DNA of 64,000 bases from a virus (taxonomy: Duplodnaviria > Caudoviricetes), in the IMG/VR virus record IMGVR_UViG_3300025653_000030, positions 1 through 64,000 of that record; one strand, given 5' to 3'. The position numbers and the translations under genes were made by a program. This document shows, piece by piece, positions 1-64,000 of this stretch; position 1 is the stretch's first letter; each line of letters begins with the position of its first letter. Below the pieces are notes generated by a model that did not search any database, was not told the DNA's origin, and saw nothing but the letters and a program-made list of their open reading frames with translations.

Positions 1-30
1 TTAAAAAAAGGGAAAAAAAAGTGAGAAAAA

Positions 31-63
31 GCTTGGATATATGGAAATAATTTCGTATATTAG
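31..63 (+). promoter_or_regulatory. Early-type Bacteroidota sigma70-like promoter
   Basis: GCTTG-N20-TATATTAG; one of 13 copies with an invariant 20-nt spacer. Confidence 0.75.
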
Positions 64-81
64 TACTGTAATAATTGAGAT

Positions 82-177
82 ATGAATGATATAGTTTGGA
101 TTGATGGAGTTGGATACTGTAAAGAGGTTACAGTTAATGGTAATGTTAATGAGTATCACCCAATAAATAGTAAATAA
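82..177 (+). CDS. Small hypothetical protein (31 aa)
   Basis: ATG..TAA directly downstream of the promoter at 31-63; below the ORF-track cutoff. Confidence 0.4.
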   Translation: MNDIVWIDGVGYCKEVTVNGNVNEYHPINSK

Positions 178-178
178 T

Positions 179-397
179 ATGATGAATAAACTGAAAACAT
201 ATGGATTCTTAGCCCTAATAGGTGTAGGGTTTGGTGTATTAGCGTTTCTTTTACCGAAAGCTATTCACTTTTTCTTTCGAGGTTTCTTACTTTTATTAGA
301 AAATCCCCTTGAAGGCTTTGCTTTTTTCCTATTTTTAACCATATTCCTCTCAGTAGGGATATACTTTGATGGTAAGGATACCGAAAAAAGTTATTAA
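179..397 (+). CDS. Hypothetical membrane protein
   Basis: 72-aa ORF with two hydrophobic segments. Confidence 0.55.
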   Translation: MMNKLKTYGFLALIGVGFGVLAFLLPKAIHFFFRGFLLLLENPLEGFAFFLFLTIFLSVGIYFDGKDTEKSY

Positions 398-421
398 CAA
401 TCCAAAAAAAAGTGAAAAAAG

Positions 422-454
422 GCTTGGAAATGTGGGCTTTTTTTCGTATATTTA
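422..454 (+). promoter_or_regulatory. Early-type promoter driving the ORF-free 460-998 region
   Basis: GCTTG-N20-TATATTTA. Confidence 0.75.
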
Positions 455-459
455 CATAG

Positions 460-998
460 TAAATGAGTTTGTTGATTGAGAAAGTACTCTAAACAAGTTC
501 AGTTCTTTGAAATAGTACAAGAATCAGAGGGTAACTCCTCGACTTCCCTTTGGGTGGGAAGGTATCGCTTCTCTGTTGTGGAGATGAAAGTGGTTCGAAA
601 CACGAGATATTTCTTATAGTAGGTTCGATTCCTACCTATTTTACTAATGGCTTTGAGAGAAGCTTAAAACGATTGGGGTGGTGACTAAAGTGTCATGGAC
701 AAAGAAGTGAGGTAACTCGTAAGATTACCGATTGTAGCGAGAGTTCATTGATAAAGGTTATGACTGAGTTTAAGGTTATGTTAAGAGAGGTTACATTAAA
801 ATGTTTCATCTGGCCACCCCAACTTTAGTGATGGAGTAAGTCCTTATAGGTGATGAAAGATACTCGGGCATTCAAAGTCCACTCGGTTAGGGGTTTCCGA
901 GGAGGACTATAAAAAGGAGACCAACACACTCTCTCCTATCCTAAGTGTTCATCCGAACCACCCACCAAGAGCACGGTCTCGCTTGGTGGGTTTTTTTT
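460..998 (+). ncRNA. Candidate large structured non-coding RNA (~540 nt)
   Basis: Lies between a promoter and an intrinsic terminator, has no ORF of 60 aa or more, is GC-richer than its flanks and contains many helices (673-682/813-822, 684-690/823-829, 834-838/861-865, 876-880/904-908, 882-886/897-901), GTAA tetraloops and a T-arm. Confidence 0.65.
960..998 (+). terminator. Rho-independent terminator
   Basis: CCCACCAAG(961-969)/CTTGGTGGG(982-990) stem followed by T8. Confidence 0.9.
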
Positions 999-1036
999 GT
1001 CCCTATAACTCGTTGAGGTTGAGGTAGTTACATAAT

Positions 1037-1051
1037 ATGACAAATTGTCAT
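1037..1051. promoter_or_regulatory. Palindromic operator-like site ATGACA-AAT-TGTCAT
   Basis: The 13-bp core TGACAAATTGTCA is identical to the copy at 25534-25546. Confidence 0.5.
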
Positions 1052-1070
1052 GTAAAATAATCCTTAAAAA

Positions 1071-1103
1071 GCTTGTATATTTGAGCTTTTTTTTGTATCT
1101 TTA
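1071..1103 (+). promoter_or_regulatory. Early-type promoter
   Basis: GCTTG-N20-TATCTTTA. Confidence 0.65.
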
Positions 1104-1165
1104 AGGGCGGTCTGAGGGCGGGCTTATTGTTAAGAGAACGAGGTAGGAAAAATAATTAAGAAAAT

Positions 1166-1198
1166 GCTTGGATTTCTCATTTATTTTTAGTATATTAG
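1166..1198 (+). promoter_or_regulatory. Early-type promoter
   Basis: GCTTG-N20-TATATTAG; 24 bp identical to 20368-20391. Confidence 0.7.
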
Positions 1199-1216
1199 TC
1201 CTGTAAATTTGATGAT

Positions 1217-1402
1217 ATGATAAAATTAGATTCTGTTGGTTGTTATATTGATGAGGTTAGTGGTATGACTTATCCCACTAATCAAGATGGCACACCAGAT
1301 ATGAACAGTCCTGTATATGTAGAAGAATGTACTGATGAGTGGTTCTTACACTTATCACCCCTTGACAATGATGAGGTACAGACAATTAGATTAGAACTTT
1401 AA
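1217..1402 (+). CDS. Hypothetical protein
   Basis: 61-aa acidic ORF right after the promoter at 1166-1198. Confidence 0.6.
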   Translation: MIKLDSVGCYIDEVSGMTYPTNQDGTPDMNSPVYVEECTDEWFLHLSPLDNDEVQTIRLEL

Positions 1403-1450
1403 AAAAGATTTTCGGTACATGAGCTATTAATAGTATAAGCTCATATAGTA
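1401..1450 (+). repeat. Dispersed 50-bp intergenic repeat, copy 1
   Basis: 42/50 identical to 7647-7696 by manual alignment; contains a GAGCT/AGCTC hairpin. Confidence 0.75.
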
Positions 1451-1480
1451 CTACTAACTATAATATAAACTATACTATAT

Positions 1481-1735
1481 ATGAACAAACAATACAAACA
1501 CAGAAATTGTATCATAGCAGATACACCATCAGAAACATTTCCAGAAATGGTAACTATACTAAAGACACCTAAGATAAGGGGATACTTCCAAGATAGGAGA
1601 TACATAACCCTTGAAAAGTGTATCTTAGCTATAGAAACATTTGAATCGGAGAGACTGATTAATTCCAAAGAGAAGTATGTGAAGGCACAACTAAGTGATG
1701 TAGTTGTACTGGCTGAAAATGAAAACTTAGCCTAA
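1481..1735 (+). CDS. Hypothetical protein
   Basis: 84-aa ORF in gene-like orientation. Confidence 0.6.
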   Translation: MNKQYKHRNCIIADTPSETFPEMVTILKTPKIRGYFQDRRYITLEKCILAIETFESERLINSKEKYVKAQLSDVVVLAENENLA

Positions 1736-1998
1736 AGTTACCCACCCCCTAAAAGTGAGGGGGGTAGTTTCTTGTAACTGAGGGAAAAGTTTTTTTTGGT
1801 AAGGTGGCTCGGAGTGGTTTTTATATCGAGGTCAATTTTTTTCCCCATAGGAAAAAACACCCTTACCTACCCCTATGGGTAGACGAGTATATCAAAGAAA
1901 GAATAAAGAAAAGAATGAGCACCTCGAACTACCAGCTCATCCTAAAAGATAACATATTATCCATTAAGAGGGATTTTGGTGTTTAATAGATAATATAT

Positions 1999-2069
1999 GG
2001 GCAGTTGACCGAGTGGTGAGGTAGAGGATTGCAAATCCTTTTACATAGGTTCGAATCCTATACTGCCCT
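1999..2069 (+). tRNA. trnC: tRNA-Cys(GCA)
   Basis: GGGCAGT/ACTGCCC acceptor stem, anticodon arm GAGGA-TTGCAAA-TCCTT, T-loop GGTTCGAATCC. Confidence 0.93.
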
Positions 2070-2376
2070 CAAAGAGTACGAGGTTATGAATTTTTTTAAA
2101 AACTTGCTTGTATGGTTAAGGGTACTGATTATCAGAGTACCAAAGGAAATCTGGTATGGATTAAAACAGTTATATTATGATGAAAGACTTAGGTAAGATT
2201 ATTAGGGAGTTATTCAGGATGTTTAATAATCCCCTTACTAAATGGATTGTTACCTTATGGATTACCTTATATATGGCTTATTTGTTTTTTATTATGTCTT
2301 ATATTTAATCTTATACTACATGAGCTGATAGTATTATTGTTACAGGTACCGATTAAATCGAGGTTGGGAACTTTAT

Positions 2377-2784
2377 ATGATAATTAGACAAATCGAAAAA
2401 AAAGATATAGAATCTGTTTGGGAGTTGTTAAATCAACTGATGTTTGTGGATACCTCACGAACTGATTTAGAATTGGCTTGGAAGAAATTTAGAAATCACG
2501 GCCTTGTAGTAGAATACAAAAATAAGATTATCGGATTCGGATGTTTAGTTGTAGAATATAAAATCAGAGGATATACATCAGGCCATATAGAAGATGTAGT
2601 AATTGATGAAGAATGGAGAGGATATGGTGTTGGTGAGAAACTTATAAAAGCACTATGTGAGAAAGCAGAGGAATATCAATGTTATAGAGTTTCTTTGTTT
2701 TGTAGAGAAGAACTTGTTCCGTTTTACAACAAGAATGGGTTCGAAGTTAATAATGTTGTAATGAAAAAATTTTTTAATCAATGA
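2377..2784 (+). CDS. GNAT acetyltransferase, glucosamine-6-phosphate N-acetyltransferase (GNA1)-like
   Basis: GHIEDVVIDEEWRGYGVGEKLI (motif A) and LVPFYNKNGF (motif B). Confidence 0.85.
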   Translation: MIIRQIEKKDIESVWELLNQLMFVDTSRTDLELAWKKFRNHGLVVEYKNKIIGFGCLVVEYKIRGYTSGHIEDVVIDEEWRGYGVGEKLIKALCEKAEEYQCYRVSLFCREELVPFYNKNGFEVNNVVMKKFFNQ

Positions 2785-2987
2785 ATATAGTAATATTTTT
2801 AATAGGGTTTGTAATCTTTATATTATTTACCACAGGCCAAGTTAAAGAAAGAAGAACCGAAGAGATAGAGAATTGGAGAAAGAATTACTACGATAGATAC
2901 AACTTAGAAAGAAAGAAGAATCCTAAATACAAGAAAGGTTCTCAGAGTAGGTTGAAAAATTATAATTGGAAAAAAGAAGAAATATGA
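2781..2987 (+). CDS. Small membrane-anchored hypothetical protein
   Basis: N-terminal hydrophobic helix and basic tail; overlaps the upstream stop codon. Confidence 0.55.
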   Translation: MNIVIFLIGFVIFILFTTGQVKERRTEEIENWRKNYYDRYNLERKKNPKYKKGSQSRLKNYNWKKEEI

Positions 2988-3394
2988 AAAACAAGTTAGA
3001 TATTATAGATTGGTTCTTAGTTGTAGCATTAGGGTTTTACCTATTCATGGGTACTATGACTTCTTATGGACAAGAACTAAAAGGAATTACAATTGATAAA
3101 TCTGAGATTGTTACGATTACATTCGAAGATGGTTCAAGGGATAAACTTTACCAAAATACTGATGGTGGTGGAGTTGAGTTAGTTTATATCCCAAAGGGTG
3201 AGTTGAAACTTACACCAAAGGAATATGAGCGATTTGTTAAACTAATTAAAAAAGCTTCTAAAAGAACTAATTCAGAATACAAAGAAGATAAGTATATTAT
3301 CAACTCGTATTCTTGGTCTGATGATTCAGTATATTTTGTGAATAACAAAAATAACATCGGTGAGTTGTTTATAGAAGATATAGATAAATTATGA
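2984..3394 (+). CDS. Hypothetical secreted/membrane protein
   Basis: N-terminal TM or signal segment; ATG at 2984 overlapping the previous stop is preferred over 2966. Confidence 0.6.
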   Translation: MKNKLDIIDWFLVVALGFYLFMGTMTSYGQELKGITIDKSEIVTITFEDGSRDKLYQNTDGGGVELVYIPKGELKLTPKEYERFVKLIKKASKRTNSEYKEDKYIINSYSWSDDSVYFVNNKNNIGELFIEDIDKL

Positions 3395-3723
3395 AAAAAG
3401 AATATCAATCAATGTTTCCTTTATCAGAAGAAGAAAGAAGAATTGATGAAGCACATGGAATCAAAAGAAATCCATTATTAGGATTTATAATAGTAACACT
3501 CGGAACTGTATTGTTTTGGAGTTTTATTGCATTTATGATATTTGGATGTGAAGTAGAACCATACGAACCAGCTTGTGTTCAAGGTGAATATATCCATGGT
3601 CATTTATGTACCGAAGAATATGCACCAGTTTGTGCACCAGATGGTACAACATATGCAAATACTTGTTATGCCTTCAAAGATGGTTGGGAAACAAGATGTG
3701 TAACTGAGGGTGAGTGTGGCTAA
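3391..3723 (+). CDS. Membrane-anchored Kazal-type protease-inhibitor domain protein
   Basis: CTEEYAPVCAPDGTTYANTC matches the Kazal signature; a TM helix ending in a lipobox-like FMIFGC precedes it. Confidence 0.75.
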   Translation: MKKEYQSMFPLSEEERRIDEAHGIKRNPLLGFIIVTLGTVLFWSFIAFMIFGCEVEPYEPACVQGEYIHGHLCTEEYAPVCAPDGTTYANTCYAFKDGWETRCVTEGECG

Positions 3724-3727
3724 AACA

Positions 3728-4273
3728 ATGTATTTACCGATATCTGAAACCTGTTCTTCAGGTATCACCCTAAGAGAATTAGGTGTAAGAGAAGTTGCTT
3801 ATCCATTCGACTGGGCAGGTTTACCATATCAATCTATAGCTGATGCTATAGACAATGGGTTTGATGATGCATTTATTGATTATGAAAAAATATATGCAGA
3901 AAAATATGATTGTGTGATTTGGGAAAAGAAATACAATATGTTACTTATTCATGAACCAGATATGCGTGTTGAGCTTATAAAAGCCAGGTACAAAAGAAGG
4001 TACAAAAGAATGATTGAGGATTTAAAAAATTCAGATGAGGTTTTTTTAATACCAAGTTCTTTGAATGAAGAAACACCACACGAGTTTTGGAATACTCTTG
4101 GATTTGGATTTACAGAAAAAATCCCTACTCGTGAAGAACTAAATCTTGGTAATATAGAAAATGTTAAGGAAGCTATATTAAGAGTTAATCCTAATATAAA
4201 AATTACATTTCCTAAACAATACAACACATGGGATGATATAATGAAAGCCATCAGAAAACATAAGGAATGTTAA
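3728..4273 (+). CDS. DUF1796-like putative papain-like cysteine peptidase
   Basis: ISETCSSGITLRELG..AYPFDW and the RYKRRYKRM motif pattern; alternative GTG start at 3710. Confidence 0.6.
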   Translation: MYLPISETCSSGITLRELGVREVAYPFDWAGLPYQSIADAIDNGFDDAFIDYEKIYAEKYDCVIWEKKYNMLLIHEPDMRVELIKARYKRRYKRMIEDLKNSDEVFLIPSSLNEETPHEFWNTLGFGFTEKIPTREELNLGNIENVKEAILRVNPNIKITFPKQYNTWDDIMKAIRKHKEC

Positions 4274-4283
4274 ATTTTTTATA

Positions 4284-4508
4284 ATGTATAATAACGCAAC
4301 ATTTGTAGATAAAGAACAAATCAAGAATCTAACGAAAATAGATAATTGGTTAAATGAAAATAAATACTCATATGATGAAGAAACATTTTTATCAGTAAGA
4401 GAACTAATAACTAATATATTAGAAAGAGGATATTATTATGAATCAGAAGCTGAAGTACTTAATATGATTGCGAACGAATATAATCAATGGAAAAAGCAGA
4501 ACAAATAA
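4284..4508 (+). CDS. Hypothetical protein
   Basis: 74-aa ORF. Confidence 0.55.
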   Translation: MYNNATFVDKEQIKNLTKIDNWLNENKYSYDEETFLSVRELITNILERGYYYESEAEVLNMIANEYNQWKKQNK

Positions 4509-5143
4509 ACTATATCCAAAAAGGATGGGTTCATATTGAGAACTTTGTACCTGAATTTGTAGTTAAGGAACTAAGAGAAAGAGCTATAAAGTGGAGAAAT
4601 TGGGTAGAACCCAAAATTGGTACACCTTGTAAGTATGGAGGTCCTGTTCATTGGCAGGGTTTAGGTTGTGCTGGTATGTATGATGAGTACCTAATGGAGT
4701 TTTATAGACATGAAATTATGGAAGAATTAGCATCTGAACTCCTAAATACCAAAGATGTTTGGTTGTATAATGACCAAATTGTAGTAAAATTACCAAATGA
4801 TAACTTTAAATTTGAACCACATACTGATAATTCAGTTGGTGGTAATTCAAATGAAGGAAAAAATACTGTAAATATCTGTGTGATTCTTGATAATTTCACA
4901 GATGAGAATGGAACTTTAGAAATTTTTAACAAAGATGATGGTAAAAAAGTAAGAGTTTACCCAAAGGCAGGTGATGTAGTTGCAATACATGGGGATACAC
5001 CTCATCAATCAGAACCAAATAACACAGAAAAACCTCGTTGTTTATATGCTTGTGTTTACAGTAGTGAACAATTACACTTCCATAACTTCTATTCTGTACC
5101 ATTTTCAGAAAATCCAAGAAAGAGAAAAATAAGTTTTCTCTGA
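4487..5143 (+). CDS. Phytanoyl-CoA dioxygenase (PhyH)-family 2OG-Fe(II) oxygenase
   Basis: GWVHIENF start, HxD motif (PHTDN), distal His (PHQS) and Arg (KPRC). Confidence 0.85.
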   Translation: MEKAEQINYIQKGWVHIENFVPEFVVKELRERAIKWRNWVEPKIGTPCKYGGPVHWQGLGCAGMYDEYLMEFYRHEIMEELASELLNTKDVWLYNDQIVVKLPNDNFKFEPHTDNSVGGNSNEGKNTVNICVILDNFTDENGTLEIFNKDDGKKVRVYPKAGDVVAIHGDTPHQSEPNNTEKPRCLYACVYSSEQLHFHNFYSVPFSENPRKRKISFL

Positions 5144-5147
5144 TATT

Positions 5148-5155
5148 TATTTATA
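5148..5155 (+). promoter_or_regulatory. Late-type motif TATTTATA
   Basis: Immediately upstream of the ATG at 5157. Confidence 0.5.
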
Positions 5156-5156
5156 T

Positions 5157-5417
5157 ATGAGCCAAATTCAAGAAATTTTAGAAGGTTGGGGTAATGTAAT
5201 CAAAGACCAATTTAATGCAGTAGACCCTGCAACTAAAATGTTATCAAAAACTCGGTTGTTAGAATGTGAACCTTGTCCAATTAGACAGGGTAATGTATGT
5301 TCACCTTCAATCTATGGGTATCATATTAAAACTAATGAACGAAAAAATGGATGTGGTTGTAATATTTCGGCGAAAACTTTATCGCCTTCTTCTTCATGTC
5401 CGCTAGGTAAATGGTGA
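5157..5417 (+). CDS. Small Cys-rich (Zn-binding-like) protein
   Basis: CxxC..C..CGC..CPLGKW pattern. Confidence 0.65.
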   Translation: MSQIQEILEGWGNVIKDQFNAVDPATKMLSKTRLLECEPCPIRQGNVCSPSIYGYHIKTNERKNGCGCNISAKTLSPSSSCPLGKW

Positions 5418-6403
5418 AAAACATAGAATCAAAATTAGCGAGAACGGCATTTAACAGAAATTTAGAAAAATTAACTGAAAAGACAAATTCAAATCATTTT
5501 ACAGTTGTAACTTTTGAAAAATTTCATATTGTTACAGTTGCAAAAGTAATGAGTACTACTCTAAATACCTTGGCCGATGATAACAACCTACCTTGTTATG
5601 ATGTTAATGTATCTAAAGATACTTTAGAAATCAAAACTTTTACTTATCATGTTGGTTCTAAAAGAAGAGATGGTATAACAAATCATTTTAAAGAGGATTG
5701 GAAAAGCCAATTAGAAGGAAAATCTTCAAAAAGAGATTTTATTTTCCTTATGAGAAATCCTATTGACAGATTCGTTACAGGTTTCTTTGAAGATAATATG
5801 GTAAATTTACTAAACAGTTTTAACCATGGTGATAAATCGAGTACGGCATGGTGTAGAAGTTTCTTAGAATTGAAAAAATACAAACCTGAAGATATAGATT
5901 TGTTCTTAATGGCCATGAATGTTGATGGAATCTCTCCATGGAAACATATTGAAAATTTTAAAACAAGTTTGATTTACGATATGTACAAAGATATGGTTGA
6001 ATCTTTGATAAATTCGCATTTCGGAAATATACACACTAATGCTTTTTACTCACATCACACACGACCTTACCTTTTAACTTATTGTAAATTTTTGTGTAAC
6101 AAACAAATTGATGAATCAAAAGTAAAATTTTTAGATATAGGTAAAACAGATGTTATTGAATATATTAATGAAACTTATGCATCGAACTTATTAAACAGAA
6201 AAGGTAATAAGAGAGATAATATTATGAAAGATATTATAACAAACGGTTTCAAAAAACACATTATCACAATTATAAATTTACTATATGTAGATATAGAGGT
6301 GTATTCAATTCTATGTAAAGAAGCTGGATATGAACACGAAGTGGATAACTTAATTGGATTTTCCTTAAACAAATGGTACGAGAATCATGAAGGACTCATT
6401 TAA
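5411..6403 (+). CDS. Sulfotransferase family 2-like protein
   Basis: KVMSTTL (5'-PSB-like) and FIFLMRNPIDRFVTG (3'-PB-like). Confidence 0.6.
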   Translation: MVKNIESKLARTAFNRNLEKLTEKTNSNHFTVVTFEKFHIVTVAKVMSTTLNTLADDNNLPCYDVNVSKDTLEIKTFTYHVGSKRRDGITNHFKEDWKSQLEGKSSKRDFIFLMRNPIDRFVTGFFEDNMVNLLNSFNHGDKSSTAWCRSFLELKKYKPEDIDLFLMAMNVDGISPWKHIENFKTSLIYDMYKDMVESLINSHFGNIHTNAFYSHHTRPYLLTYCKFLCNKQIDESKVKFLDIGKTDVIEYINETYASNLLNRKGNKRDNIMKDIITNGFKKHIITIINLLYVDIEVYSILCKEAGYEHEVDNLIGFSLNKWYENHEGLI

Positions 6404-7604
6404 AATAAAAGATTACTGGTTCGAAAGGCATGGTAATGACCATATTAGGCCAGAATCATGGGAAGAAAGTAGATGGACTATTCACGAAGGTGATACCTGG
6501 TATTTAGTTAATGGGCCTAAATTAATGTCTTCATGGGCTCATGGTGCACATAAAAACTTTTGTGAAATAAGTTTTAGAACCTCAGATTTATCAATAGAAG
6601 AAGTTTATACAAACGAACATATGTTAGCTCAAGGTTCTAATTTTACTGAACCAGAAGCGGAAAAGTTTGCAAAAAGAGTTAGGGCAGATTGGGAAAAAAT
6701 GAGGAATGGTGAAAACTCTTCTAAAACATTTGTATTCGTAATGAGAAACCCTACACAAAAATTCTTATCAGGTCTAATTCAAGATACAATATCAAATTTT
6801 TATGAAGACCCTTGGAGAGCACATTTTAGTAATCCTGAGAATAAAGAGTTCAAAGAAGATTTTAATAGATTGATGTTTGAAAAAGGCCACTCATTAGATT
6901 TGATAGAAGAGTTTATGAACTCGGATATGAATGTAGATACTTGGTCACTCGACAGAAAATTTTTAGGTATCTATAAAGATGCACTTATGATACCAATTGA
7001 TTGGTATTTTGAATCACCAATTCCAGCATGGCGAACTCATATGAATATGGATATATTCATTCTTCATAAAATATTGTTCCATTCACAACATAGTAAAAAT
7101 AGAAACTTTAACAATCAGATGGTTCGTATAGTTGACATGGATAAAGAATGTGTCGGTACGGTTCTAAATAAGTTAAGTGGTAAAGAAGAAAAATATAAGT
7201 ATGGTGGTGAATATGGATTACAACCAGATAAGGTTACAGGAAAACCAGCTCAAGCAGGAGAATTTAATATCAGAGGTAAGTTAATGAAGTTTCTTATATT
7301 TGAAGGAATCTTTGCTAAAGAAGAATACCTCAACAAAATAAAATTTCTTCTTAGTGGTAGAGAGTATTGTTGGTTTGAAATAATGAATAAACTATATCCT
7401 TGGCATATGTACGATAAGGCTTTGGGTATAGAGAAGAAACCTTTTAATGCATATAAAGATACATATGGTATCACCGATTGGGAAAACTTTACTAATAGAG
7501 GTCGTAAACCCGAAGATTATATCGAAGCCGATATGTACGATGCCGAAACCTACACACATTTCTATAATTACTTTTATGGTGATTTAGATAAGTTTCTTAA
7601 ATAA
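6387..7604 (+). CDS. Sulfotransferase-like protein (divergent)
   Basis: GPKLMSSW and FVFVMRNPTQKFLSG motifs parallel the upstream gene. Confidence 0.5.
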   Translation: MKDSFKIKDYWFERHGNDHIRPESWEESRWTIHEGDTWYLVNGPKLMSSWAHGAHKNFCEISFRTSDLSIEEVYTNEHMLAQGSNFTEPEAEKFAKRVRADWEKMRNGENSSKTFVFVMRNPTQKFLSGLIQDTISNFYEDPWRAHFSNPENKEFKEDFNRLMFEKGHSLDLIEEFMNSDMNVDTWSLDRKFLGIYKDALMIPIDWYFESPIPAWRTHMNMDIFILHKILFHSQHSKNRNFNNQMVRIVDMDKECVGTVLNKLSGKEEKYKYGGEYGLQPDKVTGKPAQAGEFNIRGKLMKFLIFEGIFAKEEYLNKIKFLLSGREYCWFEIMNKLYPWHMYDKALGIEKKPFNAYKDTYGITDWENFTNRGRKPEDYIEADMYDAETYTHFYNYFYGDLDKFLK

Positions 7605-7605
7605 A

Positions 7606-7638
7606 GCTTGGATATCCCAAAAAATTTCCTTATATTTG
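7606..7638 (+). promoter_or_regulatory. Early-type promoter
   Basis: GCTTG-N20-TATATTTG, a perfect TAnnTTTG. Confidence 0.8.
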
Positions 7639-7646
7639 TATAATAA

Positions 7647-7696
7647 AAAAAAGATTGTTGGTACATGAAGTAATCATAGTATTAGCTCACATAGTA
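7647..7696 (+). repeat. Dispersed 50-bp intergenic repeat, copy 2
   Basis: 42/50 identical to 1401-1450. Confidence 0.75.
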
Positions 7697-7698
7697 AT

Positions 7699-7965
7699 AT
7701 GGATGAAATTTATACATACGATTTAGATGATAACGGTATAGAGAACATTAATCGTTTACAAAGATGGTTAATAGAGACTATGGATGATAGGGATATGTGG
7801 TTTAGATTACAAGAGATTAAAAGAAAAGGCCATTATACTACAATAGAAAAGATTCGTATGAACAACCTTATTATTAAATACAATATACAAAAGGGCCATT
7901 ATCCCACCTCATCCTTATGGGAAGAGAAGTTTGATTACGAGCCATATATCGATAGCGTATTATAA
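7699..7965 (+). CDS. Hypothetical protein
   Basis: 88-aa ORF after the promoter. Confidence 0.6.
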   Translation: MDEIYTYDLDDNGIENINRLQRWLIETMDDRDMWFRLQEIKRKGHYTTIEKIRMNNLIIKYNIQKGHYPTSSLWEEKFDYEPYIDSVL

Positions 7966-8147
7966 AAAAAGATTACAACCTCGTACTCTCAAACGAGCAT
8001 TAAGGGGCTTTACCCCACTACTTATATAAAAGGGGGAGTTCCAAAAAACGACCCCAAAAAAAGTTCGGTAAGTATTATAATAAAGATAATGTATAATATT
8101 AAAGAACGGAGACAAATAATAACTATTATAACTATATACAGACGATA

Positions 8148-8567
8148 ATGAAGAATTGGGATGACTTTCTAAATAACAATGAAGATGATGAGTTCTCTAA
8201 TGATGATGAGAGAGACCTATTTGGTACTCACCGTCTACAACAAGAACTCGAAAAGACCATGTTCTTACAAGATGTACAGAACGGTCATCCACTCGTCTTA
8301 GACCCTTCAGAGTATATAACTCTCTTTGGCCCTATACAAGAAGAAGATATGGAGTTCCTTACTCAATCCTTTTTCACCAACTACCATCGTTTAGGTATGA
8401 CTGTAGATGAATTATTTGATAGATGGGGTGGTGATTGGATATTCGAGGTACTTAAACACTGCGAGAAAAGAGAAGAATATGAACTTTGTTCTATTGTATG
8501 GGATATGTATTCGGACTGGAAGAAGGGAATAAAAGACCTTGAACACCTAATTAGAGTGGCTGAATAA
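8148..8567 (+). CDS. Hypothetical acidic protein
   Basis: 139-aa ORF; the C-terminal EKREEYELC motif resembles that in 15985-16335 (SKEQYERC). Confidence 0.65.
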   Translation: MKNWDDFLNNNEDDEFSNDDERDLFGTHRLQQELEKTMFLQDVQNGHPLVLDPSEYITLFGPIQEEDMEFLTQSFFTNYHRLGMTVDELFDRWGGDWIFEVLKHCEKREEYELCSIVWDMYSDWKKGIKDLEHLIRVAE

Positions 8568-8927
8568 GGTTTCATAGCGCGAGAGACAAAGCATTCTGTA
8601 ATACTATCAAGAAAAAAGAAGAGGAAAAACTTTTCGACTGAAGAAACTTACCTAAAAAAACGACTTTGAAAAAAATCTTAAAAAGACCGACACAAAAAAA
8701 TTTTTGGAAAATCGACACTTCCTTAGTGCTTATACTATTAAGTTATAGGTTATTATCTTTTATTTAAGTTGTCTTGTTTTAAGTGTCTGGAGCGTCTGGA
8801 GTATATATAACTATACGAATTTTGAAAAAACAAAAAAGAAAGTTATTAACAATCTGATAAAAGAGATTTCAACCTCGTTCTCCCCAATCGGGCTTTGAAT
8901 CCCCACGAAAAAAATAATTACGAAAAT

Positions 8928-8960
8928 GCTTGTATAATTAAAATATTTTTCGTATATTTA
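8928..8960 (+). promoter_or_regulatory. Early-type promoter
   Basis: GCTTG-N20-TATATTTA. Confidence 0.75.
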
Positions 8961-8982
8961 TAAAACTATATACACAAAAGAA

Positions 8983-9360
8983 ATGGAAGTATCAAATAAT
9001 ATCAAGTGGATGTATGTTCTTATGGCATCCTTATTGTTTATCCTCGCTCAAGGTGGTGCGTGGTTACAACACAATTTACAATTTAAATATCCAAAGTTAG
9101 GGCCCGAATGGTGGGGGTGGTATGTTGCCGCTTTACCAATCACTTGGTTGTTCCTTAAATCAACTCAACTTGGTGTTGAGGGATTCGGTAACTCATTATG
9201 GGCGAATCGATTTTTAGGATTCTCGGTTGGTATAATTATATATGCAATATTAACCCAATATTTTTTTAATCAACCAATGACTGCGAAAGTTTGGGTACAA
9301 GTTGGATTGTGTGTTGCAATTATGTGTATTCAAGTATTTTGGAAACAACCTATAAACTAA
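8983..9360 (+). CDS. Four-TM membrane protein (small DMT/EamA-like topology)
   Basis: Four hydrophobic helices in 125 aa. Confidence 0.6.
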   Translation: MEVSNNIKWMYVLMASLLFILAQGGAWLQHNLQFKYPKLGPEWWGWYVAALPITWLFLKSTQLGVEGFGNSLWANRFLGFSVGIIIYAILTQYFFNQPMTAKVWVQVGLCVAIMCIQVFWKQPIN

Positions 9361-9364
9361 TAAT

Positions 9365-9553
9365 ATGAGAAAGTTAACTTATAAAATAATCGAAGAAACA
9401 AAAACCTACCACTTGGAGTTTATTACCAATAGAACTCCACAATGGACAGAACAACAATATCTACGGCATAGAGGAAATGCTAAAATGGAATTAATAAGTG
9501 ATGAAGAAACAGAAGAACAAGAAGGTGTATCAAGAGAAGTTGAGTTGGGATGA
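9365..9553 (+). CDS. Hypothetical protein
   Basis: 62-aa ORF. Confidence 0.55.
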   Translation: MRKLTYKIIEETKTYHLEFITNRTPQWTEQQYLRHRGNAKMELISDEETEEQEGVSREVELG

Positions 9554-9554
9554 T

Positions 9555-9680
9555 ATGACTTACGGTGAGGCCTCACATCACATTGGTAAGAAAACTACCG
9601 AGAAAACTCACAAATCTAAAAAAGATTATAATAGAAAACCAAAACACAAGAATCGATTTATTGATTTAGATGGAGATTAA
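9555..9680 (+). CDS. Small basic hypothetical protein
   Basis: In-frame ATG just after the previous stop; ends SKKDYNRKPKHK. Confidence 0.5.
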   Translation: MTYGEASHHIGKKTTEKTHKSKKDYNRKPKHKNRFIDLDGD

Positions 9681-10650
9681 AAAAATACCAAGTTTTTATA
9701 CACAAGGAGAAGGGATATTAATTCCTAACGAATTATATGATGGTGATGGTAAACTTATTATATCAAATGTAGATATAAAACAAAACACATTATTGGGTGG
9801 AATCTCACACGAGGTTATTCAACTTATAAAAGAATCAGGTAAGGATATTGTTTATACAACAAATATAGGAGAATATCACAACCCAATAAATCAAACCACA
9901 AAAGAATTGGTTAGTATATTCGGAGATAAGATTACAATCAAATCAGGCTTAATAGATTTCAAATCAAATGAAATAAACCACGAACCTATTTTGTTTTGGA
10001 TTGGTAAATCTAAATTAGATGATGGAGTTGATTTAAATAAAGAAAGAAAGTTTACTCATACTTGGTTAATCAAATTAAGAGGCCCGAGACCTCATCGTTT
10101 AAAGATGTTTGATTTGTTAAAAGAAAATGGAGTTATTCAATACTCTTTATATAGTTACCGAAGTAGTGAACCAAACATTGATGGATATAAATCATTAGAA
10201 CAATATCCAATAATCGATAACAACGAACAGCAACAAATGATAGTTAAGGATTATTTCCTTAAATCATTTTGTAGTATTATATTAGAATCAATTACTGATA
10301 ATGTTTTTATAACAGAAAAGTTAGATAAGTGTTTACTTGCAAAACAACCTTTTATTATATTCGGTGGTTCTAATTATTTAAATCATTTAAAAGAACTTGG
10401 ATTTAAAACATTTGATAAGTGGTGGGATGAAACATATGATATAGAAACATCTGAAGAAAAACGAATGAATCAGATTGTAGATTTAGTAACAGAATTAAGT
10501 CAACTAACTCTTTCTCAATGTGAAAGAATATATAAAGAAATGTATGATGTGTTAGAGCACAATTATAATCTAAGAAACAAGATTAAAAATAACTACCAAC
10601 ATGAGGGATGTTATTCTGATGTATCTTATATTAAAAATAATTTGAAATGA
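9670..10650 (+). CDS. Putative glycosyltransferase (GT10/fucosyltransferase-like C-terminus)
   Basis: SIILES..FITEKLDKCLLAKQPFIIFG..LKELGFKTF motif. Confidence 0.55.
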   Translation: MEIKKIPSFYTQGEGILIPNELYDGDGKLIISNVDIKQNTLLGGISHEVIQLIKESGKDIVYTTNIGEYHNPINQTTKELVSIFGDKITIKSGLIDFKSNEINHEPILFWIGKSKLDDGVDLNKERKFTHTWLIKLRGPRPHRLKMFDLLKENGVIQYSLYSYRSSEPNIDGYKSLEQYPIIDNNEQQQMIVKDYFLKSFCSIILESITDNVFITEKLDKCLLAKQPFIIFGGSNYLNHLKELGFKTFDKWWDETYDIETSEEKRMNQIVDLVTELSQLTLSQCERIYKEMYDVLEHNYNLRNKIKNNYQHEGCYSDVSYIKNNLK

Positions 10651-11393
10651 AAAACATAATAGTTAGTGGATGTTCGTATTCTCAGAATTGTGGTCATATA
10701 CCATATCCTGAATTACTTAAAAAAAGAACTACCTCATCGGTTACCAACCTTGCATGGCCAGGTCAAGGTAATGATTCTATTATAAGAATCATAAACGAAC
10801 AAATAGAACAAGGTGCTAAAGATACTTTGTTTATTTGTCAATTATCTTATTTACATAGGATAAGTTTATTTTGTAATGCAAATCAAAAGTGGACTGATTT
10901 TCAACCAAACTTTATAAATCAAAAACCACAAGTAAGAGATGGAAATGTTGTGTTTGATTTTAACAAAGATATAAAACATAACAAAGGAGGTATTGGTACA
11001 TTTAAATCTACAAAAGAAAAACAAGTAGGATTTACAGAAGAAGAATATCGTGAATTAATGATTTGGTATGAAACATATCTTAAAATAATATATGATGAAA
11101 ATCATAGGTTTGAATCTTTAATGAAAGATATAGATTCATTAAACTATTCGGTTGATAATAGTGGTAATAAAATTATATACCTTTATTGGCCACATGAAAT
11201 AGTTGATATAGATGAACTAAAGAAAAGAAACTTTTTTAATATAGATGGAGAATACTCTATGTTAAAATGGAGTATAGATAATGAGATGATATCAAATGAT
11301 TCACATCTTAATGATAAAGGACATGCAACACTTACAGAATTATTAATAGATAAACTGAATATTGAAACAAAAGAAAATTTAACAATTTTATAG
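10647..11393 (+). CDS. SGNH/GDSL hydrolase-like protein
   Basis: IIVSGCSYS block I, NLAWPGQGN block II, DSHLNDKGH block V. Confidence 0.7.
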   Translation: MKNIIVSGCSYSQNCGHIPYPELLKKRTTSSVTNLAWPGQGNDSIIRIINEQIEQGAKDTLFICQLSYLHRISLFCNANQKWTDFQPNFINQKPQVRDGNVVFDFNKDIKHNKGGIGTFKSTKEKQVGFTEEEYRELMIWYETYLKIIYDENHRFESLMKDIDSLNYSVDNSGNKIIYLYWPHEIVDIDELKKRNFFNIDGEYSMLKWSIDNEMISNDSHLNDKGHATLTELLIDKLNIETKENLTIL

Positions 11394-11410
11394 AATATAT
11401 ACTTATATAC

Positions 11411-11647
11411 ATGGATACAATTATTACATTTATTTTCGGAATCGTAACGGCACTTATTCTCATAGGAGTAATATTTGCAGTTAGACAGTTGAACGCTTTA
11501 AATCAAAAGATAGAAGATTTACAAGATGATATTGAAGAACAAGAAAATGCATTAGAACAACTTGAACAAGATATCACAAGAGAAGTTCAACAGCTGTATG
11601 ATACAGCAATAGAACAGATTAACCAGAGATTTAACAACCAAGGTTAA
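11411..11647 (+). CDS. TM plus coiled-coil hypothetical protein
   Basis: N-terminal TM helix and heptad-rich tail. Confidence 0.6.
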   Translation: MDTIITFIFGIVTALILIGVIFAVRQLNALNQKIEDLQDDIEEQENALEQLEQDITREVQQLYDTAIEQINQRFNNQG

Positions 11648-11653
11648 ACTACC

Positions 11654-11726
11654 GCTCCGGTCGTCTATCGGTTTAGGACACCACCCTTTCACGGTGGAGA
11701 GCGGGGTTCGATTCCCCGTCGGAGTA
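11654..11726 (+). tRNA. trnE: tRNA-Glu(TTC)
   Basis: GCTCCGG/TCGGAGT acceptor, CCACC-CTTTCAC-GGTGG anticodon arm, GGTTCGATTCC. Confidence 0.93.
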
Positions 11727-11772
11727 CAACTATCGTTCATTGAAATATTAACTAAAATTAAAATTAAAAATT

Positions 11773-12135
11773 ATGGAAACACTTTATATTGTAATAGGTG
11801 CATTCTCATCCATCTTTATATTCCTATTGGGGTATGCGGTGAGTGGTGTATTTAATGGAAAAAAGCGATTAGATTATTTAGAATCCTATATAGAGGATAC
11901 TGAAAGACAGATTAACAATCTTGATAGAGATATAAATCTGAGAGTAGATAAAGATATCGAAGATACACATCAAACATTTAGAGATGTAGAAATCGATTTA
12001 AGAAGTCAGTTAGATTCGAGACTGGATAAACTTACGAATCAAATAATTAAAAAGATTCCACCTACCAACGAAGAGTTGATAGAAAGAATCGAGAAAATAG
12101 AAGAAGAATCTTACAGACTTCGAATGAATATGTAA
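11773..12135 (+). CDS. TM plus coiled-coil hypothetical protein
   Basis: Same architecture as 11411-11647. Confidence 0.6.
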   Translation: METLYIVIGAFSSIFIFLLGYAVSGVFNGKKRLDYLESYIEDTERQINNLDRDINLRVDKDIEDTHQTFRDVEIDLRSQLDSRLDKLTNQIIKKIPPTNEELIERIEKIEEESYRLRMNM

Positions 12136-12158
12136 GATTTTATTTGAACGATAGTTAA

Positions 12159-12232
12159 GGGGAATTAGCTCAGCTGGCTAGAGCGCTTCGCTTGCACCGA
12201 AGAGGTCATCGGTTCGACTCCGATATTCTCCA
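12159..12232 (+). tRNA. trnA: tRNA-Ala(TGC)
   Basis: GGGGAAT/ATTCTCC with G3-U70, CTTCG-CTTGCAC-CGAAG. Confidence 0.95.
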
Positions 12233-12251
12233 CTAATTTTAAAACACAATT

Positions 12252-12713
12252 ATGAGTAAATTAAAAGAGAAGTTTGGTAAGTACTTTGAATTCAAAAATA
12301 CCATTGATGGAATGACATATTTTCTGAGAGGATTAGCAACTATATTATTTGCTATTCCAATTGGAATATTCATGGGAATAGGAATTGTAACAATGGCAGC
12401 AAATGTACTTGTTGGTAGTTTACTTGTTTTATTAGGATGTTTGTTTATTATACCAATGATTTGGTTTTCACTAGCAACATCCTATAAAAGAATAAATGCA
12501 TTCTTTCCAAAACAGGCAACTCTTCTAACTATATTGACATTTCTTTGGTCTGGTATAGGAGAAGTTTTTAATCCTAATAGTGGAGTACAACCAGGTGATA
12601 CTTTCGTAAACCCAGCAAGTAGTCCAATCTATATAGTAATAATCCTTGTAGGTTTGATTTGGAGTTTCTATTTACTATTTGGTAATTCCAAAGTTAAGAA
12701 ACATATTGGATAA
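12252..12713 (+). CDS. DUF805-like membrane protein
   Basis: [11 protein letters not shown] start, [11 protein letters not shown] motif, 3-4 TM helices. Confidence 0.6.
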
Positions 12714-12723
12714 ACTAAAGGTA

Positions 12724-12809
<86 letters not shown>

Positions 12810-12821
12810 AAAAAATAACAA

Positions 12822-13025
12822 ATGAGATTTCCTTCATATAAAAGACCGATACGATATATTAACAATACACCATATCTTGTTCATGCAATTATACCGATTG
12901 AAAGATGTAAGAATGTTAACATGATTAAGGAATGGTTGGGAGTTGATACGGCTTTTAAAGTACAAAGAGAAGGAAGTTATTGGTTTTGTGAAACAATCGA
13001 AGATGTAAATTGGGAACAGATATAA
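12822..13025 (+). CDS. Hypothetical protein
   Basis: 67-aa ORF. Confidence 0.55.
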
Positions 13026-13034
13026 TTATATAAT

Positions 13035-13490
13035 ATGAGGTGGGTAGAATACTTTAGAAAATTGGCACATACAGTTAAACTTAAATCCAAAGATGAGAGT
13101 ACACAAATAGGTGCAATTATTGTTGGTAAAGATAAAGAAATAGTATCTACTGGTTACAACTCATTTCCAAGAGGATTAAAAGATTACGAAAAAGAAAGAC
13201 AGGAAAGACCAGAAAAGTATTTTTGGTTTGAACATGCAGAAAGAAATGCTATTTATAATGCTGCAAGAATAGGAGTATCAACTAAAGGTTGTACTATGTA
13301 TCTATCTTGTGGAATCCCTTGTTCAGATTGTACAAGAGGAATTATAAATTCAGGTATCACACGAATCTTTTGTGAAAGAGGTGATGTTACCAAAGGCCCA
13401 CATTGGGAAGAAAACTATGAAAGAAGTTGGGCCATGTTGGAAGAGGCTGGAGTTAATGTACAATTTTATGATGATGAATTCTATGGATAA
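13035..13490 (+). CDS. dCMP deaminase
   Basis: HAERNAI and PCSDC zinc motifs; TQIGAIIV..STGYNSFPRG. Confidence 0.92.
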   Translation: MRWVEYFRKLAHTVKLKSKDESTQIGAIIVGKDKEIVSTGYNSFPRGLKDYEKERQERPEKYFWFEHAERNAIYNAARIGVSTKGCTMYLSCGIPCSDCTRGIINSGITRIFCERGDVTKGPHWEENYERSWAMLEEAGVNVQFYDDEFYG

Positions 13491-13614
13491 TAAAGAAAAC
13501 AAACAGACAAAGGAAATACTCGATGAAATAGTAAAGTTGAAGCTTCAACATCCACTATCAGAAGAGGGTAAGTTACGAATACAAAAACTACAACAGAAGT
13601 TAAACAAGTCATGA
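13483..13614 (+). CDS. Small hypothetical protein (43 aa)
   Basis: Internal ATG of the 13372 ORF, overlapping the previous stop. Confidence 0.45.
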   Translation: MDNKENKQTKEILDEIVKLKLQHPLSEEGKLRIQKLQQKLNKS

Positions 13615-13784
13615 CAGAAGAAAAGATGATTGAGGAAATTCTATACTCTTCTCATTCAGTAGGAAAGATGAGAGAGGTGATGGATAGAGCACATGATATT
13701 ATGGGGTCTGAAGAATTTAAAGAAAGAAGAGTAGATGCTTACACTCAAGCGTATAGAGAGTTAGTTTCTTCGGAAGGATATTAG
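13611..13784 (+). CDS. Small hypothetical protein (57 aa)
   Basis: ATGA overlap with the previous ORF; fills the gap before the radical SAM gene. Confidence 0.5.
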   Translation: MTEEKMIEEILYSSHSVGKMREVMDRAHDIMGSEEFKERRVDAYTQAYRELVSSEGY

Positions 13785-13787
13785 TGG

Positions 13788-14579
13788 GTGAATGATTATA
13801 CACCAAAAACAAATTCAGCAGAATGGCATATTACTTATAAGTGTGATTTAAATTGTACTAATTGTAATAGGTTCTGTTTTTTACCACCCACCACTAAAGA
13901 TATGACTTTAGATGATGCAAGATTGTTTGTATCACAATGTAAAGAATTAAACTGGTCACCAAAGATTATTTTAATGGGTGGTGAACCAACACTACATAAA
14001 AATATATTCGAGTTTGTTGAAATAGCAAAAGAGATAACAGATGATATTGAAATATACTCAAACTGTTTTAGACCACAATCAAAACCCATATTAAGAAAAC
14101 TAAAAAAACTTGGAGTTAAATCACCAGAGTGGGCATATAAACCAAATGGAGATGTACCATTGCAGAATCAAAACCAAATGTTGGCTCCAATAGATTTTGG
14201 AGTAAAGAATCATGGCCCATGTGATTGGCACTCATCAAGATACTATAAAGATATAGGATGGAACTGTGGTATATCAGTTGATTCAGAAGGATATAGTGTT
14301 TGTATAGTTGGGGGAGCTGTTGATGGTTTACTTGATTTAAATTTAAGAACAAAAGATTTAAAAAAGATATTTGATAAAAAGTTTGCTGAATATCAAACAC
14401 ATGAATTATGTAATAATTGTGGAGCTTGTTTTGATGTAAATGAACACGATAAGAATCACTCTATACCAGATGAAGTAAATCAATTCATTGATAAAGTAAG
14501 TTCTGTAAGAGGAGCATTAGTATCACCAAAATATAAACAAGCTATTGAAGATAAGTTTGGAGTGAGTTTTTTAGATTAA
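13788..14579 (+). CDS. Radical SAM protein with C-terminal Cys cluster (SPASM/twitch-like)
   Basis: CDLNCTNC (CX3CX2C), GGEPTLH, C-terminal C..C..CNNCGAC; GTG start. Confidence 0.9.
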   Translation: MNDYTPKTNSAEWHITYKCDLNCTNCNRFCFLPPTTKDMTLDDARLFVSQCKELNWSPKIILMGGEPTLHKNIFEFVEIAKEITDDIEIYSNCFRPQSKPILRKLKKLGVKSPEWAYKPNGDVPLQNQNQMLAPIDFGVKNHGPCDWHSSRYYKDIGWNCGISVDSEGYSVCIVGGAVDGLLDLNLRTKDLKKIFDKKFAEYQTHELCNNCGACFDVNEHDKNHSIPDEVNQFIDKVSSVRGALVSPKYKQAIEDKFGVSFLD

Positions 14580-14594
14580 TATATTTATTAGTAT

Positions 14595-15995
14595 ATGGCA
14601 CTAAATAAATTTGGAAAAGATTCGGGCATCTTCGGATGGAGAAGGAAAAGAGAAAGTAGATTAAGGAGTAGACCTATTCAAGGAATTACACCTCCACCTC
14701 CCCCTGCCAATATTACACCCCCACCCCCACCACCAAGTAGTAAGAACGATGGTGGTAAAAAGGCAGGTGGTAGTGTAAGTAAACAAGTAAATAGACCAAC
14801 TCAAGCAAAGACAATTCCTGTTTCACCAATTCAATCAACATCAGCGATAAAATCAAATTCATCCTTACCTTATGTACAAAATCCATATCCAGCAGACATA
14901 GGATTAGACCCAAGTGCGTATTATACAGCCGATGGTAAGGATATAAAATTTACAGGCAAATATCCTGATAACTTTTTAACATTTACTGAAGTGCCAGTTG
15001 GTGATATAACCGCTGTATCTGGTATCAACATTAACTTTATTGTAAAGTTTAGTGATGGAACTTTTTATACATCACCACAATTTAAAGGTATATTAGAAGC
15101 TGAACAAAGGTCAAGAAATCCATATAAAAACAGAAACACAGTTCCTACTATCAATATAGATTCTAATTTCTTAACCTCATATGCTGGAAAAAATAAATTC
15201 AAAACACCTGAAGATTATGCAGAAGTTTCTGTAACAAAAACAATATCATCAAAACAAGATATATTAACACACATCAATTGGTTAGTAGGTCCTGGTGAAA
15301 CACTAAGAGAGGCAAAAGAGATTGGAAGTTGGAGTGTTGAAAAAACTGAACAACTTGGGATGGACCACCAACCTGCATTAGATGCATTGGAAGGACAAGA
15401 AAGAATACAATCAGCTGAAGAACCAAATGTAGAAGTAGATGTAACAACGGCTTCAGACCCAGTCCCAACTACACCAATAGAAACTGATAACAATGAAGGT
15501 AATGATACAGCAACAACACCAACGGGAGATTCAACACCCCCACCTCCACCAAAACCTACACCAGACCCATTACCTCCACCACCTCCACCGCCACCGATAG
15601 TACCTCCGTTTAATGTGAGTGTACCTCCAATGACAGGTGGAAAGAAAATTATATGTGGTGAATTGTATAGACAAGGATATCTATCGGAAACAATATGGAA
15701 AGCTGACCAATTGTTTGGAAAGAAAGTATTTAAAACACATCCTCGTATAATGTTAGGATATACTTTTTGGGCAAGAAATGTGGTAAAGTATATGAAGAAT
15801 AATCCACATAGAACTGAGAGATTATATAGATTTTTTAAACCATGGACAGAACATATGGCATACCGAATGGGTGTTGTAGAAAAAGATAACTTGTTGGGTA
15901 ATATTACTCATAAAGTTGGTTATGTTATTTCTTTAGTTGTTTACAACTATCACCAAATTAAATGGGGAAGGTTTAAATTTTCGTATGGTAAATAA
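14595..15995 (+). CDS. Pro-rich late protein with a C-terminal GGKKIIC-led module
   Basis: Poly-Pro linkers; ATATTTAT motif at 14581; C-terminal IICGELYRQG..GYTFWA..V..M domain. Confidence 0.7.
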   Translation: MALNKFGKDSGIFGWRRKRESRLRSRPIQGITPPPPPANITPPPPPPSSKNDGGKKAGGSVSKQVNRPTQAKTIPVSPIQSTSAIKSNSSLPYVQNPYPADIGLDPSAYYTADGKDIKFTGKYPDNFLTFTEVPVGDITAVSGININFIVKFSDGTFYTSPQFKGILEAEQRSRNPYKNRNTVPTINIDSNFLTSYAGKNKFKTPEDYAEVSVTKTISSKQDILTHINWLVGPGETLREAKEIGSWSVEKTEQLGMDHQPALDALEGQERIQSAEEPNVEVDVTTASDPVPTTPIETDNNEGNDTATTPTGDSTPPPPPKPTPDPLPPPPPPPPIVPPFNVSVPPMTGGKKIICGELYRQGYLSETIWKADQLFGKKVFKTHPRIMLGYTFWARNVVKYMKNNPHRTERLYRFFKPWTEHMAYRMGVVEKDNLLGNITHKVGYVISLVVYNYHQIKWGRFKFSYGK

Positions 15996-16335
15996 ATATT
16001 ATAACATAGTTAGTTGGAAAAAGTATCTAATTCCACATACAGATAGAATAAAAAACTTCTTAGATTCGAGAGGAGTAGATGTGTTTACACAAATATCTGA
16101 TATGATAAATAAAGCAAGTATTACAAAACAAAAAGAAGTTGTTCTTGTTGTACATCCACACTTATCAAGTGCTATATCTATAAAAGAAAAAGATTATCTT
16201 GAAGTACTTAATTTGTGTATAGATTTTCTTGCATCAAAAGAACAATATGAAAGATGTAGTAAAATAAAAAAATATAAACAAAATCTAAAAAAGAACAAGA
16301 GTAAAGAATCAAAAACAACCAAAAGTTTAATTTGA
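15985..16335 (+). CDS. Hypothetical protein
   Basis: ATG at 15985 preferred; C-terminal EQYERC motif. Confidence 0.6.
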   Translation: MVNKYYNIVSWKKYLIPHTDRIKNFLDSRGVDVFTQISDMINKASITKQKEVVLVVHPHLSSAISIKEKDYLEVLNLCIDFLASKEQYERCSKIKKYKQNLKKNKSKESKTTKSLI

Positions 16336-16338
16336 ACA

Positions 16339-16346
16339 TATTTATA
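16339..16346 (+). promoter_or_regulatory. Late-type motif TATTTATA
   Basis: 32 nt upstream of the ATG at 16378. Confidence 0.6.
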
Positions 16347-16377
16347 GAAGTATAGATAAAAAGGATATATCCCACAT

Positions 16378-18333
16378 ATGAAAGGTACATTAATTTCAGT
16401 TGATTTTGTTAAGGATTCAGATGGCAATTATAGATTTGTCGAAATGAATACTGATACTGCAGCCTCAAACAACTTTATAAATACTCATTTAGATTGGAGT
16501 GAACTAATTGCTTGGTTTACATCAACACCAGAATTAGAATCAAGTGTTGATACTGTTGGTGTTGTATTTAAAGAAGAAATACATCGTAATTTAGTAAACT
16601 CATTATCTCAATCAATACACACAAACCTTGGAGACCAGATTACTACATGGGTTGAAGAATCGGAAGATATTGATACTATCTATCCAACCACAATAGAAGA
16701 TAATTATAACAAAATGATTATTAGAATGGCCTATGATGAAAACGCCATTCTTGATTCAACTTATTGTAAAAACGCATCTAATGCACTTGAATTATTTGTA
16801 GATAATGATGATAGTGGTAGTTGTGTTAATTTTTATTACTCATCATCAGAAGATGGAGTATATGATAGTTTAGATATATCTGAAAACTCATCACCATTTC
16901 CTGATTTCGTTTACAAACATAAAACACCACACAATAGTGTTCAGTTTGGAAAGATACCTCATGTTTCTGACTCTGCAACATTACAAGAAAGATGGGATAA
17001 GTTAAAAGAATATAGTGCTTCAACAGGTAGTAATGATGAATTATTTATAATGAATTATCATGTTGCTCCATCATACTCTACTGATAATGTTGTTCAATCA
17101 TTAAGACAATATTATATTGTACATGGTGATAACTTATCATTGTTTCATATAGGAAGTCATGTAATTCCTGCTCAATATACATTACCATCAGCATCTGTTA
17201 TTGATACTGCTTCATATAATCAATGGTCATCATCTATTGAAATGATGAGTGGTAGTAATGTAGATGATATACCATATATGTACCCAAGAAAACATTACTA
17301 TGAATACTCAACATCTTTACCAAAAGAAAATAGAGTAAACATGGATGGTGTTTATGAAACAGAACAATTTGTTTCATCTTCAGATGAGAATGTAGTACCA
17401 TGGATGATACCAACTGGCTCTACATTAAAAACAATACATATTGCTGGAATGCCTGATACAGATGTTTCATCAGAATATTTACAATTTTCATATACAGGTT
17501 CTGCTTTACCATCTGGTTCATACGAAACTTCATCGGTAGTTACTTCAGTTTCATGGCAACCAATGAAAACAAATACTTTATTCGAAGTATCTCTTTCTAA
17601 TGATGATAAGAAATATTTTGGTGAAGGAGCTGCTGTATTAACATACTCAACATCATCTGATGAAACAAGATTTGAAATTGTAAACACATTAGAAGCAGAT
17701 GATAATTACTTTGTTAATAAAGATGGAAATTTAATAGATATAACTTCAGTTAAACATCTTGTTTTCACAGAACCAACCGGTAGTTTTGTAAAGATAGATG
17801 TTGAATCAACTGATACACTTTTAACTGATGGTAACTATTTCTCGATTGTTGTACACAACGCTTGTTTTGTAGAAGGTACAACTATATCTTTATCAAATGG
17901 AGATACTAAAAACATTGAAGATATTATTGTTGGAGATGAAGTTCTTTCATATAACGAAGAAACTAAAGAAATAGAAAGTAAAAAAGTAATAGGTACACAA
18001 ACACCAAACCATACTAATTTAGTTAAATATAAATTATCAAATGGAACTGAATTAGTTTGTACACATGACCATCCATTCTACATTGAATGTGATGCTAAAG
18101 ATTTAGCTTCATTTAAACCTGGTAAAACTCTTTCAAGATACAATTGGAAAGATGATAGAGTTGCTTTAATAGAGGTTGGTGATAATCTTTATGATTCAAA
18201 CTTAGAACCAGTAACTATTGAATCGATAGAAGATATAAGTAATGAAACAGTTAAAACATTTATATTCCAAGTAGAAGATAATAGTAACTTCTTTGCAAAT
18301 GGAATATTAACACACAATAAAGGACAGGTATAA
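16378..18333 (+). CDS. Circularly permuted ATP-grasp ligase fused to a degenerate HINT and an intact BIL-type HINT domain
   Basis: N-terminal SVDFVKDSDGNYRFVEMNT, then PDFVYK, FIMNYH and SLRQYYIVHG (permuted ATP-grasp order); ..IDVESTDTLLTDGNYFSIVVHN494-A-C496FVEGT..THDHPF..FFANGILTHN647-KGQV. Confidence 0.75.
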   Translation: MKGTLISVDFVKDSDGNYRFVEMNTDTAASNNFINTHLDWSELIAWFTSTPELESSVDTVGVVFKEEIHRNLVNSLSQSIHTNLGDQITTWVEESEDIDTIYPTTIEDNYNKMIIRMAYDENAILDSTYCKNASNALELFVDNDDSGSCVNFYYSSSEDGVYDSLDISENSSPFPDFVYKHKTPHNSVQFGKIPHVSDSATLQERWDKLKEYSASTGSNDELFIMNYHVAPSYSTDNVVQSLRQYYIVHGDNLSLFHIGSHVIPAQYTLPSASVIDTASYNQWSSSIEMMSGSNVDDIPYMYPRKHYYEYSTSLPKENRVNMDGVYETEQFVSSSDENVVPWMIPTGSTLKTIHIAGMPDTDVSSEYLQFSYTGSALPSGSYETSSVVTSVSWQPMKTNTLFEVSLSNDDKKYFGEGAAVLTYSTSSDETRFEIVNTLEADDNYFVNKDGNLIDITSVKHLVFTEPTGSFVKIDVESTDTLLTDGNYFSIVVHNACFVEGTTISLSNGDTKNIEDIIVGDEVLSYNEETKEIESKKVIGTQTPNHTNLVKYKLSNGTELVCTHDHPFYIECDAKDLASFKPGKTLSRYNWKDDRVALIEVGDNLYDSNLEPVTIESIEDISNETVKTFIFQVEDNSNFFANGILTHNKGQV

Positions 18334-18335
18334 TC

Positions 18336-18494
18336 ATGGCAGTACAAAAATCAGAAATACAAAATCATGTTTATCGTTCAAAAGAAAACGGTACAGTATC
18401 AGCAAATATCACAGCGGTAAGTAACAGCGAAGTAACTTCATGTAAATCAGTTGTTACAAACTTAATGACATATATTATCGCAAAACACTCTTAG
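18336..18494 (+). CDS. Unannotated 52-aa peptide (MAVQKSEIQNHVYRSKENGTVSANITAVSNSEVTSCKSVVTNLMTYIIAKHS)
   Basis: ATG 2 nt after the upstream stop; fills the gap almost exactly; codon usage is phage-like. Confidence 0.65.
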   Translation: MAVQKSEIQNHVYRSKENGTVSANITAVSNSEVTSCKSVVTNLMTYIIAKHS

Positions 18495-18510
18495 TAAATT
18501 AACTCTTCTA

Positions 18511-18518
18511 TATTTATA
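18511..18518 (+). promoter_or_regulatory. Late-type motif TATTTATA
   Basis: 20 nt upstream of the ATG at 18538. Confidence 0.55.
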
Positions 18519-18537
18519 TTCGTAAAGATGTTACTTT

Positions 18538-19092
18538 ATGGATACAACTAAGATACTACAACTAAAACTTACAAAAGAAAGTTTAGTTCCTTTTGAAATC
18601 TTGGAAGATTATAAAATAGTTTTGGTAAATAAAGAAAACTATAATACTTATCTTCGTGAACTTTCCTATGTTTCACATTTAATGAAACAAGACTTCGATT
18701 GGGTTGGGATTCCTGATGAACTTATGTTACATAGTAGGTTCGAAACACACAACTCTTCAGTACATTTATTTTACTACAACCATTCACCAATTGGTTGGAT
18801 GTGGGGTAATCCAAACCACACACCACTTTGGGAAGAAATGTATCAACCACTTAAGCCAAATGAGATGTTTGTTGGTGGTGCATTTGTTACTCAAAAATTA
18901 AAAAACAAACCAAAAGGATGTGGAGTTAGTATGTATCATTTAACTCTAAAAAAGTTTTTAGAGTATGATGGAGTTGATTGTTTGTATTCACATGCTGACA
19001 CTTGGAATGATAAATCAATTCATATTTGTTATAAAGTGGGTTGGTATGATTTTAATTTTATAAAGGAGAATAATGGCAACACAGAACATTAG
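18538..19092 (+). CDS. GNAT-fold acetyltransferase-like protein
   Basis: IGWMW..MFVGGAFV..KPKGCG..ADTWNDKSIHICYKVGW resembles GNAT motifs A and B. Confidence 0.55.
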   Translation: MDTTKILQLKLTKESLVPFEILEDYKIVLVNKENYNTYLRELSYVSHLMKQDFDWVGIPDELMLHSRFETHNSSVHLFYYNHSPIGWMWGNPNHTPLWEEMYQPLKPNEMFVGGAFVTQKLKNKPKGCGVSMYHLTLKKFLEYDGVDCLYSHADTWNDKSIHICYKVGWYDFNFIKENNGNTEH

Positions 19093-19741
19093 TAAACAAG
19101 CACCAAAAGGTAAAATAAAGTTTTCAATAACTCTATCAGAAGAACAAAAGATGGCAAAGACAAATATCTTATACCATCCATATAACTTCGTAATGGGTAA
19201 AGCTGGTAGTGGTAAAACATTACTTGCAGTACAAATTGCATTAGATATGTTTTTTACTCGTAAGATAAATCAAATCGTTATAACAAGACCAACAGTATCA
19301 AATGAGGATAATGGATACCTACCAGGTTCATTAGATGAAAAGATGGAGCCATGGTTAGTACCGATTCGTTCTAATATGAGAAAGGTTTATAACAAACCAA
19401 CTATATTACAAAAGATGGAATCGGATGAAAACATCGAGTTAGTATCACTATCTCACTTTAGAGGTAGAACCTTTGATAATGCTTGTGTAATCGTAGATGA
19501 GTTTCAGAACTTAACTAAACAACAACTTAGTATGGTGTTAGGTAGATTAGGAAAAAAATCAACTATGATTCTTACAGGTGACCCACAACAAATAGATTTA
19601 AAGTTTCCAAATGATTCAGCAATACACGAAGTACCAAAAATCAAAGAATCACAATATGTATATCAAGTAAGTTTATTAGATAATCATAGACATGAATCAT
19701 TAGATGAAATACTAAGATTATTATCCGCTTATGCAACATAG
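19073..19741 (+). CDS. phoH: PhoH-family ATPase
   Basis: GKAGSGKT Walker A, ITRP, GYLPG, RGRTFDNA..IVDEFQN, GDPQQID. Confidence 0.95.
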   Translation: MATQNISKQAPKGKIKFSITLSEEQKMAKTNILYHPYNFVMGKAGSGKTLLAVQIALDMFFTRKINQIVITRPTVSNEDNGYLPGSLDEKMEPWLVPIRSNMRKVYNKPTILQKMESDENIELVSLSHFRGRTFDNACVIVDEFQNLTKQQLSMVLGRLGKKSTMILTGDPQQIDLKFPNDSAIHEVPKIKESQYVYQVSLLDNHRHESLDEILRLLSAYAT

Positions 19742-19744
19742 GTT

Positions 19745-20353
19745 ATGAATACACAAAGATTTTACCCTCCATCAGAGTGGAAGAGAACAAAACATAATGC
19801 AAATTTTATTGGGCTAATTCGTTTAATAAACGAGTTAAGTATATTTGTAGACGGTGGAAATATTGAAGTTAACTTTTCTGAAGAACCAACCATGATTGAG
19901 ATTGGTAGTTATATGGGAGAATCAACTATGATGTTTGCATCTTCTGGTATATTTAAAAAAATATATACAATAGACCCACATGAAGGTGATGAGAACTTTA
20001 ATAAGAAATATAATATTACATGGGATTGGGTGAAGACTCAATATCAAATAAACACTCGGCATTTTAAAAACATATCTTTAATATCAGATTATAGTTACAA
20101 TGTAGATTATTTATTTAATGATAATAGTATTGATTTTATTTATATTGATGGGAATCACTCATATGAATCTGTTAAAAAAGATTTAAAATTATATCTACCA
20201 AAGATAAAAAACAATGGAGTTATAGCAGGACATGATTATTCAACAGAATATAGTGGAGTCATGGATGCTGTAGATGAAATACTTGGAGAACCTAACCTAA
20301 CCTTTCTTGATTCAAGTTGGATTTACATTAAAAAAAATAAAAGTTTATTGTAA
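19745..20353 (+). CDS. Class I SAM-dependent methyltransferase (Methyltransf_24-like)
   Basis: IEIGSYMGES, DFIYIDGNHSYESVKKD, GVIAGHDY. Confidence 0.9.
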   Translation: MNTQRFYPPSEWKRTKHNANFIGLIRLINELSIFVDGGNIEVNFSEEPTMIEIGSYMGESTMMFASSGIFKKIYTIDPHEGDENFNKKYNITWDWVKTQYQINTRHFKNISLISDYSYNVDYLFNDNSIDFIYIDGNHSYESVKKDLKLYLPKIKNNGVIAGHDYSTEYSGVMDAVDEILGEPNLTFLDSSWIYIKKNKSLL

Positions 20354-20368
20354 AATAATCCACTTTCT

Positions 20369-20401
20369 GCTTGGATTTCTCATTTATTTTTCGTATATTT
20401 A
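20369..20401 (+). promoter_or_regulatory. Early-type promoter
   Basis: GCTTG-N20-TATATTTA. Confidence 0.8.
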
Positions 20402-20437
20402 CTATGTAAATAATTAATAACACTTAAAACTTAAATT

Positions 20438-20593
20438 ATGTATTCATTAGATTGTTCCTTTTTTACTGAAACCTTTAACACGATTGATGAGTTAATCAAC
20501 CATGTTATGATAAGTGGTTCAGACCCTAATTATGAAATCACCAAAAATGGTAACCCTACTGGTGAAATGGCAATTGATTTAATACAATTTTAA
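20438..20593 (+). CDS. Small hypothetical protein (51 aa)
   Basis: First ORF after the promoter; below the track cutoff. Confidence 0.55.
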   Translation: MYSLDCSFFTETFNTIDELINHVMISGSDPNYEITKNGNPTGEMAIDLIQF

Positions 20594-20603
20594 TAAACTT
20601 ACT

Positions 20604-20912
20604 ATGACACAATTTGAAATTTGGTTAGATAAAGTAAACGAAAAACGAAAAACTTATTGGAACGATAATTACAATCACAAAGAATATGAACCATTAACAA
20701 TATCTAAAGGTAATAAATACATGAAGATTATTGATGGTGGTTCTGTTTGGGGATTCGTTTCAATGTTCGAAGGAGTTAATAAAGGTTCTCTTGTATGTAA
20801 GGGAGATTTATTGAAACCCGCTTCTTGGAATTCACCAGCCAAACACTCAAGAGGAAACATCTTTGATGGTTCTGATAAATGGAGTTATTACGGCCCAACC
20901 TATCTTATATAA
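20604..20912 (+). CDS. Conserved-type phage early protein
   Basis: KYMKII..SVWGFV..GDLLKPASWNSPAKHSRGNI motif typical of large-phage early genes. Confidence 0.7.
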   Translation: MTQFEIWLDKVNEKRKTYWNDNYNHKEYEPLTISKGNKYMKIIDGGSVWGFVSMFEGVNKGSLVCKGDLLKPASWNSPAKHSRGNIFDGSDKWSYYGPTYLI

Positions 20913-20927
20913 AAAAACTAATCTATT

Positions 20928-20960
20928 ATTTGGAAATTTAAATATTTCACCGTATCTTTA
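20928..20960 (+). promoter_or_regulatory. Early-type promoter for the tRNA cluster
   Basis: ATTTG-N20-TATCTTTA. Confidence 0.7.
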
Positions 20961-20973
20961 AAAAGTTAAAGAA

Positions 20974-21059
20974 GCCAAAGTGGTGGAACTGGTAGACACG
21001 AGGGACTTAAAATCCCTTGAACAGTAATGTTCGTGTGGGTTCGATTCCCACCTTTGGTA
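20974..21059 (+). tRNA. trnL: tRNA-Leu(TAA)
   Basis: GCCAAAG/CTTTGGT, AGGGA-CTTAAAA-TCCCT, long variable arm. Confidence 0.95.
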
Positions 21060-21067
21060 CAAGATAT

Positions 21068-21141
21068 GGCTCCGTAGCTCAGTTGGATAGAGCATCTGCC
21101 TTCTAAGCAGACGGTCAAAGGTTCGAATCCTTTCGGAGTCA
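21068..21141 (+). tRNA. trnR: tRNA-Arg(TCT)
   Basis: GGCTCCG/CGGAGTC, TCTGC-CTTCTAA-GCAGA. Confidence 0.95.
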
Positions 21142-21145
21142 CTAA

Positions 21146-21219
21146 GCTCTCATAGCTCAGTTGGTTAGAGCACTTCACTCATAATGAATAGGTCATAGGT
21201 TCGAGTCCTATTGGGAGCA
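21146..21219 (+). tRNA. tRNA with CAT anticodon (elongator Met-like; Ile2 not excluded)
   Basis: GCTCTCA/TGGGAGC acceptor and CTCATAA loop; paired 1-72, so not an initiator. Confidence 0.85.
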
Positions 21220-21249
21220 CCTAAAAAACTCAAAAATAATTCACTTTTT

Positions 21250-21282
21250 GCTTGGCAGTCTCGGCTTTTTTTCGTATATTTA
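21250..21282 (+). promoter_or_regulatory. Early-type promoter
   Basis: GCTTG-N20-TATATTTA; shares about 31 bp with the 20369 copy. Confidence 0.8.
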
Positions 21283-21301
21283 CTATGTAAATAATTAAGA
21301 T

Positions 21302-21691
21302 ATGAAGTTAAAAAAAGAAGATATTATAAAACTTAAAAACTATAAACACTACGAGAAGTTAGTAAAGAAATCAGAAGGTAAAGGTAAGATGCCACAACTA
21401 AGATGGGTTTCCGATTTACTTACTGAAATAAACATCGACCACAATTACTCTGATTGGAGTGAAACTAAGTGGAGACCAAATGGATTAAGATATCACACAA
21501 GTGGTGGTTCGAGAGAATATACTGGTGGTAGATTGAGAATCTCTGAGATTAACTTTGATGCTACTTCTACCGATACTTACTACTCTTGGAACACTTGGAG
21601 TTATGTTAGAGATATTCTAAACCTTATAAACGATAAGTTAAGTATCGAACATTTCTACTCTCAAGGAAAAGTATATATAAAAGAAAAATAA
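21302..21691 (+). CDS. Hypothetical protein
   Basis: 129-aa ORF after the promoter. Confidence 0.65.
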   Translation: MKLKKEDIIKLKNYKHYEKLVKKSEGKGKMPQLRWVSDLLTEINIDHNYSDWSETKWRPNGLRYHTSGGSREYTGGRLRISEINFDATSTDTYYSWNTWSYVRDILNLINDKLSIEHFYSQGKVYIKEK

Positions 21692-21946
21692 AACCTTAAA
21701 ATATGATAAAATATAAAAATTACAGTAATATAAACCAATCAAACTATATGGAGTTGGATTCCAAATTTTTAACTCTACTAAAGTTAGTAAAACAATGTCA
21801 TAAATCCGCTTCTTGGGGTGATGATGTATTTGTTGAAAAACTAATTTCTTCAGTTGTTGATTTAGATTCAATACCTGATTGGTTAGAGATTGATGAAGAT
21901 TATTTAAAAAAAGTTGCTAATAGTTAAAACCTTAAAATATGATAAA
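21689..21946 (+). repeat. 22-bp perfect direct repeat TAAAACCTTAAAATATGATAAA (21689-21710, 21925-21946)
   Basis: Each copy spans a stop codon, the translation-initiation region and the ATG of the next gene. Confidence 0.8.
21703..21927 (+). CDS. Hypothetical protein
   Basis: 74-aa ORF bracketed by the 22-bp repeats. Confidence 0.6.
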   Translation: MIKYKNYSNINQSNYMELDSKFLTLLKLVKQCHKSASWGDDVFVEKLISSVVDLDSIPDWLEIDEDYLKKVANS

Positions 21947-22127
21947 TAAAATAAAATCCAAAATGTTAACCTACCTATTTAAAGATTGGGTAGCCAATGA
22001 ATATGATTTAGAAACCTTAGAGCTTACTAAGGGGATGATTCATAATAGAGAAGTTATGTTAAAAACCATAATTGATAAAGTACAACATAAACCAATCTTA
22101 GGATTCAGGCAACATACTAAAATATAA
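21939..22127 (+). CDS. Hypothetical protein
   Basis: 62-aa ORF. Confidence 0.55.
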   Translation: MINKIKSKMLTYLFKDWVANEYDLETLELTKGMIHNREVMLKTIIDKVQHKPILGFRQHTKI

Positions 22128-23374
22128 TGAAAAAACTTATTGGACTATTATGCATTCTATTATTAATAGGATGTGAGAAGGAAGAACTGGTATCAATCGA
22201 TATTGATGATATCATTGTAGATGATAACACTACAAACCCCATAACACAAACAATTTATAAAGAATCTTATTTAAACCAAAAAAGTGGTATTGTATTTTTA
22301 TGGGGAGGCCCTGCTGGTGGTGGTGGAGTTCCTACCTATATTACAAATATGGGAATTAATACTCAAGGCCCACAAGGATTTAATCAAGGAGCGGCATACC
22401 ACGATGTAAATGGTGATGGGTATATTGATATACTTGCATCAAGAACATGGGATGATAATAATCAAGAAATACCATCTATCGATTGGTATATAAACCAAGG
22501 TGATAACAAAAATTTTAGGATAGATACTTCATACATAACACAGAGTACATCTGATATGAGAGCACATAAAATACTCAAAACAGATGTTAACAACGATGGT
22601 TTGGCTGATTTTATAATACTTGGTGTAGATGAAAGAGTTCAAGGAAACTATGGTGGTAATTTTACTGTATTGATTAGAAACTCTACATTTCCAATGTATA
22701 TGGTAAAAGAAATTGATAATGGTACTGGTCTTTGGTATCACAATGGAGCTGCTGGAGATATAAATGGAGATGGTAATGTAGATGTAGTTGCGGCACAATA
22801 CATATGGTATGGAGATGGTTCGGGTAACTTTACAAACACATATATTGATTTACATCAATGGACTAGTCCAATACTAAGTTATGAAATATTAGATTTTAAT
22901 TCAGATGGTTATAACGATATAATTGTTGGTACTCATAGTTCAAACCAAATGACCTCAACAATAATATGGGGAGATAGTAATGGATTTGATGTACAAAACA
23001 AAACATCTCTACCAGAAACAAATTCAGATGGAACATTTGATATCGAGTTTTTAGATGTAGATAGAGATGGTGATTTAGATATTGTTGAAGGTAGATATTA
23101 CGCACCTAATACAGGATATGATTCTCAATTAGTAACATATTTAAATAATGATGGTATATTCACACTCGATACTACAATACTTGAACAATCAAAAGATGGC
23201 CAAGGATTAAACTCAGAACAATGGAACTCAGATAACTTTGGTTGGACACAATTCAAAGTAGATGATATTGATAACGATGGAATAGATGATATTATTGCTG
23301 AAAACTTTCACGATGGTAAATACAATGGTTTAAAACTTATAAATGGAACTTGGACAAAATACAGATTTAATTAA
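22127..23374 (+). CDS. Lipoprotein with FG-GAP/VCBS repeats (Ca-binding beta-propeller)
   Basis: Lipobox LLLIGC; repeated DxNxDGxxD motifs (DVNGDGYID, DVNNDGLAD, DINGDGNVD, DFNSDGYND, DVDRDGDLD, DIDNDGIDD). Confidence 0.85.
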   Translation: MKKLIGLLCILLLIGCEKEELVSIDIDDIIVDDNTTNPITQTIYKESYLNQKSGIVFLWGGPAGGGGVPTYITNMGINTQGPQGFNQGAAYHDVNGDGYIDILASRTWDDNNQEIPSIDWYINQGDNKNFRIDTSYITQSTSDMRAHKILKTDVNNDGLADFIILGVDERVQGNYGGNFTVLIRNSTFPMYMVKEIDNGTGLWYHNGAAGDINGDGNVDVVAAQYIWYGDGSGNFTNTYIDLHQWTSPILSYEILDFNSDGYNDIIVGTHSSNQMTSTIIWGDSNGFDVQNKTSLPETNSDGTFDIEFLDVDRDGDLDIVEGRYYAPNTGYDSQLVTYLNNDGIFTLDTTILEQSKDGQGLNSEQWNSDNFGWTQFKVDDIDNDGIDDIIAENFHDGKYNGLKLINGTWTKYRFN

Positions 23375-24257
23375 CCAACATAGATTATATCTTAATGATA
23401 AAGTTTTAAGAATATATACGAACAATTCTTCTATTGATGATATTTTAATATCAATATTAGAATATTCTAAATCAAACCATTCTTTCATAATATTAAATGA
23501 AGAAGAAACTATAAATCAAAGTGAATACTTTGAGGCAATATGTAATTTAATTAAATCATTACCCAATGAGATTTATATAATGCAGAGTTCTTTAACAAAA
23601 CATCTGTATTCAGTTGAACCTCTTTTAAATCTTATTCAATGGAAGTATGGATATATCAGAAACAAACCAAGTGATACTAAAGATACACTCAAAATATTTC
23701 CAAACAACTTATTTGATAAATCATATAAAACAAACAAATCAAATAAACTAATATTATCAATTCGTTCAGATAATGACCAGAGAGATTATTTAAAAAGTAG
23801 ATTAAAAAATAACTATGATGGGATAGTTAGATTAAATACAGATTCCAATATTGGTTGGCCAGAGTTACTTAAAGAATATGGTAAATCACTATTCTCTTTT
23901 GTAGTTGAAACAAACTATCCAACCACAACAAATCTATCAAGTGTAACTGAAAAGAGTGTTATACCTTTTATAACTAACTCTATTCCAATTGTTCTTGGTA
24001 AACAAAACATTGTAAAAGATTTAGAAGATTGTGGATTTTGGATTGCAAATAAAGATTTTGGTTTTGATATTGAAGATACATATGTTGATTACTCTAAATC
24101 TAAAGTAAATGCATATGTGAGATGTTTAGAAATAATTAATAAGTTAAGTTATAAGAAATGTTTAGAATATTATAATCAAAACATAGATAGAATAAAAACA
24201 AACAGAAAAATAATAGTTGATTTGTACCAAGAAAAATACTTAAAAAAGCTTGTGTAA
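23343..24257 (+). CDS. Putative glycosyltransferase (paralog-like of 9670-10650)
   Basis: FSFVVET..VTEKSVIPFITNSIPIVLG..LEDCGF motif. Confidence 0.5.
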   Translation: MELGQNTDLINQHRLYLNDKVLRIYTNNSSIDDILISILEYSKSNHSFIILNEEETINQSEYFEAICNLIKSLPNEIYIMQSSLTKHLYSVEPLLNLIQWKYGYIRNKPSDTKDTLKIFPNNLFDKSYKTNKSNKLILSIRSDNDQRDYLKSRLKNNYDGIVRLNTDSNIGWPELLKEYGKSLFSFVVETNYPTTTNLSSVTEKSVIPFITNSIPIVLGKQNIVKDLEDCGFWIANKDFGFDIEDTYVDYSKSKVNAYVRCLEIINKLSYKKCLEYYNQNIDRIKTNRKIIVDLYQEKYLKKLV

Positions 24258-24280
24258 TTCAAAAATTTTTCGTATATTTA
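24248..24280 (+). promoter_or_regulatory. Early-type promoter
   Basis: GCTTG-N20-TATATTTA; shares about 28 bp with the 422 copy. Confidence 0.8.
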
Positions 24281-24297
24281 CATAGTAAATGAGAGAT

Positions 24298-24783
24298 ATG
24301 ATAAAAAAGAAAATAGTTTATATTGATATGGATGGGGTCTTAGTTGACTTCGGTAAAGCAATTGATGATTGGTTTAAACAACATCCACATTTAGAAGATA
24401 GATACAAAACCTTTCCTGACCACATACAAGGTTTATTCAGAATTGCTCCACCTATCAAGGGTGCTATCGAGGCAGTTAAGAAACTACATGAAAGTGGTAA
24501 GTATGAATTATTCATAGCTACTTCAGCTCCTTGGGGTAACCCACAATCAAATACTGATAAAAGATTTTGGATAGAAGATTACTTCGGTGATATCTTCCAC
24601 AAAAGAATGTTTATTACTCACAGAAAAGATTTACTGATGGGTGATTACCTAATCGATGATAGATTAAAGAATGGTGCCGGTGATTTTAAAGGTAAACTTT
24701 TGAGATTCGGTTTCGATTGGGAAAACGATAACAAACCAAATGAGTTTCCAACATGGAAAAGTATATTAGATTATTTATTATAG
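24298..24783 (+). CDS. 5'(3')-deoxyribonucleotidase (HAD, NT5C-like)
   Basis: YIDMDGVLVDF motif I, KDLLMGDYLIDD motif; alternative start at 24289. Confidence 0.9.
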   Translation: MIKKKIVYIDMDGVLVDFGKAIDDWFKQHPHLEDRYKTFPDHIQGLFRIAPPIKGAIEAVKKLHESGKYELFIATSAPWGNPQSNTDKRFWIEDYFGDIFHKRMFITHRKDLLMGDYLIDDRLKNGAGDFKGKLLRFGFDWENDNKPNEFPTWKSILDYLL

Positions 24784-25172
24784 GAATACTATTATCATCT
24801 TGTTCAATAGCAGATGATGTGTTAGTATTAGATGAACCAACCTTAGAAATAGATGGTAGGTTACCAATGGATGATAATGGATATTATCACTTAGAATTAA
24901 ATCAAGATACAAATCAAACCATCCATACGATTGGTGGTACAATTGATAATCATGAATTATATAATCCACTAAAAGTAGAGTGGAGTAGTAACTTAGATTG
25001 GGTATATCAAGATATGTTAGTTGATGTTACTAACCATTCTTCTTATTCTATAAATGGTGAAGTTAATAATGTAATTGCACCTGTTAGAACAATGGTTGGG
25101 GATACACTTATATTAACAGGCGTAATTAGAGAACACTTAACTTCTGATACAATAAAAATAGTTTTAGATTAA
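24753..25172 (+). CDS. Putative lipoprotein
   Basis: Signal peptide with lipobox LLSSC. Confidence 0.6.
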   Translation: MEKYIRLFIIGILLSSCSIADDVLVLDEPTLEIDGRLPMDDNGYYHLELNQDTNQTIHTIGGTIDNHELYNPLKVEWSSNLDWVYQDMLVDVTNHSSYSINGEVNNVIAPVRTMVGDTLILTGVIREHLTSDTIKIVLD

Positions 25173-25504
25173 TGGTAAATACAATAGAGTTTCCAATGAC
25201 TCCTATAACCGAAGAAACATTTGAAAGACAGGGTTGGGAAAAACATATAGATTCAGATGGAGGAGCGAGCGAAGATGAACCATCTGAGTATTACTATTAT
25301 ATGTTACCATTACCTAAAGATAATCCTGATGAACGAGCACCAGCTTTAGTTTCTTCAACGAATGATGAATATAAAGATATTGAAGAAATGAAAAAGGGAG
25401 AATATTATATTGAAATCGATGGATTGTTCGGCCTTGGGTTTTGTAGATACGAAGAAGAACTTGAATCGTTATATCAGAATTTGACAAAATTACCATTAGA
25501 ATGA
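25172..25504 (+). CDS. Hypothetical acidic protein
   Basis: 110-aa ORF. Confidence 0.6.
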   Translation: MVNTIEFPMTPITEETFERQGWEKHIDSDGGASEDEPSEYYYYMLPLPKDNPDERAPALVSSTNDEYKDIEEMKKGEYYIEIDGLFGLGFCRYEEELESLYQNLTKLPLE

Positions 25505-25564
25505 CATTTTGTCATACTATAACCTTACAAAACTGACAAATTGTCATACTATAACCTTACAAAA
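25502..25564 (+). promoter_or_regulatory. Tandem 32-bp-period repeat, each unit with a TGACA-N3-TGTCA palindrome, upstream of hsp20
   Basis: TGACATTTTGTCATACTATAACCTTACAAAA at 25502 and TGACAAATTGTCATACTATAACCTTACAAAA at 25534. Confidence 0.7.
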
Positions 25565-25628
25565 TGAATTGGTATGAATTTGGTACAATTAATAGTAAAA
25601 TATGTTTAATTAAAATAAAAGGAATATT

Positions 25629-26000
25629 ATGTTTTACACAATTAATGAAAACTTCGTAGATAATTTTTTTAGAGATATCTACACAACAAAAACAACAAAC
25701 AGATTAAATTCATCATTTGAAGCAGAAACTTTAGAAGATGGTAAACAAAAAGTTACAGTTAACACTATTGGACATAATCCAAAGGATATTACAGTAGATG
25801 TTACTGAAGAGGAAATTACAATCAAATCTAAAAAAGGAGAAGATACTTCTTCATTTGTAAGAGATATTGATTTAACATTGACAGTTGGTACTGATTATGA
25901 TGGTACAAAAACAACTGCAAAATTTGATAATGGGTTACTCACTCTCCTCATTGATAAGAAGATTAATAAGAAGGCTAAAACCTTAAAAATCTCTTATTAA
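25629..26000 (+). CDS. Small heat-shock protein (Hsp20/alpha-crystallin)
   Basis: GHNPKDITVDVTEEEITIK and TAKFDNGLLTLLI alpha-crystallin motifs. Confidence 0.88.
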   Translation: MFYTINENFVDNFFRDIYTTKTTNRLNSSFEAETLEDGKQKVTVNTIGHNPKDITVDVTEEEITIKSKKGEDTSSFVRDIDLTLTVGTDYDGTKTTAKFDNGLLTLLIDKKINKKAKTLKISY

Positions 26001-26020
26001 TACTCATATCATTACTTAGA

Positions 26021-26047
26021 AAAGGGGGATGGAAATCCCCTTTTTTT
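26021..26047 (+). terminator. Rho-independent terminator
   Basis: GGGGAT-GGAA-ATCCCC followed by a T-run. Confidence 0.85.
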
Positions 26048-26088
26048 ATATTCTAATATTTATAATAGTACAACAAAATATATCATAT

Positions 26089-26268
26089 ATGAAAGATATT
26101 TATATACCAAAGGTTTCGAACATTATAGATTCTTGTATAAACAAGAACAAAGTTGTAAAGGAAATGGTTACAGGAGAAAGACCTGCCGATTCTAAAACAG
26201 CAAGTACCTATTTACAAGAAATAGAAAAGGCTCTTGAAGAAATCAAAGAGTTTATTGAAAGAGGATAA
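26089..26268 (+). CDS. Hypothetical protein (59 aa)
   Basis: ATG at 26089 follows TATTTATA (26057); the track start at 26029 lies inside the terminator. Confidence 0.6.
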   Translation: MKDIYIPKVSNIIDSCINKNKVVKEMVTGERPADSKTASTYLQEIEKALEEIKEFIERG

Positions 26269-26273
26269 TATAA

Positions 26274-27548
26274 ATGAAATTCAGAACATTACTATTGGGG
26301 TTATCCGCCCTATTTGTGGCATTTAACGCGGCTTTCTTTTCAGTTAGTGGTTTATCTAAACTATTCGCTGGTGCTTCACTATCAGTAATGTTAATGGCAA
26401 GTTCATTAGAATTAGCAAAACTTATTACGGCTGGTTATCTTTACAACTATTGGGAAAAGATAAACAAAGTATTTAGATGGTACTTGGTAACAGGTGTTGT
26501 TATACTTGTATTAATTACTTCACTTGGTATCTATGGATTCCTTACATCTGCATTTCAAGACACCTTTAATCAATTCTCAGTAAATGAAAAAGAAAAAACA
26601 TTCCTACAACAAAAAGAAAAGTTCTACTCGGATGATGTTGCAAGATATGATGAAGAGCTTGAAAGAATATCTAATAATATTAGTACTCTTTCCAATGCTA
26701 AATCACAATCAATCCAAGTACGGGACACATCGGTTGTGGGGGGTGTTAGAACCACGATATCCACGGCTGAGTTACGCTTGGCACAAAGTAGAATCAATGT
26801 GGAAGAAGAAAATCGTAAAGGTGTTCAAGCGAAAAGAGAAGTAGCCGCTGATTCATTACAATCTATTCAGTTAAAGATTTTAGATTTAGATACAAACTTA
26901 GAAGGTGCATCTGAATTAGGACCACTACAATATCTAAGTGGATTAACTGGATATGGAATGGATAGAATCATCAACTGGTTAATCTTAATCATTATCTTTG
27001 TGTTCGACCCTCTTGCAGTTGCACTTGTAGTTGCATTTAACAATGCTTTAAAAGTTGATAAAGGAGTTGTTGATAAACAGAAAGTAATTCGTAAGAGAGA
27101 GTTATATGATGAAGTACCTGAAGAAGAGGTAATGGATGAATTAGATAATGATGAAGATGAAGAAGAAATTGTTGAAGAAGAGGAAGAACTTACAGAACTA
27201 CAAAAAACATTGTTAATGGATGTAGAAGATGAGGAAGAAGTTCTACCAGATGAAGCAAGAGGATTTGCTCCACCAATAGAACAAGATTTTGATAAAGAAG
27301 ATTTAAATAAAGATGGTGAAGTAACCGAAGAAGAAAGAAGAAAGTTCTATGAACAAGGTGGATGGTCAAATTCTTATAATGGAAAAGATTACTGGCAACA
27401 TCCTTGGTTTGATTGGAAAAAAACTGAAAGATGGATTAATAATAGACAAGCCGTAAACTTCTGGCTTAACCATCGAGGTGGTACAATTAGAACATTGGAT
27501 AACTTGAAAGATAATTATCCTGATGATTTCACAAAAAAAACTTACTAA
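26274..27548 (+). CDS. Multi-TM coiled-coil membrane protein with acidic tail and EF-hand-like motif
   Basis: Three N-terminal TMs, long coiled coil, a further TM, DLNKDGEVTEEE. Confidence 0.7.
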   Translation: MKFRTLLLGLSALFVAFNAAFFSVSGLSKLFAGASLSVMLMASSLELAKLITAGYLYNYWEKINKVFRWYLVTGVVILVLITSLGIYGFLTSAFQDTFNQFSVNEKEKTFLQQKEKFYSDDVARYDEELERISNNISTLSNAKSQSIQVRDTSVVGGVRTTISTAELRLAQSRINVEEENRKGVQAKREVAADSLQSIQLKILDLDTNLEGASELGPLQYLSGLTGYGMDRIINWLILIIIFVFDPLAVALVVAFNNALKVDKGVVDKQKVIRKRELYDEVPEEEVMDELDNDEDEEEIVEEEEELTELQKTLLMDVEDEEEVLPDEARGFAPPIEQDFDKEDLNKDGEVTEEERRKFYEQGGWSNSYNGKDYWQHPWFDWKKTERWINNRQAVNFWLNHRGGTIRTLDNLKDNYPDDFTKKTY

Positions 27549-27551
27549 AAT

Positions 27552-27584
27552 ATTTGGATAATTCGATTTTTTTTCGTATATTTA
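27552..27584 (+). promoter_or_regulatory. Early-type promoter
   Basis: ATTTG-N20-TATATTTA. Confidence 0.75.
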
Positions 27585-27614
27585 CATTAGTAAATAAACT
27601 ATAAAAGAATAAAT

Positions 27615-28562
27615 ATGAATTTAGGATACGCTTGTATTAACATGACTTTGGGTAAACAAAAACCAAAAGTAACTACTAATCGTTCAATGATTAAGAGAAC
27701 CTTCTTAGAGAAGGGTTTAGAGTATGCTGGTGAATTATCTCTTCAAAACGCTAGAGATTTATTCACTATCTTAGAATGGAACAATCAGAACAACATCAAA
27801 TGTTTTAGATTATCTTCTGATATATTTCCATGGGCTTCAGAGTATGGTATTGAAAACTCACCATACTACAAACGAATTGAAACAGTACTTCAGGCGTGTG
27901 GGCATTATGCAACCACCAATGGTATTCGTATTACCTCGCATCCTGGTCCATTCAATGTACTTGTATCTCCAAGAGAAAATGTTGTAGAGAATACAATTAC
28001 TGATTTAGAATTACATGGTAAAGTATTTGATATGTTGGGATTATCTCGTACACCATATAACAAACTAAACATTCATTGTAATGGTGTGTATGGTGATAAA
28101 CAGTCTGCGATGGATAGGTTCTGTAAGAACTTCGAAAGGTTATCAGAATCAGTAAAATCCCGTCTAACGGTAGAAAACGATGATAAGGGTACAATGTACT
28201 CAGTAAAAGATTTGATGTACATACACGAAAGAATTGGTATTCCTATTGTATTCGATTATCATCACCACAAATTCAACACAGGTGGTTTAACTGAACAAGA
28301 GGCACTTGAATTGGCAATCTCTACATGGCCAAAAGGTATCAAACCAATTGTTCATTATTCAGAATCAAAAGCATTACACGAAGGTAATGAAAAACTAAAA
28401 CCACAAGCTCACTCTGATTACATCAATGATTTACCTGATTTATATGGTAACGATGTAGATGTGATGGTTGAGGCTAAGGCAAAAGAATTATCTATACTAC
28501 CATTTATTAATTCTAATAAGTGTGAGTATAGTGGATTATTAAGTACATCAAGTTATGAATAA
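27615..28562 (+). CDS. uvsE: UV damage endonuclease
   Basis: LGYACIN, FRLSSDIFP, HPGPFNVL, LTVENDD, FDYHHH, HYSES, HSDY, MVEAKAKE. Confidence 0.95.
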   Translation: MNLGYACINMTLGKQKPKVTTNRSMIKRTFLEKGLEYAGELSLQNARDLFTILEWNNQNNIKCFRLSSDIFPWASEYGIENSPYYKRIETVLQACGHYATTNGIRITSHPGPFNVLVSPRENVVENTITDLELHGKVFDMLGLSRTPYNKLNIHCNGVYGDKQSAMDRFCKNFERLSESVKSRLTVENDDKGTMYSVKDLMYIHERIGIPIVFDYHHHKFNTGGLTEQEALELAISTWPKGIKPIVHYSESKALHEGNEKLKPQAHSDYINDLPDLYGNDVDVMVEAKAKELSILPFINSNKCEYSGLLSTSSYE

Positions 28563-28869
28563 AATAAAACAACACTTACAAAGATATATAGGTTGGTACT
28601 TCTTAGTAGCATCTATATGGATGATGTTTCAAGAAGGATATGGAATGGAAGGATTCCTTATTTTCTTTTTAACCATTTTAAAAGTACCACCATTTGATTT
28701 AGTTGGTAGAGGATTCGATTGGGCTGGTAGAGTTGGTACAAAGTGGGGATTGAGGATGAAAGCTTGGAAAGAAAAACAAAACAAACCAGTTCAGGTATTA
28801 GTAACAATAATCGCTATTATTATAATGATACTAATCGTTTGGTTTATGCCAGAATGTGAATTATGTTAA
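28555..28869 (+). CDS. Hypothetical membrane protein
   Basis: Three hydrophobic segments. Confidence 0.6.
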   Translation: MNKIKQHLQRYIGWYFLVASIWMMFQEGYGMEGFLIFFLTILKVPPFDLVGRGFDWAGRVGTKWGLRMKAWKEKQNKPVQVLVTIIAIIIMILIVWFMPECELC

Positions 28870-29039
28870 CAGCAAAAGAATGGTTAGATAAACAAGAGTG
28901 GGAAAATAAGTTCGTTGAATCCACTGCTTGGTCACATCATACAATGTTAGATACTTTGATGGAAGTATATGCAAAGTATTACATGAAAGAAAAATTAAAA
29001 GATATTGAAAAGAAAATCAATGTTAATAAATTTATTTAA
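28863..29039 (+). CDS. Small hypothetical protein (58 aa)
   Basis: Overlaps the previous stop; below the cutoff. Confidence 0.5.
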   Translation: MLTAKEWLDKQEWENKFVESTAWSHHTMLDTLMEVYAKYYMKEKLKDIEKKINVNKFI

Positions 29040-29041
29040 TT

Positions 29042-29206
29042 ATGGATAGAGGTAAAAGGTTGCAGAAATCAGAAACTGCAAGAGAGAAAAGAAAGAAAGT
29101 TAAAGAGGTAGTAGATACCATCGAAAAAAGAAAACATGCTGATGTTAAAAATCTTAAAAAGAAATATAAAAAGATTAAAAATAGACATCACGATAATAAA
29201 TTATAA
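29042..29206 (+). CDS. Small basic hypothetical protein (54 aa)
   Basis: Lys/Arg-rich ORF filling the gap. Confidence 0.5.
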   Translation: MDRGKRLQKSETAREKRKKVKEVVDTIEKRKHADVKNLKKKYKKIKNRHHDNKL

Positions 29207-29209
29207 GTT

Positions 29210-29443
29210 ATGGATAAATCAGAAATAGTAAAAAATTTAAAACAAATCAAAGAACTCGTATCAGATACACCAACTATGGCAAAAGCCAGAATGGATTTTT
29301 TAATAGATGAAATTGAAAAAGGTAGACAATATAGAAGTAATCAAGGAAGAAGTGATAGCCAAGTTCAAAGTAATCACAAAATGTTATTTTGGTCTGTGAT
29401 TGGTTTGGTTGTTACATTTCTTATTTCATTATTATTTTCTTAG
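29210..29443 (+). CDS. Hypothetical protein with C-terminal TM
   Basis: 77-aa ORF. Confidence 0.55.
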   Translation: MDKSEIVKNLKQIKELVSDTPTMAKARMDFLIDEIEKGRQYRSNQGRSDSQVQSNHKMLFWSVIGLVVTFLISLLFS

Positions 29444-29466
29444 ACATAGTGGGAAACTTAAATAGA

Positions 29467-29664
29467 ATGCCAGAGATAGTAGTAGTACATAAAAGACCAC
29501 GAAAGAATGGTAAAATATTTTTGGAAGTATTTGAAAATACACGAGTAGATGATATTATAGTTACCACAAAAAGAAAACCATTAATACCAAAAGAAAATGA
29601 AATTTTAGAATTGGGAGTTGGTATATCGTTTGTAGAAAAATATAAGAAAAAATATAAGTTATGA
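29467..29664 (+). CDS. Hypothetical protein
   Basis: Internal ATG of the 29389 ORF preferred. Confidence 0.5.
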   Translation: MPEIVVVHKRPRKNGKIFLEVFENTRVDDIIVTTKRKPLIPKENEILELGVGISFVEKYKKKYKL

Positions 29665-30362
29665 TTGAACCGAATGGAAGTATTGTATTTTTAGGTGATT
29701 CGTTTACATGGGGACAGGGTTTACAATATTATCATCTGATGTTACACCATGGATGGACTGAATCGCAATGTAACGAACTTTTTGATAGATGTTGTGATGG
29801 TTCGTTTAGATTTGAGTTTTTAGGATTTGAGGCAGATGAATATAGACGAAAACATTCCTATCCATATATTGTTTGTAAAGAACTAAACAAAATAATGGTA
29901 AATCCAATTTTTGAAAATGGTGGAGATAATTCAAGAATAATTGACTTTATTGAATTATTACCCCATCCACTTTTTATATCACATAATTCTGTGGATTATA
30001 TAGTTGTTCAGTTTTCACATCCATTAAGACAAGTAGATATATCTAAATATAAAAGTGTAAATGAGTTAGTATTAGAACAAGTAAATAAAGTGAATGAGTT
30101 GTGTGAGAGATTAAATAAAAAGTGGTTTGGTATTTCTTGGATTGATGAAACTGCAAAAATAATTAAAGAAAACTATCCAGATAACCATGTTCCTATTTTA
30201 TATAAAGATAAAGAATATCTTTCAATGGATGAGAGAAATCATGATATAAAAGAATTACTTATAAATTATGATACTAAAATAAATGATTCACATCCAAGTA
30301 AAAAAGGTCATGAAGTTATGGCAAAATCAATTATAAATAAAATTAAATTAAGTTATGAATAA
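29661..30362 (+). CDS. SGNH/GDSL hydrolase-like protein
   Basis: FLGDSFTWG block I; DSHPSKKGH block V. Confidence 0.75.
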   Translation: MIEPNGSIVFLGDSFTWGQGLQYYHLMLHHGWTESQCNELFDRCCDGSFRFEFLGFEADEYRRKHSYPYIVCKELNKIMVNPIFENGGDNSRIIDFIELLPHPLFISHNSVDYIVVQFSHPLRQVDISKYKSVNELVLEQVNKVNELCERLNKKWFGISWIDETAKIIKENYPDNHVPILYKDKEYLSMDERNHDIKELLINYDTKINDSHPSKKGHEVMAKSIINKIKLSYE

Positions 30363-30585
30363 ATTAAAATTATATTGGGAGTTATATTATCCCATACTAT
30401 TAGCATTCCTATCATTTTTATATTCAGTATCCCTATGGTTTACTGGTAATAAATTAGAAGGGATATTTGTTGGAATTTGGGTGCCATCTATTTTGGCATT
30501 TGCAATTGCAATTAGACAAAGAAGAAATGATTTCTTTAGAAAAGAAGCGGCTAAGAGAAGATACAAATCTAAAAGAAGAAGATAA
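30355..30585 (+). CDS. Small membrane protein
   Basis: Two TMs with GIFVGIWVPSIL motif. Confidence 0.6.
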   Translation: MNKLKLYWELYYPILLAFLSFLYSVSLWFTGNKLEGIFVGIWVPSILAFAIAIRQRRNDFFRKEAAKRRYKSKRRR

Positions 30586-30812
30586 TGACTGGTAACATGA
30601 CTGTGATGTTTATTGTTGGATTTATAATCTTTGCATTATACTTAGTTGGTTTACTAACTGTGATAACCAAAGCACATAAACAACAAAGAACAGAATTAGA
30701 GAATGACCCTGAATTACAAGGATTTGATTGGGAAGCATACGATAGAGGTATGGAACAAACATACAACCCAAAAAGAAAGAGAAGAACATATAAAAGAAAA
30801 ACGAAGGTTTGA
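30585..30812 (+). CDS. Small membrane protein
   Basis: N-terminal TM and basic tail. Confidence 0.55.
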   Translation: MTGNMTVMFIVGFIIFALYLVGLLTVITKAHKQQRTELENDPELQGFDWEAYDRGMEQTYNPKRKRRTYKRKTKV

Positions 30813-31393
30813 AGCAAAAGAAGATTTTAATTGTAGTAGGACATCCTGATAAGAAATCATTCTGTTGGAATGGTATCTATAAAACTGCTACAAGACAGAT
30901 GAGGAAACACAAACAATCATATCGAGTGATTGATTTGTATAGAGATAGTTTCCAAAGACCAAGAACTGATTTGATTAAGAAGTATCAAGAATTGGTAACT
31001 TGGTCAACTCACATTTATTTTATCTCACCTGTGTGGTGGTTTAGATTAACTCCAAGAATGGAAGTATTCTTTGATGAAGTATTTACACCAGGTTTTGCAT
31101 ATAAGTTTGTAAACATAACTAAACTATATGCATATCCAAAACCATTCCTCAGAGATAAAAAAGTTAGAACTTATATTACACATGGAGCACCATCACTACC
31201 TGTCAGAACTCTATATCTTAACTCAGTCAAACTAAGATTGGTGTTGGGTGTGTTTACCTTCGTCTTCGGATGGAAACTCAGCAGATGGATAAAAACAAAA
31301 CAATTCTGGTCTGTTCCTTTTGTTTCTCATAAAAAGAGAACCAAGTATTTAACAACAGTAAAGAATGATATTAGAAAAGATTTAGGTCTATGA
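30809..31393 (+). CDS. NAD(P)H dehydrogenase (quinone), flavodoxin-2 family
   Basis: ILIVVGHPDKKSF, VIDLY, FISPVWWFRLTPRMEVFFDEVFTPGFAY; TTG start. Confidence 0.85.
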   Translation: MKQKKILIVVGHPDKKSFCWNGIYKTATRQMRKHKQSYRVIDLYRDSFQRPRTDLIKKYQELVTWSTHIYFISPVWWFRLTPRMEVFFDEVFTPGFAYKFVNITKLYAYPKPFLRDKKVRTYITHGAPSLPVRTLYLNSVKLRLVLGVFTFVFGWKLSRWIKTKQFWSVPFVSHKKRTKYLTTVKNDIRKDLGL

Positions 31394-32769
31394 AATTAAG
31401 AGAGAACCAAATAGAACCTGTAGCAATTGGAGTTGAGTTTTTTAGAACTCCAAAAATGAAACCATCGATTATCGTGGCACCAACTGCCTTTGGTAAATCG
31501 ATTGTAATTGCTGCAATTGCCAAAGAACTTGGTGAGAAGATTTTGGTTCTACAACCATCAAAAGAGTTATTAGAACAAAACTATAATAAGTTTGTTACTC
31601 TTGGTGGAACTGCATCAATCTATTCAGCTTCAATGGGTAGTAAAGAAATGGGTCGTGTAACATACGCAACAATTGGTTCGATAATCAATATTGCACACGA
31701 GTTCAAAAGTATGGGGGTCAGTAAGATTATAATCGATGAGTGCGATAGATATCCGAGAAACAAATCAGGACAATTGAGGAGATTTGTGGATGGTATGAAA
31801 GCAACTCATGTCCTTGGTCTTACTGCAACCCCCTTAAAATTACAAACCAACATGGGAGATACTGGCCCATACTCAAAGTTGGTAATGTTAACAAATCGCT
31901 CTAAACATGGAGTGTTCTTTAAATACATACTTCATGTTTCTCAGATTCAAGATATTGTTAAGTTGGGTTATTGGACACCATTAGAATATCAATCTTATGA
32001 TTTCGATACTGGTGCACTTGTTTACAATTCAAGTGGTGCTGAATATACACAAGAATCTATTGCTCGTTCTTATGAGAACCAAAACATTGGTGATAAGATT
32101 GTAAAGAAGATTGAAGAAGTATATGATAGAAAATCTATTCTTGTTGCAGTACCAACGATAGAACAAGCAACAGAACTTGCAAGAAAGATTCCACAAGCTG
32201 CAGTTGTACATGGTGGAACTCCTAAGGCAGATAGAAAGAGAATCATAGAAGAGTTTAGAAACCAACAGATACGAGTTATTGTACAAGTTAATGTACTTAC
32301 AGTTGGATTCGATTATCCTGAATTAGATTGCTTGATTACAGGTAGACCAACCGCATCAATCTCTTGGTGGTATCAGTTTGTTGGTAGAGGAACTCGTATC
32401 CACGATGAAAAAGAAAATTGTTTAGTTGTTGATTTCGTAGGTTCAGTAGAAAAGTTTGGTAAGGTAGAAGAACTATATTATAAAGATACTGGTGGCGAAG
32501 AATGGGAATTGTTTGGTGAAGGTAAGAAACAAATCACAGGTATTCCAATGCACGAAATAGGAATTCACTTAGAAGGTGGTGTAAATCTTGCAGAAAAAAC
32601 AAACGAAGATGGTGATATAGAAAAGGTTTATATGACCTTTGGAAAATATAAAGGTAAACCAGTTGCATCAATTCCACCTTATTACAGAAAGTGGTTGATT
32701 GATAATATAACTTGGGGGCCTTGGAACATAAAAGTAAAACAAGAAATAGAAAGATTATCTAATTTATAA
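31390..32769 (+). CDS. SF2 DNA helicase (UvsW/RadD-like) with a C-terminal FGKYKG module
   Basis: PTAFGKS, IIDECD, GLTATP, TVGFD, QFVGRGTR; MTFGKYKGK..IPPYYRKWL. Confidence 0.9.
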   Translation: MKLRENQIEPVAIGVEFFRTPKMKPSIIVAPTAFGKSIVIAAIAKELGEKILVLQPSKELLEQNYNKFVTLGGTASIYSASMGSKEMGRVTYATIGSIINIAHEFKSMGVSKIIIDECDRYPRNKSGQLRRFVDGMKATHVLGLTATPLKLQTNMGDTGPYSKLVMLTNRSKHGVFFKYILHVSQIQDIVKLGYWTPLEYQSYDFDTGALVYNSSGAEYTQESIARSYENQNIGDKIVKKIEEVYDRKSILVAVPTIEQATELARKIPQAAVVHGGTPKADRKRIIEEFRNQQIRVIVQVNVLTVGFDYPELDCLITGRPTASISWWYQFVGRGTRIHDEKENCLVVDFVGSVEKFGKVEELYYKDTGGEEWELFGEGKKQITGIPMHEIGIHLEGGVNLAEKTNEDGDIEKVYMTFGKYKGKPVASIPPYYRKWLIDNITWGPWNIKVKQEIERLSNL

Positions 32770-33446
32770 TGTATAGAAAACTTTTGTATAATGATAACTG
32801 TATTCTACATGAAGAAACGAATACAGTTATTTTTGATTTTAATGAAGAGTGGAATGATTATGTTGAATGGAAAAAAGATAATCCAAATCAATCATCTCAA
32901 ATAACTAATGATAGAGATGCTATATTAAGATGGAATCAAGGGTTACCAATTAAAGAAGACAATAAAGAAACAAAGTATCATAAAAATGGAAACTTATTTT
33001 ATGAAAAAATATTTAATAATGATAAACTAAAATCATATAGAGAATATTTTTTTGGTGGTAATATTCACAAAGAAACTTTATACAGAAACTCAATAAGATT
33101 AGAATTAGAATATAATGAAAATCCTAATTTACTTTACCTAAAAAAATATTTTAAAGATAATCAGCTAAATAAAAAAATAACATATTATAAAACCTCATCT
33201 CAGATATTTACATCGAAAACAAAAATATCTGAATCTGAATTTTTATATAAAGAATATTACGAAACAGGTGTTTTACGCTCTATTGGTAATTTAGATATAA
33301 ATAACAAAATGATTGGTGGTTGGTCTTTTTATTCGAGAGATGGTGTTATAGAATCAACACACTATTTTGCTGATGGTGAACTTGTTAACGAATCTGTAAT
33401 GTACACTCAATTGGGTGATATAAAAAATATTGTAAAACATGATTAG
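32769..33446 (+). CDS. MORN-variant repeat protein
   Basis: KYHKNGNLF, EYYETGVLRSIG, WSFYSRDGVI repeats. Confidence 0.6.
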   Translation: MYRKLLYNDNCILHEETNTVIFDFNEEWNDYVEWKKDNPNQSSQITNDRDAILRWNQGLPIKEDNKETKYHKNGNLFYEKIFNNDKLKSYREYFFGGNIHKETLYRNSIRLELEYNENPNLLYLKKYFKDNQLNKKITYYKTSSQIFTSKTKISESEFLYKEYYETGVLRSIGNLDINNKMIGGWSFYSRDGVIESTHYFADGELVNESVMYTQLGDIKNIVKHD

Positions 33447-34335
33447 TATTATAATTCCATTTGCAAGTTCTGATTCTGGTAACGATATTAAGTTACCGAA
33501 TCATCCAATAACTGTAACTGCGGATATAATTTATAATACAATATGTTTAGTAAAAAATATAAATAAAAAAATAAAAGTTGATAAAGAAATTATTCTTGTA
33601 GATAATACACACTCTTTTCCAAATATAAAAATGGATAATTTAAAAATAGTAAAAGGGTGGCAATCTTTAAGTGAAGATGAAATAAAAAAACAACCAACAT
33701 TTAATCGATATAATATTGATGATTTTAATAATCTTACAATGTGGGTATCTATGGCATTTAATATTGGTATAGAACATGCTAAAGGAGATTATATTATTTG
33801 TCAACATAATGATGTATTTTATCACAATGATTTTATATCCGACATGATTACACAAATGGAATCAGAATCATTAGAATACATTTCAGCAGATTATAAAAAA
33901 ATATTCTTATCAGCATATGTTAACAATAAAAAATCAATAGATAAGTTTTTATCCGATTATATAATATCACCAGAGGATGGTGGTTTTATTAGAACAAAAA
34001 AACTTGGGTTTGCTGATTGTTATTTCTTTATGTCTAAAAAAGAATTCTTTGATGATTATTATATTGATTGGGGATATGGTGATACAAATCATGGAGCTAC
34101 AATTAAGTGTTTAGAAAATAAAAAATCATTTTTACACTTAGAACCATTTCACGATAACCCAAACTTTAATACAAACACATTAGAGAGGGATTATTATTAC
34201 AAAGATAAACTTTTTATAACACACCTTAAGGGAGGATTTTCTGAAGATAAATTTTCATATTCAAATACTGCAGATAGTGGTGTGTTCAAAAAAGAAGTTG
34301 ATACTTTTAAAGAAAGATTAGAAGAAGTATGTTAG
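33439..34335 (+). CDS. Glycosyltransferase family 2-like
   Basis: ISIIIPF, EIILVDN, FNIGIEHAKGDYIICQHNDV. Confidence 0.8.
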   Translation: MISIIIPFASSDSGNDIKLPNHPITVTADIIYNTICLVKNINKKIKVDKEIILVDNTHSFPNIKMDNLKIVKGWQSLSEDEIKKQPTFNRYNIDDFNNLTMWVSMAFNIGIEHAKGDYIICQHNDVFYHNDFISDMITQMESESLEYISADYKKIFLSAYVNNKKSIDKFLSDYIISPEDGGFIRTKKLGFADCYFFMSKKEFFDDYYIDWGYGDTNHGATIKCLENKKSFLHLEPFHDNPNFNTNTLERDYYYKDKLFITHLKGGFSEDKFSYSNTADSGVFKKEVDTFKERLEEVC

Positions 34336-35057
34336 ATAGTTACATTATATATTTACCTAAATCAGAATTGAGTGTATCGACTGCAAATAAATCAATAGAA
34401 CGATTTGAAAAGATATATGGAACATCACCTATAAAGTGGGAAGGTGTTGATAAATACGATGTTTGGCAAAAATTTATAGATTCAAATTTTAAAGTAAAAC
34501 ATAGAAGAAGGTTTACAAATATAGATGCTGAAATAGCAACTTTCTTTTCCCATTTCTCCTTATGGAAAAAATGTGTTGAGGTAAATAAAAACATTTTGAT
34601 ACTTGAACACGATGCTTGGGTTGATAAAAAGATTGATGAAAACTTACTTGAACTTTACAATGGTGATGTATTAAATATAGGTAAACCGAATTGGGGAAGT
34701 TTTTTAAATCATCCAATAGAATCAAGTTGGTTAAGTAAACCAGATGGATTATACCAAAGAGAGATTTGTGATAAAGAACACGACTTACATAAACACAATC
34801 CAATAAGAGATGATATTTGTTATTGTGATACAATGTGGTTGTTTGGAGCACATGCATATGTAGTAACACCACAAGGAGCTCAAAAGTTAATTGATGATTG
34901 TCATAATGGAATACTACCAACCGATGTTTATATAAGAAGAAACCTTGTTACTATTCATGATTTGTTACCACACTCTATAAGACAAAAATCAACCTTTTCA
35001 CTTATACAAAGATGGAGAGTTCACCATAGACAAGAAATAAATAATTGGGATTATTAA
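34329..35057 (+). CDS. Glycosyltransferase family 25-like
   Basis: EIATFFSHFSLWKKC, LILEHDA, GAHAYVVTPQGAQKLI. Confidence 0.85.
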   Translation: MLDSYIIYLPKSELSVSTANKSIERFEKIYGTSPIKWEGVDKYDVWQKFIDSNFKVKHRRRFTNIDAEIATFFSHFSLWKKCVEVNKNILILEHDAWVDKKIDENLLELYNGDVLNIGKPNWGSFLNHPIESSWLSKPDGLYQREICDKEHDLHKHNPIRDDICYCDTMWLFGAHAYVVTPQGAQKLIDDCHNGILPTDVYIRRNLVTIHDLLPHSIRQKSTFSLIQRWRVHHRQEINNWDY

Positions 35058-35548
35058 TGAAAGATGAATATCTAAATAACTGTACTACTTTGTTGAAAGA
35101 TAAATCAAAAAATTTATACATATATGTATCTACTACTATTTTAAGTAGAAGATATGAAATTACTGTAAATGCAAAATTACCAAATAATGTTTTATCAGAA
35201 ATATCAGAATTTATAAACGAAGTAGAATCAGAAAATGTTGTATTAATATGTAGAAGTGAAAAAGAACAATACACACAAGAGTTTCCAAAAAAAGAACAAA
35301 TAGAATTTATCAAATCTTCAACTAATAAAAATATATCTGTATTTTATCAAAACCCATGGCCCGAAAGTGTTCCTAGCTTTATAGATAAGGATACAACATT
35401 TATAAGATTTGGATATGATGAAGGATGTTTATTTGATAAACACATTGTAGATAAAAAATTTGAATCAAATAATAAAGATGGAACAAATCATTATTTGATT
35501 AACAAAAATAAATTAGTAAAATTAAAAAATGGAAAAACATTAACATGA
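35045..35548 (+). CDS. Hypothetical protein
   Basis: 167-aa ORF within the operon. Confidence 0.55.
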   Translation: MGLLMKDEYLNNCTTLLKDKSKNLYIYVSTTILSRRYEITVNAKLPNNVLSEISEFINEVESENVVLICRSEKEQYTQEFPKKEQIEFIKSSTNKNISVFYQNPWPESVPSFIDKDTTFIRFGYDEGCLFDKHIVDKKFESNNKDGTNHYLINKNKLVKLKNGKTLT

Positions 35549-36453
35549 ATAACTTAGACTTACAATACCAGCATTTACTTCAAGATATTCTTCTTGAAGG
35601 TAAAGAAAAAACCGATAGAACTGGTACAGGTACAATATCTGTTTTCGGTAAACAAATCAGACACAAAATGAGTGAAGGGTTTCCACTTCTTACAACAAAA
35701 AAGATGGCAATAAAATCAATCATGACAGAACTAAAATGGTTTCTCAAAGGAGATACTAATATAAAGTATCTTGTTGATAATGGATGTAATATTTGGAATG
35801 GGGATGCTTATAAAACTTATCAAAGAGCTTGTATGTATGAACTCGATAGAGATGAACTTACAATGGAAGAGTTTGTTAATAAAATAAAAAATGATTTTTC
35901 ATTTGCTAAAGTATGGGGAGAACTTGGTCCTGTTTATGGAAAACAATGGAGAAGGATAACTAAAAGATATGGTTCATCACCAACATATAAAGTAGACCAA
36001 ATTAAAAACCTTATAGAACTTATTAAAGAAAATCCTGATAGTAGAAGATTGATGGTAAACTCTTGGAATCCATCGGAGTTAGATGAGATGGTTTTGCCAC
36101 CTTGTCATTATGGATTTCAATGTTATGTAAACGATGGTAGATTATCACTATTATGGAATCAAAGAAGTGTTGATACTTTCTTAGGATTACCATTTAACAT
36201 TGCATCTTATGGAATGTTATTACTACTATTATGTGAAGAAACTAATTTAGAACCAGGTGAATTGATTGGTAACTTGGGTGATACTCACTTGTACAAAAAT
36301 CATTTAGAACAAGCTGAAGAACAGAGATTAAGAAAATCATTTCAATTACCAACTGTAAAATTATCAAATGTTGATATTTTAAATGGAGAATTTGATTATG
36401 AAATTATAGGATACCAATCACAGCCAACAATTAAAGCACCATTAAGTAATTAA
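35545..36453 (+). CDS. thyA: Thymidylate synthase
   Basis: DRTGTGT, FPLLTTKK, LPPCH, QRSVDTFLGLPFNIASY. Confidence 0.97.
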   Translation: MNNLDLQYQHLLQDILLEGKEKTDRTGTGTISVFGKQIRHKMSEGFPLLTTKKMAIKSIMTELKWFLKGDTNIKYLVDNGCNIWNGDAYKTYQRACMYELDRDELTMEEFVNKIKNDFSFAKVWGELGPVYGKQWRRITKRYGSSPTYKVDQIKNLIELIKENPDSRRLMVNSWNPSELDEMVLPPCHYGFQCYVNDGRLSLLWNQRSVDTFLGLPFNIASYGMLLLLLCEETNLEPGELIGNLGDTHLYKNHLEQAEEQRLRKSFQLPTVKLSNVDILNGEFDYEIIGYQSQPTIKAPLSN

Positions 36454-36459
36454 AAAAAT

Positions 36460-37443
36460 ATGAGAACAGCAGAATGTGTTTCACCGAAACATCCAGACAA
36501 AATGTGTGATAGAATTTCAGACACACTATTAGATTTACATTTAGAACAAGACCCGAACTCACGATGTGCAATTGAAACTTGTGGAGGGAATGGTAAAGTT
36601 TTTATAACAGGAGAAGTTACCTCTCAAGCAGATGTATCAGAGGATGATATCAAAACTATCGTACATAATATATCAGGTGTAGAAGATGTAATAATTCATT
36701 TAAATCAACAATCACCAGAGATTGCTCAAGGAGTTGATACTGGTGGTGCAGGAGACCAAGGTATTATGATTGGTTATGCTTGTCAAGAAACAGATAACCT
36801 TATGCCTTTTGAGTATGAACATGCTCGTAGGTTAAACAAATTAATATACCAACATTTTCCATATGATGGTAAAACTCAAGTTACCATCAATGGTAGTGAT
36901 GTAACCGCAGTTGCTTCATTTCAAAATGCAAAAGCTTCTGATTTAAACGAACTTGTTCATCAGTACTTTAGAGAAACTGATTTTAATGTAACAACAACCC
37001 ATTGCAATCCCGCAGGTGATTGGAATATTGGTGGTTTTGAAGCCGATGCTGGATTGACTGGTAGAAAACTTGCGGTTGATAATTATGGCCCAAGAGTTCC
37101 ACTTGGCGGAGGTGCATTTAGTGGAAAGGACTCTACTAAAGTTGATAGAAGTGCGGCTTACATGGCTCGAAAAATTGCTGTTGATGCATTAAGAGAACAT
37201 CAATTACAATATGCTCTTGTAGAGTTATCATATGCAATTGGATATCCACAACCAATTCAAGCGGCAATTAAAGGAAACAGAGATGGTATTAATATAGAAA
37301 CTGGTCTATATTTTGAATATGTTGATAGAGAAAAATATGATTTATCACCAAAGGGAATTATAGATTTCTTAGATTTAAGAAAACCAATATTTGGGAAAAC
37401 AGCAGAGTACGGACATATGGGTGCTGGTTTTTCATGGGAGTAA
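36460..37443 (+). CDS. metK: S-adenosylmethionine synthetase
   Basis: ECVSPKHPDKMCDRISD, GAGDQG, DGKTQV, GLTGRKL, GGGAFSGKDSTKVDRSAAY. Confidence 0.95.
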   Translation: MRTAECVSPKHPDKMCDRISDTLLDLHLEQDPNSRCAIETCGGNGKVFITGEVTSQADVSEDDIKTIVHNISGVEDVIIHLNQQSPEIAQGVDTGGAGDQGIMIGYACQETDNLMPFEYEHARRLNKLIYQHFPYDGKTQVTINGSDVTAVASFQNAKASDLNELVHQYFRETDFNVTTTHCNPAGDWNIGGFEADAGLTGRKLAVDNYGPRVPLGGGAFSGKDSTKVDRSAAYMARKIAVDALREHQLQYALVELSYAIGYPQPIQAAIKGNRDGINIETGLYFEYVDREKYDLSPKGIIDFLDLRKPIFGKTAEYGHMGAGFSWE

Positions 37444-37444
37444 T

Positions 37445-38155
37445 ATGATAGAATTAATTTACACATTTACAAAGAAGTTATCAACTGATAATAAGTTAGA
37501 AGAAATTGTAAACATTTACAAACATTCTTACAACTTAAACTCATCGTATCATAAAGTTATTTTATATACAGATGATGAATCAAAATATCTTTTCGAAAAA
37601 GATTTTAAAGATATAATAATTGAAGATACTTCTGATGTGTATTTTTATGATGATTTAAAATATAAAGTTTTACCTAAGTTAAAAGCAAACCAATTATTAA
37701 CAGATGGAGATATTTGGTTATCTGATATGATTGAATTTGAATACAACTCACCTATTCTTTGTGATGTTACTATGAAAATATTAGGTAGAAAATATTATAA
37801 AGAAATTCCAAAAATATTAATAGATAGAGGTATTAAAAAAATTATACCATATTTTAATTCAAATATAGAACCGATTCCAAATATTGGATTTTTAAAATTT
37901 AAATCTAAAAAAATGGAATCAAATTATTTAAGTGATTATTATAAATTAAGAAGTTTTGTAATTGATAATTGTTTAGATTTAGAAAATACATATGGTAAGT
38001 TAAATCTATCTGCAGTAATAGCACAATATTTACTTGGGTGTTTTAATACAAATATACAATCACTTCGTTATGATAATTCTTATGTACATTATAGTGGTGA
38101 TGAAAAATATAAACAATCTTTTATGAAAAGATTTGAATCTAAAAAATTAATATGA
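37445..38155 (+). CDS. Hypothetical protein, possibly a GT-A-like nucleotide-sugar transferase
   Basis: VILYTD, LLTDGDIWL (DxD), PNIGFL, YVHYSG; ATG at 37445 preferred. Confidence 0.5.
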   Translation: MIELIYTFTKKLSTDNKLEEIVNIYKHSYNLNSSYHKVILYTDDESKYLFEKDFKDIIIEDTSDVYFYDDLKYKVLPKLKANQLLTDGDIWLSDMIEFEYNSPILCDVTMKILGRKYYKEIPKILIDRGIKKIIPYFNSNIEPIPNIGFLKFKSKKMESNYLSDYYKLRSFVIDNCLDLENTYGKLNLSAVIAQYLLGCFNTNIQSLRYDNSYVHYSGDEKYKQSFMKRFESKKLI

Positions 38156-38655
38156 TAACATCTAATTCAATATTTACAATAGAAGAATGTAATGAGATTG
38201 TTGGATTTTTAAAAACAGCAGACCATCTCTTTGAGAAACAAAATAAAGATAATATGAGTTACTCTAAATGGCATCTCAATGACCATTCTTTTAAATATAA
38301 AAACAGACTTCAAGAATATGTAAATAATAAATTAAACATATCTTCAAAAGATACTGATATAATTTTTATAAAATATTCTAAAGATGATTACATGGGAACT
38401 CATGTTGATAAAAATAATGAAAGTGAATATCACAGAGATTCTATGTATAATTTTAATGTACGATTGAATGATGATTTCGAAGGAGGTGAATTTAAATTAA
38501 AGAATAAAAAGTTTATAGCACCAATCGGAACTATTTATCATTATTCATCAAGTACTCCACATAGTGTAACAAAAATAAAAAAAGGTACAAGATATATGTT
38601 ATTGTTTTATCTTAGAGAAAGAAATGTAACTGATTTCAAAAAAAGTATTATTTAA
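38152..38655 (+). CDS. 2OG-Fe(II) oxygenase (prolyl-4-hydroxylase-like)
   Basis: HVD, LNDDFEGGEF, PHSVTKIKKGTRY. Confidence 0.85.
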   Translation: MITSNSIFTIEECNEIVGFLKTADHLFEKQNKDNMSYSKWHLNDHSFKYKNRLQEYVNNKLNISSKDTDIIFIKYSKDDYMGTHVDKNNESEYHRDSMYNFNVRLNDDFEGGEFKLKNKKFIAPIGTIYHYSSSTPHSVTKIKKGTRYMLLFYLRERNVTDFKKSII

Positions 38656-38687
38656 TTTGGAATTGTAAAATAATTTTCGTATATTTG
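38655..38687 (+). promoter_or_regulatory. Early-type promoter
   Basis: ATTTG-N20-TATATTTG. Confidence 0.75.
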
Positions 38688-38705
38688 TATAACAAATAGT
38701 TTAAA

Positions 38706-39179
38706 ATGGCAAAAAAATATAAAGTAATTTTAATAAGTGGCGGATTTGACCCTGTTCATAAAGGCCATATCGAGTGTATCCAAAACGCTAAAAAGTTAGC
38801 GGATGAGGTTTGGATAGGTCTAAATAACGATAGTTGGTTATATAGAAAAAAAGGGAAACAATTTATGAAAGAAGATGAAAGAGCTTTTATAATGGAATCC
38901 TTAAGAGATGTGGATTATGTTTATATAATGAATCCACTCATACATGGAGATGATACAGCAATTGATTTCATAGACCATGCAAGAAGGAAGTATATACACG
39001 AAAATGGTGATTTACCAAAAGGTGTAATGGCATTTGGTAATGGTGGTGATAGAACTGAAACAACCACACCAGAGAATGATGTATGTAATTCATATGGAAT
39101 AGAATCAGTATGGGGATTGGGAGATAAGATTCAATCTTCATCATGGTTATTAGAAAAATATTTAAATATGGCAGAGTAA
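38706..39179 (+). CDS. Cytidylyltransferase-like protein (RfaE-C/TagD family)
   Basis: SGGFDPVHKGH (HxGH), FGNGGDR, KIQSSSWLL. Confidence 0.88.
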   Translation: MAKKYKVILISGGFDPVHKGHIECIQNAKKLADEVWIGLNNDSWLYRKKGKQFMKEDERAFIMESLRDVDYVYIMNPLIHGDDTAIDFIDHARRKYIHENGDLPKGVMAFGNGGDRTETTTPENDVCNSYGIESVWGLGDKIQSSSWLLEKYLNMAE

Positions 39180-39183
39180 AAAA

Positions 39184-39420
39184 ATGAAAGTAGATATTAA
39201 ACCTTTAGTAGAAAATACACCAAACGATTCAGAGTTAGGTGCAAAAGTTAGAAAAATTTATTGGGATAGAATAGATAAAATTAATAAACTTGATAAATGG
39301 GGAGGTACTATCTACGAATCACCAGATGGTGGTAAAACTATTTATGAAAGACCATTTGGCTCTGATATATCAGAAAGAAAATTAGTAAAAGACAAAACAC
39401 AATTAAATTTATTCGAATGA
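39184..39420 (+). CDS. Hypothetical protein
   Basis: PNDSELGAKVR and IYESPDGGKTIY motifs. Confidence 0.6.
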   Translation: MKVDIKPLVENTPNDSELGAKVRKIYWDRIDKINKLDKWGGTIYESPDGGKTIYERPFGSDISERKLVKDKTQLNLFE

Positions 39421-40034
39421 GATTAGTTAAAGACCCAAATAAATTAAGAAAGGCATTAGAATCTAAGCCTATAAACCAAGAAGATATTGATAAGATATCA
39501 ACAACTCTTCTACAAGAATTAACAAGACATGGTGGTATCGGATTATCGGCAAACCAAATTGGTTTAGATGTTCGTGCCTGTGTAATTAATGTTAAAGAAC
39601 CTTTGGTTTTAATTAATCCAAAAGTAGTTGAAGTTTCAAAAGATACAGTTGCTTATGTAGAACAATGTTTATCTTTAGAAAAGACAATGCGTAAACCAGT
39701 TAAAACAGTAAGACATAAATCATTTACAGTAGAGTGTGATAACTTAGGTACTGTATTATTTTCACCAGATAAAAAAGATGGCCCTTGGAAAGACTCTAAT
39801 GAGTTCTTTTCTGATGAGGGATTATTGGAATGTGTTGTAGCACAACATGAGATAGACCATCTTAATGGAGTTCTGATTACAGACCCTTCACGAAGATATA
39901 CAGAAACAATCACACGAGGAAAGAAATATGGTAGAAACGAAAGGGTAATGGTAAAATTATCCGATGGAACTACTGAATTTATGAAATACAAAAAGGCTGA
40001 ACCTCTACTTTCAGAGGGAGCTGAAATCTTATAA
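39417..40034 (+). CDS. def: Peptide deformylase
   Basis: GGIGLSANQIG, EQCLS (EGCLS variant), QHEIDHLNG. Confidence 0.92.
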   Translation: MRLVKDPNKLRKALESKPINQEDIDKISTTLLQELTRHGGIGLSANQIGLDVRACVINVKEPLVLINPKVVEVSKDTVAYVEQCLSLEKTMRKPVKTVRHKSFTVECDNLGTVLFSPDKKDGPWKDSNEFFSDEGLLECVVAQHEIDHLNGVLITDPSRRYTETITRGKKYGRNERVMVKLSDGTTEFMKYKKAEPLLSEGAEIL

Positions 40035-40046
40035 AGAAACGAAAAC

Positions 40047-40319
40047 ATGGGAAAACTTATATTTAGCTATACAGACAAGGAGTTTATTGAATACCAAAGA
40101 GAGGCAAACAAAATAGAATTAGATGTGCCTGATGATATGGATATCAATGAATTTAAAGTGATTTGTGTAAGAATGGCATCAGCCATGGGTTATGGTAATA
40201 AATCAATTACAAAAGCATTTGGTGACTTAGTCTACGGAACAGAAGATAAAGATAATTTAAAAGATTTATTAGATGAACTCAATATCACAAAGATTGGCAA
40301 TAAAAAGATTAAACGATAA
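40047..40319 (+). CDS. Hypothetical protein
   Basis: 90-aa ORF. Confidence 0.6.
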   Translation: MGKLIFSYTDKEFIEYQREANKIELDVPDDMDINEFKVICVRMASAMGYGNKSITKAFGDLVYGTEDKDNLKDLLDELNITKIGNKKIKR

Positions 40320-40530
40320 AGTTTTAACTCAAACTATACTCGTCCAAACTCTTGTTGATATTATTATTAATAGTGGAATAGTTACCGAACAAGAATTGGA
40401 AAAACAAATAGAAAAAAACATAGAGCAAACTACAAAGTTACTCGAAAGTTTTGAAAAAATGTCTTCAATCGAAGAATCCGAAGATGAAGTTATGAGTACT
40501 ATGTACTTTGGCCCTCAAGGGGAAGCTTAA
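40273..40530 (+). CDS. Hypothetical protein
   Basis: 85-aa ORF. Confidence 0.55.
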   Translation: MNSISQRLAIKRLNDKVLTQTILVQTLVDIIINSGIVTEQELEKQIEKNIEQTTKLLESFEKMSSIEESEDEVMSTMYFGPQGEA

Positions 40531-40546
40531 AAATTTATTACTTTTT

Positions 40547-40579
40547 GCTTGGATATATCGAAAATTTTTCGTATATTAG
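40547..40579 (+). promoter_or_regulatory. Early-type promoter
   Basis: GCTTG-N20-TATATTAG. Confidence 0.75.
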
Positions 40580-40613
40580 TGGAAGTAATTTGTTTATCAA
40601 AAGGTAAAACCGT

Positions 40614-41213
40614 ATGAAAAGACGAATAATATTTACGATGATAGTTTCACTATTATCGTTTGGAATGATAGATTCCGCAATGACAAACGATATACCTTCT
40701 TCTGTATCGTTAGAAAAATTAGAAGAAGAAAGACTACTTCGAGAGATAGAAGAAAAAAGGCTCGAAGAAGAGAGAATCAAACAATATCATGAGGATGAAC
40801 TACAAAGATTCCTAACTGATATAGGACACAGAGAAAGTGGTAACAGATATGATATCACAAACACTTGGGGATATATGGGTAGATATCAATTCGGTAAATC
40901 AACATTAAAAGGTTTAGGATTTGAAGTTACCAAAAAAGAATTCCTCAATAATCCACAACTACAAGATTCAGCTATGATGGCTTTATTAAATCACAACAAA
41001 GAAAAATTACAAAACTATATTGATATTTTCGATGGTAAAACTATTAATGGTATGTATGTTTCTGAAAGTGGTATATTAGCCGCTGCACATCTTGGAGGAC
41101 AAGGCTCTGTAAAAAGGTATTTTAAGAAAGGTAAAGTATTCTCAGATGCCTATGGTACAAAAATAACATCGTATATGAAACAGTTTAGTGGATACGATAT
41201 AAAATTAAATTAA
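40614..41213 (+). CDS. Signal-anchored lysozyme-like (transglycosylase-fold) protein
   Basis: N-terminal hydrophobic segment; HRESG..YMGRYQFG..ILAAAHLGG. Confidence 0.7.
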   Translation: MKRRIIFTMIVSLLSFGMIDSAMTNDIPSSVSLEKLEEERLLREIEEKRLEEERIKQYHEDELQRFLTDIGHRESGNRYDITNTWGYMGRYQFGKSTLKGLGFEVTKKEFLNNPQLQDSAMMALLNHNKEKLQNYIDIFDGKTINGMYVSESGILAAAHLGGQGSVKRYFKKGKVFSDAYGTKITSYMKQFSGYDIKLN

Positions 41214-41217
41214 AGTT

Positions 41218-41493
41218 ATGATAGAATTATTAACAACCTATAATATTATTATAGGAGTTTCCGCCGTATTCAATATTGTTTTACTTATTGGAGTACGAAA
41301 CTTATTGCGTCAAAATGAACAACTCGAAGATAGATTAATAAAAACAATTGATGAAACAAGAGAGGCTGTATCAAAATCACTTGAACAAATGAGACAACTC
41401 GATAACAGAGAAGTTTTTGAAAAGGATGATGAGGTTGGAGTTACTTTCAACGAATTAAAAAAAGTAGTACAAGATTTAAACAACGAATTATAA
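41218..41493 (+). CDS. TM plus coiled-coil protein
   Basis: N-terminal TM and heptads. Confidence 0.6.
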   Translation: MIELLTTYNIIIGVSAVFNIVLLIGVRNLLRQNEQLEDRLIKTIDETREAVSKSLEQMRQLDNREVFEKDDEVGVTFNELKKVVQDLNNEL

Positions 41494-41494
41494 T

Positions 41495-42265
41495 ATGCCA
41501 CGACCAAGAAGAAAGAAATCCAAAATATATTTTGGTACACCTGCTCAAGAAGCAATAATTGAATATAACAAATGTAAAGACCCAGCTGAAAGGTCTAAAA
41601 TTTACGAAGAAAGAATTAAATATCCTTTTGAAAAATTAGCAGAGAATGTTTTAAATACATTTAAGTTTTCATATTTTGATGTATCCAAAAAAGATATACA
41701 AACAGAAGTAGTTTCTACAATGGTAGAAAAAATGCATATGTTTAAAGAAGGTAAGGGTAGAGCCTTTTCTTACTTTACTATTATTGCAAAGAACCATTTG
41801 ATTTTAAAGAACAATGGTAACTACAAAAGATGGAAACAAAATTCATTACTATCAGCAATGCCAGAAACATGGAATCCTGAAAATGATTTTTTCGAATCAG
41901 AAGAAAATAATGAGTTTAAAGAATTTAAACAAATAATGTTAAATTATTGGGATAGAAATTTAAATGTTGTTTTTAACAAAAAAAGAGATTTACAAATAGC
42001 AGATGCAATACTTGAATTATTTAGAAGAAGTGAACATATAGAAAACTTTAATAAAAAACATTTATATCTTCTAATCAGAGAAATGACCGATTGTAAAACT
42101 CACTACATTACTAAAGTTGTAAATGTAATGAAAACACATCAAAAAAGAATGTTGAATGAATATCTTGAATATGGAGAGTTCAACGAAAAAAGAAACAACT
42201 CTTTTTGGAATAAAGAAGAACCAATTGAAGATGAAAATCCATTTATAGATAATGAATATTTATAA
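41495..42265 (+). CDS. Phage sigma factor (T4 gp55-like late sigma)
   Basis: YFGT..EAIIEYN start and KGRAFSYFTIIAKN, resembling sigma region 2 of gp55-like proteins. Confidence 0.65.
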   Translation: MPRPRRKKSKIYFGTPAQEAIIEYNKCKDPAERSKIYEERIKYPFEKLAENVLNTFKFSYFDVSKKDIQTEVVSTMVEKMHMFKEGKGRAFSYFTIIAKNHLILKNNGNYKRWKQNSLLSAMPETWNPENDFFESEENNEFKEFKQIMLNYWDRNLNVVFNKKRDLQIADAILELFRRSEHIENFNKKHLYLLIREMTDCKTHYITKVVNVMKTHQKRMLNEYLEYGEFNEKRNNSFWNKEEPIEDENPFIDNEYL

Positions 42266-42267
42266 TA

Positions 42268-43992
42268 ATGAAGAAAGGTTATATTTTAGGAATAAGTTGT
42301 GGATATCATGATTCAGCCGCCTCTCTAATAGATGTAAGGACAGGTAGAGTTTTAGGTGCTTGTGAAGAAGAAAGATTTACAGGTATCAAACACGATTATT
42401 CTTTTCCTCAAAATACAATTGATTGGCTTTTTAGAACTTATAAAGTTAACAATGATGAAGTAGAGGCTATTTGTTTTTATGAAAATCCTGATTTAAAGAT
42501 TGATAGAATACATCAAACTACTAAACGAGGTGGAATATTTAATTTTTTCAAAAGAAGAAATATACTTAAAAGAAATAATTTAGAGTATAAAAAAACAGAT
42601 TCTTTAATAAAAAAAATAGGTGATAAGAATACAAAGATTACATACTTAGACCATCACCTATCTCACTTATCATATTCCTATTATACATCTCCATTTGAAT
42701 CAAGTGCATTATTATCGGTTGATGGTGTTGGTGAATGGGAAACTACTTCATTGGCATTTGGTGATAATAAAAGTATTAAAAAGTTTTCATCTATACAATA
42801 TCCTCATTCACTTGGTATGTTGTATTCAACAATAACTGCATTCTTAGGATTCAAACCAAACGAAGGTGAATATAAAGTTATGGGATTGGCTCCTTATGGT
42901 ACTCATGTATTTTATGAAAAAAAGTTCAACGAGTTAATTAAAGAAACTCAAAATGGATATGAACTTAATATGGAATACTTTGAATATGATTGGTCTGATT
43001 CACATATGTTTAATGAGAAATTAGGACAACTATTTGAAATACCGAATAGATTACCAGATGAACCTCTTACTGATAAACATAAAAATATAGCGGCTGCTTT
43101 ACAATACACATACGAGAAACATTTTTTTAAACTTCTTGATACATTGTATAATACAACCAAATCCGAAAACTTATGTTTAAGTGGTGGATGTGCTTACAAT
43201 GGAACGGCGAATGGAAAGATATTAGAAAAAACAAAATTTAAAAACTTATACATTCCACCAGCTCCATCCGATGCTGGTTCTGCAATTGGATGTGCTTTAC
43301 ACTATCTATATAATAAAGATGTAGAGGTTGTAACTAATTTAAGATTCAATAACTCAGTTCCTTTCTTAGGCCCACAATATTCTAATAATGAAATAGCAGA
43401 AGTACTTTCTGAATTTGAAAAGGATGTTTACTATGAAAAGAAACTCATGGAACAAATTACAGATGTTGTTTCAGATGAAATCATTGATGGTAATGTTATT
43501 GGTTGGGTTCAAGGAAGAATGGAATTTGGTGCAAGAGCATTGGGTAATCGTTCTATACTTGCAAATCCAAGAGACCCTCAAATGAAATCGAGATTAAATC
43601 GTATGATTAAAAAGAGAGAAGGATTCAGACCCTTTGCTCCAATTGTAAAAGAAGATAAATCAAACTTATATTTTAACTATGAAGATACTGTTCCATATAT
43701 GAATCAAGTAGTAAAAGTAAAAGATGAATTTGTAGAAGAACTACCATCAATAACCCATGTTGATAACTCGGCTAGAATTCAAACATTAAATAAACTTCAA
43801 AATAGATATGTGTACGAGTTGTTAGATAAGTTAGAATCTAAAAACAAATTTCCAATTGTAATTAATACCTCATTCAATTTAAAAGACCAAACAATGGTTT
43901 TAACTCCAACCGATGCAATTAAAACATTTCTAAATTGTGAAATGGACACTCTTGTATTAGGAAACTATATCGTAAAAAAGAAAATACTTTAA
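42268..43992 (+). CDS. Carbamoyltransferase (NodU/CmcH family)
   Basis: LGISCGYHDSAA, EEERF, HHLSH, DGVGE, EGEYKVMGLAPYG, SGGCAYN, EFGARALGNRSIL, KREGFRPFAP, NTSFN. Confidence 0.95.
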   Translation: MKKGYILGISCGYHDSAASLIDVRTGRVLGACEEERFTGIKHDYSFPQNTIDWLFRTYKVNNDEVEAICFYENPDLKIDRIHQTTKRGGIFNFFKRRNILKRNNLEYKKTDSLIKKIGDKNTKITYLDHHLSHLSYSYYTSPFESSALLSVDGVGEWETTSLAFGDNKSIKKFSSIQYPHSLGMLYSTITAFLGFKPNEGEYKVMGLAPYGTHVFYEKKFNELIKETQNGYELNMEYFEYDWSDSHMFNEKLGQLFEIPNRLPDEPLTDKHKNIAAALQYTYEKHFFKLLDTLYNTTKSENLCLSGGCAYNGTANGKILEKTKFKNLYIPPAPSDAGSAIGCALHYLYNKDVEVVTNLRFNNSVPFLGPQYSNNEIAEVLSEFEKDVYYEKKLMEQITDVVSDEIIDGNVIGWVQGRMEFGARALGNRSILANPRDPQMKSRLNRMIKKREGFRPFAPIVKEDKSNLYFNYEDTVPYMNQVVKVKDEFVEELPSITHVDNSARIQTLNKLQNRYVYELLDKLESKNKFPIVINTSFNLKDQTMVLTPTDAIKTFLNCEMDTLVLGNYIVKKKIL

Positions 43993-44049
43993 TTTTACAA
44001 TTTGGTAACAATTTCTTAACATTGGTATATTTATACTAAAGGAGGAATT

Positions 44050-44427
44050 ATGAATGAACAATTACTTAAAGTAAAGGTTGTTCAAATAATAGCAATCCTA
44101 TTATTTTCTCTGTGTACCATTCCGCTCTTCGGACAAGAATCCAAAGTTATTACACAGGTAGACAACAATCTTTACGAGTATAGAGCTTACAACGAAGATG
44201 GTTCTATACACCAAAAAGGAACTTACATCGGAACAGAAGATGGCAAATTATTAGTCCACTCTTATTGGAGTGATGATGTAGGAACAAAGGCTTTGTATAA
44301 CAAAGGAAAGTTAGTTTGGATTAAACCTAAAGGACAACCTCGTTATACTTATGAAGAGATAGAGTTCGAACAAATGAAGGCTCGTATCGCATTCTTAGAA
44401 AATAAACTGGCAAGTTATATGCCCTAA
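44050..44427 (+). CDS. Secreted hypothetical protein
   Basis: Signal peptide; preceded by TATTTATA (44028) and a rare GGAGG. Confidence 0.6.
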   Translation: MNEQLLKVKVVQIIAILLFSLCTIPLFGQESKVITQVDNNLYEYRAYNEDGSIHQKGTYIGTEDGKLLVHSYWSDDVGTKALYNKGKLVWIKPKGQPRYTYEEIEFEQMKARIAFLENKLASYMP

Positions 44428-44456
44428 TCGTAATTCAAAGTGATTAGTACAGTTTC

Positions 44457-44483
44457 AACCCCTCACAACAGAGGGGTTTTTTT
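44457..44483 (+). terminator. Rho-independent terminator
   Basis: AACCCCTC-ACAACA-GAGGGGTT plus T-run. Confidence 0.85.
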
Positions 44484-44629
44484 ATTGACACCCAATATTG
44501 TTTGCCCATTGGGTGTGAAAATCAAAAATGAACTTTTTATTTCATATATATCATAGTTATTAGTGGATATCCCAATGTTTTGCAAGATGGAAAAGTTATT
44601 AACATTAATTAAAACAAAAGGAGAAACAT

Positions 44630-44860
44630 ATGGAATTTTTGAAAAAAATCGGCTCTTGGGCTGATGAATTAACAAAAATTGGTATTAGTATCGTTGCCTT
44701 AGGAGTTGTACTTGAAGTATTATTCAAAGGAGCAAACATCCCATTCTGGCCAGAAGTATCAGTAGTTGATAACATCATGGGCATTTTAGGAAGTTTGAGT
44801 GCTGAAGGTCTATTAGGACTAGTTGGTGCTTTCGTACTTTACCATATAATCAAGAAGTAA
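44630..44860 (+). CDS. Small two-TM membrane protein (holin-like size and topology)
   Basis: 76 aa, two hydrophobic helices, own terminator. Confidence 0.55.
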   Translation: MEFLKKIGSWADELTKIGISIVALGVVLEVLFKGANIPFWPEVSVVDNIMGILGSLSAEGLLGLVGAFVLYHIIKK

Positions 44861-44896
44861 TAATTACTAATTGATTCCATAACGCGTTAACAATTT

Positions 44897-44922
44897 AAAA
44901 CCTCTCTTCGGAGAGGTTTTTT
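44897..44922 (+). terminator. Rho-independent terminator
   Basis: CCTCTC-TTCG-GAGAGG plus T6. Confidence 0.9.
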
Positions 44923-44931
44923 ATTTTACCA

Positions 44932-44939
44932 TATTTATA
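44932..44939 (+). promoter_or_regulatory. Late-type motif TATTTATA at the start of the baseplate operon
   Basis: Directly after a terminator, 23 nt upstream of the ATG at 44962. Confidence 0.7.
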
Positions 44940-44961
44940 TACAACATAATATGGTATAATC

Positions 44962-45378
44962 ATGAGTACAGATTTTGAATTATTTCCTGGCAAAAACTTA
45001 AGTGGATTGTTTAAAGATATCTACGATAATCAACAAAACAAGAAACAAAGAATCTCAGAACTAATTGCTGAAATGAAAAAAGTAATTAGACATGCTGGAG
45101 ATATGGCCGTAATTGGTCCAATCATAAAAGATTTAGTTGATACTTCGGTTAAGAATGATGATGCTCTTATTAAGATGGCAGCAATTGCTCAAAGAATTAT
45201 TGGTGCTCAACATAAGGCAGAAGGAGATGCTGGGTTCTTATCAGATGAAGAAAAAGAACAACTTTTAAAACAATTAGATGAAACTATTGCTGAAGTTGCT
45301 GATGAGCAAGAAATAAAAGTTGATGAACTTACAAACGAAATAGAAGAACTGAAACAGAAGGTAAAAACAAATGAGTAG
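44962..45378 (+). CDS. Hypothetical coiled-coil protein heading the structural operon
   Basis: 138-aa helical ORF. Confidence 0.65.
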   Translation: MSTDFELFPGKNLSGLFKDIYDNQQNKKQRISELIAEMKKVIRHAGDMAVIGPIIKDLVDTSVKNDDALIKMAAIAQRIIGAQHKAEGDAGFLSDEEKEQLLKQLDETIAEVADEQEIKVDELTNEIEELKQKVKTNE

Positions 45379-46576
45379 ATTAACACAAGCAAATCAAGTT
45401 GTAACTCCATCTGTTAGAAAAAAAGTTTTAATTGGAATAGTTATCGATGTTGTTACAAATGATGAACATCCAATTATAACTGAACCTGCTAAAACATTTC
45501 TTGTAGGAGCAGCTAAAATTAGAAGAGTAGATGATACTTCATCATCACCAAATCAATTAAGATACTATCAACCACATGACCATTCAAATTTAGATTTACC
45601 TATTGTTGGTGAAACTGTTGAGTTGATAGAAAGAAACAATGCAACAATTGTTTACAGAAGAATAGGAAACAATCAACCTAATAGTGGTAACTTTACACCC
45701 AAAGTAGATAAAGTAGTAAACCCATTTAATGATGATAGTGAAACTGGTGGAGATTATGCAGCTTCATCACAAACAGGTACACCATCATCAAGTGGTGGGG
45801 GTGGGGAATCTGAATTTAAAAATCAATACTTTGAATCAACTCAAGTTAACCCATTAAATCTCTATGAGGGAGATAAAATTATACAAGGTAGATTTGGTCA
45901 ATCAATTAGATTTAGTGGATATAATAATGTTGATAATGTTTTAGCTCCAACAATTATTATAAGAAACAGACAAGGGCAAAAATCACTTGATGAAACACAA
46001 GGAGAACCCACTAAACCTATTTATGAAAATATTATTGATGATGGTTCAACTATCATATTAACAAGTGGAGAACATTTATTAGAATTTGCACCAGGTACAT
46101 TAGATACTCCATTAGAAACAGAACCAATATATGCAGAAGAACCTGAACTTAAGGGAACAGACCAAACATTAATTAATAGTGGTAGAATTATATTATCATC
46201 AAAGGATTCTGAAATGTTATTTTACTCAAAAGGAAATTATTCATTTATATCAGATGGTAAACTTACAATAGATAATGGATTAGATGGAGCTGAAATAGAT
46301 TTAAATGGTGAGTATAGAACCACTACTAATGATAACAATATGTACTTCTTAGGTGGTACTGGTGAGATATATCTTAATACAGAAGAAACAACAGAACCTT
46401 TAGTAAGAGGAGAAACCTTAAAGGGTTTGATGGAACAATTAATTGATGCAATTAATGCACAAGTATTCTCTACTCCATGTGGGCCAACTGCAGTAGGGCC
46501 GAATAACAGAGGTGATTTCAATAAAATAAAATCTAAATTAGTAGAATTCCTATCAACTCTTAATTATACGGAGTAA
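45371..46576 (+). CDS. Baseplate hub/spike protein (gp5-like)
   Basis: N-terminal OB-like segment (LPIVGETV), GDKIIQGRFGQSIRFS, beta-rich C-terminus ending TPCGPT; upstream of a gp25-like gene. Confidence 0.55.
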   Translation: MSRLTQANQVVTPSVRKKVLIGIVIDVVTNDEHPIITEPAKTFLVGAAKIRRVDDTSSSPNQLRYYQPHDHSNLDLPIVGETVELIERNNATIVYRRIGNNQPNSGNFTPKVDKVVNPFNDDSETGGDYAASSQTGTPSSSGGGGESEFKNQYFESTQVNPLNLYEGDKIIQGRFGQSIRFSGYNNVDNVLAPTIIIRNRQGQKSLDETQGEPTKPIYENIIDDGSTIILTSGEHLLEFAPGTLDTPLETEPIYAEEPELKGTDQTLINSGRIILSSKDSEMLFYSKGNYSFISDGKLTIDNGLDGAEIDLNGEYRTTTNDNNMYFLGGTGEIYLNTEETTEPLVRGETLKGLMEQLIDAINAQVFSTPCGPTAVGPNNRGDFNKIKSKLVEFLSTLNYTE

Positions 46577-46578
46577 TT

Positions 46579-47142
46579 ATGTCTTTCGCAATATTCAAAC
46601 AAAGTATGTTATCATACATGAGTAATCAAGAAAGTATAGAATCATACGATGATTTTGCAGCTAAGATTACCAAAGAGTATGATATGTGTATCAAGAGAGG
46701 ATTACAAACTATAAATCAAATTCCCATTCAGAAAGGTAACAACAATCTAATGGAAACTTTAGTTAAAGTTGCTTGTGCAACTGCATTAGGTAAAAAGGAT
46801 GGGTTACATACTTTTGGAGATGATATTGGTAAAGGGGTAGTTGGATATTGGACAGGAGCTGTATTAGTAACTGGTATCCCACCAGTAATTCCAGCACCTG
46901 GTTCTATGTTAAACATTTCAACAACATCAGCACCTGTAACTGTACCTGGTACTTGGTCACCAATCGGCCCATTAAACCCAACCGATAATATAGGTTTATT
47001 TCTTGATAGATTAATTGCACATATGCAAATTCATATAACAACAGTACAAGGAATTTATGTAACAACTTCTTTATATCCTGGTGCACCACCATTTGTTGCA
47101 CCTGGTATTTTAAATTGGACTGGGTTTACAATACCAGGATAG
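46579..47142 (+). CDS. Putative baseplate-associated protein
   Basis: Position in the baseplate operon; Pro/Gly-rich. Confidence 0.55.
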   Translation: MSFAIFKQSMLSYMSNQESIESYDDFAAKITKEYDMCIKRGLQTINQIPIQKGNNNLMETLVKVACATALGKKDGLHTFGDDIGKGVVGYWTGAVLVTGIPPVIPAPGSMLNISTTSAPVTVPGTWSPIGPLNPTDNIGLFLDRLIAHMQIHITTVQGIYVTTSLYPGAPPFVAPGILNWTGFTIPG

Positions 47143-47187
47143 ATAAAAATGATAAAGATATATTTATATTAAGAACAATAGATTTCA

Positions 47188-47778
47188 ATGATGAATAACA
47201 AACAATTAATTAAAGTAATAAAGACACTTGTTGAGGCCGAGGTTGCCAAACGACAAGAACATTTTTTGTCTAAAACATTCCCAAAGATTTTAGATGAAGA
47301 AGTTAAGAAACGATTAGCAGAGGTGAAAGGAGGTGTAGTCAGCGTTCCCTCTCCGCAGGTAACTGAGGAGGATGTAATAGACCCATTCGAACAAGCAGAA
47401 TTGGCTTTACAAGAACAAAGACGAGCACCACAAAAACAATTCACCAAGAATCCAGTATTGAATGAGGTTTTAAATCAAACAAAGCCGTTCACTAAGGCAC
47501 AAAGACAAGGTGGACCAGCAGGTAGAAAATCTGTTTTAGATAATTTACCACAACAAGAACCTATTCAAGAAAGTATGGATAAGACAGTTACATTTACATC
47601 ACAAGGAGCAGGAGCAGGAATCGGAGGTATGAGAGCTCAAATGGCATCTAAGATGGGATATGGTGATGTATCAAGAGGGCCAAGTAAACAAGGTTTGGGA
47701 GTAAAAACAGGTTTACCAGGTCTTGATAAAATATTAAATAGAGATAATTCTGAACTTGTAAAAAAGTTCAAAAGATAA
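47188..47778 (+). CDS. Hypothetical late protein
   Basis: TATTTATA at 47161; KNPVLNEVLNQT motif. Confidence 0.6.
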   Translation: MMNNKQLIKVIKTLVEAEVAKRQEHFLSKTFPKILDEEVKKRLAEVKGGVVSVPSPQVTEEDVIDPFEQAELALQEQRRAPQKQFTKNPVLNEVLNQTKPFTKAQRQGGPAGRKSVLDNLPQQEPIQESMDKTVTFTSQGAGAGIGGMRAQMASKMGYGDVSRGPSKQGLGVKTGLPGLDKILNRDNSELVKKFKR

Positions 47779-47788
47779 GGAGTAGTTA

Positions 47789-48220
47789 GTGGCTTATATT
47801 CTTAACAAGAAGTTAGTAAAAGATACTGAAGAGTTTAGTAACTCGGCGTATGGAATTACTTTACCTGTACAGAGAGGTGGTAATGGATACTTTAATCAAG
47901 CATTCACTTCATTTGAGCAGGCAAAAAGTAATTTAAAAAATTTACTACTTACTCGAAAGGGAGAAAGAATATTTCAGCCAAACTTTGGTACTGGTCTTCA
48001 TGAGTTGTTATTTGAACAACTTACTGATGATTTAGAATCGAAGTTAGAAAGTGTAGTTACTGATAGTGTAAACTTTTGGTTACCATACATTGATATTGAT
48101 GAAATTGAAGTAACAATGACAGATGATATGAAGGATATGAATAAAGCTGAAATGTCTATTCAATTCTCAGTAGCTGGACAACCAGAAACTCAAGAAATAA
48201 CATTTACAGTAGGGGAATAA
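47789..48220 (+). CDS. Baseplate wedge protein (gp25-like)
   Basis: QAKSNLKNLLLTRKGERIFQPNFGTGL..FWLPYI; GTG start. Confidence 0.9.
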   Translation: MAYILNKKLVKDTEEFSNSAYGITLPVQRGGNGYFNQAFTSFEQAKSNLKNLLLTRKGERIFQPNFGTGLHELLFEQLTDDLESKLESVVTDSVNFWLPYIDIDEIEVTMTDDMKDMNKAEMSIQFSVAGQPETQEITFTVGE

Positions 48221-48226
48221 TAAAAG

Positions 48227-50239
48227 ATGGCTTTAAATAGTATAACAAAGAAAACAAATTCTAATAGAGATATAAAATATCTTAATAAGGATTTCTCTAA
48301 ATTCAGAGAAAACCTAATTGAGTATGCTAAAACCTATTTCCCACAAACATATTCTGATTTTAATGAAGCATCACCAGGTATGATGTTTATTGAAATGGCA
48401 TCTTATGTAGGAGATGTTCTTTCATATTATACTGATGATACTTTAAAAGAATCAATGATGTTATATGCTGAAGATAAAGAGAATGTTATCGCATTGGCAG
48501 AATATCTTGGATACAAATCAAAAGTAACATCACCAGCAATTGCTAAATTAGCAGTTTACCAAACTGTACCAGCAACCGGTACTGGTGTAGATGTTAGACC
48601 AGATGAAGATTACTACTTAAGAATCAAAGAAGGAATGGTTATCAAATCAAATGATGCACAATCTTTGTTTAGAACAACTGAACTATTAGATTTTGCAGTT
48701 GAAGATGATAGAGAGATAACAATATATAGAAGTGATAGTGGAACTCCTACAACATATCTTGTAAAAAAATATGTAAATGCTATTTCTGCTGAACTTAGAA
48801 GTATCACATTTGATTTTGGAACTACTGCTAAACAATTTTCAAAAGTAGATTTGGGTGATGATAATGTAATTGATATTTACGATGTAAGAGATTCAAATGG
48901 AAACAAGTGGTACAAAGTTCCTTACTTAGCACAAGAAATGGTTTATGTTGATTACCCTAACTCTGAACAAAATGATAAAGATTTAGCACAATTCAAAGAT
49001 TCAGTACCAAACATTTTAAAGGTAATAAAAACATCTCGTAGATTTACTACAAAAATAAATGAAGATAATACTACTTCACTTGTATTTGGTGGAGGTTCTG
49101 CTGCAAATGATGAAACACTTATTCCTAATTTTAAAAATGTAGGATTAGGATTAAACTCATCTATTGATAGATTGGGTTCTTCATTTGACCCATCAAACTT
49201 CTTAAAAAGTAAAACATATGGACAAGCACCAACAGGTGAGTTTACAATTTCTTACTTAGTAGGTGGTGGTGTTTCTGCAAATGTGGGAACTGGTCAATTA
49301 AATAATATTGAAACTATTTCATTCGATGAAGATAGAAAAGTATTCACCGAATCAGAAACTACATTGTACAATCAATCAAAAGCTTCAGTAGCGTGTGATA
49401 ACGAAGAACCAGCAACTGGTGGTAGAGGTCCTGAAACTATTGATGAGATACGAGAAAATGCATTAGCAAACTTTGGTTCACAGAATAGAGCAGTAACAAG
49501 AAAAGATTATCAAGTTAGAGCACTTGCTTTACCTCCAAAGTTTGGTGGTATTGCAAAAGCATTTTGTGCACCTGATGGGGAATTAGATAATAACTCTCCA
49601 AGTTCAATACTAAATAATCCTGATTCATTAGAAGAATTTGCAGGATTAGTTCAAGGACTAAACGACAAAAAATTATCAGAACAAGAAATTAAAGATGAAC
49701 TTGTAAAATTCTTAGGTGCTAAAAAAGGAAATTCAACTGAAAAGAATAATCCATTTGCGATTAACCTTTATATATTAGGATATGATTCAAATAAAAATTT
49801 ATCTACATTAAACAGAGCGGTTAAAGAAAACTTAAAAACATATATTAGTGAATATAGATTGTTAACTGATGGTGTGAATCTTTTAGATGGATTCATTATA
49901 AACATTGGTGTTGACTTTGAGATTAGAGTATATGGTGGATATAACAAAAGAGAAGTTTTAACAAAAGTACAAAACGAATTATCAAAATATTTTAATATAG
50001 ATAATTGGACATTCAATATGGCTATCAATATTTCCGAAATAGAATTATTGATTGCAGGAGTTGAGGGAGTACAGTCAGTACCTAAGTGTGAAATTACTAA
50101 CAAATGTTTAGGAAACTATTCATCACATTCATACAACATATCAGATGCAACAAAGGGTAAAATGGTTTATCCATCTTTAGACCCATCTGTATTTGAAGTT
50201 AAGTTTCCTAACAAAGATATAAGAGGGAGGGTTATCTAA
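48227..50239 (+). CDS. Baseplate wedge protein (gp6/baseplate-J-like)
   Basis: YLNKDF..YSDFNEASPGMMFIEMASYVGDVLSYY; QNRAVTRKDY. Confidence 0.88.
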   Translation: MALNSITKKTNSNRDIKYLNKDFSKFRENLIEYAKTYFPQTYSDFNEASPGMMFIEMASYVGDVLSYYTDDTLKESMMLYAEDKENVIALAEYLGYKSKVTSPAIAKLAVYQTVPATGTGVDVRPDEDYYLRIKEGMVIKSNDAQSLFRTTELLDFAVEDDREITIYRSDSGTPTTYLVKKYVNAISAELRSITFDFGTTAKQFSKVDLGDDNVIDIYDVRDSNGNKWYKVPYLAQEMVYVDYPNSEQNDKDLAQFKDSVPNILKVIKTSRRFTTKINEDNTTSLVFGGGSAANDETLIPNFKNVGLGLNSSIDRLGSSFDPSNFLKSKTYGQAPTGEFTISYLVGGGVSANVGTGQLNNIETISFDEDRKVFTESETTLYNQSKASVACDNEEPATGGRGPETIDEIRENALANFGSQNRAVTRKDYQVRALALPPKFGGIAKAFCAPDGELDNNSPSSILNNPDSLEEFAGLVQGLNDKKLSEQEIKDELVKFLGAKKGNSTEKNNPFAINLYILGYDSNKNLSTLNRAVKENLKTYISEYRLLTDGVNLLDGFIINIGVDFEIRVYGGYNKREVLTKVQNELSKYFNIDNWTFNMAINISEIELLIAGVEGVQSVPKCEITNKCLGNYSSHSYNISDATKGKMVYPSLDPSVFEVKFPNKDIRGRVI

Positions 50240-51300
50240 TGTATTATTTCGTAACAGCATCAAAAGATGCATCAATATACTTACAACAACCAACTCAGAA
50301 TACTGGTTTTGATGAGATATTAGAAATATCAAAAACTTATTATGGTAGTTTAAAAGATATTTCTCGTTCTCTTATACAATTCGATATAAATTCTGTATCA
50401 CAATCAGTTGCAAGTGGAGATATAACCGCTTCATCTGCCGAGTTAGTAATTAGAGAATGTGAATCAATTGAAATACCTGTTAACTATTCTATCTATGCAT
50501 ATCCTGTATCCGAATCTTGGGATATGGGAATCGGAACAAGGTTTGATGATATATCAACTGATGGTTGTAGTTGGAATAAAAGAAATTCATCTACTGATTG
50601 GTTAGTTGGTTCTGCATCTTTAGAAAGTTCTGGCTCATTTAATGGTAAGGGGGGAATGTGGTTTACTGGCTCATTTGCTACACAATCATTCTCATATGAA
50701 TCAAGTGATATAGTAATGGATGTATCCGAATCTGTATCATCATGGATTGATGGTGATTTACCAAACAATGGATTTATATTAAAACACGATTCATCTTTAG
50801 AAAATGATACTGAAGATTATGGTCAATTAAAATTCTTTTCAAAAGAAACAAATACTATTTACCAACCTAAGTTAAGAATTGGTTGGGATGATTCTACTTA
50901 CAATACTGGTTCATTAACTGAACTTACCGCTGATGATATTCATGTAACATTCAAAAGATTAAAAACCAGATATAAGAGAGGAAGTAAACCTACAATCAGA
51001 GTTTTTGCAAGAGAGAAATATCCTCTTAAAACTTACACCAATACATATTCTTACAATGATGTAAAGTATTTACCCTCAACTGTTTACTATCAAATAAAAG
51101 ATATTATAACAGATGAGGTGATAGTACCATTCCATGATGATTATACTAAAGTCAGTTGTGATGCAAATGGGCACTTTTTTAAATTAAATTTACAAAATTG
51201 GGAAATAAATAGAGATTATTATATTGAAATAAAAATAAATAGAAATGGTGTGGTTGAATACTTTGAAGATAAGGATTTAACTTTCACAGTAGAATTATAA
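50239..51300 (+). CDS. Virion structural protein with a DNRLRE-like N-terminal domain
   Basis: KDASIY..QNTGFDEILE..RSLIQFD..QPKL pattern. Confidence 0.6.
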   Translation: MYYFVTASKDASIYLQQPTQNTGFDEILEISKTYYGSLKDISRSLIQFDINSVSQSVASGDITASSAELVIRECESIEIPVNYSIYAYPVSESWDMGIGTRFDDISTDGCSWNKRNSSTDWLVGSASLESSGSFNGKGGMWFTGSFATQSFSYESSDIVMDVSESVSSWIDGDLPNNGFILKHDSSLENDTEDYGQLKFFSKETNTIYQPKLRIGWDDSTYNTGSLTELTADDIHVTFKRLKTRYKRGSKPTIRVFAREKYPLKTYTNTYSYNDVKYLPSTVYYQIKDIITDEVIVPFHDDYTKVSCDANGHFFKLNLQNWEINRDYYIEIKINRNGVVEYFEDKDLTFTVEL

Positions 51301-51301
51301 A

Positions 51302-52576
51302 ATGGCATTACAAGATAAATTTAGATTAAACGAACTTGTTAGTAAAGGTTCAAAAGCTATACCACGAGATAAATCTGGTGGTCTTGTTGTGCGTAAAAAA
51401 GATGAAAGACCAATTCCATCTCATCTTAAAAACGAAGAAGCTAAAAAGTTTGTTGACCTTAAAAGAAAAAAGTTACCAATACCTCCTTCTATTATTAAAA
51501 AACCAAAAAGAGATATTCCCTTTGGATTAAAACCAATTAAGGGTAAACAAATATCTCCAAAATATAAATCAGATTGGGTAGATACTGATGAGTTTGAAAA
51601 GATTAATGAAGAACAAGAATCATTTGGAGGAGAAACTGCAGGATACTTAGAAAAACCAACTTATAACGAAGAAGAACTTAAGAAAGCGGTTGATGTTGAG
51701 GTTGATGAATTAATTAAAAAGAAAAAACCCCAAAAGGGTCCGTATATTCTTTTAAAGAAATATAATGATTTACAAGCTCTTTACGATGCTAAAGTAGATG
51801 AAGTAGAAGATTTAAGAAAACAATTAGATGAAGCAAATTCAGAGATAACTGCTTTAATAGGTGAAGTAGAATCACTAAGAGTACAATTAGATTCTGCTGA
51901 ATTACAAAGAGCGGCATCTGAAAATGAAACACAAGTTGCAAATGAAAGATATGCTAAACTATTAGAAGATTTCCAACAAGCACTTATCAAAGGTACAAAA
52001 GAAGGTATTGAAAGAGTTTCATTAACTGCTCAAGTAAGAGGTTTACAGGCACAGAAAGCAACACTTGTAGAACAAGTTAAACTTGCAGATAGAATAGAAC
52101 AACAAGAAGAAGAAGCACAAGCAAGTACTGCAGATGCAATGGCGGCGGCTGAAGGTGCAGTACAATCGGGTGATTCTGCTTACAAAGTTACAAACAGAAC
52201 AACCGAAGATTATGATTTCAGATTCCAATCACTTAGAAAATCTGCAGGATGGACTAAGAATGGAAATAAATTAGAATTACTTAACTTAGATAATGAAAAA
52301 GAAGTAAGTTATTCAATCACAGTTAAAGCTAAAAGTGGTGGACATGGTTCACCATGGATTGGGTTCAGTCCAGCAAGTGGAACTATTCCAAAGAGAAGTG
52401 GTACTAATCCTGGTGTAGTTGGAGGTATAACTGCATCTAAAATAAGAAATGTTAGGTCACCAAAAGGTAGAAAGAAAACATTTGAAGATGAAGTAACAAT
52501 TAAAATAGGTGATAAAACATTAACAGCAAAAGCATTGTTTTATAGAAAACGAAGAAAAAAAGGTAAGAGTAACTAA
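51302..52576 (+). CDS. Coiled-coil structural protein
   Basis: Long heptad region; position in the operon. Confidence 0.6.
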   Translation: MALQDKFRLNELVSKGSKAIPRDKSGGLVVRKKDERPIPSHLKNEEAKKFVDLKRKKLPIPPSIIKKPKRDIPFGLKPIKGKQISPKYKSDWVDTDEFEKINEEQESFGGETAGYLEKPTYNEEELKKAVDVEVDELIKKKKPQKGPYILLKKYNDLQALYDAKVDEVEDLRKQLDEANSEITALIGEVESLRVQLDSAELQRAASENETQVANERYAKLLEDFQQALIKGTKEGIERVSLTAQVRGLQAQKATLVEQVKLADRIEQQEEEAQASTADAMAAAEGAVQSGDSAYKVTNRTTEDYDFRFQSLRKSAGWTKNGNKLELLNLDNEKEVSYSITVKAKSGGHGSPWIGFSPASGTIPKRSGTNPGVVGGITASKIRNVRSPKGRKKTFEDEVTIKIGDKTLTAKALFYRKRRKKGKSN

Positions 52577-54489
52577 TGGCAATTCAAGGATTTAAAGATA
52601 TAATCGATAGAAGAGGCTACAAGGTAGAACTTGAAGATAGAAAGATATTTGAAAAAGAAATGTCTAAATCTAACTTTGGGTTAGGGTGCTCTGATATGAT
52701 TGAATTTATCTTATATGATGTAAGTGAAAACCAATTACCTCAAGGTGATGATGGTAAGATGGTTCGTTATATCAGTATAAATGATTCAAACATAAATGAA
52801 TACTTTATCTTATCTGATAATCCTAATACCAAAAAGAAAAACGATACACCAGAATTTATTGTTGATATTGAAAAACTAATTAGAGAGGCAGGATACAACA
52901 ATGGTATTTTCAAAACTCAAGTAACATTATTAAACAGAAGAGTTGGTACTGAAGGTGGTGATGGTGATAACTTATGGATACATGAAATATCTCCATCAAG
53001 AACTGAGATAAGAATTTTACCTAACAGAGCTAAAGGACAAAATGTAGATTTAGAACAAAGATATTCAATCCTTACAGACGGTAGAAACTTTAGAGATGAT
53101 ATTATTTATTATGTAAACACATATATAGAGAATTTAGATTTAGAAAAAATTCTTAATAACTTTTTATTTTCAAAAGGAAAAGAATCAGATGGTGTTCAAT
53201 ATATAAATCTTATTAAAAAAGAATTTAACATTTCAAGCTTTGAAGTTTTTATAAATAGAATCAAAACAAAGTTCATTGAATCCATGAAATACTATGTTAG
53301 AGGTGCAGAGTGGGATATCAATAATATAAACTTTGGTAAATCAAAAAATGATATTGATTGTGTTGAGTTATCTTTAAAACAAATACAGAGTGATGCACAA
53401 CAATCATTATTAAATTGTATTGAATTTTATTTACCAAAAAGAAATATACAAAAAGATAACATCCTAACTAAAGAACAACAAGTAACACTTGATAAGGTTA
53501 AACAAATATTAAAATCATCTACATCCAACTCAGTATATAATTCAACTGTACCTGATACAATAGAAGGAGTTGTACGAGGATGTAATGACCCAAGTGCTGA
53601 AAACTATAATCCATTAGCAAAAGAAAATGATGGAAGTTGTAGGTACAAAGAGGTGGAAGAAGAAATTATAATTAAAGGATGTACTAAATCAAATGCATTA
53701 AACTACAACCCAAAGGCTACACAAGATGATGGAAGTTGTAAATATAAAAATGAACCTGATTGTGTAACTAAAAAATATTATGTATGGTCTGCAACCGCAA
53801 ATATGAAGTGGAAACTGAATGGTCAAATCGGTGGTAACCAAAGAGGAGTTGAATACGATTCATTCTCAATTAAACATGATGTTGGTTCGTTTAAATTCGT
53901 AGGTGATGTTAGAGAAGTACCTAAACCAGTAACACAAGTACAAAGAACATTTAGATATGTTGTTACTAATGAAAATCACAAACCAAGATACAATCCTATA
54001 CCAAACCCATATGATTTCAAAAGAGGATTCTATGGTGCTGGTTCTGGCGTAGGTGATATGTTTGGTCAAGGAAGAATACCATTTGGAGATAGACCTAATC
54101 CATATTATGCAGATGAGGCACCGCCTGTATCAGTAACTTATATGGATGCACTTGGTAATAGAAAAACAAGTAGAATGTTAGCACCTGGTGATTCAACTAC
54201 AATATGTGCAAGAGAAGGTTCAGTAACACCTTCACCTGGTATAAGAATATCAAAAGGAGCAGTTTGTACTGGTGCAATTACACCACCAAAACCTCCAATT
54301 GTAAGAATAGAACCACCAAGACCTACACCATCTCGTGGAGGAGGTGGAGGCTTTCAAGTCACCGGAGGTGGTGGAGGAGGCGGAGGCTTTCAAGATGAGT
54401 TTATAGAAGTTGGGGATGAGAGTGTTAATCCATTCACAAGACCTGGCGATAGAACAGATAGAGCAGTATTTACAAGGAATTATTACTAA
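52576..54489 (+). CDS. Virion structural protein with GCxDxxAxNYNxxA..DGSC repeats
   Basis: IHEISPSRTEIRI motif; two Cys-bridged repeats; Gly/Pro-rich tail. Confidence 0.65.
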   Translation: MAIQGFKDIIDRRGYKVELEDRKIFEKEMSKSNFGLGCSDMIEFILYDVSENQLPQGDDGKMVRYISINDSNINEYFILSDNPNTKKKNDTPEFIVDIEKLIREAGYNNGIFKTQVTLLNRRVGTEGGDGDNLWIHEISPSRTEIRILPNRAKGQNVDLEQRYSILTDGRNFRDDIIYYVNTYIENLDLEKILNNFLFSKGKESDGVQYINLIKKEFNISSFEVFINRIKTKFIESMKYYVRGAEWDINNINFGKSKNDIDCVELSLKQIQSDAQQSLLNCIEFYLPKRNIQKDNILTKEQQVTLDKVKQILKSSTSNSVYNSTVPDTIEGVVRGCNDPSAENYNPLAKENDGSCRYKEVEEEIIIKGCTKSNALNYNPKATQDDGSCKYKNEPDCVTKKYYVWSATANMKWKLNGQIGGNQRGVEYDSFSIKHDVGSFKFVGDVREVPKPVTQVQRTFRYVVTNENHKPRYNPIPNPYDFKRGFYGAGSGVGDMFGQGRIPFGDRPNPYYADEAPPVSVTYMDALGNRKTSRMLAPGDSTTICAREGSVTPSPGIRISKGAVCTGAITPPKPPIVRIEPPRPTPSRGGGGGFQVTGGGGGGGGFQDEFIEVGDESVNPFTRPGDRTDRAVFTRNYY

Positions 54490-57400
54490 TGGGAATATTT
54501 GATAGATTATTTTTCGGTGGGTTTGGTTCTTCTCAAAAGAATCAAAGAGCGGCAGAAAAGAGTAGAGAGATGAATTCTCCTCTACCTTTAATAATGCCTC
54601 CTATATCAACCCCTGCTCCAATTCCAACTACTATACCGATTAGAAACATCCCTGCTCCAGCACCAAGGATACAACCAAGACCAATTGCTCCAGGAATTAC
54701 CCCATCAGCATACGATAGAGATATTGGTGATGCGGCATCACGAACAATTATTCAAAGTAATCCATTAGATGTTGTAAGAGAAAGATTCGATAGAACTGAT
54801 ATAGTAGCTGCCTCTCCATTTACACGAGGTAATGACCCGATGAGAGATGCTCTTATAGAAGATAGAGAAACTCGTCTTAGAGAAAGACCTTTAGATGTAC
54901 CAAGAGGTGATTTGGTTGATGATGTTATAATTAAAACACCACCACCGCCACCACCTCCACCTATCGTAAGTGGATGTATGGATAGAAGTGCAACAAACTT
55001 TAATCCAAGAGCAACTGTATCAAAACCTTCAATGTGTAAATATGAGGTGAAGGCACCTAAACCAATGTCAGAAAGTAGAACGATTTCTGTAACCGTTACT
55101 TCTAACAAACCTGGTAATATTTTTATTGATGGAAAAGATACAAGTTCAGTTCCAAGTAAAACTTTTAATTATTCTGGTAAAGAATTATTAACACCAAAGT
55201 TTTTTAAAGTTAAAAAAGCTGGATTTACATCTGAAGATGAATATAAATTATATTCGGTAAGAAAAAAGTTTAAAAAAGAAATTAAACCACTTATACCATT
55301 TGATGATATCGTAATTAACGAACCAGATGAGTTAGTACCTATTAGACCTAATGGTGTATTTGGTGAGATAGGTAATTTCGGTGGTCCTCTTGGGTTTAAT
55401 GATGGATTCAGAGATGGTAGATTTGGATTTAATCCAAGACAAACTTCTTTAGGATTTGCAAGACCTGTAAAACCAAAGATAATTACAAAACCAAGACCAA
55501 TCAGTATAGTAGAATATGATTTCTACGAGTTTAGATTAGAAAAAAATGGTAAGGAAGTTCCAGTATTAAATCAGATAAATAAAATAACTGATACTATTAA
55601 TAAAATACAATCAGTAACTTTAGATTTTGATTTAGATAAAATTATAGTAATAGACCCTCCAAAACAAACACCTTATGAAGTTAATATAGAAAGCTTCTTA
55701 GGTGAGGATGGTATTGTAAGATATGAAACTTCTTGGGGACAAAAAGGTTCATTATTAGATGATGATGATTTGGTTATAAAACATTTATCAGATGGTAATA
55801 AAGAAGAAGATACACCTGAATATATTAAATTCACAGCACCAACTATATCTGATTTTACTCATACAGTAACTTTTACATATGATACACCAAACAAAAGAAA
55901 GAAAACTACAAATGTAACAAAAGACTTAACAATAGAACTTTCAAGTGGTGTAACAAATGTAGTTGTTAATGCAACTAAAGTTCCTGTTGAAGAATCTCCA
56001 ACTAAACCAAGTATCAAAGCATCGGTAAATCGTGTTAAGTTAAATTTAGCATCTGATAGTAATGTTAAGATACCTTACACAAGTATAAATGCTGATAAAG
56101 TAATTTACACTCTTGGTAAAACAAAAAGAGAAATTGATTTAAGTGGTAGTTTAGTATTATCTAAAAGTGATTTCTACAATGGTGTTGGTAATTATACAAT
56201 TTATTTACAACCATCATCTAACAGAGGTGGAAGTGGTAATATAGAAAAGATTACGGTAACTGTTGAAAGTAAAGCTTTCATTCCTGGTCCTGATATTACA
56301 ACAATCAACTACCCTCAAAATATTAAGGGTGCCGATTTCAAAGGATTAAATGTTCCATTTGAAGTTAGTTGGCAATCTATAAACACAAACTATGTCCACA
56401 TTTATGCTGGAAAGAAAAATGGTGCATCCTTCTTAGGTAAATTCTCACCATCAGGTTTAGCATCATTTAATGTTGTTGATATTGTAAGAAAATTAAAAGC
56501 GGGTAAAATAAGAATTGATGAAAACAGAGATGTTATACAATTCAGTTTAGTTTTAATTCCTTTTAACGAAGAAGGTGATGAAAAAACAGAAGGCAAGAAT
56601 GAAGTAATTAATATTACTTTTGATAAAGGAGATTTAACTCTTAGAAGAGGTAATGTAATTACAGATTTACAATCTGCTTTTGTAAGTCAGTTTGATGATA
56701 GTTTATTCCAAGAATCAGTATCACCATTCCTAACACATTACTTACACTTAGGTGAGGGTGATAATAAATTAGTTGCAACATGGGGAGTTGATGAGGATAC
56801 TTTATCTACATTTGAAGATGACCTCGAAAATAATACTCGTAAAAGAGTTAAAACAGTAAAATCGTTAGTTTTAAAACTTTACGAACCATTACCACCAACT
56901 GTAAATCCAAACGATAGTATTTGGTTATCGAAGGTACAGGCAATTCCTTTAATTGACCAGATTACTATAATCAATGATATTACAAAAGATTGTATTCCTC
57001 TTACTCCAAACTTTGCATTAGAAACAAATGATGCAATTGGATATCAAGTTCTTGATGATTTAGTTGCTAGTGGTTCATCAACTTCATCTGATTTAATAGG
57101 ACAATTTGTTTCATCATCTGAATTTTCTTTAGAAAATCTTGATATACAATTTACAACATCTTCAAAAATATTAGTAGAAAGTAATAATGGTGGAAATTAT
57201 TTTTCAGAAACAGATACAGAAGACTACTATTGGAAAAACTTTGTAAAATATTCTTCAGCAGAAGAAAGAGTAGAAAATTTTGTTTACAAAGTAAAATTAA
57301 TTGAATCATACGAATCAAAATATAATGGTTTAGTATCTGGTAGTTCAATTGATTTTGGTAGTGGAACATCATCATCTATTACAGGTTCTGCTTCAAGTTC

Positions 57401-60128
57401 TGTTGCAATTACAAACGAAGCTAAAAGAACATTAAATAAAATAAATGATACTAAAAAAGGATTTGATGCATTTGAAAAGTATCTTTACAAAACAAGTGGT
57501 TCGTTAACTCTACCAGGTGCAGGTGGTTCGGCATTATCTGCTTCATCTGATTCATCATTTGCAAATTGGTATGGTGGAATAATAACATCTGCAAGGGATT
57601 ATGATTATTACAATACTGATAGGTTTGTAAACAACTTACCTCAACATATAAAAGATGACCAAGAGGGTGCATCTTTTACATTATTCTTTGATATGATTGG
57701 TCAACACTTTGATGTTTTATATACACACATTAAAGCAATTAACCAAACAAGAAAAACAGAACATAAATTTGAAAAAGGAATTAATGGTGATTTAATTTAC
57801 CATATGTTAGAATCTCTTGGATTCGATGCAGATTTAGGAGTACAATCACAAGCCCTTTGGGAATATGCATTTGGTAAACACTCCGATGGTACTGTTATAA
57901 CAGAAATGAGTGGTAAAGATAGACAACATGAAATTTGGAGAAGAGTTTTAAATAACTTACCATATCTTTACAAACACAAAGGTACTAAGAGAGCAATATC
58001 AGCTGCTTTAAGTTGTTATGGTGTACCTAATTCACTACTAACCGTAATGGAATTTGGTGGGCCTCAAAATAGAAACTCTGAGGCTACTACCACATTTACT
58101 TTTGAAGATAGAACGGCATCTTTAAATATTAGTGGTTCTGAATCTATAATAGTTCCATGGAAATCTCATAACTCATATTATCCTGAGGCGGTTGAGGTTA
58201 GAATAAATACAGAACAAAGACAAGACCAAAGAGTTATTAGTGGTTCTGGTTGGAGTGTTGATATCGACTATCTTGGAAGTGGTTCACTTGGTGTATTTAG
58301 ATTAAATGTTGATAATGGCACAGAATTCGTATCTTCATCTACTTCACAAATGGCTTTCTTTAATGATGAATATACACAAATAGCAGTAAACAGAGTAACA
58401 AGTAGTACTGATGATACATTTACTCTTCATGTAAAGGAAGGATTCCAAGGAAGAATAAGAAACGAAGTATCAACTTCTTTAGATGTTGCAAACTCAACAA
58501 ATAAATGGGAAGATGGAACTTTACTTCAGATTGGTGGAACAACCTTAACTGGTTCGATTGATGAATTTAGATTATGGTCTGCTCCTTTAAGTGAATCTGT
58601 AATTAGAAATCACACATTAATGCCTGATGGGATAAATGGTAATCATATTTCATCATCAACTGATGATTTATTATTTAGATTAGATTTCGAATATCCTAAA
58701 AACAGGTCAGCAGCAAATGACCCATATATTAAGAATGTTTCAATCAATAGAACATATGAAACATTTGCAACCGCATCTAATTTCCAAGATGTATCTTCGT
58801 ATCCTTACCAATATAAAACATATGATAGAGATGTAACTGCAGAAGTTCCATCAAGTGGTTTTGGATTAGGAAATAAAGTAAGATTTGAATCACAAACATT
58901 AAAATCAAATCTAACTTACAGACAAAGAGCAACCACAAAATCATTTGACCAAGCACCACTTGATTCAGATAAATTAGGATTATTCTTTTCTCCAATAAAA
59001 GAGATTAATATGGATATTATGAAATCTCTTGGTGGATTTAATATAGATGATTATATAGGAGACCCATCTGATGAATACAATGATGGATACAGAAGTCTTG
59101 AAAGTTTAAGAAAATATTACTTCGATAGATATAATTTAAATCTATCAGAATATATTCAACTTGTTAGATATATTGATAAATCATTATTTACAACTTTAGA
59201 ATCTCTTGTACCTGCAAGAGCAAAAGTATCGAGTGGATTATTGATTGAACCACACATACTTGAAAGAAGTAAGGTTCAGAGAAAACCAACTACTGCTTTA
59301 AAAAATGATTTTGCAAGTAGTATAAATGTTGATGATAATGTAAATGTATCATCTACAAAGAGTGGATTTGTTGGTATCGTAACTGAATCAAAAGAAGGAA
59401 CTTTAAGTGGTAATAAAGGACATTACGAAACATTTATTTCTTCATCAGACCCATCATTAGCTGGTTCTGATAATAGTTATAGTAGTACTATAATTGCATC
59501 AGACGATATAAATCAACAAGGATTTATAACAGTAAACTCTGGTTCAGACATGGGTGGAATTAGTATTAATGTTAATGCACAATTTACTGGTTCATTAGTA
59601 GGAGAATATGATTCAACTCAATACGAACAAATTGGAATGAGTCCTGATTCACTTACTGTTGCAACATTTGGTTTATTCGGTGAAAATGGACATGCTATTA
59701 TAACAAGATTAGATAAAGATAATAATTTTGTAAAAGAAAGAAAAAGAGTTGATATAGTTACAGAAAGATACACAGTAGATGTACCACAAAATATTGATTC
59801 TAATGATTCATCAAAAGGTAGAGAATTTGTAACAAAAACATTTAACAGAAAAAAATTAACTATTAGAGATTTTGCACAATCAGGTTCACTTGTAAGTGGA
59901 GATGTTATATCACAAGTACCATTAAATGGACATGGTGTTTATCATTACAGAAATGTTGGTGATTTAACAACTGGTTTAGAAAACTCATATTTTAATGGTT
60001 CAAAACAAACGAGTACAACTACTTTAGATGGTGGTTCGCCGGTTGAAACATTTACTACGAATCCAAATACACTAAGAGTTTCGGATACAGGTAGAGGTAG
60101 TGGAGAACCAATTTTAGAAGTAGACTAA
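54489..60128 (+). CDS. Large baseplate/virion structural protein (1879 aa; gp7-like position)
   Basis: DMIGQHFD, WRRVLNNLPYLYKHKGT, IDEFRLW (LamG-like) motifs; Pro-rich N-terminus. Confidence 0.7.
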   Translation: MGIFDRLFFGGFGSSQKNQRAAEKSREMNSPLPLIMPPISTPAPIPTTIPIRNIPAPAPRIQPRPIAPGITPSAYDRDIGDAASRTIIQSNPLDVVRERFDRTDIVAASPFTRGNDPMRDALIEDRETRLRERPLDVPRGDLVDDVIIKTPPPPPPPPIVSGCMDRSATNFNPRATVSKPSMCKYEVKAPKPMSESRTISVTVTSNKPGNIFIDGKDTSSVPSKTFNYSGKELLTPKFFKVKKAGFTSEDEYKLYSVRKKFKKEIKPLIPFDDIVINEPDELVPIRPNGVFGEIGNFGGPLGFNDGFRDGRFGFNPRQTSLGFARPVKPKIITKPRPISIVEYDFYEFRLEKNGKEVPVLNQINKITDTINKIQSVTLDFDLDKIIVIDPPKQTPYEVNIESFLGEDGIVRYETSWGQKGSLLDDDDLVIKHLSDGNKEEDTPEYIKFTAPTISDFTHTVTFTYDTPNKRKKTTNVTKDLTIELSSGVTNVVVNATKVPVEESPTKPSIKASVNRVKLNLASDSNVKIPYTSINADKVIYTLGKTKREIDLSGSLVLSKSDFYNGVGNYTIYLQPSSNRGGSGNIEKITVTVESKAFIPGPDITTINYPQNIKGADFKGLNVPFEVSWQSINTNYVHIYAGKKNGASFLGKFSPSGLASFNVVDIVRKLKAGKIRIDENRDVIQFSLVLIPFNEEGDEKTEGKNEVINITFDKGDLTLRRGNVITDLQSAFVSQFDDSLFQESVSPFLTHYLHLGEGDNKLVATWGVDEDTLSTFEDDLENNTRKRVKTVKSLVLKLYEPLPPTVNPNDSIWLSKVQAIPLIDQITIINDITKDCIPLTPNFALETNDAIGYQVLDDLVASGSSTSSDLIGQFVSSSEFSLENLDIQFTTSSKILVESNNGGNYFSETDTEDYYWKNFVKYSSAEERVENFVYKVKLIESYESKYNGLVSGSSIDFGSGTSSSITGSASSSVAITNEAKRTLNKINDTKKGFDAFEKYLYKTSGSLTLPGAGGSALSASSDSSFANWYGGIITSARDYDYYNTDRFVNNLPQHIKDDQEGASFTLFFDMIGQHFDVLYTHIKAINQTRKTEHKFEKGINGDLIYHMLESLGFDADLGVQSQALWEYAFGKHSDGTVITEMSGKDRQHEIWRRVLNNLPYLYKHKGTKRAISAALSCYGVPNSLLTVMEFGGPQNRNSEATTTFTFEDRTASLNISGSESIIVPWKSHNSYYPEAVEVRINTEQRQDQRVISGSGWSVDIDYLGSGSLGVFRLNVDNGTEFVSSSTSQMAFFNDEYTQIAVNRVTSSTDDTFTLHVKEGFQGRIRNEVSTSLDVANSTNKWEDGTLLQIGGTTLTGSIDEFRLWSAPLSESVIRNHTLMPDGINGNHISSSTDDLLFRLDFEYPKNRSAANDPYIKNVSINRTYETFATASNFQDVSSYPYQYKTYDRDVTAEVPSSGFGLGNKVRFESQTLKSNLTYRQRATTKSFDQAPLDSDKLGLFFSPIKEINMDIMKSLGGFNIDDYIGDPSDEYNDGYRSLESLRKYYFDRYNLNLSEYIQLVRYIDKSLFTTLESLVPARAKVSSGLLIEPHILERSKVQRKPTTALKNDFASSINVDDNVNVSSTKSGFVGIVTESKEGTLSGNKGHYETFISSSDPSLAGSDNSYSSTIIASDDINQQGFITVNSGSDMGGISINVNAQFTGSLVGEYDSTQYEQIGMSPDSLTVATFGLFGENGHAIITRLDKDNNFVKERKRVDIVTERYTVDVPQNIDSNDSSKGREFVTKTFNRKKLTIRDFAQSGSLVSGDVISQVPLNGHGVYHYRNVGDLTTGLENSYFNGSKQTSTTTLDGGSPVETFTTNPNTLRVSDTGRGSGEPILEVD

Positions 60129-60206
60129 TATTTATAAGAGAACAAAAATTACTAAAAATATAAATTGTTATATTTATATATTGAATAACAAAGGGAAAAT
60201 TTAATT

Positions 60207-60836
60207 ATGGCTTATTTAAATAACACAGAAATTACAGTCGATGCTATTCTTACTAAAAAAGGTAGAGAAAAATTAGCATCAGGCGAAGGTCTTAACATTA
60301 CCAAGTTTGCATTGGGTGATGATGAGATTGATTACACACTATATGAACCAGCACACCCAAAGGGAAGTGCTTATTATGATGCGGCAATCAAAGCGATTCC
60401 AATTACTGAAGCATCACCAGATGAAACACAAGTACTAAGACACAAATTAGTAACATTACCAAAAGGAACAACTAAGATACCAAAGGTAGAATTTGGTATT
60501 CCATCAATATCTGTAAATCAGAACTCTGGCCAAGTTCAACTTTCCCCAACTACTTCACCAAGTGGTAATACACAAAGTGGATATACTGTTATTCTTTCTA
60601 ACAAGAACGCAGGTTCTATCGTTGGAAGTGGATTGGCATCAGGAGCTAGTTCTACTCCTTCATTCTTAGGAGATGAAATTACGGCAACTGCGGCTATTGA
60701 GACTGGATTAAACTTTACATTTATTCCTAATCCAAATATTACAACAACAATTTCAACAACTATAACCGTATATGGTAATGAAACTGGAGGTTCACAATCA
60801 ATACCAGTAACCGTAACTTATGTACAACCAAGTTAA
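60207..60836 (+). CDS. Virion structural protein
   Basis: ITVDAILTKKGREKLA..ITKFALGDDEIDY; two TATTTATA motifs upstream (60129, 60171). Confidence 0.65.
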   Translation: MAYLNNTEITVDAILTKKGREKLASGEGLNITKFALGDDEIDYTLYEPAHPKGSAYYDAAIKAIPITEASPDETQVLRHKLVTLPKGTTKIPKVEFGIPSISVNQNSGQVQLSPTTSPSGNTQSGYTVILSNKNAGSIVGSGLASGASSTPSFLGDEITATAAIETGLNFTFIPNPNITTTISTTITVYGNETGGSQSIPVTVTYVQPS

Positions 60837-60855
60837 TAAAGAGGAAAATTAAAAA

Positions 60856-62082
60856 ATGGCACAAATAACAGGACAAGCGGGAGTAAATTTATCACAAGAG
60901 TTGGCAAACTATTTAGATGCCAATCAAGGTAATCTTACCTCGGAACAAATAACAGAGATTATCAATCAGTATTTATCTGGTGGTGATAAGTTGGGTGCAA
61001 CTGGAGGTTCAATCTCCAATGGTATCTATAAAAGATTCGGTGAATTCGACCAAGTTAATGGTAAGATTGAAGTAGTTACAACTGGTCTTTGGAGTGGTGA
61101 TACAGGAAGTTTATCATCTTTCTTTACTTCATCAACTCAAGCGGCGGCAAGTTTAAACTATTATGTAAATGTTTACAATGCTGACCCAGCAAGTGATACA
61201 TCAGCAGCTGTTCAATATGCAATTGCATATGGACACAAAAATGCAAGTGGTTCTATATCACTAACAAATTCTGATGATTCAAATCTTGCAACTAAAGCAA
61301 CTTATGCTCAATATCGTTCAATATTATTAGACAATGATGATAATACATTTACATTTGCATCATCATCAACTGCTGGAACTCATGATTCTGATGAAATCTA
61401 TGTTATCAATGTAGCTCGTGCCCGTTACAAAGAAAAGATGGATGCAGGAAACTGGTCATTAGTAATTAGTGGTTCAAGTGGAACATCAACTTTAATTGAC
61501 GATAGTGGAAAGAAATTCTCAGATTCAGTTGGTAAGGCTGGTAGAGTATTTAATGTAGGTAGTGGTTCATTAAACTTAGGAACAGAAAACGAAGCAACTA
61601 TAAGTTCATTATATGATAGTAATGGTTCTGGTATTGGATTATTCTATCCTGACCAAGGATTAATTGTACTTAACCCAACTGCTGTTCATAATTTAATTGG
61701 AACATCAATTGATAGTGGTTCAACTCAAGGAAAATCAATATATGCAGGTGATGATTATGAAGGACAAAACCAATTCTTATTACACAATGCAATTGCAGGT
61801 GGAGGAGATTTCCAAGCAAGAAGAACAGAAAATGTTTCTACATCACATTATTTCGTAAGAGCAACAAATAGAGAATTTAACTTCTCTAACAACCCAACAT
61901 TCGTAACAGGTTCAGATGGTTCATTTGTAGAATCAACATTCGAAAAAGACCCAAGAACATTTATTACAACAGTTGGATTATTAAACGATGCGAATGAAAC
62001 AATCGCTGTGGCTAAAACATCACAACCAATCCCTAAATCATTTGATAAAGAAGTGTTAATCAAAGTAAAACTTGATTTTTAA
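60856..62082 (+). CDS. Virion structural protein
   Basis: YFVRATNREFNFSNNPTF..ITTVGL..AVAKTSQP; the C-terminal module is shared with 62172-63332. Confidence 0.65.
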   Translation: MAQITGQAGVNLSQELANYLDANQGNLTSEQITEIINQYLSGGDKLGATGGSISNGIYKRFGEFDQVNGKIEVVTTGLWSGDTGSLSSFFTSSTQAAASLNYYVNVYNADPASDTSAAVQYAIAYGHKNASGSISLTNSDDSNLATKATYAQYRSILLDNDDNTFTFASSSTAGTHDSDEIYVINVARARYKEKMDAGNWSLVISGSSGTSTLIDDSGKKFSDSVGKAGRVFNVGSGSLNLGTENEATISSLYDSNGSGIGLFYPDQGLIVLNPTAVHNLIGTSIDSGSTQGKSIYAGDDYEGQNQFLLHNAIAGGGDFQARRTENVSTSHYFVRATNREFNFSNNPTFVTGSDGSFVESTFEKDPRTFITTVGLLNDANETIAVAKTSQPIPKSFDKEVLIKVKLDF

Positions 62083-62110
62083 ACCGTAGGCACACATTTT
62101 CAAACATAAC

Positions 62111-62136
62111 AAACCCCATCGAGTATGGGGTTTTTT
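62111..62136 (+). terminator. Rho-independent terminator
   Basis: AAACCCCAT-CGAGT-ATGGGGTTTTTT. Confidence 0.85.
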
Positions 62137-62171
62137 ATTTCAATATATTTATATAGAGGAGTAATAACTAT

Positions 62172-63332
62172 ATGTTAAAGACAATACCAAAATCAAGCGT
62201 AAATCAAAGAAGCTTCAAAGTTAATAAAACTTGGGAAGTTAGTAATACCGATTATCCTATAATATCGGGTTCTTATGATACTATACTTTCATCATTTGAT
62301 AGTGGTAGTGCAACAACTCAAGAAGGTGTTTATACAGGACCTCTTTTTAAATCGATTAAATCTCAATATTATACTGATATTGGAAATCCATTTGTTCTCA
62401 AAGGTAGAATGGATAATGTTGGTGGTAGAGATGAAAGAACAATAGGAACTAATGGTTTTGTAATTGCATTACCCCAAAGTAAATATGGTGAAGGAATACA
62501 ACCTGAGAGTTTATTATTAAGTGATTTAACAAATGATGATGTTTATAGTGATGATGGGAATAGTAATATAACATCTCAAAATCCAAGATATAGTTTAAAA
62601 GAAATTGATTTAGAAAGTGGAGTAATTGTAGTATCTGATTTAGATGATGGGGAGTTTACAGGTTCTCTTTGGTCAACACCTGGTGAACCGGCCTTTGATA
62701 TGGAATCTGGTTTAGCAAAAATGACATTCAACAATGATACAGATTCATTTTATATAGTACGAATAGATTTAGAAGCTGGTACTTTAACAACTGAACTACA
62801 ATTAGATTTTGGTGGTTTAGATATTGATGAAATTAGATTTGGTAATATATTCTATTCAGATGGATTAATTGTATTAAATGATACATTAAGTTCATTCAAT
62901 CAATACACAATGAAATTTAATTCAACAAAAACAATAAATGAATTAGAAGTATTGGTTACATCTAAGGCTGGGGAATTTAACTATTCACAGAATCCAACTG
63001 CAGTAGAAGTTGATGTAAGTGGTTCATATGATTTCCCAACGAGTGCAATATTCAACTCAAGACCAGCTGGTACTAAAAAGATAAAAGTTATTAATGATAT
63101 TAAAAGAAGAGAACAATATAGTGGTAGTATAGACCATACTGTAAGTGGTTCATGGGATGATTACCATGCTTCTTCATCAGTAGACCCTACTGGTTCTTAT
63201 TTATCTACTTATATATCTACAATTGGATTGTATGATAAGAGTGGAGAAATGATTGCAGTAGCTAAATTACCACAACCAATTAAAAATTTACCAGATTATG
63301 ATATGAACTTTATTGTTCGTTTAGATACATAA
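62172..63332 (+). CDS. Virion structural protein (paralog-like of 60856-62082)
   Basis: GNIFYSDGLIVL, EFNYSQNPT, ISTIGLYD..AVAKLPQP; TATTTATA at 62146. Confidence 0.65.
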   Translation: MLKTIPKSSVNQRSFKVNKTWEVSNTDYPIISGSYDTILSSFDSGSATTQEGVYTGPLFKSIKSQYYTDIGNPFVLKGRMDNVGGRDERTIGTNGFVIALPQSKYGEGIQPESLLLSDLTNDDVYSDDGNSNITSQNPRYSLKEIDLESGVIVVSDLDDGEFTGSLWSTPGEPAFDMESGLAKMTFNNDTDSFYIVRIDLEAGTLTTELQLDFGGLDIDEIRFGNIFYSDGLIVLNDTLSSFNQYTMKFNSTKTINELEVLVTSKAGEFNYSQNPTAVEVDVSGSYDFPTSAIFNSRPAGTKKIKVINDIKRREQYSGSIDHTVSGSWDDYHASSSVDPTGSYLSTYISTIGLYDKSGEMIAVAKLPQPIKNLPDYDMNFIVRLDT

Positions 63333-63378
63333 TCTATATTTATATAAGAAGTTTAATTTAAAAAAGGAAAAAATAATT

Positions 63379-63579
63379 ATGGCAGTATATCAATTATTAA
63401 ATTCAGACCAATCAGTTGCAGTAGCGGAAATCGAATTAGCGGATAACGATGCAGTACTCGCTTATTGTGAAGAAGCTGAAATGAATGTTTATCAGTATGA
63501 TGAAAACGAAGATGGTGAATCTATTTTCGAAACATTTGGTGATAACGGAGAATATCAAGTTTTAAAATTAGTAGGATAA
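63379..63579 (+). CDS. Small acidic protein
   Basis: 66 aa; TATTTATA at 63337. Confidence 0.55.
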   Translation: MAVYQLLNSDQSVAVAEIELADNDAVLAYCEEAEMNVYQYDENEDGESIFETFGDNGEYQVLKLVG

Positions 63580-63583
63580 TCAA

Positions 63584-63763
63584 ATGAGTATCGAAGATTT
63601 ATATAAAAAATCAGAATTCGCAAAGCTTGCTGATAATTCTAAAGATAAAACACCATTATCTGCAAATGAAGGAAATAAACTTCATAAAGATGATAAGGCT
63701 CTTGCAACGGCCAGAGGTGGTAAATTAAACTTGAAGAAATACTCAGATTCAGTAACAAGATAA
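63584..63763 (+). CDS. Small hypothetical protein (59 aa)
   Basis: MSIEDLYKKS..KKYSDSVTR; just below the track cutoff. Confidence 0.55.
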   Translation: MSIEDLYKKSEFAKLADNSKDKTPLSANEGNKLHKDDKALATARGGKLNLKKYSDSVTR

Positions 63764-63773
63764 AGCTAACCAT

Positions 63774-64000
63774 TTGGGCTTAATTAAAAACAATGCTCAG
63801 AAATGGGCATTTATTCACATACCAAAGACTGGCGGAACTTCACTAACTTCTATAATACAAAATATAGAAGGTAGTGAACTCGTTGCCGTCCATGACTCAA
63901 TAAGAGTATTTGAAGATGTTTCTGACTTCTTCATATTTACTATTGTGAGAAATCCATTTACAAGGATAGCATCTGCTTATTCTCACCGGCTCCGAAAAAA
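63774..64000 (+). CDS. Sulfotransferase family 2 protein (3'-truncated by the window end)
   Basis: WAFIHIPKTGGTSL (5'-PSB) and FTIVRNPFTRIASAY (3'-PB); TTG start inferred. Confidence 0.85.
   Translation, partial: MGLIKNNAQKWAFIHIPKTGGTSLTSIIQNIEGSELVAVHDSIRVFEDVSDFFIFTIVRNPFTRIASAYSHRLRK

Follow-up and report, generated by a model that had tools for sequence, protein, structure and literature searches.

A probable early gene for a modular structured non-coding RNA of a new family in an uncultured marine phage

Positions 459–998 of the stretch analysed here (64,000 nt, called the window) appear, on sequence and comparative grounds, to be a free-standing early gene of an uncultured marine phage, with a structured non-coding RNA of ~540 nt as its product. 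The gene and its surroundings contain the following elements.

422–454, + strand: early sigma-70-type promoter found by promoter scan (-35 TTGGAA 424–429, 17 nt, -10 TATATT 447–452)
467–498, + strand: module M1, 5′ hairpin with outer stem 467–473/492–498; its invariant parts are GAUUGAGA (474–481) and CUCUA (487–491), and GAG 478–480 pairs with CUC 487–489
509–643, + strand: anticodon-less tRNA-like module with acceptor stem 509–515/636–642 and U516 A517, P2 (519–523/611–615), hairpins 527–540 and 543–561, helix 563–566/606–609 enclosing hairpins 570–584 and 590–603, T-arm 619–623/631–635 with loop UUCGAUU, and discriminator A643 followed by CUA
649–664, + strand: module M3, small hairpin GGCUUU/GAAGCU
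673–822, + strand: module M4, branched domain of ~150 nt closed by UUGGGGUGGU/GCCACCCCAA
829–874, + strand: module M5, hairpin with conserved loop AGGYGAUGAAA (GAGUA 834–838/UACUC 861–865; UC 841–842/GA 859–860)
876–908, + strand: G-loop hairpin, CUCGG 882–886/CCGAG 897–901 extended by AGUCC 876–880/GGACU 904–908, with loop UUAGGGGUUU (887–896)
917–922, + strand: pseudoknot strand X, GAGACC, pairing with GGUCUC 975–980 in the terminator loop
929–941, + strand: near-invariant C/U-rich strand CUCUCUCCUAUCC (the 13-mer), complementary to the G-loop (UAGGGG/CUCCUA)
947–958, + strand: small hairpin GUUC 947–950/GAAC 955–958 with a variable loop of 4–5 nt
961–998, + strand: intrinsic terminator, stem CCCACCAAG 961–969/CUUGGUGGG 982–990, then U8 at 991–998; its 12-nt loop (970–981) holds pseudoknot strand Y (975–980)
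1481–1735, + strand: linked gene for a conserved 84-aa protein (association only)

The promoter is one of ~11 near-identical early promoters in the 64-kb window (GCTTGGA..TTTTCGTATATT), transcription probably starts at 458/459, and the RNA is preceded by the same promoter in homologues of the family. An earlier note on this DNA had described a promoter at 422–454 and a strong terminator that bracket a GC-richer region lacking any ORF of 60 aa or more, and this outline stands: the scan places both hexamers within that promoter, compensatory changes occur in six of the nine terminator stem pairs across homologues, G+C is 0.37–0.47 within the RNA region compared with 0.26–0.34 in the flanks, and the ORF scan of 460–998 returned nothing of 60 aa or longer. 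The + strand ORFs found there are 20–47 aa long and all start with TTG or GTG, no ATG-started ORF is present in the ~540-nt region, and indels among the copies are not multiples of three. Because the terminator is strong and the downstream genes have promoters of their own (in the window, an early promoter at 1165–1197), we regard the element as free-standing and not as a leader. The nearest tRNA, a tRNA-Cys, lies 1 kb downstream of the RNA. Folding energies of the single sequence, compared with shuffles, gave z values of -0.53 for the whole stretch and -0.7 to -0.9 for its parts; because these hold no signal, the case for more structure than expected by chance rests on covariation.

The first homologues were nhmmer matches upstream of homologues of the 84-aa gene, and further ones were gathered with a DNA pattern that retrieved at least 119 metagenome stretches. 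The family counts at least 110 homologous copies, found on contigs from marine metagenomes and viruses, and covariance model R1 gave two sets of strong matches (at least 79 and at least 37, scoring 73–159 bits), with the window copy at 117.6 bits. Family members were defined by an M1 hairpin GAUUGAGA/CUCUA, a G-loop hairpin, a pseudoknot between X and the terminator loop, and the motifs CUCUCUCCUAU...GAACCACCC; the window copy has M1 at 467–498, the G-loop at 876–908, the pseudoknot at 917–922/975–980 and both motifs at 929–963. The invariance of these two key motifs within the set is partly circular, as they served as the fishing pattern, and the first 11 bases of the 13-mer are invariant by construction among the fished copies; the 13-mer is also conserved in five copies that were found by synteny before any pattern was used. 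Sequence searches of other kinds returned little. A blastn search of 400–1010 found nothing similar in 50,697 phage records, an exact 26-mer from the T-arm region was not found in IMG/VR, and the RNA, when compared by blastn with five long related contigs, shared only 15–18-mers with them, at chance level. Synteny searches with the GNAT gene and with the 405-aa gene recovered no relatives, which indicates that the early region is hypervariable. A scan of genome contigs produced eight matches, only one of them real, on a 2.3-kb contig that was binned into an archaeal MAG and is probably mis-binned.

Across the family the RNA measures about 208–852 nt. A core of ~210 nt is common to the copies, and the window copy carries ~320 nt of extra modules, namely the tRNA-like unit, the small hairpin and the 150-nt branched domain. 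Together with the GAUGAAA-loop hairpin it has four optional modules between M1 and the 3′ domain, each folding separately. The modules are self-contained units that are combined differently from copy to copy; in the short form L097, UUGAAA runs straight into the M5 hairpin, and the counterpart of window 517–833 is absent. The RNA is thus a ~210-nt core with ~320 nt of optional modules between window positions 516 and 834, and not a single integrated fold of 540 nt. The gene is single-copy per genome, and because a related phage at 96% completeness is without it, it is accessory. The family is carried by uncultured marine myoviruses, is large, and is absent from Rfam 15.

Every variable helix of the RNA covaries. 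In the outer stem of M1 all seven pairs show compensatory changes, and 96% of the cells are paired compared with 23–47% for slid partners (MAFFT alignment A6, 42 distinct copies). In the 3′ core, 96.9% of cells are paired compared with 81% in shuffled and 29–49% in slid controls, and 13 of 20 pairs are compensatory; this alignment (A3) is the covariance-model alignment and is fitted to the model's own structure. Within A3 the G-loop hairpin has compensatory changes at seven of seven pairs, with up to five pair types, and an invariant GGGG in its loop; the loop of this core hairpin in the family is UAGGGGUUU and is invariant. The GUUC/GAAC stem, by contrast with its variable loop, shows no variation, so that no covariation signal is possible there.

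The terminator loop and the upstream purine strand X form a 3′ H-type pseudoknot. At least six contiguous pairs between X and the terminator loop can be drawn in 57 of 59 distinct copies, compared with 5% when the loops are shuffled, and the pairing covaries through the versions AGGGUGAU/AUCACCCU, GGAGGCU/AGCCUCC, GGAGACUA/UAGUCUCC and GGGAGCCA/UGGCUCUC, strand X being purine-rich in all variants. The long connecting loop of this pseudoknot contains the CUCUCUCCUAUCC strand and the GUUC/GAAC hairpin, and pairing of X with the terminator loop is predicted to leave the 13-mer at 929–941 single-stranded. Neither this pseudoknot nor the tRNA-like unit was recognised in the earlier note.

The tRNA-like module is represented by 17 distinct variants and, with model R2, was found in 25 of 100 family loci; the same model weakly picks up genuine class II tRNAs at 22–24 bits. 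In alignment A4 (MAFFT) 99.8% of cells are paired and 13 of 28 pairs are compensatory, while slid controls reach 45–51%. We defined a tRNA-like 'top half' as contiguous acceptor and T-stems, both kept by covariation, with a 7-nt UUCRANU loop, and in the module a 5-bp T-stem directly adjoins a 7-bp acceptor stem. Both helices are 100% paired in 17 of 17 variants, acceptor pairs 1 and 2 vary (G-C/G-U, and G-C to A-U), and pairs 2 and 3 of the T-stem covary. The tail that follows the module is ACCA in L178 and ACUA in the window. A search of ten related phage records, and of the sequence beyond the family RNA in 100 loci, turned up no copy of the module standing by itself. The module was also compared with tRNA itself and rejected as such: ARAGORN made no call at 509–643, the consensus has neither a D nor an anticodon arm, and RF00005 scored 17.8 bits in a sub-optimal 63-nt alignment, compared with a cut-off of 29.

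Among the other modules, M3 occurs only in the window's own subgroup (L125, L188 and L159) and has two compensatory pairs relative to L159, and the closing helix of M4 shows one compensatory change, from G-C to A-U, also in L159. Three to four inner hairpins are predicted in M4, where only one diverged homologue is available for comparison. M5 is known from 74 distinct copies in two main forms, and its outer stems covary (ACGAA/UUCGU, ACGUU/AACGU, GGUG/CACC, GAGUG/CACUC, AUAGUA/UACUAU). The helices that the earlier note had listed are all present where it had placed them, and comparison of homologues supports all but one: compensatory changes were found in GAGG/CCTC (527–540), in CTTCCC/GGGAAG (543–561, in L159), at two pairs of GCTT/AAGC (650–663), at one pair of helix 673–682/813–822, widely in the outer stem of GAGTA/TACTC (834–865), and at seven of seven pairs of CTCGG/CCGAG within AGTCC/GGACT (876–908). 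The exception is GAG-GTAA-CTC (709–718), which is present but varies only by a one-sided change from G-C to G-U.

The earlier note had taken the region to be either a GOLLD/ROOL-like RNA or a new class, and had proposed a search of Rfam and a search for homologues with an analysis of covariation. Rfam includes GOLLD, ROOL, HEARO, IMES, OLE, Y RNA, 6S and RNase P. At the gathering threshold Rfam 15 reported only seven tRNAs in the window; at E ≤ 10 it gave only chance-level hits of 12–24 bits over 380–1250 and 495–760, and on three homologous loci it found nothing except one tRNA. Because there is no Rfam 15 match and the family is large and uncatalogued, the second branch of the proposal, a new class, holds and its novelty stands, and the first, GOLLD or ROOL, is rejected, with no Rfam match at E ≤ 10. 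The homologue search likewise delivered both copies and covariation. We are close to certain that the locus is a real gene for a structured RNA and that its family is new. Fragments of it may already be among the 8,495 automatic 'csRNA' predictions of IMG/VR that PMC10690425 describes, in unnamed form.

In general character the RNA does resemble GOLLD and ROOL, which are large, elaborately folded, pseudoknotted phage ncRNAs often located near tRNA genes; it differs from them in its much smaller core, its optional inserts and an intrinsic terminator that is integrated into the pseudoknot. manA is also pseudoknotted and is known almost only from marine metagenomes and T4-like marine phages (Weinberg et al. 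2010, PMC2864571), a setting like that of the window RNA. However, manA usually lies in 5′ UTRs whereas the present RNA ends in its own terminator, and the manA model (RF01745; 192 positions, cut-off 55.2 bits) found nothing at E ≤ 10 anywhere in the 74.5-kb record, nor at E ≤ 1 in five further records from genomes that have the present family or are related, the control genomes likewise giving no match above the cut-off. The likeness to tmRNA consists of a tRNA-like acceptor/T-arm domain without a normal anticodon arm, together with pseudoknots, and the beta-proteobacterial tmRNA model gave a weak partial match over the T-arm (13 bits, E 0.09). Unlike tmRNA, the RNA has no encoded CCA, and its tRNA-like part is internal and contiguous and not made from the two ends of the molecule. 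Assignment to tmRNA was rejected: there is no G3-U70 (the window has A511-U640, and pair 3 is A-U in 17 of 17 variants), ARAGORN made no tmRNA call, and a tag-like frame at 647–667 (MALREA*) is not kept in L159.

For the module 509–643 taken by itself, the closest architecture is that of T4 RNA C (species 1 RNA) and RNA D, small stable RNAs from the tRNA cluster of T4. The shared design is an RNA of ~135–140 nt from a T4-like phage in which the tRNA T-arm and a terminal stem are kept and long internal hairpins replace the D and anticodon arms. T4 rnaC is 139 nt long, with CCGGG-UUCGAAU-CCCGG near its 3′ end, and is a separate gene within a tRNA operon, whereas the window unit is embedded in a larger RNA that runs from promoter to terminator. 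Homology to rnaC or rnaD was rejected, as no similarity beyond the generic T-arm was visible by eye and the likeness is one of architecture. In eukaryotes, MALAT1 mascRNA is a tRNA-like processing signal. Plant mitochondrial t-elements (PMC1920247), although organellar, are likewise tRNA-shaped elements within a longer transcript. By analogy, an embedded tRNA-shaped element could direct cleavage by RNase P and RNase Z and so define RNA ends. A riboswitch or attenuator was also considered and rejected, since the downstream genes have their own promoters and the conserved pseudoknot stabilises the terminator and does not oppose it.

The 84-aa gene follows the RNA in ~88% of judgeable loci: in 67 loci it is found on the same strand downstream of the RNA, and the loci with 700 nt or more of downstream sequence number 77. 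All four IMG/VR homologues of the gene have the RNA upstream. Between 100 and 1500 nt, including other genes, separate the two, and the gene has a promoter of its own in 62 of the 67 loci. Its product has 256 protein homologues, no Pfam or PHROG family and no match among cultured phages, and its predicted structure (pLDDT 88) found no match in the PDB with Foldseek at E ≤ 0.001; an RNA-binding fold was not recognised. The synteny, taken alone, may reflect merely a conserved early-gene block.

Taken as a whole, the observations are best explained, with moderate confidence, by an early RNA gene of a new family, built from a core and modules, that acts in trans as a scaffold or decoy; that mechanism, judged separately, is a tentative proposal. 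The RNA would be made in bulk immediately upon infection and would owe its stability to the 5′ hairpin and to a 3′ end locked in the pseudoknot. Acting in trans, its constant core would bind one conserved partner, for which the co-inherited 84-aa protein is the first candidate, and its interchangeable modules would interact with factors of the host. One of them, the tRNA-like unit, would offer an acceptor/T-arm 'top half' to RNase P, RNase Z, the CCA-adding enzyme, EF-Tu or toxins that target acceptor ends; if RNase P and RNase Z excised it, the RNA would not be one intact scaffold. A more specific and rather unlikely version has the RNA and the 84-aa protein as a new phage ribonucleoprotein, or else an RNA-only multimer held by contacts between the G-loop and the C/U strand, with modules swapped to trap host proteins. 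The pseudoknotted core would then be a universal chassis, with a tRNA mimic, T-loop hairpins and the GAUGAAA hairpin as plug-ins, and the module targets would be host RNA-handling or defence proteins.

Several other explanations have to be weighed against the trans-acting scaffold or decoy. The strongest of them, although we still hold it to be doubtful, is a poly-RNA precursor that host RNase P cuts before G509 and RNase Z or E after A643, releasing a 135-nt tRNA-shaped small RNA, a 5′ hairpin piece and a ~355-nt 3′ sRNA ending in the pseudoknot, each acting separately. An acceptor stem with a T-arm is the minimal substrate of RNase P and RNase Z, and the covarying 7-bp acceptor stem stacked on a 5-bp T-arm, the UUCGAUU loop, U8 and A9, the ACCA tail of L178 (ACUA in the window), the precedent of the 139-nt T4 rnaC with its T-arm near the 3′ end, made in a tRNA operon, and the self-contained modules in varied combinations all favour such processing. 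However, no stand-alone module was found in the ten related phage records or the 100 family loci, and because three quarters of family members are without the module, processing is not the general principle of the family. A base-pairing regulator is improbable, in which the C/U-rich 13-mer at 929–941 would be a seed for purine-rich, Shine-Dalgarno-like sites in host mRNAs or for the GAGAG leaders of phage early genes, masked by the G-loop until refolding. Seeds rich in C and U occur commonly in bacterial sRNAs, no other element is as conserved as the 13-mer, which the pseudoknot leaves without a pairing partner, early protein genes in such phages start (G/A)AUUGAGAG-AUG, and a minimum-free-energy fold predicts that strand X could pair with the 13-mer instead, which hints at a switch. 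Yet the four 8-nt matches to its complement in 64 kb are all in coding sequence and occur at about chance level, the genes in the window have no consistent Shine-Dalgarno motif, pairing with a GAGAG leader would give only 5 bp, and a seed sRNA does not need 200–850 nt of covarying structure.

A self-assembling, RNA-only particle like GOLLD or ROOL, with the G-loop UAGGGG of one molecule paired to CUCCUA of the next and the variable modules displayed outside, is less probable again. Two invariant complementary elements whose pairing can be assigned to neither cis nor trans, and a constant core with a variable periphery, speak for it, and large phage RNAs are reported as homo-oligomers in PMC12286853; against it are the small core (~210 nt) and the lack of resemblance, by sequence or by model, to GOLLD, ROOL or manA. 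There is very little to recommend a cis-acting leader or attenuator, in which read-through into the 61-aa and 84-aa genes further downstream would be governed by the terminator. Conserved same-strand order, with the RNA before the 84-aa gene, and a terminator built into the conserved fold would suit it, but the downstream genes have an early promoter of their own in 62 of 67 loci (1165–1197 in the window), the 84-aa gene lies at 100 to 1500 nt beyond intervening genes, the pseudoknot supports the terminator hairpin and does not compete with it, and in L098 and L101 the element comes after a gene and not before one. That the region has no RNA function, being a decayed gene, a source of small peptides or spacer DNA, can practically be dismissed: its folding energy is no better than that of shuffled sequence and it does contain small TTG/GTG ORFs, but every variable helix has compensatory changes in more than 100 copies, the indels are not multiples of three and there is no ATG ORF.

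Very few large structured RNA classes are left to find, and each of GOLLD, ROOL, OLE, raiA and manA raised new structural and functional questions when it was found. The present family is abundant in marine viromes, with at least 110 copies, its early promoter is strong, and its design is unusual in having an intrinsic terminator with its loop locked in a pseudoknot, a constant core with interchangeable inserts that bring it to about 208–852 nt, and, in a quarter of copies, an embedded tRNA mimic. The ~210-nt core is short enough for direct structural and biochemical work, and the 84-aa neighbour provides an immediate candidate partner. If the modules serve to decoy host factors, the family would be an example of phages evolving RNA-based counter-measures by module shuffling, and if they trap host proteins, it would represent a modular, evolvable RNA decoy platform.

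The RNA gene at about 459-998 on the + strand encodes a long-form new member of an RNA family absent from public catalogues, and its secondary structure is well supported. Its boundaries are as the earlier note had drawn them: a promoter, TTGGAA (424-429) and TATATT (447-452) with a spacing of 17, which is one of ∼11 nearly identical early promoters that the window contains, and a terminator with the stem CCCACCAAG (961-969)/CUUGGUGGG (982-990) followed by eight U. The interval between them lacks an ORF of 60 aa or more, and the few + strand ORFs present have 20–47 aa and start with TTG or GTG, unlike the real genes of the window, nearly all of which start with ATG. It is also richer in G+C (0.37–0.47) than its flanks (0.26–0.34), and all helices listed by that note were recovered at the coordinates it gave. 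Neither the whole stretch (z = −0.53) nor its parts had a predicted folding energy better than shuffled sequence, thus this sequence alone is no proof of structure. The window covers positions 1 to 64,000 of an IMG/VR record that is 74.5 kb long and has an estimated completeness of 43%, and its large ORFs are all on the + strand. Because relatives of the baseplate-wedge gene (hundreds, in marine and freshwater contigs) are uncultured, and its DNA matches to Microcystis phage and Flavobacterium myoviruses are only weak, the source, judged from sequence, is an uncultured, T4-like, low-G+C phage.

Direct DNA searches with the RNA and synteny searches with two nearby genes gave no homologues. For a conserved gene downstream of the RNA (1481-1735), which encodes an 84-aa protein, public metagenomes yielded at least 256 homologues, and IMG/VR searched with an alignment of this protein gave four loci; at all four, the nhmmer check suggested earlier found, upstream of the 84-aa gene, a homologue of window 826-1008 or of the last 90 nt of that interval. 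A pattern from two conserved blocks of these loci, CTCTCTCCTAT and GAACCACCC, retrieved one more virus contig and at least 119 metagenome stretches, with ∼10 chance matches among those listed, and the covariance model of the 3′ core gave at least 79 + 37 strong matches of 73–159 bits. Because the set was collected with these two motifs, their invariance in it is built in; both were, however, conserved beforehand in the five synteny-found copies, at neighbouring-protein identities of 51–74%. Among 185,579 prokaryote genomes the sole true match was locus L229 (JABJFP010000298.1), a 2.3-kb contig in a marine Methanobacteriota (archaeal) MAG with a full-scoring RNA core (117 bits), which is most likely a phage fragment mis-binned into the archaeal MAG. 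The family belongs to uncultured viruses.

Rfam 15 at gathering thresholds reported only seven tRNAs in the window, and permissive scans (E ≤ 10; 380-1250 and 495-760) gave chance-level matches only, the best being to the tRNA model (17.8 bits) and to a tmRNA model (13 bits), the two overlapping a hairpin that resembles a T-arm (619-635), where ARAGORN made no call. At three homologous loci the RNA had no Rfam match either. Of the two options considered earlier, a GOLLD- or ROOL-type RNA was abandoned, as the RNA fails every model test, and a new class stands. The manA model had no match in the record and five related genomes. GOLLD, ROOL and manA are alike in being large phage-borne orphan RNAs but differ in that their models do not match, and the defining features of tmRNA are absent from the window RNA.

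Comparison of short and long forms showed that the core is constant and the inserts are variable. In the short form L097 (∼215 nt) UUGAAA leads directly into the M5 hairpin, whereas the window has ∼320 extra nt (517-833) between the two. Among the matches listed, estimated lengths span 208–852 nt (median near 420), small ORFs being counted in some of the longest copies, and the window copy lies in the upper fifth of the family and is not exceptional. Near-identical copies are L125 and L188, and L159 is a diverged full-length copy.

Features of the RNA in 5′ to 3′ order (+ strand)
After the promoter: M1 hairpin, outer stem around invariant GAUUGAGA ... CUCUA
509-643: tRNA-like unit, 17 distinct variants
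509-515/636-642: its acceptor stem, 7 bp (pair 1 G-C/G-U, pair 2 G-C/A-U), then U516 A517
519-523/611-615: short helix
527-540 and 543-561: hairpins
563-566/606-609: helix enclosing hairpins 570-584 (loop GUUGU) and 590-603 (loop GUUCGAAA)
619-635: T-arm, 5 bp, loop UUCGAUU
649-664: M3, small hairpin, window's subgroup only; two compensatory pairs versus L159
673-822: M4, branched domain, window's subgroup only; 10-bp closing helix, one compensatory pair versus L159; interior predicted
Before the G-loop: M5 hairpin, conserved loop AGGYGAUGAAA, two forms with freely covarying outer stems
Next: G-loop hairpin, loop UUAGGGGUUU; covariation in 7/7 stem pairs, as many as five pair types
917-922: purine strand X
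Next: C/U-rich 13-mer CUCUCUCCUAUCC, then a small GUUC/GAAC hairpin
975-980: terminator-loop strand Y, pairing with X

Covariation among homologues, which the earlier note had proposed to look for, was found as compensatory changes in the M1, G-loop and terminator stems and in the pseudoknot. The M1 outer stem, compared over 42 distinct copies in a MAFFT alignment, had such changes at each of its seven pairs, and 96% of the cells were paired versus 23–47% with slid partners. In the terminator stem six of nine pairs covary. Moreover, X can pair with the terminator loop, with at least six contiguous pairs in 57 of 59 distinct copies versus 5% with shuffled loops, and the partners co-vary: UGGAGACC/GGUCUCCA, AGGGUGAU/AUCACCCU, GGAGGCU/AGCCUCC, GGAGACUA/UAGUCUCC, GGGAGCCA/UGGCUCUC and UAGGGAGGC/GUCUCCCUG. 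In minority variants the match is better to the variant's own partner (7.4) than to that of the majority (5.1–5.7). Hence the 3′ domain is an H-type pseudoknot that contains the terminator. The nested core structure was 96.9% paired, versus 81% when shuffled and 29–49% when slid, in an alignment that was fitted to the covariance model. The M5 hairpin is replaced in a minority of copies. In many copies (L096/L165/L118/L119) a T-loop-like hairpin, AGGG-UUUGAUU-CCCU, stands in place of the M1 loop; this second T-arm-like element has an insertion site different from that of the window's tRNA-like unit.

The tRNA-like unit has neither D arm nor anticodon arm, and ends in ACUA in the window, ACCA in L178, and UACC or AACC elsewhere. 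In an unfitted MAFFT alignment its consensus was 99.8% paired, versus 45–51% when slid, with compensatory changes in 13 of 28 pairs. Its covariance model, which weakly cross-matches genuine class II tRNAs, detected the unit in 25 of 100 family loci, in each case inside the family RNA, and nowhere outside it in ten related phage records. T4 RNA C (139 nt, function unknown), with a T-arm near its 3′ end, is alike in architecture only, without homology visible by eye and in a different setting. One metagenome contig (L182:776-1707) carries two tandem full copies, each with tRNA-like unit and 3′ core. In some long forms, such as L112 (about 2250-2340, oriented) and L123, a 31-aa basic ORF (MSKKLSQKQK...) lies between M1 and the tRNA-like unit, so that a subset of members may have a dual function or contain a mini-gene.

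There is one RNA gene per genome: G000, G007 and G008 have one each, the copy in G007 being the short form L097, and G006 has two at opposite contig ends. It is absent from a related 96%-complete T4-like genome, and is thus accessory. Among the matches listed, 67 loci have the 84-aa gene 100–1500 nt downstream in the same orientation, and in 77 the available downstream sequence reaches 700 nt or more. Its product has no Pfam family, PHROG family or cultured-phage homologue, and is invariant at KHRN, PK.R, RRY and ESERLI.SK. The structure prediction for this protein is confident (pLDDT 88) and shows three strands with one short and one long helix, a novel fold as predicted, with no match in the PDB. 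The leader of the 84-aa gene contains a conserved hairpin, AUGAGCU ... AGCUCAU (1418-1445), with like leaders, GGUACAUGA(G/A)CU...AGCUCACAU, in L145, L111, L133 and L116, which may be an autoregulatory site. Just 3′ of the RNA terminator is the palindrome ATGACA-N3-TGTCAT (1037-1051), which 27 of 90 distinct family loci also have no more than 150 nt past their terminator; it looks like a putative operator for a dimeric DNA-binding protein. In related contigs GAUUGAGAG followed by AUG is an early protein-gene leader, present in weaker form in the window; such a leader may be the origin of M1. Immediately downstream of the promoter and leader that they share, early protein genes (window 73-84 and about 24,290; L149, L157, L138) open with (G/A)AUUGAGA(G/U)-AUG or AAUGAGAGAU-AUG, and no ordinary Shine-Dalgarno consensus is clear upstream of the window's genes, which together hint at an atypical way of initiating translation or an atypical kind of host.

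The RNA is early, free-standing, strongly terminated, highly structured and modular with one constant core. 5′ hairpins and pseudoknot-locked 3′ ends hinder 5′-end-dependent RNase E and 3′ exonucleases, so that the ends of this RNA would fit a stable molecule. The functional site is likely to be the invariant G-loop and C/U strand; the two are complementary (UAGGGG/CUCCUA), and covariation would be blind to whether they pair, within one molecule or between two, because neither varies. A multimer made of RNA only is improbable in our estimate. A seed-pairing regulator is somewhat less so, yet still unlikely, and a search of the window for phage targets of the 13-mer gave chance-level matches only. 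Because an early-promoter −10 motif lies between the RNA and the 84-aa gene at 62 of the 67 loci, the RNA is not simply the leader of that gene, and a cis leader is very improbable. Processing by RNase P/Z into separate small RNAs is doubtful, with perhaps one chance in a few. We tentatively prefer, at less than even odds, a trans-acting scaffold or decoy, because the core is constant, the self-folding modules are swappable and a small protein is co-inherited.
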